Shown: piece by piece, positions 1 through 64,000 of the stretch
Position numbering within the stretch: position 1 is the first letter of the stretch
Layout of the letters: every line of letters starts with the position of its first letter
DNA from: Catajapyx aquilonaris
Lineage: Eukaryota
Direction of reading: 5' to 3'
DNA length: 64,000 nucleotides
NCBI GenBank assembly: GCA_000934665.2
Contig: KZ538408.1
Location: 1 to 64,000 of the forward strand
Notes under the pieces: model-generated
Told to the model about the DNA's origin: nothing
Databases searched by the model: none
The model's input: the letters and a program-made list of their open reading frames with translations, nothing else
Position numbers and translations under genes: made by a program

Positions 1-427
1 CACGTGGTATATGGACGACCCCTAAGCGGTAATAAATTAATATTACTGCCACTGCACTGGAAAGGTTCCCCTTCATCTCTTAAATATTGACAAGACACTT
101 GCTTCGCTATTTCTTGATTTGCAAATAAAGTTTGCACACTATGAAAATTGGATAGTTTCATGGGGTGGCCTTTAGCATGTATATTTACTTGTTCAGTGCT
201 CACCTATGTCGGTATAGGTGGAATTTTTTGGTGTACAACATGCTAAGCGGTGCCGGAATGGCATGACGTGATTGAAAGTTTCATTTTTATGACACGTATT
301 ACCTTAAATATTCATTAATGAATTTTCTTATTTGTGGCCAAGTACACCCTGCCGGCCAACGTTACCCCGTTTGACGGTACTGCAATAATACGGACAAAAA
401 TGGCGGTCGAAAAGAAACAAAATACTT

Positions 428-509
428 CGCAGCCGACAGGATTCGAACCTGCGCTCCCAGAGGGAATCCGATTTCGAGTCGGACGCCTTAACCACTCGGC
501 CACGACTGC
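428..509 (-). tRNA. tRNA-Ser (anticodon CGA)
   Basis: Reverse complement GCAGTCGTGGCCGAGTGGTTAAGGCGTCCGACTCGAAATCGGATTCCCTCTGGGAGCGCAGGTTCGAATCCTGTCGGCTGCG: 82 nt, paired acceptor stem, A box, CGA anticodon, long variable arm, GTTCGAATCC B box; a TTTT run follows a few nt downstream. Confidence 0.95.
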
Positions 510-648
510 TTATGGCAGTTTACTCCACCCACTCGACCATGACCTGATTTATGAGGTTCCGACAATCGCCGCTCCGCTCCTGCCGGCGCCCCCAGTCATT
601 AGGGTCGCTGGCTGCTGAGCCGATCGGACGTGTCTGGTGGCTGCTCTC

Positions 649-2241
649 CAACGAGATATAAATAGGATCAGCCAGAAGGCGCTGGCGGCGGAAGTTCCTC
701 CATTCTCTGCCGCCATCTTGAAGGCCCATTCCGGTGGCTGGCTAGTCAATCTGCCTACGGGTGGGTGCCGAAAAAAATATGCCGAAAAATAAGTACGGTA
801 CTGCTCGGTACTGCTAGCTATCTTTAGTCATGTCTAAATGAAATAAATAGTACACTTACAATGCTCGGTAAATGTGCAGAAGGCATTCTGGACACACGAA
901 AAATGTCAAGCGAGCAGGAGGTGATTGTAAAAGAGCATTGTAAGTGTACTATTTATTTTATTTAGACATGACTAAAGATAGCTAGTGTTGGGCCCAAAAA
1001 AGCTAAGCAGCTTTTTAAAAGCTTCTTAAGAAAAAAAGCAGTACACATACTGCTTTATTGAGTTTGAGGAAAAGCTGCTTTTGGAGACAAACTGCTTTTT
1101 TGTTTTTTTCTGCCTCTGCGCTCTGCCTTGAAGCTTAAACAGATGGCGCGGAACACAGTCAAGTGAGTCAACAACACAGTCTGACTCTTCTGTAAGAATT
1201 TAATTAGCTGTTTGAATATGTTTATCTAGATATTTCTCCTTCCTGTTTCCATACGTACAAAATAACCTGCGGCATTGCGAGGCAATGTGAGAAATTTCTT
1301 TATAAAATAAGTTTGAATTCTTTCTATTTCATGTGTTCGGTCCAGTGCCCAAACCGCGGCACTGTAGGTTACAACTGGTATTATTTTAGCATCTAACAAT
1401 TTGAACGCCCTTTTTATATCCATCACCTTCAAGTTTACTAGTGTGGGTCACATACCGGATATCGCCGATATCACTTTTGTCACTGGCCGTACTTGTTTAT
1501 GCAGCAATTGGAACTCCCAAGTATTTATACATGATGTTTTAATATCAAATAGATAAAATAAAAGTATAAAACGTCACGGAGCTACTTTCAGTACTTTCAT
1601 TACTTTGTGTCTTTGTTTAAACAACTTTCGTAAAAACTGCTTTTTAAAGCGTTTTTTTGTAAGCAGTTACTACTGAAGCTGCTTTGTAAAAAAAGCAGCT
1701 TTTGCACAACACGAAAGATAGCTAGCAGTAGCCTACCGAGCAGTACCGTACTTATTTTTCGGCATATTTTTTGGCACCCACCCGTAGGCAGATTGACTTG
1801 CCAGCCACCGGAATGGGTCTTCAAGATGGCGGCAGAGAATGGAGGGACATCCGCCATCAGCGCCTTCTGTCCAGGACACAGGTATTAACCTACCGTATTC
1901 GAGGAGTGTCATAGGCCTGAATAGGATAGAGGCCGTAAAGGTCGGCCATCTTTGATGCAATTGGCGGCCATGACACTTCACGGCAAGAACTTTGAAATTG
2001 TCGTATTTCTAACCCTGTTCTCCTCGGTCTACACTCCTGCCTCCTGGCGGGGCTGGGAATAAAATGCAGTCTGGTGAAAGTCACCATTTATTCCCAGTCC
2101 CGCCAGGAGGCAGGAGTGTAGACAGAGGAGAACAGGGTTAGAAATACGACAAATTCAAATTCGCGCGTGTTCTTGCCGCCAAGTGCATGGCCGCCAAAGA
2201 AGGACGACCTTTACGGCCTCTACCTTATTTATATCTCGTTG
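649..2241. mobile_element. Composite non-autonomous DNA transposon (P-element-like) built from palindromic modules
   Basis: TIRs CAACGAGATATAAATAGG / CCTTATTTATATCTCGTTG; exact 8-bp TSD CTGCTCTC at 641-648 and 2242-2249; internal inverted repeats ~670-810/~1735-1868, ~812-985 and ~1920-2230. Confidence 0.8.
1200..1535 (-). mobile_element. LINE (RTE-X-like) reverse transcriptase C-terminal fragment
   Basis: YKYLG motif (~1515-1530) followed by KRAFKLLDAKIIPVVTYSAAVW...IERIQTYFIKKFLTLPRNAAGYFVRMETGR; similar to the LINE pieces at 10-11 kb and 21-23 kb. Confidence 0.7.
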
Positions 2242-2344
2242 CTGCTCTCCCTTTCGTTGGGATTTAGCGGGAGGGGTGTCCGCCTGCTTAGCTTAGCTCC
2301 CGCGCATTGGTGTTTGCACGGGGAGAGGTACGTCCACCAGATTT

Positions 2345-2402
<58 letters not shown>
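2345..2402 (+). repeat. (CTA)n microsatellite, probably the tail of a short retro-insertion
   Basis: About 19 CTA units; produces spurious poly-L and poly-S ORFs. Confidence 0.9.
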
Positions 2403-2403
<1 letters not shown>

Positions 2404-3072
2404 TCCGTGGGGGTCATCGGTTGTGTACTCTCTCCCTACCCGAAAATATTGCTTCCACCTCTTCGTGGCGGTGTACGAAGGAGTAGACTACTATCATCCA
2501 GCGTCACCTGCATATTATCCTCTAGGTCTAGGAGGATCTCTTTCGGTGGCAGCCCCTTCTTGAGGAGATACAGAACAGAGGTGGAATGGCTGCAGATGAG
2601 CAATTCCCCCATGCCCAATATTCCTCTCTCCCGGATGTCATTATAGTCCTTCCCTTCCCCTTTCTCTTCCCCTATATGCATGATGGGTCCAACTCTACCT
2701 TTCCTGGGTAGGTCCGTACCTCCCTACCACCAAGAGCTTGCTACCACCGATTCCCAATGTGGTTTTGGACAGAGCAGGAGCTCGAGGAGCAGTTGATCCC
2801 ACCTGAAGCAAGCAGCAGGGGTAGGCCTACAAGCTACAACTACACGGTCGACATCAGAATAAGCCCATTGGCCAACAACTTCCAACTGGACATACAAGGA
2901 ATCTTCGGAAAGTAATGACCATTACCATGAAGAAGATTGCTACTAAACATTAATGTTAGACACCATGCAGAGGAAGTCCTGCTATGATCACTGGATTATT
3001 GCATCATCCCCACATGAAGCATATGAAGGTGAGAAAATTTTTGAGAGAAATGCAAATTGCAGTAAGTCTTCA

Positions 3073-4004
3073 TATGGACAGTTTTGAGCATAATGCTGTC
3101 ATCAAGTGTTTACTTTGAAGAGGATGGGCACACTGCGCATATCCATAAGGAAATAAGTCCTAAGTCTGAGGCTGTGGGGGCAGATTGTCCATCATGCTCA
3201 ATGATTACGCGAGATTGGACGAACGCTTCTAGTGTGGATAAGAGAGCCTGGAAGGTGACCCCCGCCTTGTATGCTCTGCAACTGCGGTGATGAAGTGGAT
3301 CAGATGTGGATCAGAGGAAGTGGATCAGTGGAGACCATGGTAATGGACAGGGGCGTTTGAAAGTGCGATACATAGCAGAGATCCTGGGCAGGGAGCATAT
3401 ACTACATAAGAGGCGCAAATTTCGGTCGGAGCCTTTGATGTCCGCGTCTCTCTGTTTGGGACGTTGCCAAGGCTGGCGGCCATTTTGAAACGGGGGCAAA
3501 TCCAATGAGGTATAAATAGGGTCCTACAGGCAGGGTAATGGTCCGCCATCTTTGATGGTTTTGGCTGTCATGGCAATACACGGCAAGAACACGCGCGAAT
3601 TTGAATATTTTTGCGGTATGAGCTCCTTTAATGCACTTTTCTCCGTATTAATTCCGTAAGTACGGCAAAAATATTCAAATTCGCGCGTGTTCTTGCCGTG
3701 TATTGCCATGGCAGCCAAAACCATCAAAGATGGCGGACCTTTACCCTGCCTGTAGTACCCTATTTATACCTCATTGGATTTGCCCCCGTTTCAAAATGGC
3801 CGCCGCCTTGGCAACGTCCCAAGCAGAGAGACGCGCAAATCGAATGTTTGCGCCTCTTATGTAGTATATGCTCCCTGTCCTGGGAATCAATTTGGTGCTG
3901 TGGATACCATACTAACAAGTAGTACAGTAGCGTACATCAACACCTTCAGCCTCAGCAAGGTTTCCACCCGTTGGGTACCGCGTCGTCCACTGTTTGGTTG
4001 CTAA
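3073..4004 (+). mobile_element. Mariner transposase remnant (N-terminal HTH region to WVPR motif), interrupted
   Basis: MDSFEHNAVIKCL..., SLEGDPR..., RLKVRYIAEILG, then an insertion, then GAVDTIL...LSKVSTRWVPRR; contains stops and frameshifts. Confidence 0.8.
3389..3877. mobile_element. Palindromic MITE (P-element-like) inserted in the mariner remnant
   Basis: Near-perfect ~240-bp arms starting CAGGGAGCATATACTACATAAGAGGCGC; 7-bp TSD TCCTGGG at 3382-3388 and 3878-3884. Confidence 0.85.
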
Positions 4005-4453
4005 GCATAATACTGACAGCATGATTTCCTGTCAACGATGATGAATTCTATTGGCACATAACAAATTAATACGACAATACCAACAACATTCATCCACATC
4101 CGTGGAGGATGAACAATACGGGTTAGCAATACTGTGCCTCGCAACCAAATAGTAGGACAAGTTACGATTGCTCATTGTTGTGTATGGCCATTGGCACTCC
4201 CGCCTCTCCTTGTAAAGTACTTCTTCATCTGCTGATCCACATTAGTTTTTCCTCGTGGGCTGGTGACAAAGGCTGTGTTGCAACCCTCTCATTGATGACA
4301 CCCAGCATTTCCCGGACACAATACATAACTTAGTTAAAACTCCTGAAACACATTCCGTCAGAGTTCATGAAGGTTTAGTTTGTTGGGAGAAGCCCAGGAT
4401 GCTTGCCAGGATGATGAAGGGAATGAAAAGAGGAAACGAGTGGTTTAAAAATC

Positions 4454-5461
4454 TACAGTATATATTACAGTACCTTACCCAAATCCCGTAGTCTACGCGC
4501 ACCCCAAAAAAGTGGAGGGGTGGGGTAGTAAACAAAATGTGATAAAAAATCACCCTTAAGATTATCTGAACTATAGAATTGATAATTATTATCGTAACAA
4601 TGGAGCTAGGATGGTACCAAAGTTAAAGTGAATTTGACAGTTAACAACTGAAACAAATATGATTACACTTTGGACAGTGAATTTCTGTGGAGTTCGGTAA
4701 TAATATTGCTGTTACTACGTTAATTTGTTACTTAGCAATGCATTAATTTGAATGAAGAACCTGAGGGTCCACACAAATCCACAGACTGCATTGACATTAA
4801 TTACAAAATATTTGTCGCTGAATTTAAAATGTTCATAATATTATCTCGTGTACGTTTTCGGAAATCGCTACACTTTGCTGTACTACATTTAACATCGTTA
4901 TTTATTAATAAATTAAAATGTGATGACATTTTGTATTTAGACCTCAGTCCAATGTGCTACAATAAAAAATTTCCATTCAATTAATGTGAAATGGCTTTAA
5001 ATATCCCTTCATTCAAAAATGTGCAGATAATTTCACTTCTGCAAGTCATGGAAAACGTCTTTTAAACCTGCGACAATTTTTTGTAATCAATTTAAATGCA
5101 GTCTTTGGTTTTGTGTACCCCCTCAGGTTCATCATTAAAATTAATGCCCTGCTACGTAACAAATTAACGTACCAACAGCAATTATTACCAGACCCCATAG
5201 AAATTCACTATCCAAAGTGTAATCATATTTATTTCCTTTTGTAACTGTCAAATTAACTTGAACTTTGGTGCCATCCTAGCTCCATTATTACGATTAATAA
5301 TGATCAATTCTAGAATCCAGATAATCTTAACATAGATTTTTCATCACATTTTGTTAACTACCCCACCCCTCTACTTTTTTGGGGCGCGCGTAGAATACGG
5401 GATTTGTAGTACGCACATCATTATTATCATCCAGCGTTTCCCACAGTACGAGTATACTGTA
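4454..5461. mobile_element. ~1 kb foldback element (TACAGTA termini, pogo/Tigger-like)
   Basis: Long inverted arms ~4480-4850 vs ~5050-5410; termini TACAGTATA / TATACTGTA. Confidence 0.75.
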
Positions 5462-5466
5462 TATAT

Positions 5467-7095
5467 GAGGCGCCTTCTTCCAAAACCCGACAAATCCAAT
5501 TTCCAAAAAAAATGAGTTAAGGGTGGGAATATGTTCTTCAAGATGTGTTTCATCAAGTGACGACAGAATATTAAGCAAACATCGACAAATGCGGCTGTAA
5601 TGACCCGAAGAAAAGTGGCCGATCATCCAAAACCCGACAAATCCAGGCAGGAAATTCATATTCTATGTTTCTAAAACCGACAAATCCACCGAATCATCCA
5701 TAACCCGACAAATGCAGCGTGAAGAGCTCTAGTTGGCATGGGATATCTTTCGTACGCAGACAAATCTATCTCTAAGCTACACATGGCACCACAGTGAGTC
5801 CTGCTTCCTCCCGTACGCGTTCTTTGTCAAGGCAGTCGTCTGGCAGTCAGACTACATAGGCTCCTGTTCCAAGATGTACGTGCCGGTCCATGGCCGTGCC
5901 GGACGAACCCGTGGCGGGACCCAGGTGAATGAAGACTCTACAGGGTGTTTCAGAGTCACGGGTCAAGCGCGCGCGAGGGGGTGGCGAAAAATCGTAGGTG
6001 GCGACTACCCGGGTCGGTTTTATAAAACAATTAGAAATACGGCAGTAATCCATTTATTTATTACGGCCGTATGGCGTGACGTCACATCCTTTCTGTATTC
6101 GAATTGACCCGCGGGGAGTGGCAAATGCAAGGCAATTGCATTGGGTTGAACGGGTTTTTAGCCTTGCGGGTTGCACTGAAAAAGGCGCTCTCATGCTACA
6201 CCGGCAGGGTCCTGTGCAACGTAGTGTATCAACAGTTCAAAAAGAATATTGTCCCTCGCGTCGAGCGGGCAGCCACGCGTCAGGAATCAGGATGAGAGCA
6301 ACCAGTTAACTGGTTGCTTTCATCCTGACGCGTGGCTGCCCGCTCGACGCGAGGGACAATTCTTTTTGGACTGATGAGTACTACTGTCCAGTGGTGTGTT
6401 CAGTACCCTGCCGGTGTAGCAGGAGAGCGCCTTTTTCAGTGCAACCCGCAAGGATAAAAACCCGTTCAACCCAATGCAATTGCCTTGCATTTGCCCCTCC
6501 CCGCGGGTCAATTCAGATACAGAAAGGATGTGACGTCACGCCACACGGCCGTAATAAATAAATTGATTAATGCCGTATTTCTAATCATTGTTTTATAAAA
6601 CCGACCCGGGTAGTCGCACCTACGATTTTTCCCCACCTCTTCGCGCGCGCTTGACCCATGACTCTGAAACACCCTGTATACATAAAAATACCAGTTATGC
6701 TGGTAATGCTGTTATGATACGTGACCGAAATATTCACAATGATTATCATAATCACTCCGACTCCGCTTCACACCACTTTCGGCCACGACTCTGAAGCTGA
6801 TATTCCTGTATTGGAGTCACCACTGGGTTTTCAAATTTCCTCAATGTTGCAAAAACCGCCAAATCCACTCTCTATGCAGCAAAAATCGATATATCCACAA
6901 CGACTATTCCTGAAACTACGACTTGACGATGTTGATCATTTTCGTGTAAAAGCTCATCATACGCAGCATCCACATATGTAGCAGATGGACTTGGGCCGGT
7001 CTTGTAATATTAATTAGCTTCGGCGCCACAGCTTTTTCTCAATTATCTCGGAACCATTTATCTTGGATTTATCGGGTTTTGGAAGAAGGCGCCTC
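5467..7095. mobile_element. Unclassified TIR element with repeated subterminal motif
   Basis: TIR GAGGCGCCTTCTTCCAAAACCCGACAAATCC and its near reverse complement at ~7065-7095; ACC(C)GACAAAT occurs four times between 5480 and 5715; no clear TSD. Confidence 0.7.
5941..6676. mobile_element. Tc1/mariner-type foldback MITE nested in the 5467-7095 element
   Basis: TA|CAGGGTGTTTCAGAGTCA...TGACTCTGAAACACCCTG|TA; arms pair right up to the centre GCAACCAGTTAACTGGTTGC (~6298-6317). Confidence 0.9.
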
Positions 7096-7807
7096 TAGTG
7101 TTGACTAACAACAAGTGAGAGATTAGTTACTTCTTTTGGCTTCTGGAGGATGTGATAAAAATGTGCACTTTGAGTTAAGAAGACAATAGAAAATTATATG
7201 GAAGGAACCAGTTCACACCTGCATAAGGAAACATTGGCACAAACAATCCATATTGGATGAAACAAATTTAAATATTTTATTTTATTTTTATTCTTAATCT
7301 TATTTTTTTATTTAGCAATGTACTTCATCAACAGTCAATTGCAATAAATGCAGGTACAAGATTAGTGATGTTTATTTGAATGCAATGTGTTAGATATTGA
7401 CCCCATGAAAATAGGTGTGGTTCCTTTGCCTTCCTTGTTGTAAAATGGAGGGAATTTTATTCCATATAATATTGTTGATCATCCAATCACTGATAAATTT
7501 AAAACTCAGTGATCTGCAAATAGCCATATGAAACTCTTTCACGCCCATATCACACCAATACTCATGTATAATGTGCATAATAATTATGGGGCCCAAATAA
7601 TTTCGACGTGATAAACCAGGTACAAATTTTCTCTATTAAAAAATTTCTTGGTCTTCCCAAAAACACAGCAAATTATTTTATCTATTTTTGGAAACAGGAG
7701 TACTACCCTTAACCTCGGTGTTAATAAAATCAATCACTAATAACATGCAAAAATTAATTAATCTGGACAACCAGAGGCTATATACTAGTAACAGAAGCCT
7801 ACAATAA

Positions 7808-8356
7808 TACGAGGGCAAATCAGAAAGTAATTGAAAACTTTTTAAATTCAGAAGTTGCACTAGAGAAACTGAAACAGCAACTCTTTCTCTAATGTTAGAC
7901 ATGGTCACCATACACTTTGGTGCATTTGTTCCAGCGAGACACTAGCTTTTCCATACCCCTGCAGAAAAAACCGTCAGACTGGGTGGGAATAAGTCAGTAT
8001 ATGGGATGGCCTCTTTCACTTCCTCGCTGTAGCTGAGGTCTTCAGAAGCTAGTACTTCTTTTTTTAGGCCAAAGAGGTGGTTTTACCCTGTTTTACCCAT
8101 GGTCTAACATATATCTCTTTGGGCCAATGAAGAAGCACTTGGCAGGTCAGAACGTCAGCGACATCGAGGAAGTGAAAGAGGCTATTCCTCATGGGCTCCC
8201 CACCCAGTCTTACCCCTTTTTTCTGCAGGGGTATGGAAAAATTAATGACCCGCTAAATACTTGTCCTTTCATATGTCGTATATCTCAGTTTCAGTTTCTC
8301 TAGTGAAACTTCTGAATTTAAAAAGTTTTCAATTACTTTCTGATTCGCCCATCGTA
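7808..8356. mobile_element. Mariner foldback derivative made of two 3' ends
   Basis: TACGAGGGC...GCCCATCGTA termini; internal LFGPMKKHLAGQNVSDIEEVKEAI resembles a mariner transposase C-terminus, with an inverted partial copy. Confidence 0.8.
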
Positions 8357-9204
8357 TTGCACCCTGAAAACCAACCTAGAAAATCCAACACTCAAGGAAA
8401 ATGGGATTTTTGCCTGCAAAAGCATAGTACAAAAGAACAGAGTAAACTGGAGTGACCATTTCATAGATATATTTTCAAACATTGAAACCATAAACACACA
8501 TCAAAAAACTAATATTATGAACATGCTACAGCAAACCACCAGATACACATACATATTACAGAGAAATTAAATCCAGCTTTGAACAAGAACACTACTTGTT
8601 GTATGGTTTACTGATAATACAGACTAGAATGATATGTAGTCTAAGAAATAATACAAAATTCTTACGTATGAAAGAAAGTGCTATTATACGATGACGATTT
8701 TTGTGATGGTGTAACATACAAGAACCTCTGACAGCGTACCATATAATATTATGAATGCAGATATTTTGAGGTCCCCAGAAAAAGATACTTGTATGACTTG
8801 CCCTCCCATCCTCCAATGCATTTTCATCTTCTTTTCCAAGGTATAAGAAAAAAACATATCTTCAGTCTATTTGCTTTTTTTCAAAATGTAAACAAAAGGA
8901 AAAAAGTTTTCAATGCATTAATCAAAAGTTAAGTAGAAAATGTAAATACAAACCCTATTAATGTTGTAATGTAGAAATTGGTAGCCTAATATAATTATGT
9001 GTCCCCCAAAACAGGACTAGAGTCCTGAGCAAGGGGTATATAAATAAATAAATAAATAAATAAATAAGTAAATAAATAAATAAATAAATAATTAATTGTT
9101 GAACATCATAATGTCAGTGTGCTTCCACCAATTAATTCATTAAAATCAAGCAAGTGAGATCTTGAGACAATTATTCAATTAAACCAGGTGGCAATAACAC
9201 CTAA

Positions 9205-9331
9205 GGGCCGGTTTCACCATGCCCAGTTTTGATAAAAACCCCGGTTCTTTTGGAAAATGCCTATTCTATTTGCAGGGATTTTCCGAAAGAACCGGGGTTT
9301 TTATGAAAACTGGGCTTGGTGAAACCGGCCA
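9205..9331. mobile_element. PIF/Harbinger-like MITE
   Basis: TAA|GGGCCGGTTTCACCA...TGGTGAAACCGGCCA|TAA palindrome. Confidence 0.75.
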
Positions 9332-9944
9332 TAAACCCAATTTTCAAAATCTAAATCCTCCTGCAATAGTTAAACATTGTGCCCATTTATTTTATTTGAT
9401 GTTAGGTTAGTAGCTCTTATTTTAGAGAACCTCCGAAACTGGTTACAAGTTCAAATGTAACAGCTGAATAATAAGCAGCTTATTAGTGCAATTTTCTACC
9501 ATTTCAAGGTTGGAGTTAACTTTCCTGAGGAGGATTTCCATGGACGGAAGTGCAGTGACTTTTTGCCATACTGGCAATGTGTTCTAAGCATTATATCAGT
9601 CTGTCAGCTTCAATTAGAATTATGTTTATAGCTTGTTGACTTTTTTTTGGACATGTTCATAATTTCAGCATAAATTCCGATCATGTCTACATACAAGTCC
9701 TTCTACCAATTAAGAATAAAACACACTGACTTTATTGTCATATGTATTCGGCGTCACCTTGACAATAAATATACACACTAGAGCAGTGGTTCCCAACCTT
9801 TTTGGGCCTTCACACCCTTTTGAGAGTAGTAGGTCCTTCTCGTACCCCTTACCAGGATCACAGATTTACCGAATCCTTGACATTTAACTAATCCATGATA
9901 ATCATGATATCTACCTTATAATCAATATTTTGGGACCAGGAATA

Positions 9945-11460
9945 TTCAATTCAATCAATTAAATTTTTTATAGGCTCCCTGCATCAGGCGCAGGGAGGTC
10001 CGTTTTACAGATATGTCAAATACATGATGTACATTAATTAATTATTTATTTATTTATTTATTTTTTCCTCGTCAGTGTTTGTAATTCAATTGTTATGTGG
10101 GGGGGGGGGGAGGGAGAAGAGAGAAGAACAGAAACGGGAAAAAATAGATAAAGAGCAGAGGGAGAAGCAAAAACAGCTGTTCACTTATTCAGTAGAATAA
10201 ATTTATAAGTTTATGTGCCACTTTGCTATGTATTTTAGGTAGAAGAATAGTGATTCTGTTTCTCTATGAGATGGAGCAGCAAGGACCAAATTTATACGAT
10301 TTCTTGGGACCTGAGGGAGGTTCTTTAAGAGGGTATTTCTGCCACCTTCAAACATTTAATGTGATAACAGTCTTCCAATTGATCCAAATTGCACAGAGAA
10401 CAAATTTCCACATTATCTATTTTAATCGAGTAGTTTCCTACTCCTAGGGGGATCCAATTTGCATTCGTCCTGAGACCAGCCAACATCCTAGCTGTGTAAT
10501 ACTTATTTTGTTCTGTGATGTAGTATGCAGGGAAGTATCTGAAGTTATCGTAAAAAATTGCTTTATCTTGATTTGATATATTTAGACCTCTTTAAACAGT
10601 CATAGTCGTTTCGCACTTCATTATCCAACATGGTCTGAGCCAACATAAAGTACTTTTGTGCCCAGAGTTATTCGTCTTCAGCCGCAAAATTGTCTATCAA
10701 TTGACCGTATTCATTTAAGCAACTGTCCAATTATTATTTTACCCAGTTATGCCTCCTAGCGACATGAGATATGACATCACTTTGTCTGGAAGTCTATGCG
10801 GTTTCATATTTAGAAACCGTCTAAAATATCTTAAAGCATGAAGTATCATTTTAATTTTCAATGGAGGCCTTCCAGTTTCTAAGCGTGGCAGGTAGCCTGC
10901 TGTTCTTGGCCCTGTTGCCAATAGCTTTCTAATTGGGTATATTTGGATTTTTTCTATGTCCTTCAGGAGGTTTAAGGGGTCGTCCATAAATTACGTGGAC
11001 AGGAAGGGGGGGAGGGGGTCCTCAGTTGTACACGAGTGTACATCAAGGGGGGGGGAGGGGAGCCACAATAGTATACGTATACAGCTCTTTTTTAAAAAAA
11101 ATTAATTAAAAAATAATAATGATATGATTCATTGCCTGTGACAAGGCCGAAGAGGGGGGTGCCAGGTCGACTGTACATGTAAATAAAGGGGGAGGGGTAC
11201 ATGGATTGTATACAAGTGTCCATATGGGGGGGAGGGGGGGTAGAAAATGGTGGGAAAAGTGTCCACGTAATTTATGGACGGCCCCTAAGCCCCATATCGG
11301 CATTGCATAAGTAGCAGCAGAAGTAATCGTCGAATCGATGAAGTTTAAAGTAGAAGTTATTAGTGGAGGGTTGGCATGCTTTAAAAGAGATTTGGAAGCA
11401 TTAAATTTCGATTTCGCATTTCTCGTTTTTTCTGCCAACTCATTTAGGAATTGACCAGGG
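9945..11460 (-). mobile_element. RTE-X-like LINE 3' remnant
   Basis: ATYAMPIWG, [MITE], IEKIQIYPIRKLLATGPRTAGYLPRLETGRPPLKIKM; CNLCNL..EDCYHIKC zinc knuckle at ~10350-10410; 3' stem-loop and ATTG-type tail at ~9945-10000. Confidence 0.75.
10976..11285. mobile_element. PIF/Harbinger-like MITE inside the LINE
   Basis: TAA|GGGGTCGTCCATAAATTACGTGGACA...TGTCCACGTAATTTATGGACGGCCCC|TAA. Confidence 0.85.
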
Positions 11461-11828
11461 GGAAGGGACCAGGCATATTATGAAGTGAGCATGATTAGAG
11501 TATACTTTTTCATGCTTTCTGCTATTGTCCCTAATGTCCGTCATGGGACTAGGACTGAAACTGAAACCATCCATAATTTATTTTCGGCCAAAAGTGGCCT
11601 TACCCTTTTCCCCCTCCCTCCTCTTACCCCCAGACCACCCCTTTCCCTTTAAAAAACCATTCCTAGCAAACCCATCTTTTAGGTTTAGACCTTTTCTCTT
11701 CCATCGAAAAAGTCTGTCCCTCAGTCTCAATTTGAACTCAGGGGTACTTAGCTCCGTACCCCCAGGAGGGCCGTCTCGCACCCCCTGGTGGGTACGGGTA
11801 CCCCTGGTTGGGAACCCCTGCACTATAC

Positions 11829-15562
<3,734 letters not shown>

Positions 15563-15734
15563 GCGTATATCCTTTTCAAATCTGGCCTGTTAGTGATTGG
15601 ATCCCTGCAACATAAAACGTGTGCAATGATGAGTGGGTGTAATCAGACGACTCCTTTCTCCTGCCCTTGGGTCAGCCCCTGGAGACTCCCCGGGGTCTGA
15701 TTCACCCCAGATTGAGGCAGATTCAGGTACGAAC

Positions 15735-16397
15735 CTATTATTCCAAAAATGGGGTATACAACCGTTGAAAAAAAATACGTTGTCTCCAATTTGGTGACGT
15801 CAGATCCGGCGGATACGATGCGTGCGCATCAGTGACTTTTTTCACGTCCAAAACCGTAACCACGACGCGACGAAAGCCTTGCGCGACGGTAACATATTTT
15901 TTATTGAATTATGTATTTTCATTTATTTTTATTGTATTATCCCGTTCTCAAGCTCTATGCTTGTTTATAGGTACCCACACACACTGCTTGCACACTGTCA
16001 TTTGAACTTCCCTGTTCGAACGTACCAATCGTAATTATTTTAAATGCGATGTGGCAGCATCCTTGGACAGCATCGCTTGTAATTGCATAACTAACGTCCC
16101 ATTTCTTATCAATATATTTTTATACCACTAGTTGCAATCCCCCAATCCTTAATTCTTTTGCAAAAATAAAACTATATTTCAACAACTACTTTTGCAATTT
16201 TCCGACCTGGCAACCCTGGAATTTGAAACCCGAAAAAAAAAGTCAAACTAGTTCTGTACGACGCCTATTCGAACCACTATGTTAATTTTGTTTCGAAGAA
16301 GATAGAGGGTTTTCCGGAGTATAGTATAGTTAAGGGATGTCTGCACAACCACAGCCCATACTTTGAGAGAGCAGGCAAACAACCAGCTACCATCACC
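15735..16397. promoter_or_regulatory. Putative bidirectional promoter region between the RPS2-like and SUMO-like genes
   Basis: Head-to-head ATGs 836 bp apart; CpG-rich stretch ~15790-15890; full CRE palindrome TGACGTCA at 15795-15802; candidate non-coding first-exon donor for the RPS2-like gene at ~15734. Confidence 0.5.
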
Positions 16398-18731
16398 ATG
16401 AGTCGCATGGTGCCATACAAGGAAATAGCAAAGGTGAGTATGCAGCATGTTTTAACTTATTATTATAACCAAAGTTATAATGATTCGAACAAACATATGA
16501 AGAGTCAATAATAGACATCCTAGAATGTACCTCTGGAACCATTGCCTGGAAATTGCCTTATTACTACTAACATGCTGCTAAGAAGCTCCACCCACAATAT
16601 CAGCAGTGGCATGGAATTTTCGTCTCACTGCTAAGCGCAGTTACTGCTAAGGCAGGAAACATGGCTGACGTCAGAGGAACCCTCCATTTACCATTCCCCA
16701 AAAGGTAATTGACACCTCTACCATAACCAATGTGGTCTTGGAATGATAGCTGCTAAGTATCAGCAAGTCTGTTAAGTCACTTCTGACAAAAAATACAAAA
16801 ATTTCACCCATAATGAACTACAGTCCATTATTTCTGCTTTCATTAAGCATCCCCACATGACAGAGGTAACTTATATTATTTAAGGTACCTGTACCCTACT
16901 TATTGTACTGAAAAATGTTTTGTGAGGATATGCTCAGTAATACAGGGTGGTCCAACTTTTTTGTCCGAACAGCTATTGACAAATTCGGCCTAAGCTGCTT
17001 ATGTTGTAGTGCGTTACCTGGCAACCCAGTCCGGTGGGCCAATTCAAACATCAGCCCATGGAGAGCGCTTCCATTGTTGCCACTGTTTACAAATCGAGTG
17101 AGTGACGCGGACGACCCAGCGATGGGTCTCTGCCTGCTTACACATCAGTAGCAAGGGATAAGCAGGGAAAATAATGATGTTACTAAGAGCAAGCCAATGA
17201 CAATGTAAAGAACACTTAGCACTCGTCTCCATGTGCTGATGTTTGAATTGGCCCGCCGGCCGGGGTTTCCAGGTAACGCACTACAACATAAGCAGCTTAG
17301 GCCGAATTTGTCAATAGCTGTTCGGACAAAAAAGTTGGACCACCCTGTATATGAGGTGAGCAGTGACCAAGTGTTAGCATTCAGTCAAATATTGCAGCAA
17401 TTTTTGACCATTTCCATCAAAATTATTCAACATAAATGTTAACATGTACCATTCGACCCCTTGTAAAGTACAAAACTGATTGTTTGGGCCTGTCACAAAC
17501 ATGTTATGCAGTTTCCAATGAAATACAAATGAAAGGTGACAAGTGACTGCTGTTTATCATGGTTAAAACCAAGCTTGTTAAAAAACGACTTATGCAGTCT
17601 TGTATCATTAAAATTCAGTTTTTTTAAATTTAAAAAAACAACCAAACTTTCCTATTACTGACTTACCAGACCTGGGAAAAACTTTAACAGCCCAAAAAAC
17701 AAGCCAGCTTTTCTGGCCTACACAACACTACCTGTGACATACCAAATTTAAGAGAATGTGAATCATTTTACAAATATATTATTGTCATGTGCAGTTGCAA
17801 GTGAAAAATATATGCACAGCTACCAACATTACTCCCAAAATCAGCAGGGAACCCCCTCCCATCAGGTGATGCTAACACTATTTTCTTTCTTCCCTCTCTA
17901 TTCACAGGGCTACATACATGTGGACGCGGACAAAGAGTTCATCGCCATAACCATAGACCGGAAGGATGGTGTGCAAATGAAATATAGGTTGAAAAGAACC
18001 ACAACGTTCAGCAACATGATGTGGAGTTATGCTAATGATGCAGTCAGTATATCCTATTATCTCTCATTTCAAGTTGCAATTTCAGAATCATATTGGTCAA
18101 GACTACTTCCGAACTGAGACCAGAAGTTGGTCATGAAACCTATTAAGGATCCAGTGAATCCGAATCCGAAAACAGCTTGTGGATATCTCGTGCGGTTTAG
18201 GCCCTGATACCTGTCCACAGACGGACATAGACGGCCAGACAATAAGTATAAAAAAGTCTAAAATATGTTCCTGTCTAGTCGTTCTATTGTTCCTCAAAAT
18301 ATGCAAACTTATTTCATTTCACCCTGTATATCCCAAAAAAGCTTGGGCAAATCATGGTCAGTCTCAAACATTTTTATTAGGATGCCTCATGCTAAATCAT
18401 GGTGTGTGGTGGTGATATTTCCTGGTTGACCAATCTATATTTACTAAGATATTCTGCATAATATAATGGAATTACTGTACCTGCATGCATGAGGGCATTG
18501 CAGTAGCATTTAGTGGGCACTATAATTATGTAATTCAAATGGTGATAATTTCTTGATTTGACTTACTTCCAGCGGGTGCCCATCTCCACTGTTCGCTTCA
18601 TATGTGAAGGCCACCATGTTTCTGCCAAAGATACCCCTAATTCCGTGGCCTTCCAGGAAGGTAGCTCGTTTCAGATTTACCTACTAAGATGCTACCATCT
18701 GAGTCCTGCACCATGCCCTCGCGGTGATTAA
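16398..18731 (+). CDS. Divergent SUMO-like (SUMO1-type ubiquitin fold) protein lacking the C-terminal Gly-Gly, ~109 aa
   Basis: Exons 16398-16433 (caccATG; MSRMVPYKEIAK|gtgagt), 17908-18042 (GYIHVDADKEFIAITIDRKDGVQMKYRLKRTTTFSNMMWSYANDA|gtcagt) and 18573-18731 (RVPISTVRFICEGHHVSAKDTPNSVAFQEGSSFQIYLLRCYHLSPAPCPRGD*). Phase-0 introns sit at SUMO-typical positions; AATAAA at 18928. Confidence 0.8.
16941..17349. mobile_element. Tc1/mariner-type foldback MITE in SUMO-like intron 1
   Basis: TA|CAGGGTGGTCCAACTTTTTTGTCCGAAC...GTTCGGACAAAAAAGTTGGACCACCCTG|TA; related short copy at 25794-26004. Confidence 0.85.
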
Positions 18732-19035
18732 TGCCAAAGTTTAGAGGAAGTTCTCTTCGTTCTCTGTTCAACCATGCACCATGGTAACCCGATTTTCACT
18801 CTAGTCTGCTCTAGTCACATGATTGTATTGGTGCTACATCTGGCTATGTTGTTGTTGTTGTTGTGGTTTTTGGAAGTCTCACTTCCTGATAGGTTACGAG
18901 TAACCATTGTACTGTACTACAGAGCTTAATAAAACGTTGACAAGGTGGTTGATAATAATGGTTTGTAACCAAATTTAATAAGTTTTTAAAGATAATTGTA
19001 TTGGTACTCTATTTAATAATTAAATTGGATTAATT

Positions 19036-19400
19036 GGGGAGGTGTGGTGGCCGTGATGGTAACGTCTCGGCTTGCTGAGTGAAAGGCCCCAGGTTCGATC
19101 CCCGCCTGGGGAACTTTCCTTTCACCTGCATCAGGAGGGTCTCTGACCTGCACCAAGGAGGTGTCTGGCAACCTAACCTCCTGGGGGTGCTGTCCCCCAG
19201 GAGGTTAGGTTGCCCATTTGTAGACATTACACTTGCACCTATGTTCCCTCCCCAAAAATCCCTTCCCTTGCCCCATGTCCTTTCATCCTTGCACCGGAGT
19301 TAGAAGAAAAATAGAAAATTGAAGGAAAAATGGTGGTATTCCACTCCCCTATAAGGGCCTATGGCCCTATCACGGGGTATATATATAAATATATATATAA
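19036..19400 (+). mobile_element. tRNA-derived SINE family C
   Basis: A-box-like GTGGCCGTGATGG; B box GGTTCGATCCC; 3' end shared with SINE A; (TA)n tail. Confidence 0.75.
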
Positions 19401-19768
19401 TTAAATTAATTGCATATTATAAATATATGGCTGTGTTGTTGGTGTTGTTGTTTTTGGAGGTCTCACTTCCCAATAAGTTGCAAGTTACCATATATTTTTC
19501 TAATGAGCTTAATAAAATGTTGTGAAAGTGGTTGATAATTATTGTTTGTAAACCAGATTTAACAACCTTTATAAAGGTAACTATCTACAAACATATGATA
19601 CTCTATTATGCAGTACAAACTGCCCTGAGTTTGGCTTCCACCAGAGAGGTTCTTGGAGGAATGGCTACCCTAATAACAGGCTTTCATCATGTAGTGGGTC
19701 ATTTTTGGAAAGTGCATATTCTGACCTGAACCCATTCCTTGTTGGGCACAGTATAGTCAGAGTAGAGA

Positions 19769-20072
19769 ACCGAAGCAGTAGTGGTGTAGTGGTATGGTGT
19801 CCGACTGCTAATCGGGAGGTCCTGGGTTCGAATCCCGGAGGCCGGCGACCCTGACCATGGTTTTCTGTGGTTTCCCATGGTCCTTGCAGGATAATTCCGG
19901 GGTCGTTACCGTAATATAGGCCACAGCCGCCTCCTTCCTTCCCTTTCCCTGCTTCATACCGGTGATGAGAAAAATAGTAAAAAATGGAAGAGTTCCAGAC
20001 AAAAAATTGGGAGAAATCCCCCCCTAGGAAAGCCCGTAGGCTGATAATGGGGTATCAAATTATTATTATTAT
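19769..20072 (+). mobile_element. tRNA-derived SINE family A, full length
   Basis: Homologous to 12432-12720; 15-bp TSD TAGTCAGAGTAGAGA at 19754-19768 and 20073-20087; head carries a tRNA-Ser(GCT)-like anticodon arm CCGACTGCTAATCGG. Confidence 0.85.
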
Positions 20073-20216
20073 TAGTCAGAGTAGAGATGAGCCCTGCCTT
20101 TATGCTCTGTAATAATTTCTGTACAGTACACTGCATTCCAATTATGTGTCCTTTTTTTGCTAGTGACTTTTGTAGTACTAATGACACTGATTATTTTATG
20201 CAGTTACCTTTGAACA

Positions 20217-20408
20217 TACAGGGTGACTCTAAAGTCGGGATACATAGGTAATTGGATTGTATTGCTGGTTTTCAGTTGTGCCAACTCCCAAGTGCCAACC
20301 GTACCAACTAATCCTTTGCTTAATGACAACAATCTGCTAGTTGGCGCAACTGGCAACCAACAATACAATCCAATTACCGATGTATCCTGACTTCAGAATC
20401 ACCCTGTA
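20217..20408. mobile_element. Small Tc1/mariner-type foldback MITE
   Basis: TA|CAGGGTGACTCTAAAGTCGGGATACA...TGTATCCTGACTTCAGAATCACCCTG|TA. Confidence 0.8.
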
Positions 20409-21713
20409 CAGTAGTAATTGTTTAGGGCTAACAAATTACTGCATTAAGCAATTAAGGGAATACCTGCTACTAATCCCGACTGGTATTACCACTGCGGGCG
20501 GGGTGGCCTTCATTCTGTTCAGCAATGTCCACGCACATTGGCACAATTACCAAAAATAGAGAGAACAATTCTGATTGCATAGAGCAGTTTTTTCTATTGG
20601 TACGTACCTCATCATGGCTCAACACCGGAGACTCATTTTTACATAGATTTTACATAGTTTTATATGGTTTTTTGTATATTTATATGTGTGTATTGTGCGT
20701 GTGTTTGTGTATCTGTATGTATTCATGTCATCCTTTTCATTATCATCCTATTCATTATATCCTCTGCGTGGCCTGACCAGTCACCAGAGGATTCATTATA
20801 CTGGTCGTTCGAGATGGCCAGGTGGACTGTTCCTACCTGGTCATCGCTGGTAACCCCATCTTGATGGGAATATGCCGTGAAGGAAATGAATGTATGTATG
20901 TATGTAAATACTGCGTGGAGGAAGTGCTGGCCATTCAAAAAGCTCTTACTAGAGCAGAATGGAATGTGTCAAGATTAGGGGAAGGAGTGGCTCTAGCTGG
21001 AGAGAAGGGAGGAAGGGCGGTCCACTGCAAGGTTGTAACTCTCCGCTGATATACTGAATGCTTGTTTTGGTTAGTGGCATTTATGATTTGAAGATGAGCC
21101 CAGCAAGGTGCATGTTGAGAAAATATCAGGATGTAAGAGGAATGCTTCAGCATGAGTTGACACATTAAAAGATCCTGCTAATCAATCAATCAATCAATTG
21201 ATTTAACCTAATATAGGGAGGGACCCGACTCTTTTCATGATACATCTGTCACCATGTATCCATTTTTTACATTTGCAAGTGAAGGTGGAGAGCAAGGCAT
21301 GATAAATGTACAGTTGATATTACAAAATATTTTTTATGCCATTTGGCCACGTACATCAAATACAGGTAGATCGCCTTCTGTTGTACAATCGTGGGCTCAT
21401 GGAGAATGTGCCAAATATTATCTCTATGTATTATTGGTATAAGGTTTTGTAACTTGAACCTCCCTCCCAGGAATATAGGACATTCACTGAGGATGTGGAC
21501 CCAATCGTTTTCCTTCTTTTGGTTACATAAATTACAATTTTCTTCCGGGTTAATTTGGAGACATAATTTGTTTCCTAGTGGTATCCAGTAGGAATGAAAT
21601 CTAAGACACGACAGCATTCTGCTCAGATGTAAGGGTGCGAAGGCTCTAACGTATTGGGTCGGAAAGTACAGTACCTATGTTGGTCGTAGTATATCAATTT
21701 CATTCTGTTAGAG

Positions 21714-22868
21714 CAGTGGTTTTCAAACTGGTACATGGACACAATTTTGGGGGTACACGAAAGATTTTTGGCAATGGCATCTGCTTTCTATATTTTGTGA
21801 GAACCATTATCCTGATTCGCGATAGAATACTTGGAACCAGGACGAAAAGGATCAATGTAACATAATCAAGTGGAAATATCGGCAGTCTGACTAGAAATGA
21901 AGAAATGACTTCTAGTTCTATGTAGGGTCAATATGCAGCACCGTGGACCTTCAAAGTAGATACTGTACGTCTCCCCAGCAGGTGCAGAACACCTTATTCC
22001 CATTCTAGTGAATCACTCATCAGCATATGGAACCTTGCTCAGTTGTGGCCTGAATGTTGTTCGCAGTAGTAGTGGTGGAAGTTTCTCGATTCATGGATTA
22101 TGTGGCTGCTAGGAAATTTATTGAATAAGTTGTTACGAATAGGGCCTAGTGCTATGAACCTATTTCGACGCATTTCTGAGAAAAACACAAAAAATTGTCC
22201 TACTCATTCCCATTCTTTTTTCCTATTATTATTTTAGTGAAGGCTTATCATACACAGCACGTGCATTGAAACTCAAAAAGCAACATGGCAGTCTTAGCTC
22301 AAAATAATGTCAAATCGAAGCAACTGCAGAGGGGACAGTGGAAGACAGTGTTCAATGCCAGCATACTAACTAGTATTGGAGCACATGAATCAATTGGCTC
22401 AACAGATTAGATATAATTTTCCCGAGGTGGACAATATATTGGACATGTCAATCAATTTGATCAGAAATCCATTTGAGATTTCTTTACCACATTTGCACAA
22501 GTCAGTGCAGGAAATGATCATCAAAATTTCCACGAATGGAAGTTTGTTTGAATTTGTGCCAAAAACACTTGTGATTTTTTGGGCTGGAAAAATTGAAGAC
22601 TATCCAGCTGGATCAACCTGTGCTCTGAAGTATTTAATTCCATGTGTACCACTACCTATTTATGTGAAGCAAGTTATCCGGCATTGACATCCATAAAAAC
22701 AAAATTAGATCATCGACTCTGTGCCAAGACATATATCTGGCTTAAATACGCCACTTGTCTCGAATGTTGCGAGAAAGAAAACTTGCCCATCACATTAACT
22801 GGTAAGTGCCCGCAATTACCGACATATTTGAAAAGGGGTACACGACAAAAAAAGTTTGGGAAGCACTG
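21714..22868 (+). mobile_element. hAT (Buster/Charlie-like) element with transposase C-terminal remnant
   Basis: CAGTG...CACTG termini; exact 8-bp TSD TGTTAGAG (central TA); IRNPF...FW...YP...ALKYLIP / TTYLCEASY..LTSIKTK dimerisation-domain motifs. Confidence 0.9.
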
Positions 22869-22991
22869 TGTTAGAGGTTGACCTGGTGAGACACTCGATA
22901 TGGTTTTTGACTTCTATGTCCAGCATAGTTTGTGTTACTATAGCATATTTCCGTACCCAGTTTTCGTCATCTTTTTCCATGAAATTACTAA

Positions 22992-23120
22992 GGGCCAGTT
23001 GCACCGGCCTCAGTATAACAAGAATTGCCATAGCAATCATTGTTGAAAAACAATGATTGCCATGGCAATTCTTGTTATACCCGAGGTTCTAAGTTATACT
23101 GAGGCCGGTGCAACTGGCCT
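22992..23120. mobile_element. PIF/Harbinger-like MITE
   Basis: TAA|GGGCCAGTTGCACCGGCCTCAGTATAAC...GTTATACTGAGGCCGGTGCAACTGGCCT|TAA. Confidence 0.8.
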
Positions 23121-23471
23121 TAATTGAGTGCCCATATTTGATAAGTAATTTATCCAGTTGTTTAAACCAGTTGTATCTTATCAGGGCATTCTTTTGGTTT
23201 ATAAGAAATTTCAAGGCCCTGTGGGGCAATCTATGTGGCTCCATGTTACAGACTCTTCTAAGATATTTCAGGGCCAGTATGATGATTTTAACTTTCAATG
23301 GGAGCCGGCCCATCTCCAGACGAAGCAGATAGTTAGGTGATCTCCTACCCATCACAAGTAACCTTTTCAAGGAGGTAGTCTGTGCACGTTCCAGGCTCGC
23401 CAGTAAAATCAAGCAGCAAAATTGGGGCTGCATAAATGGCTGTAGCCAGAAGATCCTGCTAATACTAAAGT

Positions 23472-24186
23472 GTGGGGTGATCGAAAAAGAATGAGCGGAT
23501 TTTAAAACCTTATAACTCAAAAACTTAAGCCATATCTTAATGATTTAAGTTTTAAAATGCTACGAAATGATGAAGTTTTGGTCTGACCTTAGTGTGTTTC
23601 GATATGAGCTTCAATTGTTGCTCAGCATGTAAAAATGATGGTATTCGGTCTTGTGCCCAACTCGCTCAATCATATCTGGAGTTATACCGTTGCGATCCTA
23701 TCCCACAGGTGCTGGATATCTCAGATATTTACACCGCACACACTGTTCTTGATGATTCAAATAAAAAAGTTGCCTCATCCATGAAACAAACCTGCTGTGG
23801 GAAAGTTTCATTTGATCCGTCTCCCAGTGTGCGAAGTCTTGACTGAGAAGTTTCACAATGCCTAGTCCCCCCAGAAGCCCAGATCTTACCCCGATTGACT
23901 TTTTGTGGACATTCATGTATGGTGAAAAGATCCGGGATCTCCATCACCTATGGGATAGGATCATAATGGTAACTCTCAGTCATGCCTGAGCTGGTTAGGC
24001 ATGACACCAATTACCGTATTTACATTATTTTGCCGAGCAACAAATGGAGCTCTTATTGAAACAAACTATGGTAAGACCAAAACTTTAGACACTTCTTAGC
24101 ATTTCAAAACTTAAATCATTTAGATGTGTATAAATTTTCGAGTTATAGGGTTTCAAAATCTGTGCATTCTTTTTCAATCACCCTGT
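23472..24186. mobile_element. Tc1/mariner foldback of two 3' ends
   Basis: Inverted arms; internal PRSPDLTPIDFLW catalytic-region motif at ~23870-23910. Confidence 0.75.
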
Positions 24187-24265
24187 ATCAGAGAATATGA
24201 GAGAATTTTGCATTGTAATGCACAATCAGAGATTTCCTCTTTTACTGCTAGCCCAGTGTGTAGTT

Positions 24266-24519
24266 CAGTGGTTCCCAACCTGTGGGTCGCAACATCCTTG
24301 GGGGTCGCGAGGCCTTTTCCGGGGAGTTGTGCGTGGCCGCAGTTATTTTTATAAATTAAAAAATAGCTACAATTAAAAAATTAATTAAATAAATTTCACA
24401 GGATTTCATCACGAAGGTATTTTCAACGCCTACTAACTACTAACACTCGGCGCGGGGGGGCAGGTTACTTGACTATCATAAAAGGGGGGTGGCGACCTGA
24501 AAAAGGTTCAGAACCACTG
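24266..24519. mobile_element. hAT MITE
   Basis: CAGTGGTTCCCAACC...GGTTCAGAACCACTG; exact 8-bp TSD GTGTAGTT. Confidence 0.9.
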
Positions 24520-24605
24520 GTGTAGTTGAACAAACACTTCCTGCAAGGTAATAAAATTTTAATCGTGGAGAGGGATGCACTCTGCTGGCACAGAAAATGA
24601 TAATG

Positions 24606-25244
24606 TACAGGGTGGACGATAAGTCCCAGGACACAGGGCTTTTTTTGCCTGCGAAACAAATCTGTGCATGGAAAATGTGTCAGGGATACTGGTGTGACAT
24701 TGTCTGGACACTGACGGTACTGTTTGATGAGGGGAGACATCTGGGACCCTCAACAACACCCACAGTAAGTTAACAGTGTTAACAGTGCAAGATGGCGGAT
24801 ATGAGCGGGTTCACTGTGGAGGAGAGACTTGTCTTTCACACTTCCTGTCTTTCACACTTCCCGTCTTTCACACTTCCCGTGCTGAATGCTTTTTTCTCCC
24901 ACTGGAACAAGTTACTTCTGCTCAGTGGCGCCTTACCAAAACCAGCCCTGAAATCCTGCATGGTGTGCGTTATGTTCTTTCCCGTATGAGGTCTCTCGTG
25001 GAACTACACAGCAGCCACAAGTCTCTCCTCCACAGTGAACCCGCTCGTATCTGCCATCTTGCACTGTTAACACTGTTAACTTACTGTGGGTGTTGTTGGG
25101 GGTCCCCAGATGTCTCCCCTCATCAAACAGTTCCGTCAGTGTCCAGACGATGTTACACCAGTATCCCCGACACATTTTCCATGCACAGATTTGTTTTGCA
25201 GGCAAAAAAAGCCTGGTGTCCTGGGACTTTTCGCCCACCCTGTA
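24606..25244. mobile_element. Tc1/mariner foldback of two 5' ends with a transposase HTH start
   Basis: TA|CAGGGTGG termini; the minus arm encodes MADTSGFTVEERLVAAV*FHERPHTGK...FGKAPLSRSNLFQWEKKAFSTGSVKD. Confidence 0.85.
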
Positions 25245-25793
25245 GATGTAGGAGTGTTGAGTAGGGTATGCTCTATGCAGGATGCAAATCTGCCATAGGG
25301 AAGCCACAACTTGTACACAAACTCAGCACTCCCTCCCCCACCTCTCCAGCCGATTACACCTGCCAAAAACATCCTTCCCCACAATTACAAGAGGAGAATC
25401 CCATGTAAGGATGTATATGTCAGTTCAGCTACATACTGAACCAGTAGTAGTTATTGATGCAATTGATCCTGACAGGCTTGTAATGGGAATGCTAATGTGT
25501 CCTCTTTAAGTAATAATTGAAGGGGTCGGTGCAATACTGCCCTAACCCTCCCAAACCTGATTTTGAGAAAACTGCAGTTGAAAGTTTGAGAGGCCATATA
25601 CATCCCATATACCGTGTGACTTATTTCATTTGATTTCTCAGTGACCGATGGCAGAAACAGCACAATTTCAATGGATTTTATTAGATACATGTGTGTAGTG
25701 TGTAGAAGTGTGCTTAGCTCAATTTGTGTCATTTGGTGGGTTAGGGCGGTATTGCACCGACCCCTTCAATTATTAGGAACAATAGTTACTACA

Positions 25794-26004
25794 TACAGGG
25801 TCTCAACTTTTTTGTCCGAACAGTTATCGGAAATATTGCACTAAGCTGCTACTTTGTAAGCAGTGTATGCCACTTCAACCTAAGATTCACAGGGAATATT
25901 CCCCATTCATCCGACAAACCGGTTGCAAGTCACTGATTATAAAGTAGCAGCTTATAGTGCAATATTTCCGATAACTGTTCGGACAAAAAAGTTGAGACCC
26001 TGTA
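25794..26004. mobile_element. Short foldback MITE related to 16941-17349
   Basis: TA|CAGGGTCTCAACTTTTTTGTCCGAACAG arms. Confidence 0.85.
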
Positions 26005-27359
26005 TAGTCTATTACATTTTGAAAATCTGGAATGGCCTTGATATTTTATTTGCAGGCACTAAACTAGATCAGGTGTGAACTCCTAGGCACCAGAGGATCA
26101 TAATATTGTGCTATGCAAAGTAGGCCTACTCTCGGGAGAGTAAGGCCTGTTACATGAGAATGAATGTCAATATAAAAATTTTGACTTCAAATTCAAACTC
26201 ATCACATACTAATACATATTAAAAAGTGAAAATGGCTTATTTAACAAAACAATTGTTGACCACAATTATATTAGTCACATTGAGCAATGTGCAGTGAACT
26301 TTCCGCAAAATAAGGTATGGCTGTTACAAAAAAATGGAGGGTGATGGACACTTTCTGACTTCATATTCGGAATCAGAGCGTATAAATGCATTAGAACCAG
26401 CTAAAATTGTTCATGTGCCAAAAACCTTGTTGACTAGTGTAATACATGCACCAGTTACACAATAAAATACACTGTCATAAATGATTTATTCCCATTCTAC
26501 AAGTGTTACAATATGCCCCTAGATGAAACCTAAACAAATATTGCAATGAACTTGCACTCAGTTTTTCATAACTGAATTGTGGCAGTGTTACTGTCTTTGC
26601 AGGGAGAGAATAGTAACATCACAAGAGATGAATATGTGATGTTGATAAGTAGGGTTGCAGGACATAAAGTACCGGTACCCCAAATATATTTTTGATTCAT
26701 GCAAAAAAAAACTGATTATAATGCAACAAGTAGGCCTATGTGAATTAAACCATTTTGTTGCAAATATGTCATGTTTCATTACTTACACAAGTTTACATGA
26801 ATACTACATTGTTCACATTCCATGTAGCAACAGCATGCTGTTCCCACTGTCAGATGTTGACATGACAGCAGCGCAGCTGTAACCTTTCTGATAGCCATTA
26901 CAGATAACAGCTTCCCTGGCATCATGCAGGTGGACAGCCTGCTCTTTGCTCAGGGGTCTGGATCATCGACCTTATCACCGAAGTTCTTTCCTATGGCAAG
27001 CAACATATCAATTGTAGAAGTGGGACCTGGCATAGTTGCGCCTTTTGAGACTTGCATTGTTTTATTAGTTTTATGCAGTGGTGCGCAGGAGTTCCGCTAA
27101 TCTGCTAGTAGCGGAACTGACTTTCCGGTTAGCTTATTGGCGTTTTCGCTAACATTGTAAACCGTTAGCGGACCAATTAGCTTCTGCTAAGTTAAGTTTC
27201 GCTAAATGTAAGTCTGCTAACAGGTGTATCGGGGGCCAAGAGAGCCACCCTCTCAGATTACAACTTTTATAGGCTGATGTTTTTGAAGGCCAACCGCCAT
27301 CACTTCGAAACGATGGAGTCGGAGATGGTCCAGCCAAAGTGAATTACATTTTCCAACTG

Positions 27360-28304
27360 TACGAGTGCCAGTCTGTACAAATTGAGACTGATTTTTTTGT
27401 GATAAAGAAAATTCGTTTATGACTTGCGGTGAATGGCATCGTGTGCAGAATGGATCGAAGTACTATATAAGATCCCCAAATTTTGTTCGAATATTCCGCG
27501 ATCCCAGGTGCCTGTGACACCGGATGTAGAGCTACATTGATATTCGCTTCCGCTCTGCAAGAGGTCAGCAGTGAGGACCAATGTTCTGCATTGAGGTTTT
27601 GCTTCAGTTTGAAGACAACAGCAATGAAGGCATACGACATGCTAGGAAAGGGCTATGATGAAGAAGTGTTCCGCAGCATTACGTTGGTACAAATCATTCA
27701 GCGAGGGTCGGTAGTCTGCTATCAAAGACACAGGTTTGCAGACTCACATCTGAAGAAATCTTTAACACTACCCGTACAGTGATTTTCTAGAAAGATTGCC
27801 ACAGAACAGTCGATGACTTTGCCAGAATATGTGGTATCTCCCGTGGTAGTGCCAACATAATTTTGCATTGACCGTTTAACCATTTTCACATGCGACGCGT
27901 TTAAGCCCAATGTGATGGGGCCCGAAGCAGTTGATGCCAGAGGAGAGGCAGATGCCGGTGGAGGTTTGGAAAGAGTTGCAATGTCATGTGGATGAACATG
28001 GTGACCAGTGTCTGCTACTCATATCTTATCATGTCGTACACCTCCTTGGCTGTTTTTTTCAAATGGAAACAAAACCTCAACACTGAATATTGGTCCTCAC
28101 CACCGACCTCCTGACAGAGAGGGGGCAAATGTGAACCTACTATTTCCGGCGTCAGAATTGCCTGGGATCGTGAAAGATTCGAACAAGAATTGGTGTTATA
28201 ATACCTCAATCCATTCTGGGCACGATGCCATTCACCGCGGTTATGAACTAATTATCTTTGTCACATAAAAAATCACTCTCAATTTGTTTTGACTCACCTT
28301 CGTA
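27360..28304. mobile_element. Mariner foldback of two 5' ends
   Basis: TACGA...TCGTA termini; both arms encode EDQ(C/Y)S(A/V)LRFCF.LK.TA...YDM, a mariner N-terminus, on opposite strands. Confidence 0.8.
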
Positions 28305-28533
28305 AAATGTAATACTTTTGTTCCAATTAAACTTCTTTGCTTTTTGAACTTGTTTATTACTTTTTGTAAAGAACATTAAATAACTAAATAAGGCATATGT
28401 GTAGACTAGCAGTGCTCTCTAGGCTCTAGCACTCTAAATCTGTTTTTATTTTTTGAAGGGTCATAGAGCCAACAAAGGCTAAATTCATATAACAAAAGTT
28501 AGTGTTAGCAGATATAGATTTATCTTCCGCTAA

Positions 28534-30447
28534 CAGTGGCGTAGCGTGGGTTGCCAGCGCCTGGGGCAAGGCAAGTATTGCACCCCCCCCCCCCCCCCNN
28601 NNNNNNNNNNNNNNNNNNNNNNNNNNNNNNNNNNNNNNNNNNNNNNNNNNNNNNNNNNNNNNNNNNNNNNNNNNNNNNNNNNNNNNNNNNNNNNNNNNNN
28701 NNNNNNNNNNNNNNNNNNNNNNCCCCCCCCCAGCACACGTATTGTATTTTAAGAAAATACCGATGTAATAAAAGAAAAAATGCATTTAATGCTAGTGTAA
28801 AGGAATGAATTCTCGGAAGGGAGAAAAATGATCTTTCCCAAAGAAAGCACAGTAAAGATGAGGGTAAATCCAATATACTGAACGAGTTTTCTGCATTAAT
28901 AACTATACAGAGTGTTTCACTAGGTAGTCCGCCCAAAGAATCGACTAATTATATTTTTCTTCCTACTCTACCTAGATACCTGGTAATTTGATTTAAAACC
29001 TACCTTAGTTCATGGGAATGTAGTACCATTCGCAATAAAGGCTGTACTCGACTTTCAATGACCTCCACACGCACTCGAAAGTGACTCGACGTGACAGTCC
29101 TTATTATCGAAGACCCTCTGCAGCACAACGACATTAATAGTCAGGATTGCTGCACCAAGTGTTTTGGAACAATACACTGGTAGATGACTTCCTTTAGAGT
29201 TTAGATAAAGAAGATATCGAAAAAGTGAAGCACAGGCTGCTGGAATGACCGAAAAAGTCACCATGATTTTGTCACAAGAAACCGGGTATCCTGCCACTAA
29301 TGGGAATATTTGAAGAATTGTGCTTGCAACAGTCAGCTTCGAGGTTAGAAGACTTGGATAGCAACATAAGTGCAGCAATCCGGGCCATTGATAAGGACGT
29401 GCGGAGGATATTCGATAATAAGGAGAGTCGGGTCGAGTCGCGTTCGAGTGAGTATGGAGGTCGTTGAAGGTAAGGTATAGCATTTATTGCGAATAGTTAG
29501 ACTATATTCCTATGAACTATATTACTATAAGGTAACTTTTAAACCAAACATCACATTTCAAGCAAAGTGGTAAGAAAAATACAGTATAGGCGATTCTTTG
29601 GGTGAACTACCTAGTTAAACACCCTGAAATATTTAAACTGTCTGGTTTCACCTAAAAAGGTAGAGTAGGTCACCCTCAATAAAGGCAAGACAGCTTGCTT
29701 TTCCTTAAAAATAAACAATTCGAGTATTGTGCAAAGAAGAAGGAACACTTCCTCAAAATCAAATTGGTGCATGGACGAGATCCCCCAGAATATTGTCACA
29801 GCTTCCAAGAAGAGAACCTCTCCTTTTTTTTTTACAACTGTCCTGTCACTCATGAAACCCATAGGAAGGCTAACTGCCCCTGTTTCATTTGCAACATTTG
29901 CATCATGGTCCATAAATCTAGCACTGTGGGGAGCCTCTTTCCTTGACTCAACACTAAGAGGACCAATTTTGCTTTATAATTAATTATATCACTGCTAAAT
30001 CCCGTCTATTCACGCACACTCTCATGGAAGATCACACAAGAATGCATCACTTTTTTGGCCTCTGACTCCGTAGTTTACAGTTGTATATTTTCTATTTGTA
30101 ATTTTTGCTTACTTTTTGCCTCAAACCTTATCATTATCATTATTTTTTTCACTTCGTCAATCTGAGGGGTGGGGGATGGGGCGCCCCCAGTTTGCCAATA
30201 TGTGAAATGTATATTTCCATGCACATTCCCACTTGCAACTTTTCTACTTACAGTTTGTGAAACCCCCTGGAAATGAGTTAATAGGATAACCCATTTGCAT
30301 TTATTGGAGTAAGAACTGTCTGAATGGGAGGGCGCTCGATTTTCATTTACGATATATCTTTCATTTTTTTAGACACGAAATTTTGCACCCCTCAGAATTT
30401 TGCGCCCAGGGCGACCGCCCCTCTGGCTCCCCCACGCTACGGCACTG
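28534..30447. mobile_element. hAT-like element nested in 27076-30538
   Basis: CAGTGGCGTAGCGTGGG...CCCACGCTACGGCACTG; TSD TCCGCTAA/TCAGCTAA (7/8); contains an N gap. Confidence 0.75.
28906..29626. mobile_element. Tc1/mariner-type MITE, third nesting level
   Basis: TACAGAGTGTTTCACTAGGTAGTCCGCCCAAAGAATCG...CGATTCTTTGGGTGAACTACCTAGTTAAACACCCTG. Confidence 0.75.
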
Positions 30448-30663
30448 TCAGCTAATATTTCTAGCAGTTTAGCATTAGCGATTTAGCGAAGTCAATTGTT
30501 TTAGTTAGTGGATTAGCTGTTAGCTGTGCCCACCACTGATTTTATGTGTGCAGCTAGATAATGTTGCAGGAATCAAACATGGTCATGACATATCTTTCCT
30601 CCTTTTATTATATGAAACCATTTCACTAAGCTTGGTACTCTGGTACTAAATTAGTTATAATTT

Positions 30664-31159
30664 TTAATCCTTTGAGGGCAGGGTTTTTTGGGCTCTTTTT
30701 TTCGTTTCTTGAAAAAATTTGTAGTAGGAGTGATATTAATGAAAAACAATATGCTCCAATATTTATCATTATAACTCGTGGTGGTCCTTTTCAATGTAAA
30801 ATGCCGAAATATTCATCTACAGGGTGTTCCAGAAAAAAAATTAAAGTGGAATTAACTTTAAATTAAATTAAATTAATTTTAATTTTCAAAGTCCCTATAA
30901 AATTGTTACTATGGTTACATAATAATACTAAAACACTGTACTATGAGAAATTACTATGAGTCCAGACATGATCCACCCTGTTCTGACACCATGGGAGGGG
31001 GTATTTTTAGCTCTCACTGGGAGGTGGAAAAACTGATTAGCATACGCCATGGTAGTTGAGCCCCCTTCCACGAGTGTGTCATTTCTGTCTAAACTCTTGC
31101 GCACCCAGTTCAAAAACCCGCAGATCGTCATATGACGATAGTAGGCCTCAAAGGGTTAA
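30664..31159. mobile_element. piggyBac-like MITE
   Basis: TTAA-TCCTTTGAGG...CCTCAAAGGG-TTAA; homologous to 13275-14590. Confidence 0.8.
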
Positions 31160-31606
31160 GCACGAAATTTTTATAAAATAAACAGGATATTTCATGCAGT
31201 AATAGGTTTGGTGACATTGAGTCTTCACTTGTTTCTGACATGACAACCAGGGGTGTTGGAGATGGATACGCAAGTATACTGTGCAGTCTCCTTATAGTCT
31301 TCTAGTCCTACCCCAGCTTTATGGAGACGGGTGTGATCCCCCCCACCAGTGGATTTGGTGCAGGCTTCGCTCCATGGGGCCTAAGGCAGTTCGGCCCACG
31401 TTCGGGTGGACGGCTTCTGAACCAACCAAAACTGTCCTTTCCACTGCAGCTGAGTCCATAGCACAGTCGCAGAGCCATCCGCCAGCTGCCTGAACATGGC
31501 CAGAACCGCATAAGGCCCCATGAGCCGAATCCAGTGCCAAACCAGTCAAATTGGAGAGCAGCTATGCTCACGCAAAGGTGGAGGGAGTTGCAGGACCTGT
31601 ACATGA

Positions 31607-32140
31607 TACAAGAGGCATTTGGAAAGTCTGTTTATTTTTTTGCCTGAAATGCAGGGTCAGTGGAGGTCGGCAGATGGGCACACATTATTGATAGAACCCT
31701 CCTGGAGCCAAATGCACTGGCACCATGGGTGTGGCAACCTCTCCAGGCCCTCCAGTAACCACTTTTTGGTGGCACGGCCCTCCCACTCCCGGACAACTGC
31801 TCACAGTCAACAACCGTCAACAATGTACTCGAAATGGCATCGGTGAAGGGTTTTTTTCATGGATCTGGGGTTGGGTGCTTCCACACCTGCCATACTCCTT
31901 GAAAAAACCTCTTTGCCGACGCCATTTCCAGGACATTGTTGAACAGGAAGCAGCTGTCTGGGGGTGGGTGCGCCGCACCTCCAAAACTTCGTTCCTGGAG
32001 GGCCTGGAGAGGTTGACATCCCTATGATGCCAGTGCATTCAGCTCCAGGAGGGTTCTGTAGATAATGTGTGCCTATCTGCCAACCTGCATGGGCCCTGTA
32101 TTTGTGGCAAAAAAATACAGTGGAAAGACTTTCCCCTCAT
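31607..32140. mobile_element. Mariner foldback of two 3' ends
   Basis: WVLPHLPYSLKKPLCRRHFQDIVEQEAAVWGWVRRTSKTSFLEGLERL (mariner C-terminus) on plus, mirrored on minus. Confidence 0.8.
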
Positions 32141-32289
32141 ACAAGAACACGATACAGCGAATACCCAGCCAAGATGAAGTGAAATGTGAGGCTATACACA
32201 GCTAAAGGTTGCATACACATTAAACCCTGCAAGGCACCCAAGGTTCGGCTAACTTCAGCAAAAAAAGCTGGTGCCTGTTGTGTGTATCA

Positions 32290-32523
32290 CACAGGGTGTT
32301 CCAAGTGTCAGGGTCATTTTTAGTTATTGCTAATATTGCCCAAAGTTGTTATATTTGTGTAGCTTTTTGTGCCCAATTACTGCCTGACGGTCAAATATAG
32401 CAAATGCTGTATAATAAGAGCACCTGGATAAGGGCGCAAAAAGCTACCATACAAAAAAACAAAAACAGCTTTGAGCAAAATATCCTATAACTAAATCAAC
32501 CTACATACTTGAAACACCCCGTA
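32290..32523. mobile_element. Degenerate Tc1/mariner MITE
   Basis: CAGGGTGTTCCAAG...CTTGAAACACCCCGTA; related to 33297-33520 and ~53690-53868. Confidence 0.6.
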
Positions 32524-33296
32524 TACGTAATATTATGTAAGTGTAGAAACATCATAGGTTATCATGATTTAGGTTGACCAAAGTGGGGAAGAACACTGTT
32601 TGGCAAGCCTTTGCACTTCTAGTATATACCCTGCTAAAATTTTCCTGGGACACCCCTGATCACAACTATTCTGTGCCTGCATGGACAGTAGCATAATATC
32701 TAGCCTTTTTGTTACTCTGTAAAAACTTATGTCCCATGTTACAGCCATGTGTTTTTCATGAGAAAATAAATATATTATAATTTAATGGCAGGTTGTCCTC
32801 CGAAGGAAGCTAGTATCCACCTTACATTATCCACCATTATCCACCTAGCATTATGGTTATCAGCAAATTTCATGTACGTCAGGAGGAATGACTAGCTACA
32901 TGAAATATCAAATGTTATAATACTGTCTAGGTTAGCCAGAAAAGAGAGGAGATTATGTGCTTTGTTTTCACCAGCTAACAGGAGGTAATAGAGTAGATTC
33001 CATCCATCCATAAGTCTGTGCTGTAGGTCAAAAGTATAAAAGCATAAAAACCTAACCATTACATTCCACAGGACAAGACATAACAAGTTCTTGCAAATGT
33101 AAAGATTGAGGAAGACAGGTGGTTCAAACATGCAACTAATCTTTTTCTCAATACAAATAATTACACATACTAGAGTCCTCCCCAAGTTCAGCAAGTCATT
33201 TTGGTGTGTAATGGTTGCATACGATAGGACAATTTCAGTTCTGAAAATAAAGTGTAAAGTACATGATCATGCGTCATCATTACTGGAACCAAGAAA

Positions 33297-33520
33297 TACA
33301 GGGTGTTCCAGATTCGTGGGTCGCTTTTTGATAACTGATATCGCCCGATAGCAGTTTTTAAAAATAGCTTGTGCCTCTAACCGTAACTACTGCTATATTC
33401 AACCCACTGGGGGTCAAATATAGCAGGTGCTATAGAATGGAGCACATGAAGCTACAAAAAAACTGCTATTGGGCGATATCAGTTATCAAAAAGTGACCCA
33501 CGAATCTGCAACAACCTATA
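33297..33520. mobile_element. Tc1/mariner MITE
   Basis: TACAGGGTGTTCCAGATTCGTGGGTC...GACCCACGAATCTGCAACAACCTATA. Confidence 0.7.
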
Positions 33521-34078
33521 TAAGTCCCCCCCCACCCCACACACACAGAGCAGTGACCCCATTCACATATGATTTGCAAAGAAAGAAAAGCGAAAGGAAA
33601 AGCCCGGTAAGTTCTACCCTAACTGCTCAACACGAAGTCAGGTGGGAGATGTTGGACCAGAAATGACCCTAAACATGTTATTACACCTAATACCTTAAGA
33701 AATATCATTAGGACAGCCAAATAATTGTCCCCATGGAAGTCATAATAATCTTAGATGCTAAAATAAATATCTAGGTTAGGTCAGACTGCCAAAATATGAT
33801 TCTTTATAGAAATCCAAGTATAAATAGCATACAAAAAAAATCCATTTCTGTGAAGCTGGTTTTCAGTCTTTGCAACATGTTAAAAATGAGGATTTTTCAC
33901 TACTTAATGAAATGGATTTTTAAAATCCAAAGTAGCTTATCCTTGATGATTGAAATGTACATGTTAAGCTCTTGTGGTTTTCCATGTCTCCATAAGATGC
34001 TGTACATATGGATTTCTACAAGTTCAATGTTGTCCCAGTGTTTAATATGCTGGTGGAAACAAAGCAGTCAAGGCAGCA

Positions 34079-37000
34079 CTAGAATTCATCATGAAATATT
34101 ACTGGATCTAGTTCATCTAGGGCATTCTCCAACCACAACATAATGTTCTGGCTACTTTGGCTGTGCACAGTTTCTCCCTGAGGGTCCTGAGAATCAGATG
34201 ATCCGCGATAAAACTTGACTGTTGGATAAGCTCTAACACCCGCTTGGCTACATATCCATTGGTAAGCTTGGCAGTTCAGTTTACCTGCCTTAACTTTCCC
34301 TTCAAATTTCTGTGGAGGAAAACACAACAATGTCTTAAATTGTAAGAATCACTATCAAATAATATTTCTCTCTCTCCTGGGCTTACCTTTGCCACAATTT
34401 CAAATTCAGGTGCAAATGTATGACAATGGCCACACCAAGGAGTATAAAAATCAATGATCCATGGATCTGAACTTGGCAAGACATCATTAAGGAAGCCATC
34501 TGGATCCAATGACATAACAGAAGATGGCAAAAAGTTGAACAGCCATTGTATGAGAGCCAATGAATCCCGCTGGTAGCTGGAGTACATTCTGCAAAAACAT
34601 TTTTTGCATCATGAGTCATTAATACCCCACAAGTTACTCTCTGATGTACCATGCCTGTTCACGTGAAGGTGTACCAATGCGAACAAAGAGTAGGTGACAT
34701 TGGCTAGTAACTGAGAAACTTTCTAAGACCTATGCCAGATAGCCATGTGTGTTGCTTTGGCTTGCCCAATAAACTAAACCCAAGAGCTTGTGACACCTTG
34801 ACATGGAACAAACATTGTGGGATCCATGTAACATCTCAAATCCCATCAATGAAAAAAAACTCACTTATTCACACATCTTATGGAAAACTACCTTACCAAA
34901 ATCCCTGGGTTTACGTGCACCCCCGGTTTGCGAGTCATTTCGGCATCCTTCACCCTTCTGCCGAATGACTCTGCGACCGATTTTTCCATTAGCACCTCAA
35001 ATGGTGATTCGTCAGACCAAATCACCTTCCTCCAGTCAGTGAATGTCCAGTTTAGATGGTCCCACACCCATTGGTAGAGCCGTTTCTTCTAGACTCAGGT
35101 GAGGAGTGGTTTCCTCTTTGACTTGTAGGACCTGTACCCCATATCTTTCAGCCTTTTCATGGTTATTTTCGTTGAAATTGGATGCCTCAGGCTTTCTGCC
35201 ACGATGCTGCAGCCTCCACAAAAGTGCCTGGTCTGTTTTTCCTGACAATCCAGTGCAGCATCCGTTCCTCTCGTGTTGTTGTTGACTTTCATGGCACCAA
35301 ACTTTTCTTCAGCTCAACTGTTCCAGTGGTGTCGTAATGCTTTAGGAACATGCATATTGTAGACTTTGGAACCAACAGTTCCTGGCCTATCTGCCGAAGA
35401 GGTAAACCATCCTGACCGAGGGGTAAGTTACTCTATGGTTTGGTGTACGACGGACTTTGGACTTGCAAAAGTATTATTGTAACATACATAAAACGCATAT
35501 GACATGAGAATGTGACATCCAATAAATGGGTATGAGATATTGTAGCATACAAAAATGCATATGACTTTGTAGCATACAAAAATGCTATGACATGAGAATG
35601 TGACATCCAAAAAAATGGGTATGAGATATTGTAGCATACAAAAATGCATATGACATGAGAATGTGACATCCAATAAATGGGTATGAGATATTGTAGCATA
35701 CAAAAATGCGTATGACATATTGTAGCATACAAAAATGCGTATGACATATTGTAGCATACAAAAATGCGTATGACATATTGTAGCATACAAAAATGCGTAT
35801 GACATATTGTAACATACCAAAATGCGTATGACATGAAAATGTGACATTTGCGGTACACCCTGTATCGCGGGTGCTAGGAAATGTCATTCTCCCACCATGA
35901 AAACATGATGCATACTCTGGAGTAAATCCATCGGTTTTACTGCCTTTCCCCCTGTTGGGTTGGTATGTTGTACCTAACCAAGCTTTGAACCGCTCCGAAC
36001 CCGCTCCTGAACCCGCTCCGGAACCCGCTCCTGAACCGGGTTCAACTCCGGAGCCGTTCGCTCCGAACCCGCTCCGACCTTCGCTCCACTCTCCCCCGGA
36101 ACCAGCTTGAACCCGTACCCCGTTCCGATGCTCACTCCGGACTCCGACTCTACTGCTCCGGAGCGGGTTCGATGTTATCGGGTTCACGGAGCAACCCTGG
36201 TAAAGAGGGTATCTGCAGATGGAATTGCAGGTGCGTCACAGGTCTGATGTGTACGTCTCTGTGCAAATGTGATGCAGAGTGTATCAGGCCTTAAGTGGGT
36301 TTTACACAGTCGTTTTTACTCTGACTTCGACCAGGTTCGAACATCGAACCTACTGTGTAAATGGCATTCCATGTCGGATCCGACGTTGGAGCCAGGGAGG
36401 CCAGCTCAGATCACCTGGGCAGGTCGGAGACGGGAGAGTGGCGGGGCAAGATGTCGGATTGATTGTGTGAATCACTGTTCGACTCATCCCGGCTCTCTGA
36501 TTGGCTAGTGAGGTCTTCTAGTCGAACTCGTTGCCCCCCACACCACCTTCACCTCCACCTTTTATTTAGTAAACAAACTTTGCCCCCCCCCCCCTCCACC
36601 CCCCTCCACAAAAACGTGTCCCCCCACCTTCCAACATGGAACATTGGACATCGGACATCGAACAGCAGACCTATGTCTGAACAGGTGTCTGATGCCTCTG
36701 AGTTGGAGAGTCGGAGTCGGATCGACTGTGTAGAGCCCACTTAAGAACTACAAATATTGTGAAACCACACAGCGTTGTAGATCGAAATATATGTTGCTAC
36801 AGTTGTATAATGATTTAGTTCTGTATTACACATTCAATAACATGGAGGCAAAAATTATCAGCATGCCCTCGTAATTCACCTCTGAGGTACCTTTAACAAG
36901 TAATGGTTTAAACCTCAGCTCTCTCTCTATCAGGTCTAAAACAACTTTACAACTTCACCAGCAATGCCAACTGTGGTCTTACTCACCAACGGTTGAACCC

Positions 37001-40000
37001 GTAAGATACCACTGCAAGGAATTTGTGCATGCCCAAAAGGGGGAAATCATTATTTTGTGAGGTCAAGAACAATCTAGGCCAGGGGGTTCTTAACCTTTTC
37101 GGGCCTACGCACCCCTCTGAAGACAGTTGGTCCTTGTCGCACCCCCTATACCAGGGGTGATTGATTAGGTTCATAGTTAGACGCAGTCCAGAGGTGCACC
37201 TTGCTCGCACCCCCAGGGGACCCACCTCGCACTCCCTGTGGGTGCAGGCACCCCAGGTTAAGAACTGCTGATCTAGGCAGATAATGAAGGACTTCGCTTT
37301 TTAGCTTAAAACAGGTCTGCAGCAAGGTCAGGTGCTTCTAACACTATTCAGTGTTTCCAAACAGGAAAATTGCTAAAACTATAATGGAAGTCTAACACAG
37401 TGGCTGTAAATGATGTAATGACAAGGTAAGTACTTCAATATGGATACTTCAAAGACTGAACACCATTATGCATGAAAACCTATATATCTTGTCATTCCTC
37501 TCCACTCTTCTACACTGATGAAAGATATGACATAGTAGGCTTACTCACGCTACTTGACTAGTGCCTTTCCCACCAGAAGGGTACAGGTGAATGCTTGGAA
37601 AAGACCTAACAGACTGCTCAGAGCACAGTTCTGATTCCGCAACACAATCCACTTGAGCCACATGGACATCTGGCAAACCAGCAACAGCCTGAAAATACAT
37701 AAGTTGATATCACTGTCAACTGGCAACCCTTTTTTCTCTTTTTTCATATAACGCACTTTAGCCAACTTCCTCCACTCAGGAGCCAACTGCTGACATGGAG
37801 TACACCAGGGGGCAAAAAAATCCACCATCCAGATTTCATTCACAGGCTTATTTCCCAGCTCCTTGTAAAATGTCTCAAGATTCAGGCTCACAACTGGAAA
37901 CATTGATATCAATGCTTCAGTATGTCTCATATGGATAAACACTAGTGGGAGGAAATAAGATACCTCCGAGAAAACTGCCACGAGCATCAAGAGAACCCAT
38001 CAAAAGACTTTCCAAATGAGAAATTTCTCAGGTCCGATCCAGCCTCCAGGGAACGAACTCAGGACCTCAGAGTTGGAAGGCTGTGGCAATTATCACTAGG
38101 CCACTCCCTGACTCCATGATTGTGTATATACCAGTATACCTACTGTCTCATGAGTGCATGCCATTCCACAGCTAAGAAGTGGATTCAGATTCCCACAACT
38201 TGTAACAATAAATACAGTAAAACTTCTATAAGTCGAACTTCCCTAATTCGAAGTTCTCTATAAGTCGAATAAAATGATGAGCTTGGTTGGTCACAATGTA
38301 AAATAATAGGAAATAGGAAACTTCCCTAACTCGAATTTCTATAACTTGAAGTTCTCCATAACTCGAAGTGCATGCAGGGCCTTACCATGGCATATTGATG
38401 CATTTTCAATCTCCCTGAGTTGAAGTTCAAGTAGGCGAGTACGGAAAATTTTCTCATTTCCCAGCTGAAGGGTCAAGAGTAGGCCACATGTACTATCGGA
38501 CGCATAAAGAATGTCCGGGGAGATTCTTCGTTCAGCCTTGTGGAGGCAACCCATTGCACCTGGGTAGCTAAGGGAGGAGGGAAAAAACTCGGCAGATAAG
38601 CATGGACGTACACACTAGTGTGTGTGTACACACCTGTGCAATGGTTTGCCTCCGCCAGGCTGAACGAAGAATCTCCCCGGACATTCTTTATGCGTCCCGT
38701 AGTACAGAAAGGCTCATATTCCTGATCTCTGTCTACCAGACGTACCGAAAGAAGTGTTTGACTCGAATGTGACAATTGAATCCTTGAATCTAACAAGGGA
38801 AGGTCACGGGGTGATAATGACAGATCTTGATGAAATTGATCATGCTAATACAGGACAATATGATACCCAAAAATGAAATATTTCATGCGGAACCCCATAT
38901 TTGCAAAAGTTATGACGTCTTAAAGTTCCAAAAATAATACATTTTCATACTCCATGGGATTACATTAGCGACCACATATAATGACATTGAAGTGTGTAAT
39001 CAGTTTCTAGACCGTTTCTCATTCTTTCAGGGAGCATGTGAATCGATATTCCACCCCCCTAAAAAGGCTCAGCCTTATCATGGGGTAACGTAAAAAAAAA
39101 GAAAAAAAGAAAAAAAGAAAGAGGAATGTTGTCTTATTTTGACAATGTCAAAAATCTTTGCCTAAATGCATATGTAACATTATTAACGAATCCAGACTAA
39201 AAAGATTAGTGTTACAACCAACCCCGATCTCCCTTACTGTTTATATCTACAGGGTGGTCGGTAAATGGCGCACAAGCTTCAGAGAGATTCCTTGTGAAAA
39301 ACCAGTATATGGAAGTGAAGGTCATATTGCTCTACGAGGCCTGGTTACGGCTCACGAGGCCTCCAAAGTTTGGGCCAAATCATGACGTCACATCTGCCTG
39401 CGAAATTCAAACACTACCATATCGCTACCGTACGCGGTGTGTTGCTAGGCGATGCCATGTTGACATCCCCCACATGTTTACCAAGCAATGGAACCGCATA
39501 AACTCGCAGGGACGTTGCCAGGTGATGCCTTACCATCGTCCCGTGAGTTTATACGACGGTATGGCAACGTCCCCGAGAGTTTATACGGTTCCATTGTTTG
39601 GTGAACATGTGGGAGATGTCAACATGACAACGCCTAGCAACACACTGTGTATGGTAGCGATACGGTAGTGTTTGAATTTCGCGGGCGGATGTGACGTCAT
39701 GATTTGGCCCAAACTTTGGAGGCCTCGTGAGCCGTAACCAGGCCTCATAGAGCAATATGACCTTCATTTCCATATACTGGCTTTTCACAAGGAATCTCGC
39801 TACCTGAAGCTTGTGCGCCATTTACCGACCACCCTGTATACACGTACCATAATGCACCCAAAAAACAAACGGGCCTATACTGTTGTGTGTTTGGACTCAC
39901 AGTCAGAAGTATTGCAGCAATATACTTATGTTTACATTGTATTGTTATTTTCAACATTTTCCAATAAAATGATTTTCAGAGGTAATTTAGACACCGGCAT

Positions 40001-42811
40001 TAATGTGAATTGGCATAAAATGAATCTGTGTTAAAAGGGGTGTAAAACTGGTACTTCCTGTACTGTGGTACAGTAATATTTCACTGAAGCCTCCCACTCC
40101 AGAGATCTAGAGTTCAATGCCTGTATTAGACAGAGGACATTCTAATGTGACGAAAGATTTTATGGGTTCTCCTCAGGCTCACGGGAATTCTCTCTGAGTT
40201 CTCCCATCCCACATCATCACATTCTATCGGCAATACAACTATTGAATGAAGTTAGTGTTAAAAAATGGTTCCCTAAAAGGTGCTTGTAAGCCTCTCACAA
40301 CAGATCACATTTTCATTTTTAACTGATATCTGCAGGGCACTGGTGGCCATATGAAAAGCATTTCCATGGGATGTTTATAGGCATTACCAAAAGCATTGAA
40401 AAAGGCCTACCTGCTGGTTTCAAAATATCCTCCACAAATTCAGCAATTTCCTGAGCTTCATGGTCACCCTGAAACTTGTGAGGCTTCGACTGATTATAAA
40501 GAATTGTCGTGGGATAGGATCGGATGTTGTACTGGGTGCAGAGATGGGCATGAAGAGTGCAATCCACTGTTCCAAACTGAACTGGTCCTTCAGACATTAG
40601 CTTGCTGGCCTTCCTGAATTCTGGGAGAAGCTTCATGCAAGGAGGGCACCATGGAGCAAAAAAATCAACGAACCAAGGTGACTCAGCTTGTATCACACTA
40701 GGGAAATCTCTTGGTGTCAGAACACGTATGTTCTGAGCAGAGGAACTTTCACGAGCAAAGTTTGCCACATCAGGTGAGCTGCTACGACCATGATGCATCT
40801 CGTAGCCTCCTCCACGTTTAAATAAAGCAAACGAAGGGAACTTGAACACGTGAAGCTCATTGCAAATGTCGCTTTGGCGTGAACAGTCAACCATGCCGAT
40901 TTTCATGTGAGGAAGAAGAGCTGGCAATTTCTTCCATTCGAGGCCCTCTCCATGAGATCTGGACACGAAGTGAATGAGCCAAGATGGCTCAGATGACTGC
41001 TTCAGTTTACTCTTCAGATCCTGAAGACAATAACAACATACAGTATAAAGCTTGGTGAATACTAGAGCATAAAACATCTTAACAAAAGTGACATCATATT
41101 CCTCACCTTAAACAGATCTCTATCAATAAGCAAGGCACCAGGTAAGTATGACAGCACTTCAGTTGCTAACTCTTTGGCATCAGATCCTTTCACCATGTGT
41201 GCACCCTCTCGAGTAACTTGTCCCGCTTTAAAATATGCTGCATCATTTTTCCTTCCCAACCTTTTACACAAATCTTCCTCAATTCTGCAATCCATTACTG
41301 CAACTGTTACGAGACCCTCCTGAAGTGTAGAATAAACAAATCTCATTATTTACCTGAATATACATAAAGTGAATGAAGTAAAATATGGGTCACTATTGGC
41401 TGAATATGGGTGATACAAGCATTAGAATTCTGCAGAGTGAAAAATATAATTTACTAATATGCACAAATAGATACATTATTCCCACTAGAGTAATATTTCT
41501 GTTCATCAGACCATTGCAGTGTAATTCTGTTTCAGATCAGGCATCAATAAGTCACAGTCATCACAACAGTTCTGAAACTGGGACATTACGGTACCCAAAA
41601 TTCAACAAGTATTTGTGGCTGATGCAATTACTCACTACGTAGGCTTTCATTAAGTGCTTCAGATTCCTTCATCACTGATTTATCCACACTACTACACACA
41701 AAAGAATTTGCCACCCGTCCTACATATAGGACTCCAGCATAAAATGGATTAATACTGAACACTTACCAACATGGCAGCTAGTTTGAGCCTATTATCTCCA
41801 GACAAGCAACCATCTCCCTCTACCTCCACACAGAAAAAAATTAACCACGGTGTAGCTTTATAAAATTCACTGTCTGTAGTCAAGTGATCAAAATTCTCTT
41901 CCCATAGTTCTATCACATGGAAAGGCAGTTTCTTCATCACAAACTCTATCAACGCACTCTCACTCCTCTCGCCCTTGTATTTCTCCCTCTGAAATCATTT
42001 CAAAGCAGGTTCTACTTATGTGAGAGTTACATATTCATTCAAAAGAATCATCCTTACCTCAGGATAAAGTATTAGGGACGGATAAGAAGAGATTGCCTGT
42101 CCTCGGCACAGTAACCAGTCTTCTTCGCAATTGACAGCTCCTATTCGGATGACACCCTCTAACTCACTGGCCAGTTTTCGCCAAGCAGGAGCCAGATGGT
42201 GGCAATGGGAGCACATGGGAGAGTAGAAGTTAACAAACCATATGTGCTGAGAGTTGAGTACATTTTGTTCTGAAAAACAATGTTTTAGTCAATCTTGCTT
42301 ACGTCCAATTCACTCACATATACTTTCGCCTTGAAATAGAACACAAAAACCAAGAAAATGCTCACCAAAGTCACTACGGCTAAGAGTAATAATTTCAGGG
42401 TCATCATCATAGATTCCAAAATTCTCATTGTAATAATGCCAAGAATGGTACTCGTGCCCAGGCTTAAACTTGTTACTCAACCCTTCTTCACCATGCAAGT
42501 CGTACTTTTTTCTTGACTCATCATCTTTTAGTACTTCATATGCTTTGTTAATTTTTATAAACTTTTCTTGCGCCTCTGGATCATCCTGTGACAATTTTAA
42601 TAACTCAATAATTGTGAAGTAATCATAAGATGAGCAAGCTTACCTTATTTTTATCCGGATGCAATGCAAGTGCTAGCTTCTTGAATGCCTTTCGTATTTC
42701 CCTATTGTCAGCATTTTTGTGGATGCCCAATAGCTCATAATAATCTTCACTATGCACATGTGCAATGGAAACTAATGAACTTACAATAATCACTAGCAGA
42801 AAAGTGGGCAT
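34079..42811 (-). CDS. DNAJC10: DnaJ homolog subfamily C member 10 (ERdj5), ER disulfide reductase, ~784 aa
   Basis: Coding exons 42811-42644, 42585-42366, 42269-42058, 41988-41767, 41319-41107, 41020-40411, 37893-37757, 37688-37549, 34588-34387 and 34309-34079; GT-AG introns with consistent phases, 2355 nt. Signal peptide, J-domain with HPD, four thioredoxin CXXC motifs (CSHC, CPPC, CTPC, CGHC) and C-terminal HDEF. Confidence 0.96.
34880..35864 (-). mobile_element. Tc1-like transposon remnant in a DNAJC10 intron
   Basis: [47 protein letters not shown] on minus; left TIR TACAGGGTGTACC at 35864. Confidence 0.85.
35478..35848. repeat. Subterminal minisatellite of the Tc1 element (29-bp unit plus a longer composite unit)
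   Basis: TATGACATATTGTAGCATACAAAAATGCG repeated, interleaved with TATGACATGAGAATGTGACATCCAATAAATGGG units. Confidence 0.9.
35985..36199. repeat. GAACCCGCTCC-type short tandem repeats ending in a hAT-like terminus
   Basis: Imperfect ~12-bp repeats; ends ...GAGCAACCCTG. Confidence 0.6.
36291..36744. mobile_element. PIF/Harbinger-like MITE
   Basis: TTAAGTGGGTTTTACACAGTCG...CGACTGTGTAGAGCCCACTTAA. Confidence 0.75.
37080..37270. mobile_element. hAT MITE
   Basis: CAGGGGGTTCTTAACC...GGTTAAGAACTGCTG; exact 8-bp TSD ATCTAGGC. Confidence 0.9.
38491..38704. mobile_element. Palindromic MITE, unclassified
   Basis: TACTATCGGACGCATAAAGAATGTCCGGGGAGATTCTTCGTTCAGCC arms, inverted at ~38657-38704. Confidence 0.75.
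39248..39838. mobile_element. Tc1/mariner-type foldback element
   Basis: TA|CAGGGTGGTCGGTAAATGGCGCAC; ~270-bp near-identical arms. Confidence 0.9.
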
Positions 42812-43775
42812 AACTCAAGTTTCCAAACGCACCGTAGCAACAGAAATTTATGAACCTGCAAACAATAAAGTCAGTCAGGCATAGAATCTGCTTGCTCTTC
42901 AGCTGTTTACTTTTCAATACCCTATTTGCTTCAGCATGACAAAAAGAATGAGAACAATGGACAATAGCTCTTGCCCGCTCAGATAATAAGAAAGTACTTT
43001 CTTATTATCTGAGTGGGCAATTTGCGCCTCTCTTCTCTTATGTGTACCTACACATAAGAGAAGAGAGGTGCAAATTTTGCTGAGCTGGTTTCTTCTGGAT
43101 AAGTCTTAAAATATTACCATGATGACGGCACATTAAAAGCTCACAAAACCCTGGGAAAATGATGTAATGGAGGTGATATTATCAGATATGTTAATTTCAT
43201 CTTAGAAATTTACAAGGAATCTGAGTCCAAAAGGAATTATGCGTCCTAAATAGTGCTAGATAACATGATATACTCATTAACCCTATGGTGGCCAGAGGTC
43301 ATTTTGGTAGCATGATCATGCTACCAAAGTTTAAAAAATTTCAAACATCTCTCGTATAACTTCTGTTGTGTTTTTTTGTCACCGTAGCCTTGGAAAGCGC
43401 AGGCAGTTTCAGTTCTCATGAGCATCTATGGCATTTGCATGACATTTAATCGCATGAAATTTGGCATAGCCTCATAGGTCACTGAAGTAGTACAATGTAA
43501 ACAACAACTTCCTGCAGGAAATTGGATGGCCGTAGCTCTCCACTGTTTTTTTCCCCAGCGGAGTCCGCTATGGTAGAAGCAAATAAAAATTGTCATTAAA
43601 TTCTGTAACTACTTTTTGTGAGGACAAAAAATCACAAAACAGGCACTCATGTGCTTGATTACATAGCCATTGGTGGTAGTGGGAAGAGGCTCACTCCTTA
43701 CTGGCCAGTCAGACGTCACTGTGCGGGAGTGTCGAGATGCTGTCATCTGATAATAATCACTTCCGTGCTTGACTT

Positions 43776-44325
43776 TACAAGGGGTGTTTATAAAGTTCAT
43801 AGCTTTGGGTTGAAGAAAAAGAGAGAAATGGTTCAAATTGCACACATGTATGAGTCCTTCTCTCTATATGAACACTGCAGAGCCCCACATTTTCCCCACC
43901 CATGCATGACCTGTCAGACACCATCATTGTAGAAGTCAACACTTTATTCTTGAAAAAAGTTTTCAACCTCAGTTGCCCATGGTGGGGGGCGATTGTGTTT
44001 CTCCCATGACCTCAAAGACCGATCCGGCTTGGGAGACCCTGCCAGGAGACGAAGCTGCTGCCAGCATAGCTCTTTGAGGTCATGGGAGAAACACAAGCCC
44101 CTCCCACCATGAACAACAGAGGTTGAAAACTTTTTTTCAGGCACAAGTGATCGGCTTCTACAATGATGGTGTCACACAGGTTGTGCATCATTGTGCATTT
44201 CTTGTATAAATGTGGGGCTCTTCATATAGATTTATAGAAAGAAGGGCAAATACACGTCTGCAATTTGAACGGTTTCAATATTTTCCTTCAACCCAAATGT
44301 ACGAACTTTATGAATGCCCCTTGTA
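43776..44325. mobile_element. Mariner-type foldback MITE
   Basis: TACAAGGGG...CCCCTTGTA termini with long inverted arms. Confidence 0.8.
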
Positions 44326-44655
44326 CTACATCCTTCATTTAAATGTTTCAAATTTTTCATTGGACAATCAACATTTTCATAAATTTAAAACAAGGCATAG
44401 GCAATCAGAGAAACTTATTTAAGATTATTTCTATAAGCTGTTTGTTCCAGAAAAAATAAAATCAAGCACTCTACTATGTGAACTTGAGGTGACACATACT
44501 AAATGAAGCCACTACATCTACAGGAATATCTATACTGTATACAAGAGGCTTAATAAACAAATCAGGATCTACTTTCTCCCGCCCATGTAAACAAACCTGC
44601 ATGGTGTAAGCAGTTCGTTGGTACAGCATCTTTACACTAGTGGCTATTATTATTA

Positions 44656-44710
<55 letters not shown>

Positions 44711-45213
44711 GGTCAAATCTCGTTTTAGCGAATATCAACACAACGAAATTTCAATAGAATGAAACAAAATTTAAATTTTGGTTGGCCAGCCGAAAAAGCA
44801 ATGTATTTGTAATCTAGTTATTATGAAATGCATTACTACGAAATTTTCAGTACAACGAATACGAAAGGTGGTTCCCCAGCTAGTATTGAACCCAATATAA
44901 CGAAATGTTGGGGTAAAAGTTGCATCACGGGGTCGGCAGTGTCTGTTTTGGGGAGTGACCAGGACGTCAAAGACTCAGATGACCCTGACAACCTATGTGT
45001 GGAGGTCCGTAGCTGAAAGCACCGGCATGCATGATGACGTTACCTTCCCCAATTTTGTATCGGCAGATGACGACGTACAAGTGTGCCAGGACTTGACAGA
45101 TTCGGACATACTTGCGGGGGAAAGAAAAATAATAGATCTCGATATAACGAAATTCCGTTATTATGAAAACATTTGCCTGGTCCCGCCGGTTTCATTGTAA
45201 TGAGATTTGACCT

Positions 45214-45215
<2 letters not shown>
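44711..45215 (+). mobile_element. Tigger/pogo-like deletion derivative flanked by (TAT)n
   Basis: GGTCAAATCTC...GAGATTTGACCTGTA termini; VTFPNFVSADDDVQVCQDLTDSDIL resembles a Tigger C-terminus. Confidence 0.7.
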
Positions 45216-45278
<63 letters not shown>

Positions 45279-45703
45279 GTGCTGTCCGCCAGGGATCACA
45301 GTTACATACGAATCCAACCTACAGACACTCTCAGGAAAGTATTCCCGTTTGTAGACTGGAGACTTGCTGCATATAAATGGCAAAGTTTGTTAGCTTGTTT
45401 GTCCAGGTAGAAGGGGAGGAAGAGGTAGCCCATAGTATACCCATTTTATACCATTTTACAACCAACAGTTTTACCAAGGAACCATGCCATGCAAAACATA
45501 GGTTCCGCTGCTATGTTATCTACACATTACTGCACCTCATATTATAGACCCATTTAAGGTCCTTCTTGTCAATGGCACATACAACCAGGGGTTTCCAATG
45601 GATTTCAGGTTGGCAGGATGGCAGACTTTATAAGCATGCTTAAAAAAAACCTCGTGGTCACAGAGTTTAATGATAATAATCAATACATGGACATATATTA
45701 AAG

Positions 45704-45805
45704 CAGTGGTTTCCAACCTTTCACCAACCGCGACCCCCTAAACATGTTTCCATAAATGTGCGACCTCCCCCCCCCTCCCCGGCCCCTTCTACAACTGCCC
45801 CCTTN

Positions 45806-45836
<31 letters not shown>

Positions 45837-45862
45837 GGCGACCCCCCAGTTGGAAACCACCG
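45704..45862. mobile_element. hAT MITE
   Basis: CAGTGGTTTCCAAC...GTTGGAAACCACCG; TSD TATTAAAG/TATTAAAC. Confidence 0.75.
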
Positions 45863-48832
45863 TATTAAACTGTAACAAACCAGATTTTGAATGCCAAGAA
45901 ATGACACATATAAATGCTTAAAATCAGAAACCAGCTCTGTCACATTGGTTCAGCATACCAGTATTGAGACTTCTGAAAATGATATGAAATCAGACAGGTG
46001 ATGTTGAAGCATTTATCAGATGCTGAAGATGACTGAAATTTACATGGTTGATGGATGTGGTTATCCAAAGCTACATATGCCAAACACATTTGGCCCTGAC
46101 ATATGGCAACCACCACAATTCTATGTCATTCTCAGTCAAAGCTGACACATCCATCATCATAATTATGCACAACCTGTATGTTGTTACTCGACCGTAAAAA
46201 ATTTTCCAGTGCCCACAGATCCCAACTATTCTGTACAATAGTTGGGATCCCCCAACATTCCATCATTAGTGCCAACATAAACTTCTTATCAGGCCCATGG
46301 TAATGAAGCTACTCCAAGGTAAGCCGCCAAATGTGTGACAGCTGCACGCCTGCCCTGTGCCAACTGAACGCATCTCTCGAATGCCCTGCGGCAATTATCT
46401 ACTTCCAGATCTAGTCCGAGATACTCGCCTGTATCAGCTCACTGTCAACAAGTTAGTCACTCGCCGCCGTGCTCGCCGCCATTCCGCATTATCCACATTA
46501 CTTAACAAAAGTACAGGCAAAACGAAATTTATCGAATCTATACACTTGTTTATATAGACAGCTTCTTCAACATCCAGTGAAGTGGCTTAAAATAATACCT
46601 AAATACCTTATGAAAGTAGAAGCTGCTGGTTCGCTGACGGTGGTTGTCACATGTGCATGAGCTTCATGCAAAACAGGTAGTGCTTGAATTGCGTAAGAGT
46701 AGGAAGAGGGCAGCCTATTATAATGGCGCGCTTTCGTGATGCTGATTGTATACATGTCATATGTATAAGTCTGATAAGATCGAGTTTTTTTTTGCCGTAA
46801 TCCACTACACCAGCAGGATTTGTAGATTATCTGTCAGACTGACTGTATCGGCTCCGATGAATCAATTTTAATTTTAATTCAGCAGGACCGGAGGGAAAGT
46901 GGAAGTGGGTGAAAAGCCCTTGGGGCAAAAGTAGGCCGGCACAAGTCTTCTCGGTTTGCATCAGCTTGCATACTCTACTGATGTAATGGTAATGCGCCAT
47001 AATACGGTCGTACCACCTCATTCGGTAACTTCCTCAACCAAACTCTCAAATAACAAGACTCTCATGCTGCTGGCAACAGTTCAGTAACGCCACCTATGAC
47101 CCCACATCTTCTATACAATTCTAACCAATATTGAACCCCCACTTCCTAATAATCCATCTAAAAAAAATTAAAAATATAAATTTAATCATATTAACTATGA
47201 AGATGATTGTAACACCCAGCGCAACCGCCGGAGGGCGCCACCGACCGACCAACTGACCCACCTACCAGTAGCCGAACAGTTGTAGTGAGCGAACGAGGGC
47301 TGGCGCAAGTGGCAAGTCTTCCTTCTCAAGCCAGCGAGCAAGGGAGCAGGGATTCTCCCCTCGCTATTCTCCGGTACGTTTGCATCGCTTTTATGTTGGG
47401 TATGGTTGTGTGTGGGTATATGCCTGGATATGTGGGGGTCAAGGATGAGTCGGACTGCATTGGGAAGGAGTCATTGACATGACTGCACCTGCTGTCCTGC
47501 TTGGGAAGAGAGGGTTGGGAAGAGTACAAAAAAAAAAAAAAAGCACCATGTGTGACAATGGCTTGAGGCTTTGAATTTGGCAGTTGGTGGAGAGTAATGT
47601 GGGATAATTGTGTGGACAATGTTGCCTTCAGGTGCTTGGCGACTTTGATGTTCCGGGCCGGGTTAACATTTGCTGGCTGGCTTGCTGGAGAAATAATGCT
47701 AGGTGGTTCAGGCCGGATAACGGGGTATCAAATAAATAAATAAATAAATAAATAAAAATAATGCTAGGTGGTTGATTAGTGAGAGGAGCATGTAGCACTT
47801 GGGACTTATTACAGAAAATATTTGTAGCATAGCCATCTGTACACAACAGCAAAGTGTACATCAGACAAATAAGGTAACATTGCTAGGTGATTTGTGTAGA
47901 AAAAGGTGGTTTGGCACACGGAAATGCCCAGATCCTGTCAGTTTTTCCGGAAAAGCACGGCCAATCTCGGTTAGCATCCAAATCTCTCCACTTGTCACTA
48001 TTGAAATATGTAATGAGTCACATACTCTGACAGAGCATTACAGCCACATGTTTGACAAAGGTTGACTTATTCGGCTGGATGTTTTTGCTTTTCATTTACC
48101 TAACTCTGCAAATTGAACATTGCTGTCTGAACAAAGCTCACACATGCGAGAAGCTGACAATGCTACCTGATAAATAAATTTTCTTCGACCATAATGATGC
48201 ATTGAGTGCCATCTGCATTTTTCTTAACGTGAAATTAATGTTGTCCTAGTATTTGGGAGGATTGTTGGCTCGGAGACCTTGTGTTACTCGCCACACTACC
48301 CAAAATTGTCTGTTGTCTTTTCACTTTAAAGAATGACACCTGCGTCAGGGATCATGTTGTTATTAACAGTAGATAAACATTACGGCGTAATGTATGACCT
48401 AGATAATTGGCCTGTTTTGAAGCAAGAGTATGCTTTTTGAATAGTCTCAGGCGAGCCTGTGTATAATGTGGACCATTTTACCTGGGGCATTTTCTCACAG
48501 GAAATGCCTGTTATGAACGTGATTTTTGACACAAAGTTATTATGTGAAGGATTGTAAATTGGAAACAATGCTATTGGTTGACAGTGGCACACCGTTGTGA
48601 TTGGAGTCTTATAAGAACCTGTGTGTACAGGGTGATGTGTGTACAGGGTGATAAATACTTGTCCGACTAATATTGCCATTTGTTGTCACTTAGCTGCTAA
48701 CGTTTAAGGAGTATATTTTGCAAGGTTTGTTTAAGTATCAGCAGCTAATACTTTTGATAGCCATTAAAATACTATGCAAAAGTGACTAGTAAAAATTAGG
48801 CAGCTTAGTGCCAACAAATAGCCATATCAGTC

Positions 48833-49155
48833 GGGAGACGGAGTGGCGCCGCGGTAACGTGCGCGCCCACGGATGTTAAGGTCCCGGGTTCGATTCCAAC
48901 CCGGGGACACCCCCTTCATCTCGTGCAGAGTTCAAGGGTCACCTCTGGCTTCGTCTCGGGTGGTATATCCACAGACTAAACCACCCGGGGGAGTTCACTA
49001 AAAATGGCCACATAAAGACATTGCACTGCACCTTGCACATCCCCTCCTGTCATCCTGCCCGTGGGCCCGGGCGCTTCGAATATGGCACCAGCATGTATAC
49101 TTCGATTGAAATAAAGGTCCGTGCAAATACCCTCTGGGTGAGCACTAACCCAACA

Positions 49156-49205
<50 letters not shown>
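48833..49205 (+). mobile_element. tRNA-derived SINE family B, full length
   Basis: A/B boxes; (ATT)n tail; exact 17-bp TSD AAATAGCCATATCAGTC at 48816-48832 and 49206-49222. Confidence 0.9.
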
Positions 49206-49206
<1 letters not shown>

Positions 49207-49309
49207 AATAGCCATATCAGTCAGACACTTTTGATCCTCTTGCATGTGTGAAATATTTATACATTTTCATTGGTGCTCATAATAGCACTGCTTGCATGAA
49301 TTATTGAAG

Positions 49310-50374
49310 TACTGTATTACCTCTCATAAAGCATGCATGGCGGTATAAAACGAGGTTGACGAGGAGACCAGCATGCCGGTATAACCCGGGGATGGCCGGC
49401 ATGCCGCAATAACAGAGGTTGATTTCCGTAATTTTGATCCTTTCCAAAAAAAATTGAATGCTTCTGGTACTGAAAATGGGCCAGTGTACAGGCTGTGAGA
49501 ATATATGCAAGTTCTGTTGCACAGTGCATGTACAGGGAGTTTCGGAATTCAGGGGACAAACTTGCAGGGGTAATAGAGGGGACCAAGACAAACATATTTC
49601 ACATAGGAACCTGTGTCCGGAAAGAGGGGGTTCATAGACAAGGAACAGGTGCGCTCAGATGTGTCACGCAGGAGGCTCTAGGCGAGCGGACTGTTTTGTT
49701 GATAGATGACGCGCGGATAGTAAACAACAACACTATGTGCCATCACCTGGCAACAACAGAACTGTTATTTACTATCCGCGTGTTTTAGTTGCTAGATGGC
49801 TCTGTTGTTGCCAGGTTATGGCACATAGTGTTGTTGTTTACTATCTGAGCGCCATCTATCAACAAAACAGTCCGCTCGCCTAGCGCCTCCCGCATGACGC
49901 GTCTGAGTGCACCCGTTCCTCGTCTATGAACCCCCTCTAGATGGCGTTTCCTGACACGGATTCCTATGTGAAATATGTTTGTCTTGGTCCCCTCCATTAC
50001 CCCTGCAAGTTTGTCCCCTGAATTCAGAAACTCCCTGTATAAGAAATGTAGAGTGTGTGACAAATCCCATCGTCAGCCTGCTTTGACAGGGGAAACCCCT
50101 GCTACAACATACTGTTTAAATAGAGATTATTGCCAGACATTGCAATTGAAAACAATTCGGTATATATTCGGAAAATGTGCCTTTTCAATGGCCTTTATGT
50201 GAATTTCGATTTTCAGGCAAATGTCAAGTTCGGAAAGGATAACGTAACTTATGTGAAAACCTCGCCTTATACCGGCATGCCGGTATACCCACCAGATCAT
50301 GCATTTCTAAAAACTGGTCGACCTCAACTACACAGGCATGCCGCTTTATGAGAGCATTGAGAGGTAATACAGTA
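49310..50374. mobile_element. pogo-like TIR element containing a foldback insertion
   Basis: TACTGTATTACCTCTC...GAGAGGTAATACAGTA termini. Confidence 0.7.
49531..50039. mobile_element. Tc1/mariner foldback, copy 1 of a family
   Basis: TA|CAGGGAGTTTCGGAATTCAGGGGACAAAC arms. Confidence 0.9.
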
Positions 50375-50375
50375 A

Positions 50376-50941
50376 TACAGGGTGTTAATGAATTCAATCG
50401 ACAAACTTGTAGGGGTAATAGAGGGGACCAAGACAAACATTTTTGACATAGGAAACCGTGTCCGGAAATGCCATCTAGAGGGGGTTCATAGACAAGGAAA
50501 GGGTGAGCTCAGACGCGTCACGCGAGAGGTGCTAGGTGAGCGGATTGTTTTGTTGTTAGATGGCGCTCGGATAGTAACCAACGATGCGATGTGCCATAAC
50601 GTGGCAACAACAGAGTCATCTAGCAACTAAAGTCCGCCTCCTAGGAGACGCGCGGATAGTCAACAACGGTTCTGTTGTTGCCAGGTTATGGCGTATCGCG
50701 TTGTTGTTTACTTACAACGACACGATACGCCATAACCTGGCAACACCTGCGCGCCATCTATCAACAAAACAGTCCACTCGACTAGCGCCTCCCGCGTGAC
50801 GCGTCTGAGTGCACCCGTTCCTTGTCTATGAACCCCCTCTAGATGGCGTTTCCGGACACGGTTTCCTATGTCAAAAATGTTGGTCTTGGTCCCCTCTATT
50901 ACCGCTACAAGTTTGTCGATTGAATTCATTAACACCCTGTA
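50376..50941. mobile_element. Tc1/mariner foldback, copy 2 of the same family
   Basis: TA|CAGGGTGTTAATGAATTCAATCGACAAAC arms; body homologous to 49531-50039. Confidence 0.9.
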
Positions 50942-52102
50942 TAGTGCAAGTACCTGTATTGAATTCTGCATGCCCCACAGGGTTGTACTGTGTCGTAATA
51001 GTAATTGTGGATAGTGCATTGTGGAGCATTGCCATAGAATTTTATTTGCTTTAAGCTCCATGAAGCCAGTTCGTGAGAGTGCTGGAAAAGAAGGTGCAAA
51101 TGAATCACGAGAATTCACATAAATGACAGCAGTGTGATTTTGTGTAAGCTCATGATTTTATGATGATTAGTGCAATTTATTGTGGATGTTTCCATCATCA
51201 GAAGGAGTGAAAAGCCAGAAATATACCACCAGAAGAATTGGAGATTTTGTCAAATTCTAGAGATAAACGAGCCTGACTGATTGATTCTTGCAAATAGAAA
51301 AGGAAACTATATCAGTTTAGAGGATTATAGGAAATCTGCTGGAGAACTATACTGCTCTGAGCATGAAGATTTCATTCCAAGTTCATCTGTTAAAAATCAT
51401 GACAGTTATGGAATAATAGTATTTCCGTATTATTGGAATGCAGGGATATTATGACTAGAAATAACATCGCTACATTCTCAGGTTTGGTGTTTCTTTCTGC
51501 TAATTACGCAAGGCATTTGATGAGGCAAAATGCAAGGAAACACATTGATTTTCATGTCCTGATGCTCTCTTAAAGCAGAGGATGGGGAGAAGGGAAACCA
51601 ACAGTTGCTTTTGATTTTTAGGTGGCAGTTCAAATTGGGTGCTCTATATTAGGAGAGGTTGTGCTTCCTTTTAACATGCTGCAGGCAAACTGAAAGTTTG
51701 GCGTAAAGGAAAAATGCCACTTTGAATTCTGACGGACATGGTTCCAAAGCGAGTCAAGTAATTTGGCTCACTTCCAAATTAAGGAATTGTCCACTTGGGA
51801 AAGCATGGGATTGCTATGATTGGCAAATGTCCAACATGATTTTTTTTCTCCCCACAAGTCAGTCTCTTTTTACGCTTGGAACATCATGATGATTGAAATA
51901 ATTGCACTTTATGCAACAAATAGGGTGAAAATGACATGGTGGTAGCTGGAAAATGATTATGAAAACGATGGGTTTCCTTCACAAAGGATGTGTAATTTTC
52001 ATTTTTTAAATTGACCTTAATTAGACTAGTTCTGATTCACCAGTTTAATATAAATTGTAGTAAATTATTCTTAAGGCCAATATATTCATTGTTACATTAG
52101 AT

Positions 52103-52319
52103 TCGGGTGGCAATTTCCGACAGACTAAGCCACCCGGGGGAGTTCACAAAATGACCATTAGAGTCATTGCACTTGCACATTGCACATCCCCTCCTATTCA
52201 TTCCCCCTTCGCTCGCGGTACCCGGGCGTTACGGAAAAGGACCACTTGTAAAAGCTTGTACATCTTAAGCAAATAAAGGTACCGTGCCAGATGCCCAATT
52301 AGGGCGGTGCACTAACCCA

Positions 52320-52355
<36 letters not shown>

Positions 52356-52362
52356 ATTAATA
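52103..52362 (+). mobile_element. 5'-truncated SINE B-related copy
   Basis: CAGACTAAGCCACCCGGGGGAGTTCAC...GCACTAACCC(ATT)n; flanking repeat ATTGTTACATTAG. Confidence 0.75.
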
Positions 52363-54253
52363 TTATTGTTACATTAGTTTATACACACATTCAGAAAAAA
52401 AATGCTTTAGTGCCAAGAAAGGATGTCTTGTTTGAGAGCCACAAATGTCAAGGAATTTGCCATTCCTGCAAAATGGATAATCAGGAGTCCAGCATACGTA
52501 TTTGTAACACAACAGTGGTTCCTTGCACCATTTAATGATCCATAATCTTTTATGCTCATGTTCAGCTGTGTCGTAACAATTGCAGCTTTTGCGCATTACA
52601 TCAGACAAAGAGAATAGTAAATCTGAAGTAGGCCATTTTTGCGTGGGTTCATATATTTTTGGTACAAAAGCTGCATAGTAAACTATGCAAGTATAAGGTA
52701 GAATTTCAAAATGGGTGGGGGAGATAGAGTGGTCATAACTGGATGAATTTGTAATTTATTTGGTTTTAAATGGCCACAGAAGACAACTGGGAAAATGTAG
52801 GAATTTTGTTCCTTTACACCAATGGGTTAAGAAAAGAAAAAAAATCATTTACAGCAGCTTGTGCAAGGGAAACGTTTGATTTGAACCAAAAAGTAGTAGA
52901 AGGAACAGATGTTCAACATATCTTCACCTTCTTATTGTCTTGAAAGACAAGTGTATTAGGCTCAGTTATACTGGTTGGTCAGTAATTTGCACATAATGAG
53001 CAGGTAGGGTGATTTATTGACCTATTTCAAGCTCAAAATGCAGTGCTGCACTTTTGGCTTGAAGGTTTTATTATGGTGTGTAGTGGCAGTTAAGGTTTAA
53101 TGATGACATTATATGAAGGATAGGAAGTGCCCTGCTAGTTAGATGACCAGGTACCATTGGTGGCATCTGTGTCATATGACTAGTAGTATACCCCACTGGA
53201 ACTCCGTTTTTTTTCACAAAGGTGTCCCCCTTCGACCCCCGTGACCTTAGATCGGCATATCAGTAGTTAGGTGGGGCGCTTTTGGCCCATTCCTATAGTT
53301 ACTGTAACCACAAGGCGACACACAGCGAATCTGATGGCGGAACGTGGCGGACCAAGACTCCCATACCGCCAATTCAAATCTAGTAGGCATGGTCCGTTCG
53401 TTCCTTATTTGCACTGGGTCTGTTCGCATCCACGTTCTCATGATCTGTTCTGAATTAATAGTAATAATTTTCGTCGCAGTGAGGGGTGTTGCTCCATGTA
53501 CTCACGGAATAAGTGGCCAGGTGGGACTCTGGAGATCCACGCAATAAGGGGGCTAGTTTCCAGACCTTGTATATATGTACAAAAACACTCCTCGGGCATG
53601 CTCCTTTTCAGGAACCCAACAAAACTTATGATACAACACTTATAATGCCTCATAATTATCTAAAAAGGATTAATATTTTGGTTGAATAGCTCAATCAGTA
53701 ATCGCCCTAACCCCCTGTGTAGCTTTTCCAGCTCCCATTTTTCATAGTTACTGTTACAGACCTTTGTAAGGGCTGGACCTCCTTGGTCGCAACACGCTAC
53801 ACAAAAATAACTACTTCAGACGATAGTAGTGATAACTAAAAATGACCCACTATCTTGGAACACCCTGTATATTACACGCTGTTCACATAGGTACTATTGA
53901 TGCAGTATTATTATGGACATTTTGACCTGCTTTTCTTATGAGGAAATGTCTAATAATATTGTGCCGAAAGTATATTGGTGGAGATAAGGTGAAGAAAATA
54001 TTATTGGTATGTAACAAATAGTAGTTTTGTACCATATTACCCTGAAAATAGGAGCATGCTGCTAAAAATGGAGGTGACCAGATTTTAGAAATGCACCTCT
54101 GGCTATTCAGACAATGAAGACGCGGGATTTTGTGTACATTTTACACATGAAAAGTACATCATGTGGAAACTAGAATTCCTTCGAATAAGGAAGAAAATTG
54201 GAAGAATTTCCCCCATCAGTCGGTGGCTATTCTTGAGAGCTGTGCTCCTCTAA

Positions 54254-54423
54254 AGGCCCATACACACAGGCGGTCGACGGTTTTAGTATTTGGTCGCGTT
54301 GACGCTGCGGACCAATCAACAAGCGCAACACAAGTGTTGAGCTTGTTTACATGAGGCATGATTGGTCCACGGCGTCAACGCAACCAAAGAACAAAACCAT
54401 CGACGGCCTGTGTGTATGGGCCT
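54254..54423. mobile_element. PIF/Harbinger-like MITE
   Basis: TAA|AGGCCCATACACACAGG...CCTGTGTGTATGGGCCT|TAA. Confidence 0.85.
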
Positions 54424-55531
54424 TAAATCACTTGACAACTGTTCCACCAAAATATGAGGTTCCTCCCATGCCCAGAGCAATTATTAATGAACAAGTTCAC
54501 ACTCCACTTCTAACCTGAGATTAGTTTTGCCCTCCACATGAGACATTTGTAAACATTCAGTAATTGTTAAAATTAAAATATCTAATAATTATCAACGGAA
54601 TCAGATACAATTGAAGACGGTAGATACTGTATATTGACAGCTTGGAAGAAGTTATGGATTGTTTAGTCCAGCAGATAGATTTTTCCTTGTCTGTATGTTG
54701 TCGTAATATTGGTGCGGTTGAACAATCAGAGTTTTGGAAAAAAGTAATAGTCAGTATTAAAGTTAGTACTGTATATTTTTTATGGAAATTCTTTATTCCT
54801 TACTGGCCCAGTATATAATGAAAATTTGTGGATTTGGCTGCACAGATGCAATCAGTGCATGCCCTTTTTAAAGTCTTTCAAAGTACTCTTTCTGAACTTA
54901 GTGTAAAATTACACCTTCTACTTCTTTTGTCTACCTTTTTGGATTCTCATGTTCAGCTTTGAATTTCCCACGGGCAATTTTCTTCTTTTTCCACCTCCCG
55001 TCCTTTTGCGGGATCTAAGATTCCGGCTGTGTTCTCTGAACCATGTCCAGTGACCCAACCAAGGTTACTTGTTCCTTTTAGGATTATAGCTCTTCATCCT
55101 TCATCATTTTCTGCCTTGTTGCAGTTGTCAGTATTCCAATCCGCACCAAACAGAAATGAAGGATGTCTTAATTTGAATATGCCATGTTATTTGCATTTGG
55201 CATATCTTTAGAAGCCATTATTGTTTGTGTTATTAAGAGGGACTTTTTAATACTGTTTATTCAATGTCTATTGACTACTGTACTATTAATTTGATTTACA
55301 CAGTAGGACAGTTTTAATTGGTCAATATATTGTTTATGGTCTGACAAGCTCAATTTGCATAATGAACTAAACATCTTCATCCTGTCAGCTAAGAATACAG
55401 CTACAATGATTCTCGAAATACACATGATCGTGCCCTGCCAAAGTACCCAGCTCCGATTGTTTACCCCCAGCAACTGTGGTAATTAAAGCTCATGTTGTCC
55501 TCATGAAATGATTTGCTCTTGTTTGCTTCAG

Positions 55532-55703
55532 GACACCCTGTCTTCCACCAGCAGCACTTCCATGCACTTGAACAATGCTCCAAACGTCAAGCGAGGAGTG
55601 GAACTGCTCCCAACGCCATATGTCAGCGTCCCATGCCAGCAAGATCATACGCCCCCCATCCCTCAAGCGGGGTCGAGGCGATGATGTGCCCATCAGCGAA
55701 AAA
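55532..55703 (+). other. Possible exon of an unidentified plus-strand gene (candidate first exon ~47280-47373)
   Basis: Polypyrimidine acceptor TTGTTTGCTTCAG|G; GC-rich exon-like block with MLQTSSEEWNCSQRHMSASHASKIIRPPSLKRGRGDDVPISEK|gtaggg; upstream donor CCG|GTACGT at 47373. No recognisable homology. Confidence 0.3.
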
Positions 55704-58700
55704 GTAGGGTCAATTACTCATCTCCTATTGACCAAACCCTCCTTTTATACATTAGTGGGAAGGAGCCAGGTGGTAATTTGCCATCAAATATACTTGTTTA
55801 AAAATGCTGGGTTTTGTAGTTTGCACGAGGGGGATGCGACATGGTGTTTCCGGTATATTGATTCACAGGTGAGAAATGGCACCTGCTTGCGGTGTAGCAA
55901 GCCGGCTGCATTAGGATTAATAAGCAGTAAATTAGTTCATTTTCCCATCAAATTAAATGGGAATGTTGAGTATTATCGAGCAGATGGATTTCAGCAGAAA
56001 TTCTGGTCTGAAAAACAGACTTGGCTGGTTTTGTGCACGGGTTTAGGGTCAGATGGACCATGTCGATGTACAGGTTCTGCTTGTCATCGGCTTCGTGAGC
56101 TCCCATTGACTAAGTTTTATCGGGTCTTCCTCTTCCGTCCCTGGCGGGACTCGTATCCCTTTACCTGGGAACGTGATGGCGCGTAACATCCGAGCAGAAG
56201 GCAGTTGTATAATCGTGGGTAACTTTAGGACGTGCATCATCCCCACCAGCTTGTTTTTGTGGATGCCTGATACAACAGGGATAAATCATTCTAACACCCT
56301 TGACACACATGCTGTGTATGTTCCAGCACATTTTGGGGGTACAATGCGGGCCTTTTAAATTTTTTATAAAAAAAAATAGCCGCACCCTTTATGTTGGCGA
56401 CTAGTGTCAGGACATGTGTTCGATTCGACGTTAGTCACACCCCGTTTAACCTGCACAGAACTGGTATGATTGCTGACCTCGTTTTATTAATGCAAGCGTA
56501 GGGTATGATCACAGCCGTGTAAGGATGATTAATGAGCTGCCCACCGTTAGAATGAGAGGGAAAAAAAACGCGAATATTATTTGTAGGTGGTAGAAAGTTT
56601 GGATACGGAGGATTCAAAATGGTGGTAATATTTGAAAATGAGCGGGTGGTTTATTGGGCGGAAAGTGCGGCCCGAAGACAGCCGGGGATGGTGAAGGGCA
56701 GCCGAAAAAGAAACGTGCTCCGATAATCATAGGAGTGAGAGTTTTCATCCAGGACTTCAGTTCATTGCCTTTGTAGCCGTGGGAAAAGGAGAGCTTGCCG
56801 CGACTTCCACAAGCACCGGCATCCTATCTATTGGGGACACTGCTTCCAAGCGGTTGTAAACATGCTTGAGTTCCGACTATTTCATTTTTGCATGGTTGCT
56901 CTTAATTAGTGCGAATTCTGACGGGGTCTTGAAGAATTGAGAGATGTGATGTAACGTATCGGTTTATTGATTCGCTTAGAATCGATGGAAGTTTGTGGTA
57001 TAGCCTTCTGCGGAATTGCGTTGTCAGTGTACTTTAAAAAAAAAGAAAAAAAGGAGGGATGCGGTAGATTGATGGTCGGAGGTTCTGCTGACGTGAACGT
57101 GTTAAGAGTTCCATTAGAAGCACATGGGTGACGCTGCGATCAGCTTTAAGGTAGGCGGGTGTTAAAGGTTTTATGGCAACCCTGGGCACCATACTCGGTG
57201 TAGTTGCTGACAGATAACTGCAGCACGATCCAAATCAACCAGTGGCAATGCCTGTTATTGCTTGATTTTGATCACGTGACCAGCAGCACCTGTCAAGTAG
57301 AGTATCTTGACCTAGAGCATTGCTCTTGCCAGCATAATTATTCGGCCCGTGCAATATGCATAAAAAAACCACAACAGCAACAACAAAAAAACAGCCTTAT
57401 GTGCAGCCTTGCATCCAGCTCCACACACGCAACGTAATGGACCAATTGGCCCCCAAACCTACTTAACAGGTGCCAAAGACTGGTTATATGCGAGTCAGAG
57501 AGAGTGATCTCCCGACAAGTCGATGCGAAAAGAAGCAAACAGAAACTAATTGTTGATTTCCCTTATTCGGTGTGTCCGGGGGTCATGTCTAGGCAAATAT
57601 TCAGGGAGGATATATTCTCACCTGCGTAACCCCCTCCCCCCCCCCCCTCCAAGCCCCATCCCACTCCCTATACCTGGGGGGGGGGGGGGGNNNNNNNNNN
57701 NNNNNNNNNNNNNNNNNNNNNNNNNNNNNNNNNNNNNNNNNNNNNNNNNNNNNNNNNNNNNNNNNNNNNNNNNNNNNNNNNNNNNNNNNNNNNNNNNNNN
57801 NNNNNNNNNNNNNNNNNNNNNNNNNNNNNNNNNNNNNNNNNNNNNNNNNNNNNNNNNNNNNNNNNNNNNNNNNNNNNNNNNNNNNNNNNNNNNNNNNNNN
57901 NNNNNNNNNNNNNNNNNNNNNNNNNNNGGGGGGGGGGGGCAAAATGTTTAATCTGGCGCGCGACCTTGTGCTAGAAATAATGTGTTAAGGAGTGCGATTG
58001 TCGTATCGTAATTGGGGGCGAGTTGTGGACCGTTATTGGTGTCATGCCGACGGCTTTAAATATTTGCGGGGATAACAATGCAGGCATGAATTATTGCACA
58101 ATGTTGCGAGTAATTTAGTGATAAAGCGAACCGATATTGCTGCCGTACATCATATTGCGGTGGGTCCCCCTGCCCCGGCAAAAAAAAATTGAAAATTGTA
58201 GAGCTTCTTTAACGGTTGGGGGGCACCCTGTATAGGCCGTTGCGTGAAACTAGACAAATTGCAATTCGCGATGGTTTCAACCCCCCCGTGCTGTAAATTC
58301 GGAAAGTACTGAAGACTACGGATACTGCACGCATTAAATCGGAATTACGTGGAATAACGATTGTGGAAAACCGTTTGGGCAGAGGGGAGGAGGGGGGGGG
58401 AAAAAACAGTGAACGACGGGCCAGTTGATTTTCTTTGGACAAAGCCAGGTGTGTACTACAGGTAACGGTCGCACTCCAGGGAGGTAATCCATGTGGGGAC
58501 GGTCATACGTGAAATATTCACTCGGGAAAAAAATTTCCATTCGTCCACCGCAGACATTGAAAGGTGCACCCTGCTTCAGGGAGATGGGTTTTGTAAATCT
58601 AATACAGAAGCGGAATCACCATAAAAAGAATGACAGAGAGAAGCGCAATGCTGAATTTTGTATGGCTACCAGACGTCATAATGCGGCCTTAAAAAGTAAA

Positions 58701-61700
58701 AACTGGGGAGCTGCCGCAGGCCTCGAGACAATTTTTGCACCAAAAAAAAAAAAAAGTTTTCGTTTGAAGTTTGTTTTATGTGAACTTTGATGGCGGACAG
58801 GATCATCTTAACTGCACGTACGGAATGTTTCAAGTCGGATCCTCATGGGAATGTAATTAAACAGAAAGTATCGTGGGTTTTAGCTTCGGGCCGATTTATA
58901 GTACTTGGATGGAGAGTGATCAGGTTTCACCTATACAGATTTTATTATTAACATCAATTAGCGAACACATCGGCGTCTGGTATGACAATGTCGACGTGTG
59001 TAGCCGTTTACTGAGAAGCAATGGGAGGACGAACTGCAAGTGACATGTTGCAAGAGGAGCTGAAGAAGAAGCCGGTTCATCGTCAGGTGAGAGAGAGAAA
59101 AAAATAGTCGGTGGCAAAAAGACAGTTTCTCAAGCGTGGAAAAGGCCGTTTTGCTTCCTCACTGTGTTTCTGGGTGGGTTTTTGCACGGGGGTATATATT
59201 TGGACCCCGGTGGGGTCTTGCATGGCCGACTGCGAAACCGCGCCTAATTATGAGCCTAATGAGTGAGGAGAAATGCGAGGCAGTTAAGTCATAATTAGTC
59301 AAAAAGGGGGGGGGGGGTAGAAGGTTTCATTCTCATTCATGGAGGATTTTGATAGCGATTATGAAGGGGCGCTGGTTCGTAGGGGCTGGGCAAATCCCCA
59401 GGATGTGCATTATTTATCTTTGGGTGGCGTGTAATTAGGGTTGGGGAAGGGCTCGGGTGTTGCAGAAATGGAATACCCGTACGATAAAACACACAGGAAC
59501 TCTTAAAATGAAATGGCATAATCAGATACATAAGCGGAAAAATTATCACCAAAAATATTTTTTCAGTTTCTTCTATTTTTTAAACAGAGAAAAGCTTCAT
59601 ATAATGATGGTGTTTACTCGTCTCAATTTTAGTGTATCGCTGCATTTTGTAGATTGTATCGAAAGTATCATGTGATTGACAGTGTGCGTCACAAACATTT
59701 GAATCACCTCTGACACATGGTATCGGTAATGAATGCTTAGGGGAATTTATGGGATTGCAGGGTTCAATTTTACAAGATGGACTGTGTCAGCAAACAACGC
59801 AATATTGCTTGTTGTAATGACAGTGCTCGGCGAGTTCAGTAGCCTTAGGTGTATACCACCACCTGTCAGCCATGGGAAAACCTCATATTACGGCACGAGA
59901 CAACACATAGATTACAAGCAACAGCAGTAACATGGAATCTGAAAGTTGCATGAAAGTTTACTAATATTTAAAAAGTCCTTCACCAACACCGGGGCACGTA
60001 TAAATCCCAGAAGCTTTGTTCTAAAACTTGAAGTAGTTTTAGCCTCCAGGTAATATTTTTTTGGTGCTGTGTTTCTGCACCAGATATAGAGTTCTTGCAT
60101 TTTTTAAATCGAGCACCATGCGGTTTGGACATTTCGTCTAGGTTGAGGTTCATACAGGATTTATAAGGACAAAGGGAGGGGGGAAAAAACCCTCTCGAAA
60201 TGTAAAAGTAGAAATGGTACAGTGCAGCAGAGAGCGCGACCTTTTTCGCCCACGTGCCATTTACAGGGGGGCCTCACATGGCCTCATACATTGTGCACAC
60301 AATTTGTGCGCGTCAAAAGAAACATGTTTGTGCGAATGGCTTCATCTTGTTTGTATCTACAAGGCTTACAGGGCACGCCTGATTCCTAATCCTTTAGGTC
60401 GCCTCGATTCCGTGCCGATAACTTTCTCCGAAAGAACGCTATCTGTAGGAGATAAAAAGGATGTGTCATTAATAAATTGTAAGAACTGCGAAGTGTGGCG
60501 TGTGTATCATACCTGGCCTGTTCTTACCTTTATCTTTCATGGGCAGAGGTGAAACCAATGTCTGGCTGAACTCATTGGGTGTAATTATGTTAACCTATAT
60601 GGGAAGTGAGGGAAGGCTGGCAATTGGCTGGCGATCAGGCTGCAGTCATAATTATTGCAAGGCCGGAGGTTTGATGGTGACGTCACCTGTGTGCATGTTA
60701 TTAATAATCGCCTTTGATCATGAGAGCTCTTTGGGGGCCTGTTTCGGAGCATATGGCGCGCAATGAGGGGACACGTGGCTAGATGTACAGCATGCTGTCG
60801 CTTCACTTAACTAAAGACCAGGGGGACCATGCTAATAATAGAGGAGTGATTTAATGATGGTGGGTTGCGACTAGTTTTTTTTTGTTAGGTTTAGAAAATG
60901 GTTGCAGATATTGGCATAGGGTGATTTGAATGGGCGATGGGGTGAACTTGAACAGTGTATACGATCCGTCATGCGAACTTCAATTTCGATCCCAGCTTGA
61001 CGTATAGGGATGGCCACTAAGGAAGTAATTAGGGTTGGTCGTATGTTTTTTTCTCAATCTTTTACACATAATAAGAGCAAGCACCCTGCGTTTTAATGAG
61101 CAATATTCAAGTTAGTAGATATGTAATTTGCTTCGAACACTGCAGGTTTAACATTTAATTATGCATTGTATGAAAGTTGGTATACTTGTAATTAGTTTTA
61201 GACACCGAAGGCTTTGGTTGTTTTATAAAGTTTTTAATAAACATCCGCGATACTATGATTAGCGGTACCGTTCTCCAGACATCGATTTTTCTACCTCCCT
61301 TCCAGGTATATGGATACAGCATGAAATTAGTGCATACTGTACACCCAAAGGGCACAGAAATGCGTTGTCTTTGTAGGTCGGCTGTCTTAATATGTAACAG
61401 ACCTTACAGGATTGCGTTCTTACGTCAATTATACTGTTGCCTTACGGCAGGAACATTATCCGGGGAAACAATGAGGCGAAGAAAATAAAGGCTGGAGCGA
61501 TGATGGACAGTTGTAATGAAATCCCGGTTTCTTATGCAAAAGAGGAGCAAGATAACCTACAAGTACAGATCCCACAGCACAGGGGGGGTTGGAATGGAAG
61601 GGCAACATATATAGAGGCAAGTACGACGTGCGAGTTCGTGTGAACTGCGAACACTTTTTCTGGCGCGCTTCCTCCTGTGCTGGTGTCTTCCGGCCTTTGA

Positions 61701-64000
61701 AGACGGTGCGGAAAAGAAAGAAAAATAAGGAGCCGAAAGAATGAAGGAGGCCAACAACCCCATTCCACTAGAAGCACAGAGACAATAAAAGCGAGATGGA
61801 GCGAAGAGATGGTTGGGGGGGTTAGTTGTTGGGGTGGCCCATCACCTGACATTCCGGGTCATCACCTACTCTACTGGAGCATTTCCAGCTTCATCAAGTG
61901 CTGACGATATGGTGTGGAGGTGATGGTCTTGAGGCCTTCCCAACCAGAGTCTGAGCAAAAATTGGAACACTCCAGGTTCACATGCTCTCTCCGTGGAGGC
62001 GAATATGGTGGTAGGAATTACGCGCAATTTGATGCCCCCCCCCCCCNCCCCCCTAGGGAATTTGCAGTAATTGTGATCTGAGTCTAAGTGAGCCATTGTT
62101 TGCGTTGGTGGAAGGGAATCTGTTCCCATAAGGGCTCGAAGCTGTGGCCGGATGATGCCAATTACTCCGATGCCATTTACCTGAGAAGCAAAAAAAAAGA
62201 AGAAGAAAAGGAGAGAATAAGGTGGGCATATAGGGAAAGTATTTTGGAGAAACGTGTCGATCACGTGTCCGCCAGGGATTGGTGGAATTAATTAGGCGTG
62301 CCAAGTAAGGGACAGGCAATTTTGTGCGGATTGACTGCCTAATTCCGAATGATTGCCACCAGCTACTGTTGGAGGAACTGATTGTAGGCTGTCGTAGAAA
62401 ATGGGCCTTGGAAGGAAAGGCATTGTAGGCCCAAGGCCGGTACTGCAGATGTAAGGTTTGTTGTGCCGACAGTATAAACCACGGTCTTATACGGGTCGGG
62501 AAACTCCCCATCTTATCAGCTGTATACCCATAGGTTGCCGCTTCGGCGCTGGTGTAGTGCGCAATTGTGTGGCGATCCTGGCGGACGATTCTGCCTTTAA
62601 TTTGTCTGCATAAGGCTGGGGTAGGAGTTGCATTGGGTTGGCAGAAACATCCGCAGAAAAGTTACTGGCTGTTCAATCACAAATAGAGCAGAAGTACTGT
62701 TTTATTCCGCACATAATTAACCCGAATTGTCCCCAAATTGGCATAGATTTTCGGCTGGCCAGAGTTAATGCTTTAATTTGCATGATCCGGCCCGATAATT
62801 CCTTTTTTTTGTACTAGTGTGACTGTGCACCATTACAGCAGCACACATGAGAGAAGACGTACAGTGTGGTCTGGAAACAAGCCATCCGCCTTTGAATGGG
62901 TTACGACATGGATGCGATAATGGAATTAAGTCTGCGGAGTAGACAGGTTGTATACGGGGGTTTCAGGCAGCATTCTCGTGACACTCTGTATTTATTCCGC
63001 CCACGCCTCTTTTGGTCCTCAGGTTCTTCTGGAGGAAGATGCCCCCCCCCCTGAGCCCCCCTCNCCCTTCCAAACCGGTCTTTGCCGATTTCTTAAGGCG
63101 CGGCTTCTTCCGTCTCGAATATTAATGAATCCGCCTAAGCAGCACGCGAAGTTTTGTCAACATTGAGCTTAATTTGGCGATACACGAACCTATCGGACCG
63201 GAATTAGGAGTAATTTAATGGGTGTAGCGTGTAATTTGGAATCCCAGTTTTTTTTCCACTCCGGATTGTATATAGGTTGCTGATACACTCTAGAATCGAT
63301 TTACACATGCGGTATGCTAATACACCGCAGGGCAAGTGGCACTTTCGAATATGAAGGTTAAAGCGGTCTGATATTATGGATATAAAAGTCGCAGGCACGT
63401 GCAAAATTGATGGAAAGTATCGGATACTAGTATTCTAATGAAGGACCAAGTTTTAGTTTTTGGTGAAACTACTTGCGGTGCATGCGATGTTGCGACCAGG
63501 AAACACACAAAAAAATTTGGCGGTTTTCAGAGGATTTCCCGCAAAATGTCAACTGTGAGGCCTTGAAAGTCTGGTTATTTTGCGATAATATAGGAAAGGT
63601 TCGTAATTTCAATGCCATATTTTTTGATAGTGGGACAAGCCACTTAATGTTATCCCTTGTGGTCCGTGCAAGGCAAAATGTGCGTAAGGAAGGTGACGTT
63701 CCGAGGAAAACGAGTGGTCAAGGTGAGGTGCCATGTCTTCCACGATTTATTTGCTCACGCTCCCTGTTGGTAGTTAGAAGTTACCGCCTTTTGAATGCAA
63801 ACGAGGTTGTGTCCCTGCATATCATAACTCGGGATGCGGGAAATTGTCATTTTTCCGCTTAGGAAATGAGATTTGACGACGGCTTTATCCCATGGGTGTC
63901 CAGTGGTGACATGGATATTTTTTTTTTGACTAATACGCCTGTCCCATCAGGTTAGTCTTAGCCACAAATATCGAGTCTAGTTAGCGTATCCTGGCTCCCA

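Follow-up and report, generated by a model that had tools for sequence, protein, structure and literature searches.

A gene split over three short exons was found on the plus strand at positions 16398..18731 of the window, the whole 64,000-nt stretch of DNA that was analyzed, head to head with the gene for RPS2. The window is animal-like nuclear DNA. RPS2 lies on the minus strand and was recognized by its Ribosomal_S5 N- and C-terminal domains (ORF at 14637-14990, start codon at 15562-15560). Its start codon and that of the split gene are 836 bp apart on opposite strands, with a CpG-rich stretch between them, and at this spacing the two genes may have a common promoter region. A DNAJC10-type gene, also on the minus strand, was found farther along, with its DnaJ domain at 42313-42639 and its thioredoxin domains between 34082 and 42288. 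The best relatives of a 262-aa exon of this gene are invertebrate DNAJC10 proteins, with brachiopod, decapods, cnidarians, annelids, and molluscs among them, at no more than 59% amino acid identity; protein collections, at least those searched, thus cover this lineage poorly.

Exon 1 of the split gene (16398..16433) consists of an ATG and 11 further codons (MSRMVPYKEIAK) in a good start context (ATCACCATGA). It ends at the donor AAG/GTGAGT, which agrees with the consensus at 9 of 9 positions, and is the sole ATG-to-donor candidate with a perfect donor between 15900 and 17907. Intron 1 (16434..17907; 1,474 nt, phase 0) closes with a long pyrimidine run followed by cag/G. Exon 2 (17908..18042) has 45 codons and supplies 45 aa, the N-terminal half of a SUMO-like domain, including KYRLKRTT. 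Intron 2 (18043..18572; 530 nt, phase 0) begins at a weak donor, GCA/GTCAGT, with 5 of 9 consensus positions, and ends at a good acceptor, cttccag/C, preceded by a pyrimidine-rich run. Intron 2 may lie at a position shared with SUMO genes, before the G-V-P / R-F segment, as the earlier note had proposed. Exon 3 (18573..18731) contains 52 codons and the TAA stop and encodes the domain's C-terminal half, with VRFICEG, DTP, and EGSSFQIY, followed by LLRCYH and LSPAPCPRGD. An AATAAA at 18928..18933, about 200 nt past the stop, is a likely polyadenylation signal as judged by its motif alone.

When the three exons were joined by their coordinates with a script, they gave 330 nt, or 109 codons, with no internal stop. 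The gene split in three that the earlier note had proposed by eye is thus borne out: its pieces translate as claimed and in frame. No homology support was found for exon 1; the N-terminal tails of SUMO proteins are variable. Scans for Rfam families and tRNAs gave no match within the locus. Intron 1 also contains a foldback repeat, whose arms at 16940-17064 and 17226-17350 are 125 nt each and 96% complementary; weaker copies of it occur at 25793-25850 and 25971-26005.

Homology to the SUMO family

Exons 2 and 3 were each compared with solved structures. For exon 2, three of the six matches at an E value of ≤10 were SUMO2/3, the best being 4bkg_A (E value, 0.0037). The SUMO name stood on 31 of the 33 matches of exon 3, the top one being 2k1f_A (CG4494-PA; E value, 0.018), which we take to be Drosophila SUMO; SUMO1 was also among the top matches, with exon 3 residues 2-40 lying over SUMO1 residues 57-95. 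Both exons align with 4bkg_A at an identical offset of 15 residues in the numbering of the spliced product, which places them in line along one SUMO domain and leaves the junction ungapped. KYRLKRTT of exon 2 aligns with QFKIKRHT of SUMO2.

A SUMO profile was assembled from 36 domains of at least 60 aa, cut from nine poly-SUMO proteins that phmmer had retrieved with exon 3; the half of the domain encoded by exon 2 had no role in retrieving these proteins. All nine are assigned by Pfam to PF11976 (Rad60-SLD), with E values from 1e-35 to 5e-96. The spliced product scored 50.1 bits against this profile, its residues 23-93 covering positions 4-74 of 80 without a gap (71 positions), compared with 26.3 bits for exon 3 and 15.1 bits for exon 2 when scored singly. 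As controls, 2,000 shuffles of the product did not exceed 6.6 bits, and no score above 7.0 bits was seen among the other 859 ORFs of at least 40 aa in the window. Because the ungapped alignment spans the junction of exons 2 and 3, the junction itself is supported. An AT-AC model for intron 2 (18049-18566), which is also in frame, was rejected, with 42.5 bits against 50.1, or 7.6 bits lower.

Single-exon scans with Pfam gave weak results. Pfam's own Rad60-SLD model matched exon 2 over profile positions 1-32 at 15.3 bits (E value, 0.018), below its cutoff of 23.8, and exon 3 alone had no match. Among the 126 window ORFs of at least 85 aa, 7 are exons of real genes, and 5 of the other 119, which are nongenic, had below-cutoff matches to unrelated families at an E value of ≤0.02, so the lone 15.3-bit match of exon 2 means little. 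In a language-model search, exon 3 was nearest to a Rad60-SLD cluster (score, 0.90; 164 shared features).

The identity of the product to the 36 domains is low, at 10 to 20 of 71 positions (14 to 28%). The motifs that it keeps are the F/Y-K/R-hydrophobic-K strand, TT, Y, R-F, E-G, D-T-P, and a second E-G. We regard the homology as settled: as judged from its sequence, the three-exon gene is a strongly diverged SUMO relative, with the β-grasp domain of the Rad60-SLD family. The likeness to the SUMO core that had been read by eye was thereby confirmed, with both exons matching SUMO structures in one register and with 50.1 bits on a Rad60-SLD profile.

The conserved end of the domain is another matter. 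LLRCYH occupies the place of the profile's E-Q-x-G-G end, as had been claimed, and is followed by LSPAPCPRGD and the stop. The last six positions of the profile, with columns 76-80 among them, are unmatched by the product, including columns 79 and 80, where G has a frequency of 0.96 and 1.00; in the alignment with SUMO1 (3kyc_D), LLRC (exon 3 residues 37-40) is paired with residues 92-95. The length of the tail is compatible with a SUMO end plus propeptide, and nothing in it is recognizable. Read by eye, one of the other two frames past IY meets an immediate stop and the other gives a peptide free of GG. With LLRCYH in place of GG, the product is predicted to offer no SENP maturation site and no terminal glycine for adenylation by E1, and hence to have no means of canonical attachment.

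Maintenance or decay of the diverged copy

The product is probably a SUMO look-alike that stays free, or else the gene is a dying copy. Of these we prefer the first, a maintained, non-conjugatable SUMO-like protein, for which we put the odds at about even. The competing reading is a nonfunctional relic, namely, a duplicated SUMO gene that has lost its GG and is decaying, or that died recently after a period of selection, and that is silent or inconsequential; we consider it possible. SUMO pseudogenes typically lack the GG: a Brassica SUMO5 pseudogene without diGly is described, and pseudogene status is given to four Arabidopsis SUMO paralogues, in excerpts from PMC6680281, and human SUMO5 is given as a possible pseudogene in the part of PMC10778024 that treats it. 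The relic reading also accords with the very low identity to SUMO domains, with the weak second donor, and with the loss of conserved charged columns. Conserved residues at or near the surface differ in ten columns, e.g., K8T, D11R, K29N, D56A, and D69S (in the D-G-D turn), and among the 27 columns with a consensus frequency of at least 0.6, 9 are identical in the product and 17 have a residue of the same group.

A duplicate that arose by reverse transcription is excluded, because the coding region is interrupted by two introns (1,474 and 530 nt), and the gene is thus no processed pseudogene. Against a relic of any other kind stands the integrity of the frame: the 109 codons are free of stops and of indels relative to the profile, the start codon is preserved, and of the four splice sites three are strong. 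The interior of the domain has been kept as well. In 13 columns the family has hydrophobic or aromatic residues at a frequency of at least 0.89, and the product is hydrophobic at every one of them; column 70, the next in hydrophobicity (0.86), is S.

The drift simulation, of 3,000 runs per level, allowed substitutions only, which makes it conservative since indels are left out, and it started from the candidate's own coding sequence rather than from the ancestor, with the core columns picked after the alignment had been seen; under these terms an open frame with its ATG survived in 197 runs at 60% core identity, 114 at 50%, 47 at 40%, and 14 at 30%, and an open frame with all 13 core positions still hydrophobic in 6, 3, and 0 runs at 50%, 40%, and 30%, respectively. 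Unconstrained substitution thus gave the observed combination in at most 6 of 3,000 runs. This result counts against a long-dead pseudogene and is compatible with a copy that was selected while it diverged and then died recently. An open frame and a hydrophobic core that have persisted through such heavy divergence favor a maintained protein over a relic, and such a product would most likely still be made and folded.

The relic reading could further appeal to the lack of a close single-domain relative among 1.84 billion representative proteins. The phmmer search of this collection with exon 3 returned 14 matches at an E value of ≤0.001, all of them multi-repeat (poly-SUMO) proteins or repeat artifacts (P0003 and P0004), and exon 2 had no match when longer proteins were searched through a word index. 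Cluster look-up of P0003, P0006, P0010, and P0015 identified one as a plant hypothetical protein. When metagenome contigs were scanned with exon 3, none of 598 pattern matches was confirmed; one locus on a viral contig (L001) was rejected as a chance 8-residue match with stops nearby in frame. The absence of an orthologue says little, however, because the lineage is so poorly sampled that DNAJC10 itself does not exceed 59% identity.

Alternative gene models and the C-terminal tail

An incomplete gene model, in which further exons past the stop or upstream would restore the GG or make a larger protein, we consider unlikely. Such a model could use phase-1 GT dinucleotides at 18661 (AAG/GTAGCT, 7 of 9 consensus positions) and 18724 (GCG/GTGATT, 6 of 9), and exon 1, for want of recognizable relatives, leaves room for a different beginning. 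The SUMO homology, however, runs through the donor at 18661 as far as IY (EGSSFQIY against EGDTIEVY). The alternative GG-encoding exon that the earlier note had suggested might be spliced to this donor was sought among 93 phase-1, GG-containing continuations between 18.7 and 40 kb; a pyrimidine tract precedes 11 of these, with no resemblance to a SUMO tail in any, and no downstream exon that would restore such a tail was found within 21 kb. A larger protein is similarly disfavored by the low scores of the other window ORFs on the SUMO profile (at most 7.0 bits), by the lack of any Pfam domain on ORFs of at least 85 aa between 19 and 34 kb, by the AATAAA 200 nt past the stop, and by RPS2, which takes up the upstream side. 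Since 18661 lies inside SUMO-homologous sequence and no continuation from it is SUMO-tail-like, the canonical conjugation end is absent from the gene as far as the window reaches.

The tail itself (CYHLSPAPCPRGD) contains two cysteines and is not SUMO-like, so that an unconventional modifier, attached or anchored via this Cys/Pro tail instead of glycine, might be considered. The tail, however, matches no motif and has no CaaX spacing, its last cysteine being five residues from the end, and we know of no precedent for Cys-tail attachment in the SUMO family; we regard this reading as very improbable. The reading that short ORFs and splice-like sites came together by chance, with which the noise-level Pfam match of exon 2 (E value, 0.018) would on its own agree, is refuted at the level of homology by adjacent exons whose matches share one family and one register, and by 50.1 bits against controls of no more than 7.0.

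Comparison with known SUMO relatives and possible roles

Canonical animal SUMO (SUMO1, SUMO2/3, and fly Smt3) resembles the candidate in its length of about 100 aa and in its plan, a flexible N-terminal tail and one β-grasp domain, the fold being a prediction from sequence in the case of the candidate. It is colinear with the candidate, without gaps over the 71 positions, and is the best solved-structure match of both exons. The candidate differs by its identity of only about 14 to 28%, by the lack of Q-x-G-G, and by the replacement of several conserved charged residues.

SUMO relatives that lack GG or are non-conjugatable are already established in plants and mammals. Plant SUMO-v is described as having no obvious diGly and a long N-terminal extension (excerpts from PMC7194008), and sorghum GSUL1 as conjugation deficient (excerpts from PMC6680281). 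In human SUMO4, P90 blocks maturation, according to the portion of PMC10778024 that concerns it, and the human splice variants SUMO1-alpha and SUMO2-alpha have been reported to be non-conjugatable in the section of PMC9911741 devoted to them. Together with SUMO5, these proteins are like the candidate in being SUMO derived and un- or poorly conjugated, a likeness at the level of the family. None of them is from an invertebrate. Unlike the candidate, SUMO4 keeps its GG and the alpha isoforms lack a core exon. Our literature searches, the last of which was swamped by generic terms and which were not built to prove absence, found no paper on a GG-less SUMO copy in an invertebrate.

A second comparison is with the RENi proteins (Rad60, Esc2, and NIP45), whose SLD2 engages both a SIM and the backside of Ubc9, is unconjugated, and replaces free SUMO (excerpts from PMC13645794). 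This non-covalent use of the SUMO fold is the working model that we propose for the candidate, and the earlier note's comparison with Rad60 and NIP45 stands as an analogy. It does not extend to architecture: the long RENi proteins carry a pair of SLDs in tandem at the C-terminus, whereas the candidate has one domain in its 109 aa. Among solved structures, SUMO1/2/3 are closest to it. No RENi structure was among the candidate's solved-structure matches, and no second SLD was found in window ORFs of at least 40 aa, none of which exceeded 7.0 bits. Tandem SUMO-like repeat proteins (poly-SUMO, P0006, P0010, and the maize DSUL type) belong to the Rad60-SLD family, as does the candidate. They are concatemers of two to six domains, whereas the candidate is single and 17 to 25% identical to their repeats. 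No repeat of P0006 ends in GG, and two of the three repeats of P0010 are without a GG end.

We favor, with a probability of roughly 0.5, the explanation that the gene is an intron-bearing, diverged SUMO paralogue that cannot be conjugated and that would still be made, be folded, and act non-covalently. In this scheme, a DNA-level duplication of SUMO in an invertebrate animal lineage would have placed a paralogue head to head with RPS2. Its 109-aa product keeps the SUMO core, with LLRCYH and ten further residues replacing Q-x-Q-T-G-G and the propeptide. Without a SENP site and a terminal glycine, the product would not be joined to targets in the canonical way and would most likely persist as a folded protein with non-covalent partners. 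Its partners might be SIM motifs, held in the groove of strand 2 that it retains (Y-R-L-K-R-T-T), or, alternatively, the backside of the E2, Ubc9, contacted by the retained R-F-x-x-E-G patch; by either mode it could compete with, or substitute for, free SUMO.

The second strand and what comes after it form the best-kept surface, and R-F-x-x-E-G is kept at columns 46, 47, 50, and 51. The QFKIKRHT strand of SUMO2 is presumably the SIM-binding groove, and we take the R-F-x-x-E-G segment to hold the acidic residue for Ubc9 backside binding. Column 50 is, we infer, the counterpart of yeast D68, the residue mutated in the D68R-Smt3 thioester of the Esc2 study (excerpts from PMC13645794). What had been proposed of the gene as a whole is upheld in part: an intron-bearing SUMO-family gene without the di-glycine at the homologous position was found, whereas the role of a mimic is suggested by analogy.

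Tentatively, an invertebrate may express and maintain a stand-alone, never-conjugated SUMO paralogue as a soluble decoy or cofactor on SIMs or on the Ubc9 backside, where it would tune the SUMO pathway. If true, it would be the animal equivalent, as a separate protein, of the SLD2 of RENi proteins or of plant SUMO-v. A single SUMO is described for yeast, worm, and fly in the relevant part of PMC10778024, the last two being given there with a single SUMO gene as the rule. Maintained or relic alike, the gene was missed by ORF-based annotation. If it is a relic, it would add to the cases in which SUMO paralogues arise and are lost, a turnover that plants document well (excerpts from PMC6680281). 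If it is made and selected, it would constitute a natural experiment that parts the non-covalent roles of SUMO, in SIM and E2 backside binding, from conjugation.

Alternative boundaries for intron 2 and a foldback element in intron 1

Intron 2 of the SUMO-like gene, read as a GT-AG intron at 18043-18572, starts at a weak donor. Six bases 3′ of this donor, at 18049, lies ATATCCTAT, which resembles the 5′ splice motif of AT-AC (U12-type) introns, and a TAC six bases 5′ of the AG acceptor provides a possible 3′ end at 18566. The alternative AT-AC intron 18049-18566 would keep the reading frame and add VSFQ at the junction of exons 2 and 3. Against the SUMO profile, which was built from 36 Rad60-SLD domains cut from nine proteins, the product of this alternative scored 42.5 bits, compared with 50.1 bits for that of the GT-AG intron. 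ATATCCT occurs nine times in the window when both strands are counted.

Intron 1 of the same gene harbors a foldback or MITE-like element, the arms of which (16940-17064 and 17226-17350) are 125 nt each, 96% complementary, and separated by 161 nt. Weaker copies of the arm were found at 25793-25850 and 25971-26005.

Neighboring protein-coding genes

The SUMO-like gene has a head-to-head neighbor on the reverse strand at 14637-15589, an RPS2 gene with N and C domains of Ribosomal_S5 (Pfam), and 836 bp separate the two start codons. The CpG-rich stretch located between these genes (~15790-15895) is a candidate promoter that could be shared by both. Farther along, the reverse strand carries a gene of the DNAJC10 (ERdj5) type at 34082-42639, in which Pfam places a DnaJ domain on one exon and thioredoxin domains on several others. 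Its closest relatives, with no more than 59% identity, come from several invertebrate phyla.

tRNA, microsatellites, and retrotransposon-like ORFs

Rfam and ARAGORN scans of the window identified a tRNA-Ser with anticodon CGA at 428-509 (reverse strand) and no other match. Long AAT/ATT-type microsatellites at ~12007-12343 and 12594-12874 account for ORFs in several frames that encode poly-N, poly-I, or poly-Y. Three reverse-strand ORFs, at 10739-10990, 21270-21674, and 23092-23544, have a similar peptide stretch in common (e.g., ...RLE(T/M)GR(P/L)PLK(I/V)K...LRY(F/L)RR...HRLP...) and, judged by eye, resemble pieces of the C-terminal end of ORF2 from non-LTR retrotransposons. The Pfam scan, with a floor of 85 amino acids that left out the first of these (83 amino acids), gave no match for the other two.

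SUMO-like repeats without GG in other proteins

Two proteins from ENA assemblies that were retrieved with exon 3 of the SUMO-like gene, P0006 (248 amino acids) and P0010 (282 amino acids), each contain three tandem SUMO-like domains. The GG end is missing from all three repeats of P0006 and from two of the three in P0010, which shows that unannotated public data contain GG-less SUMO-like repeats.
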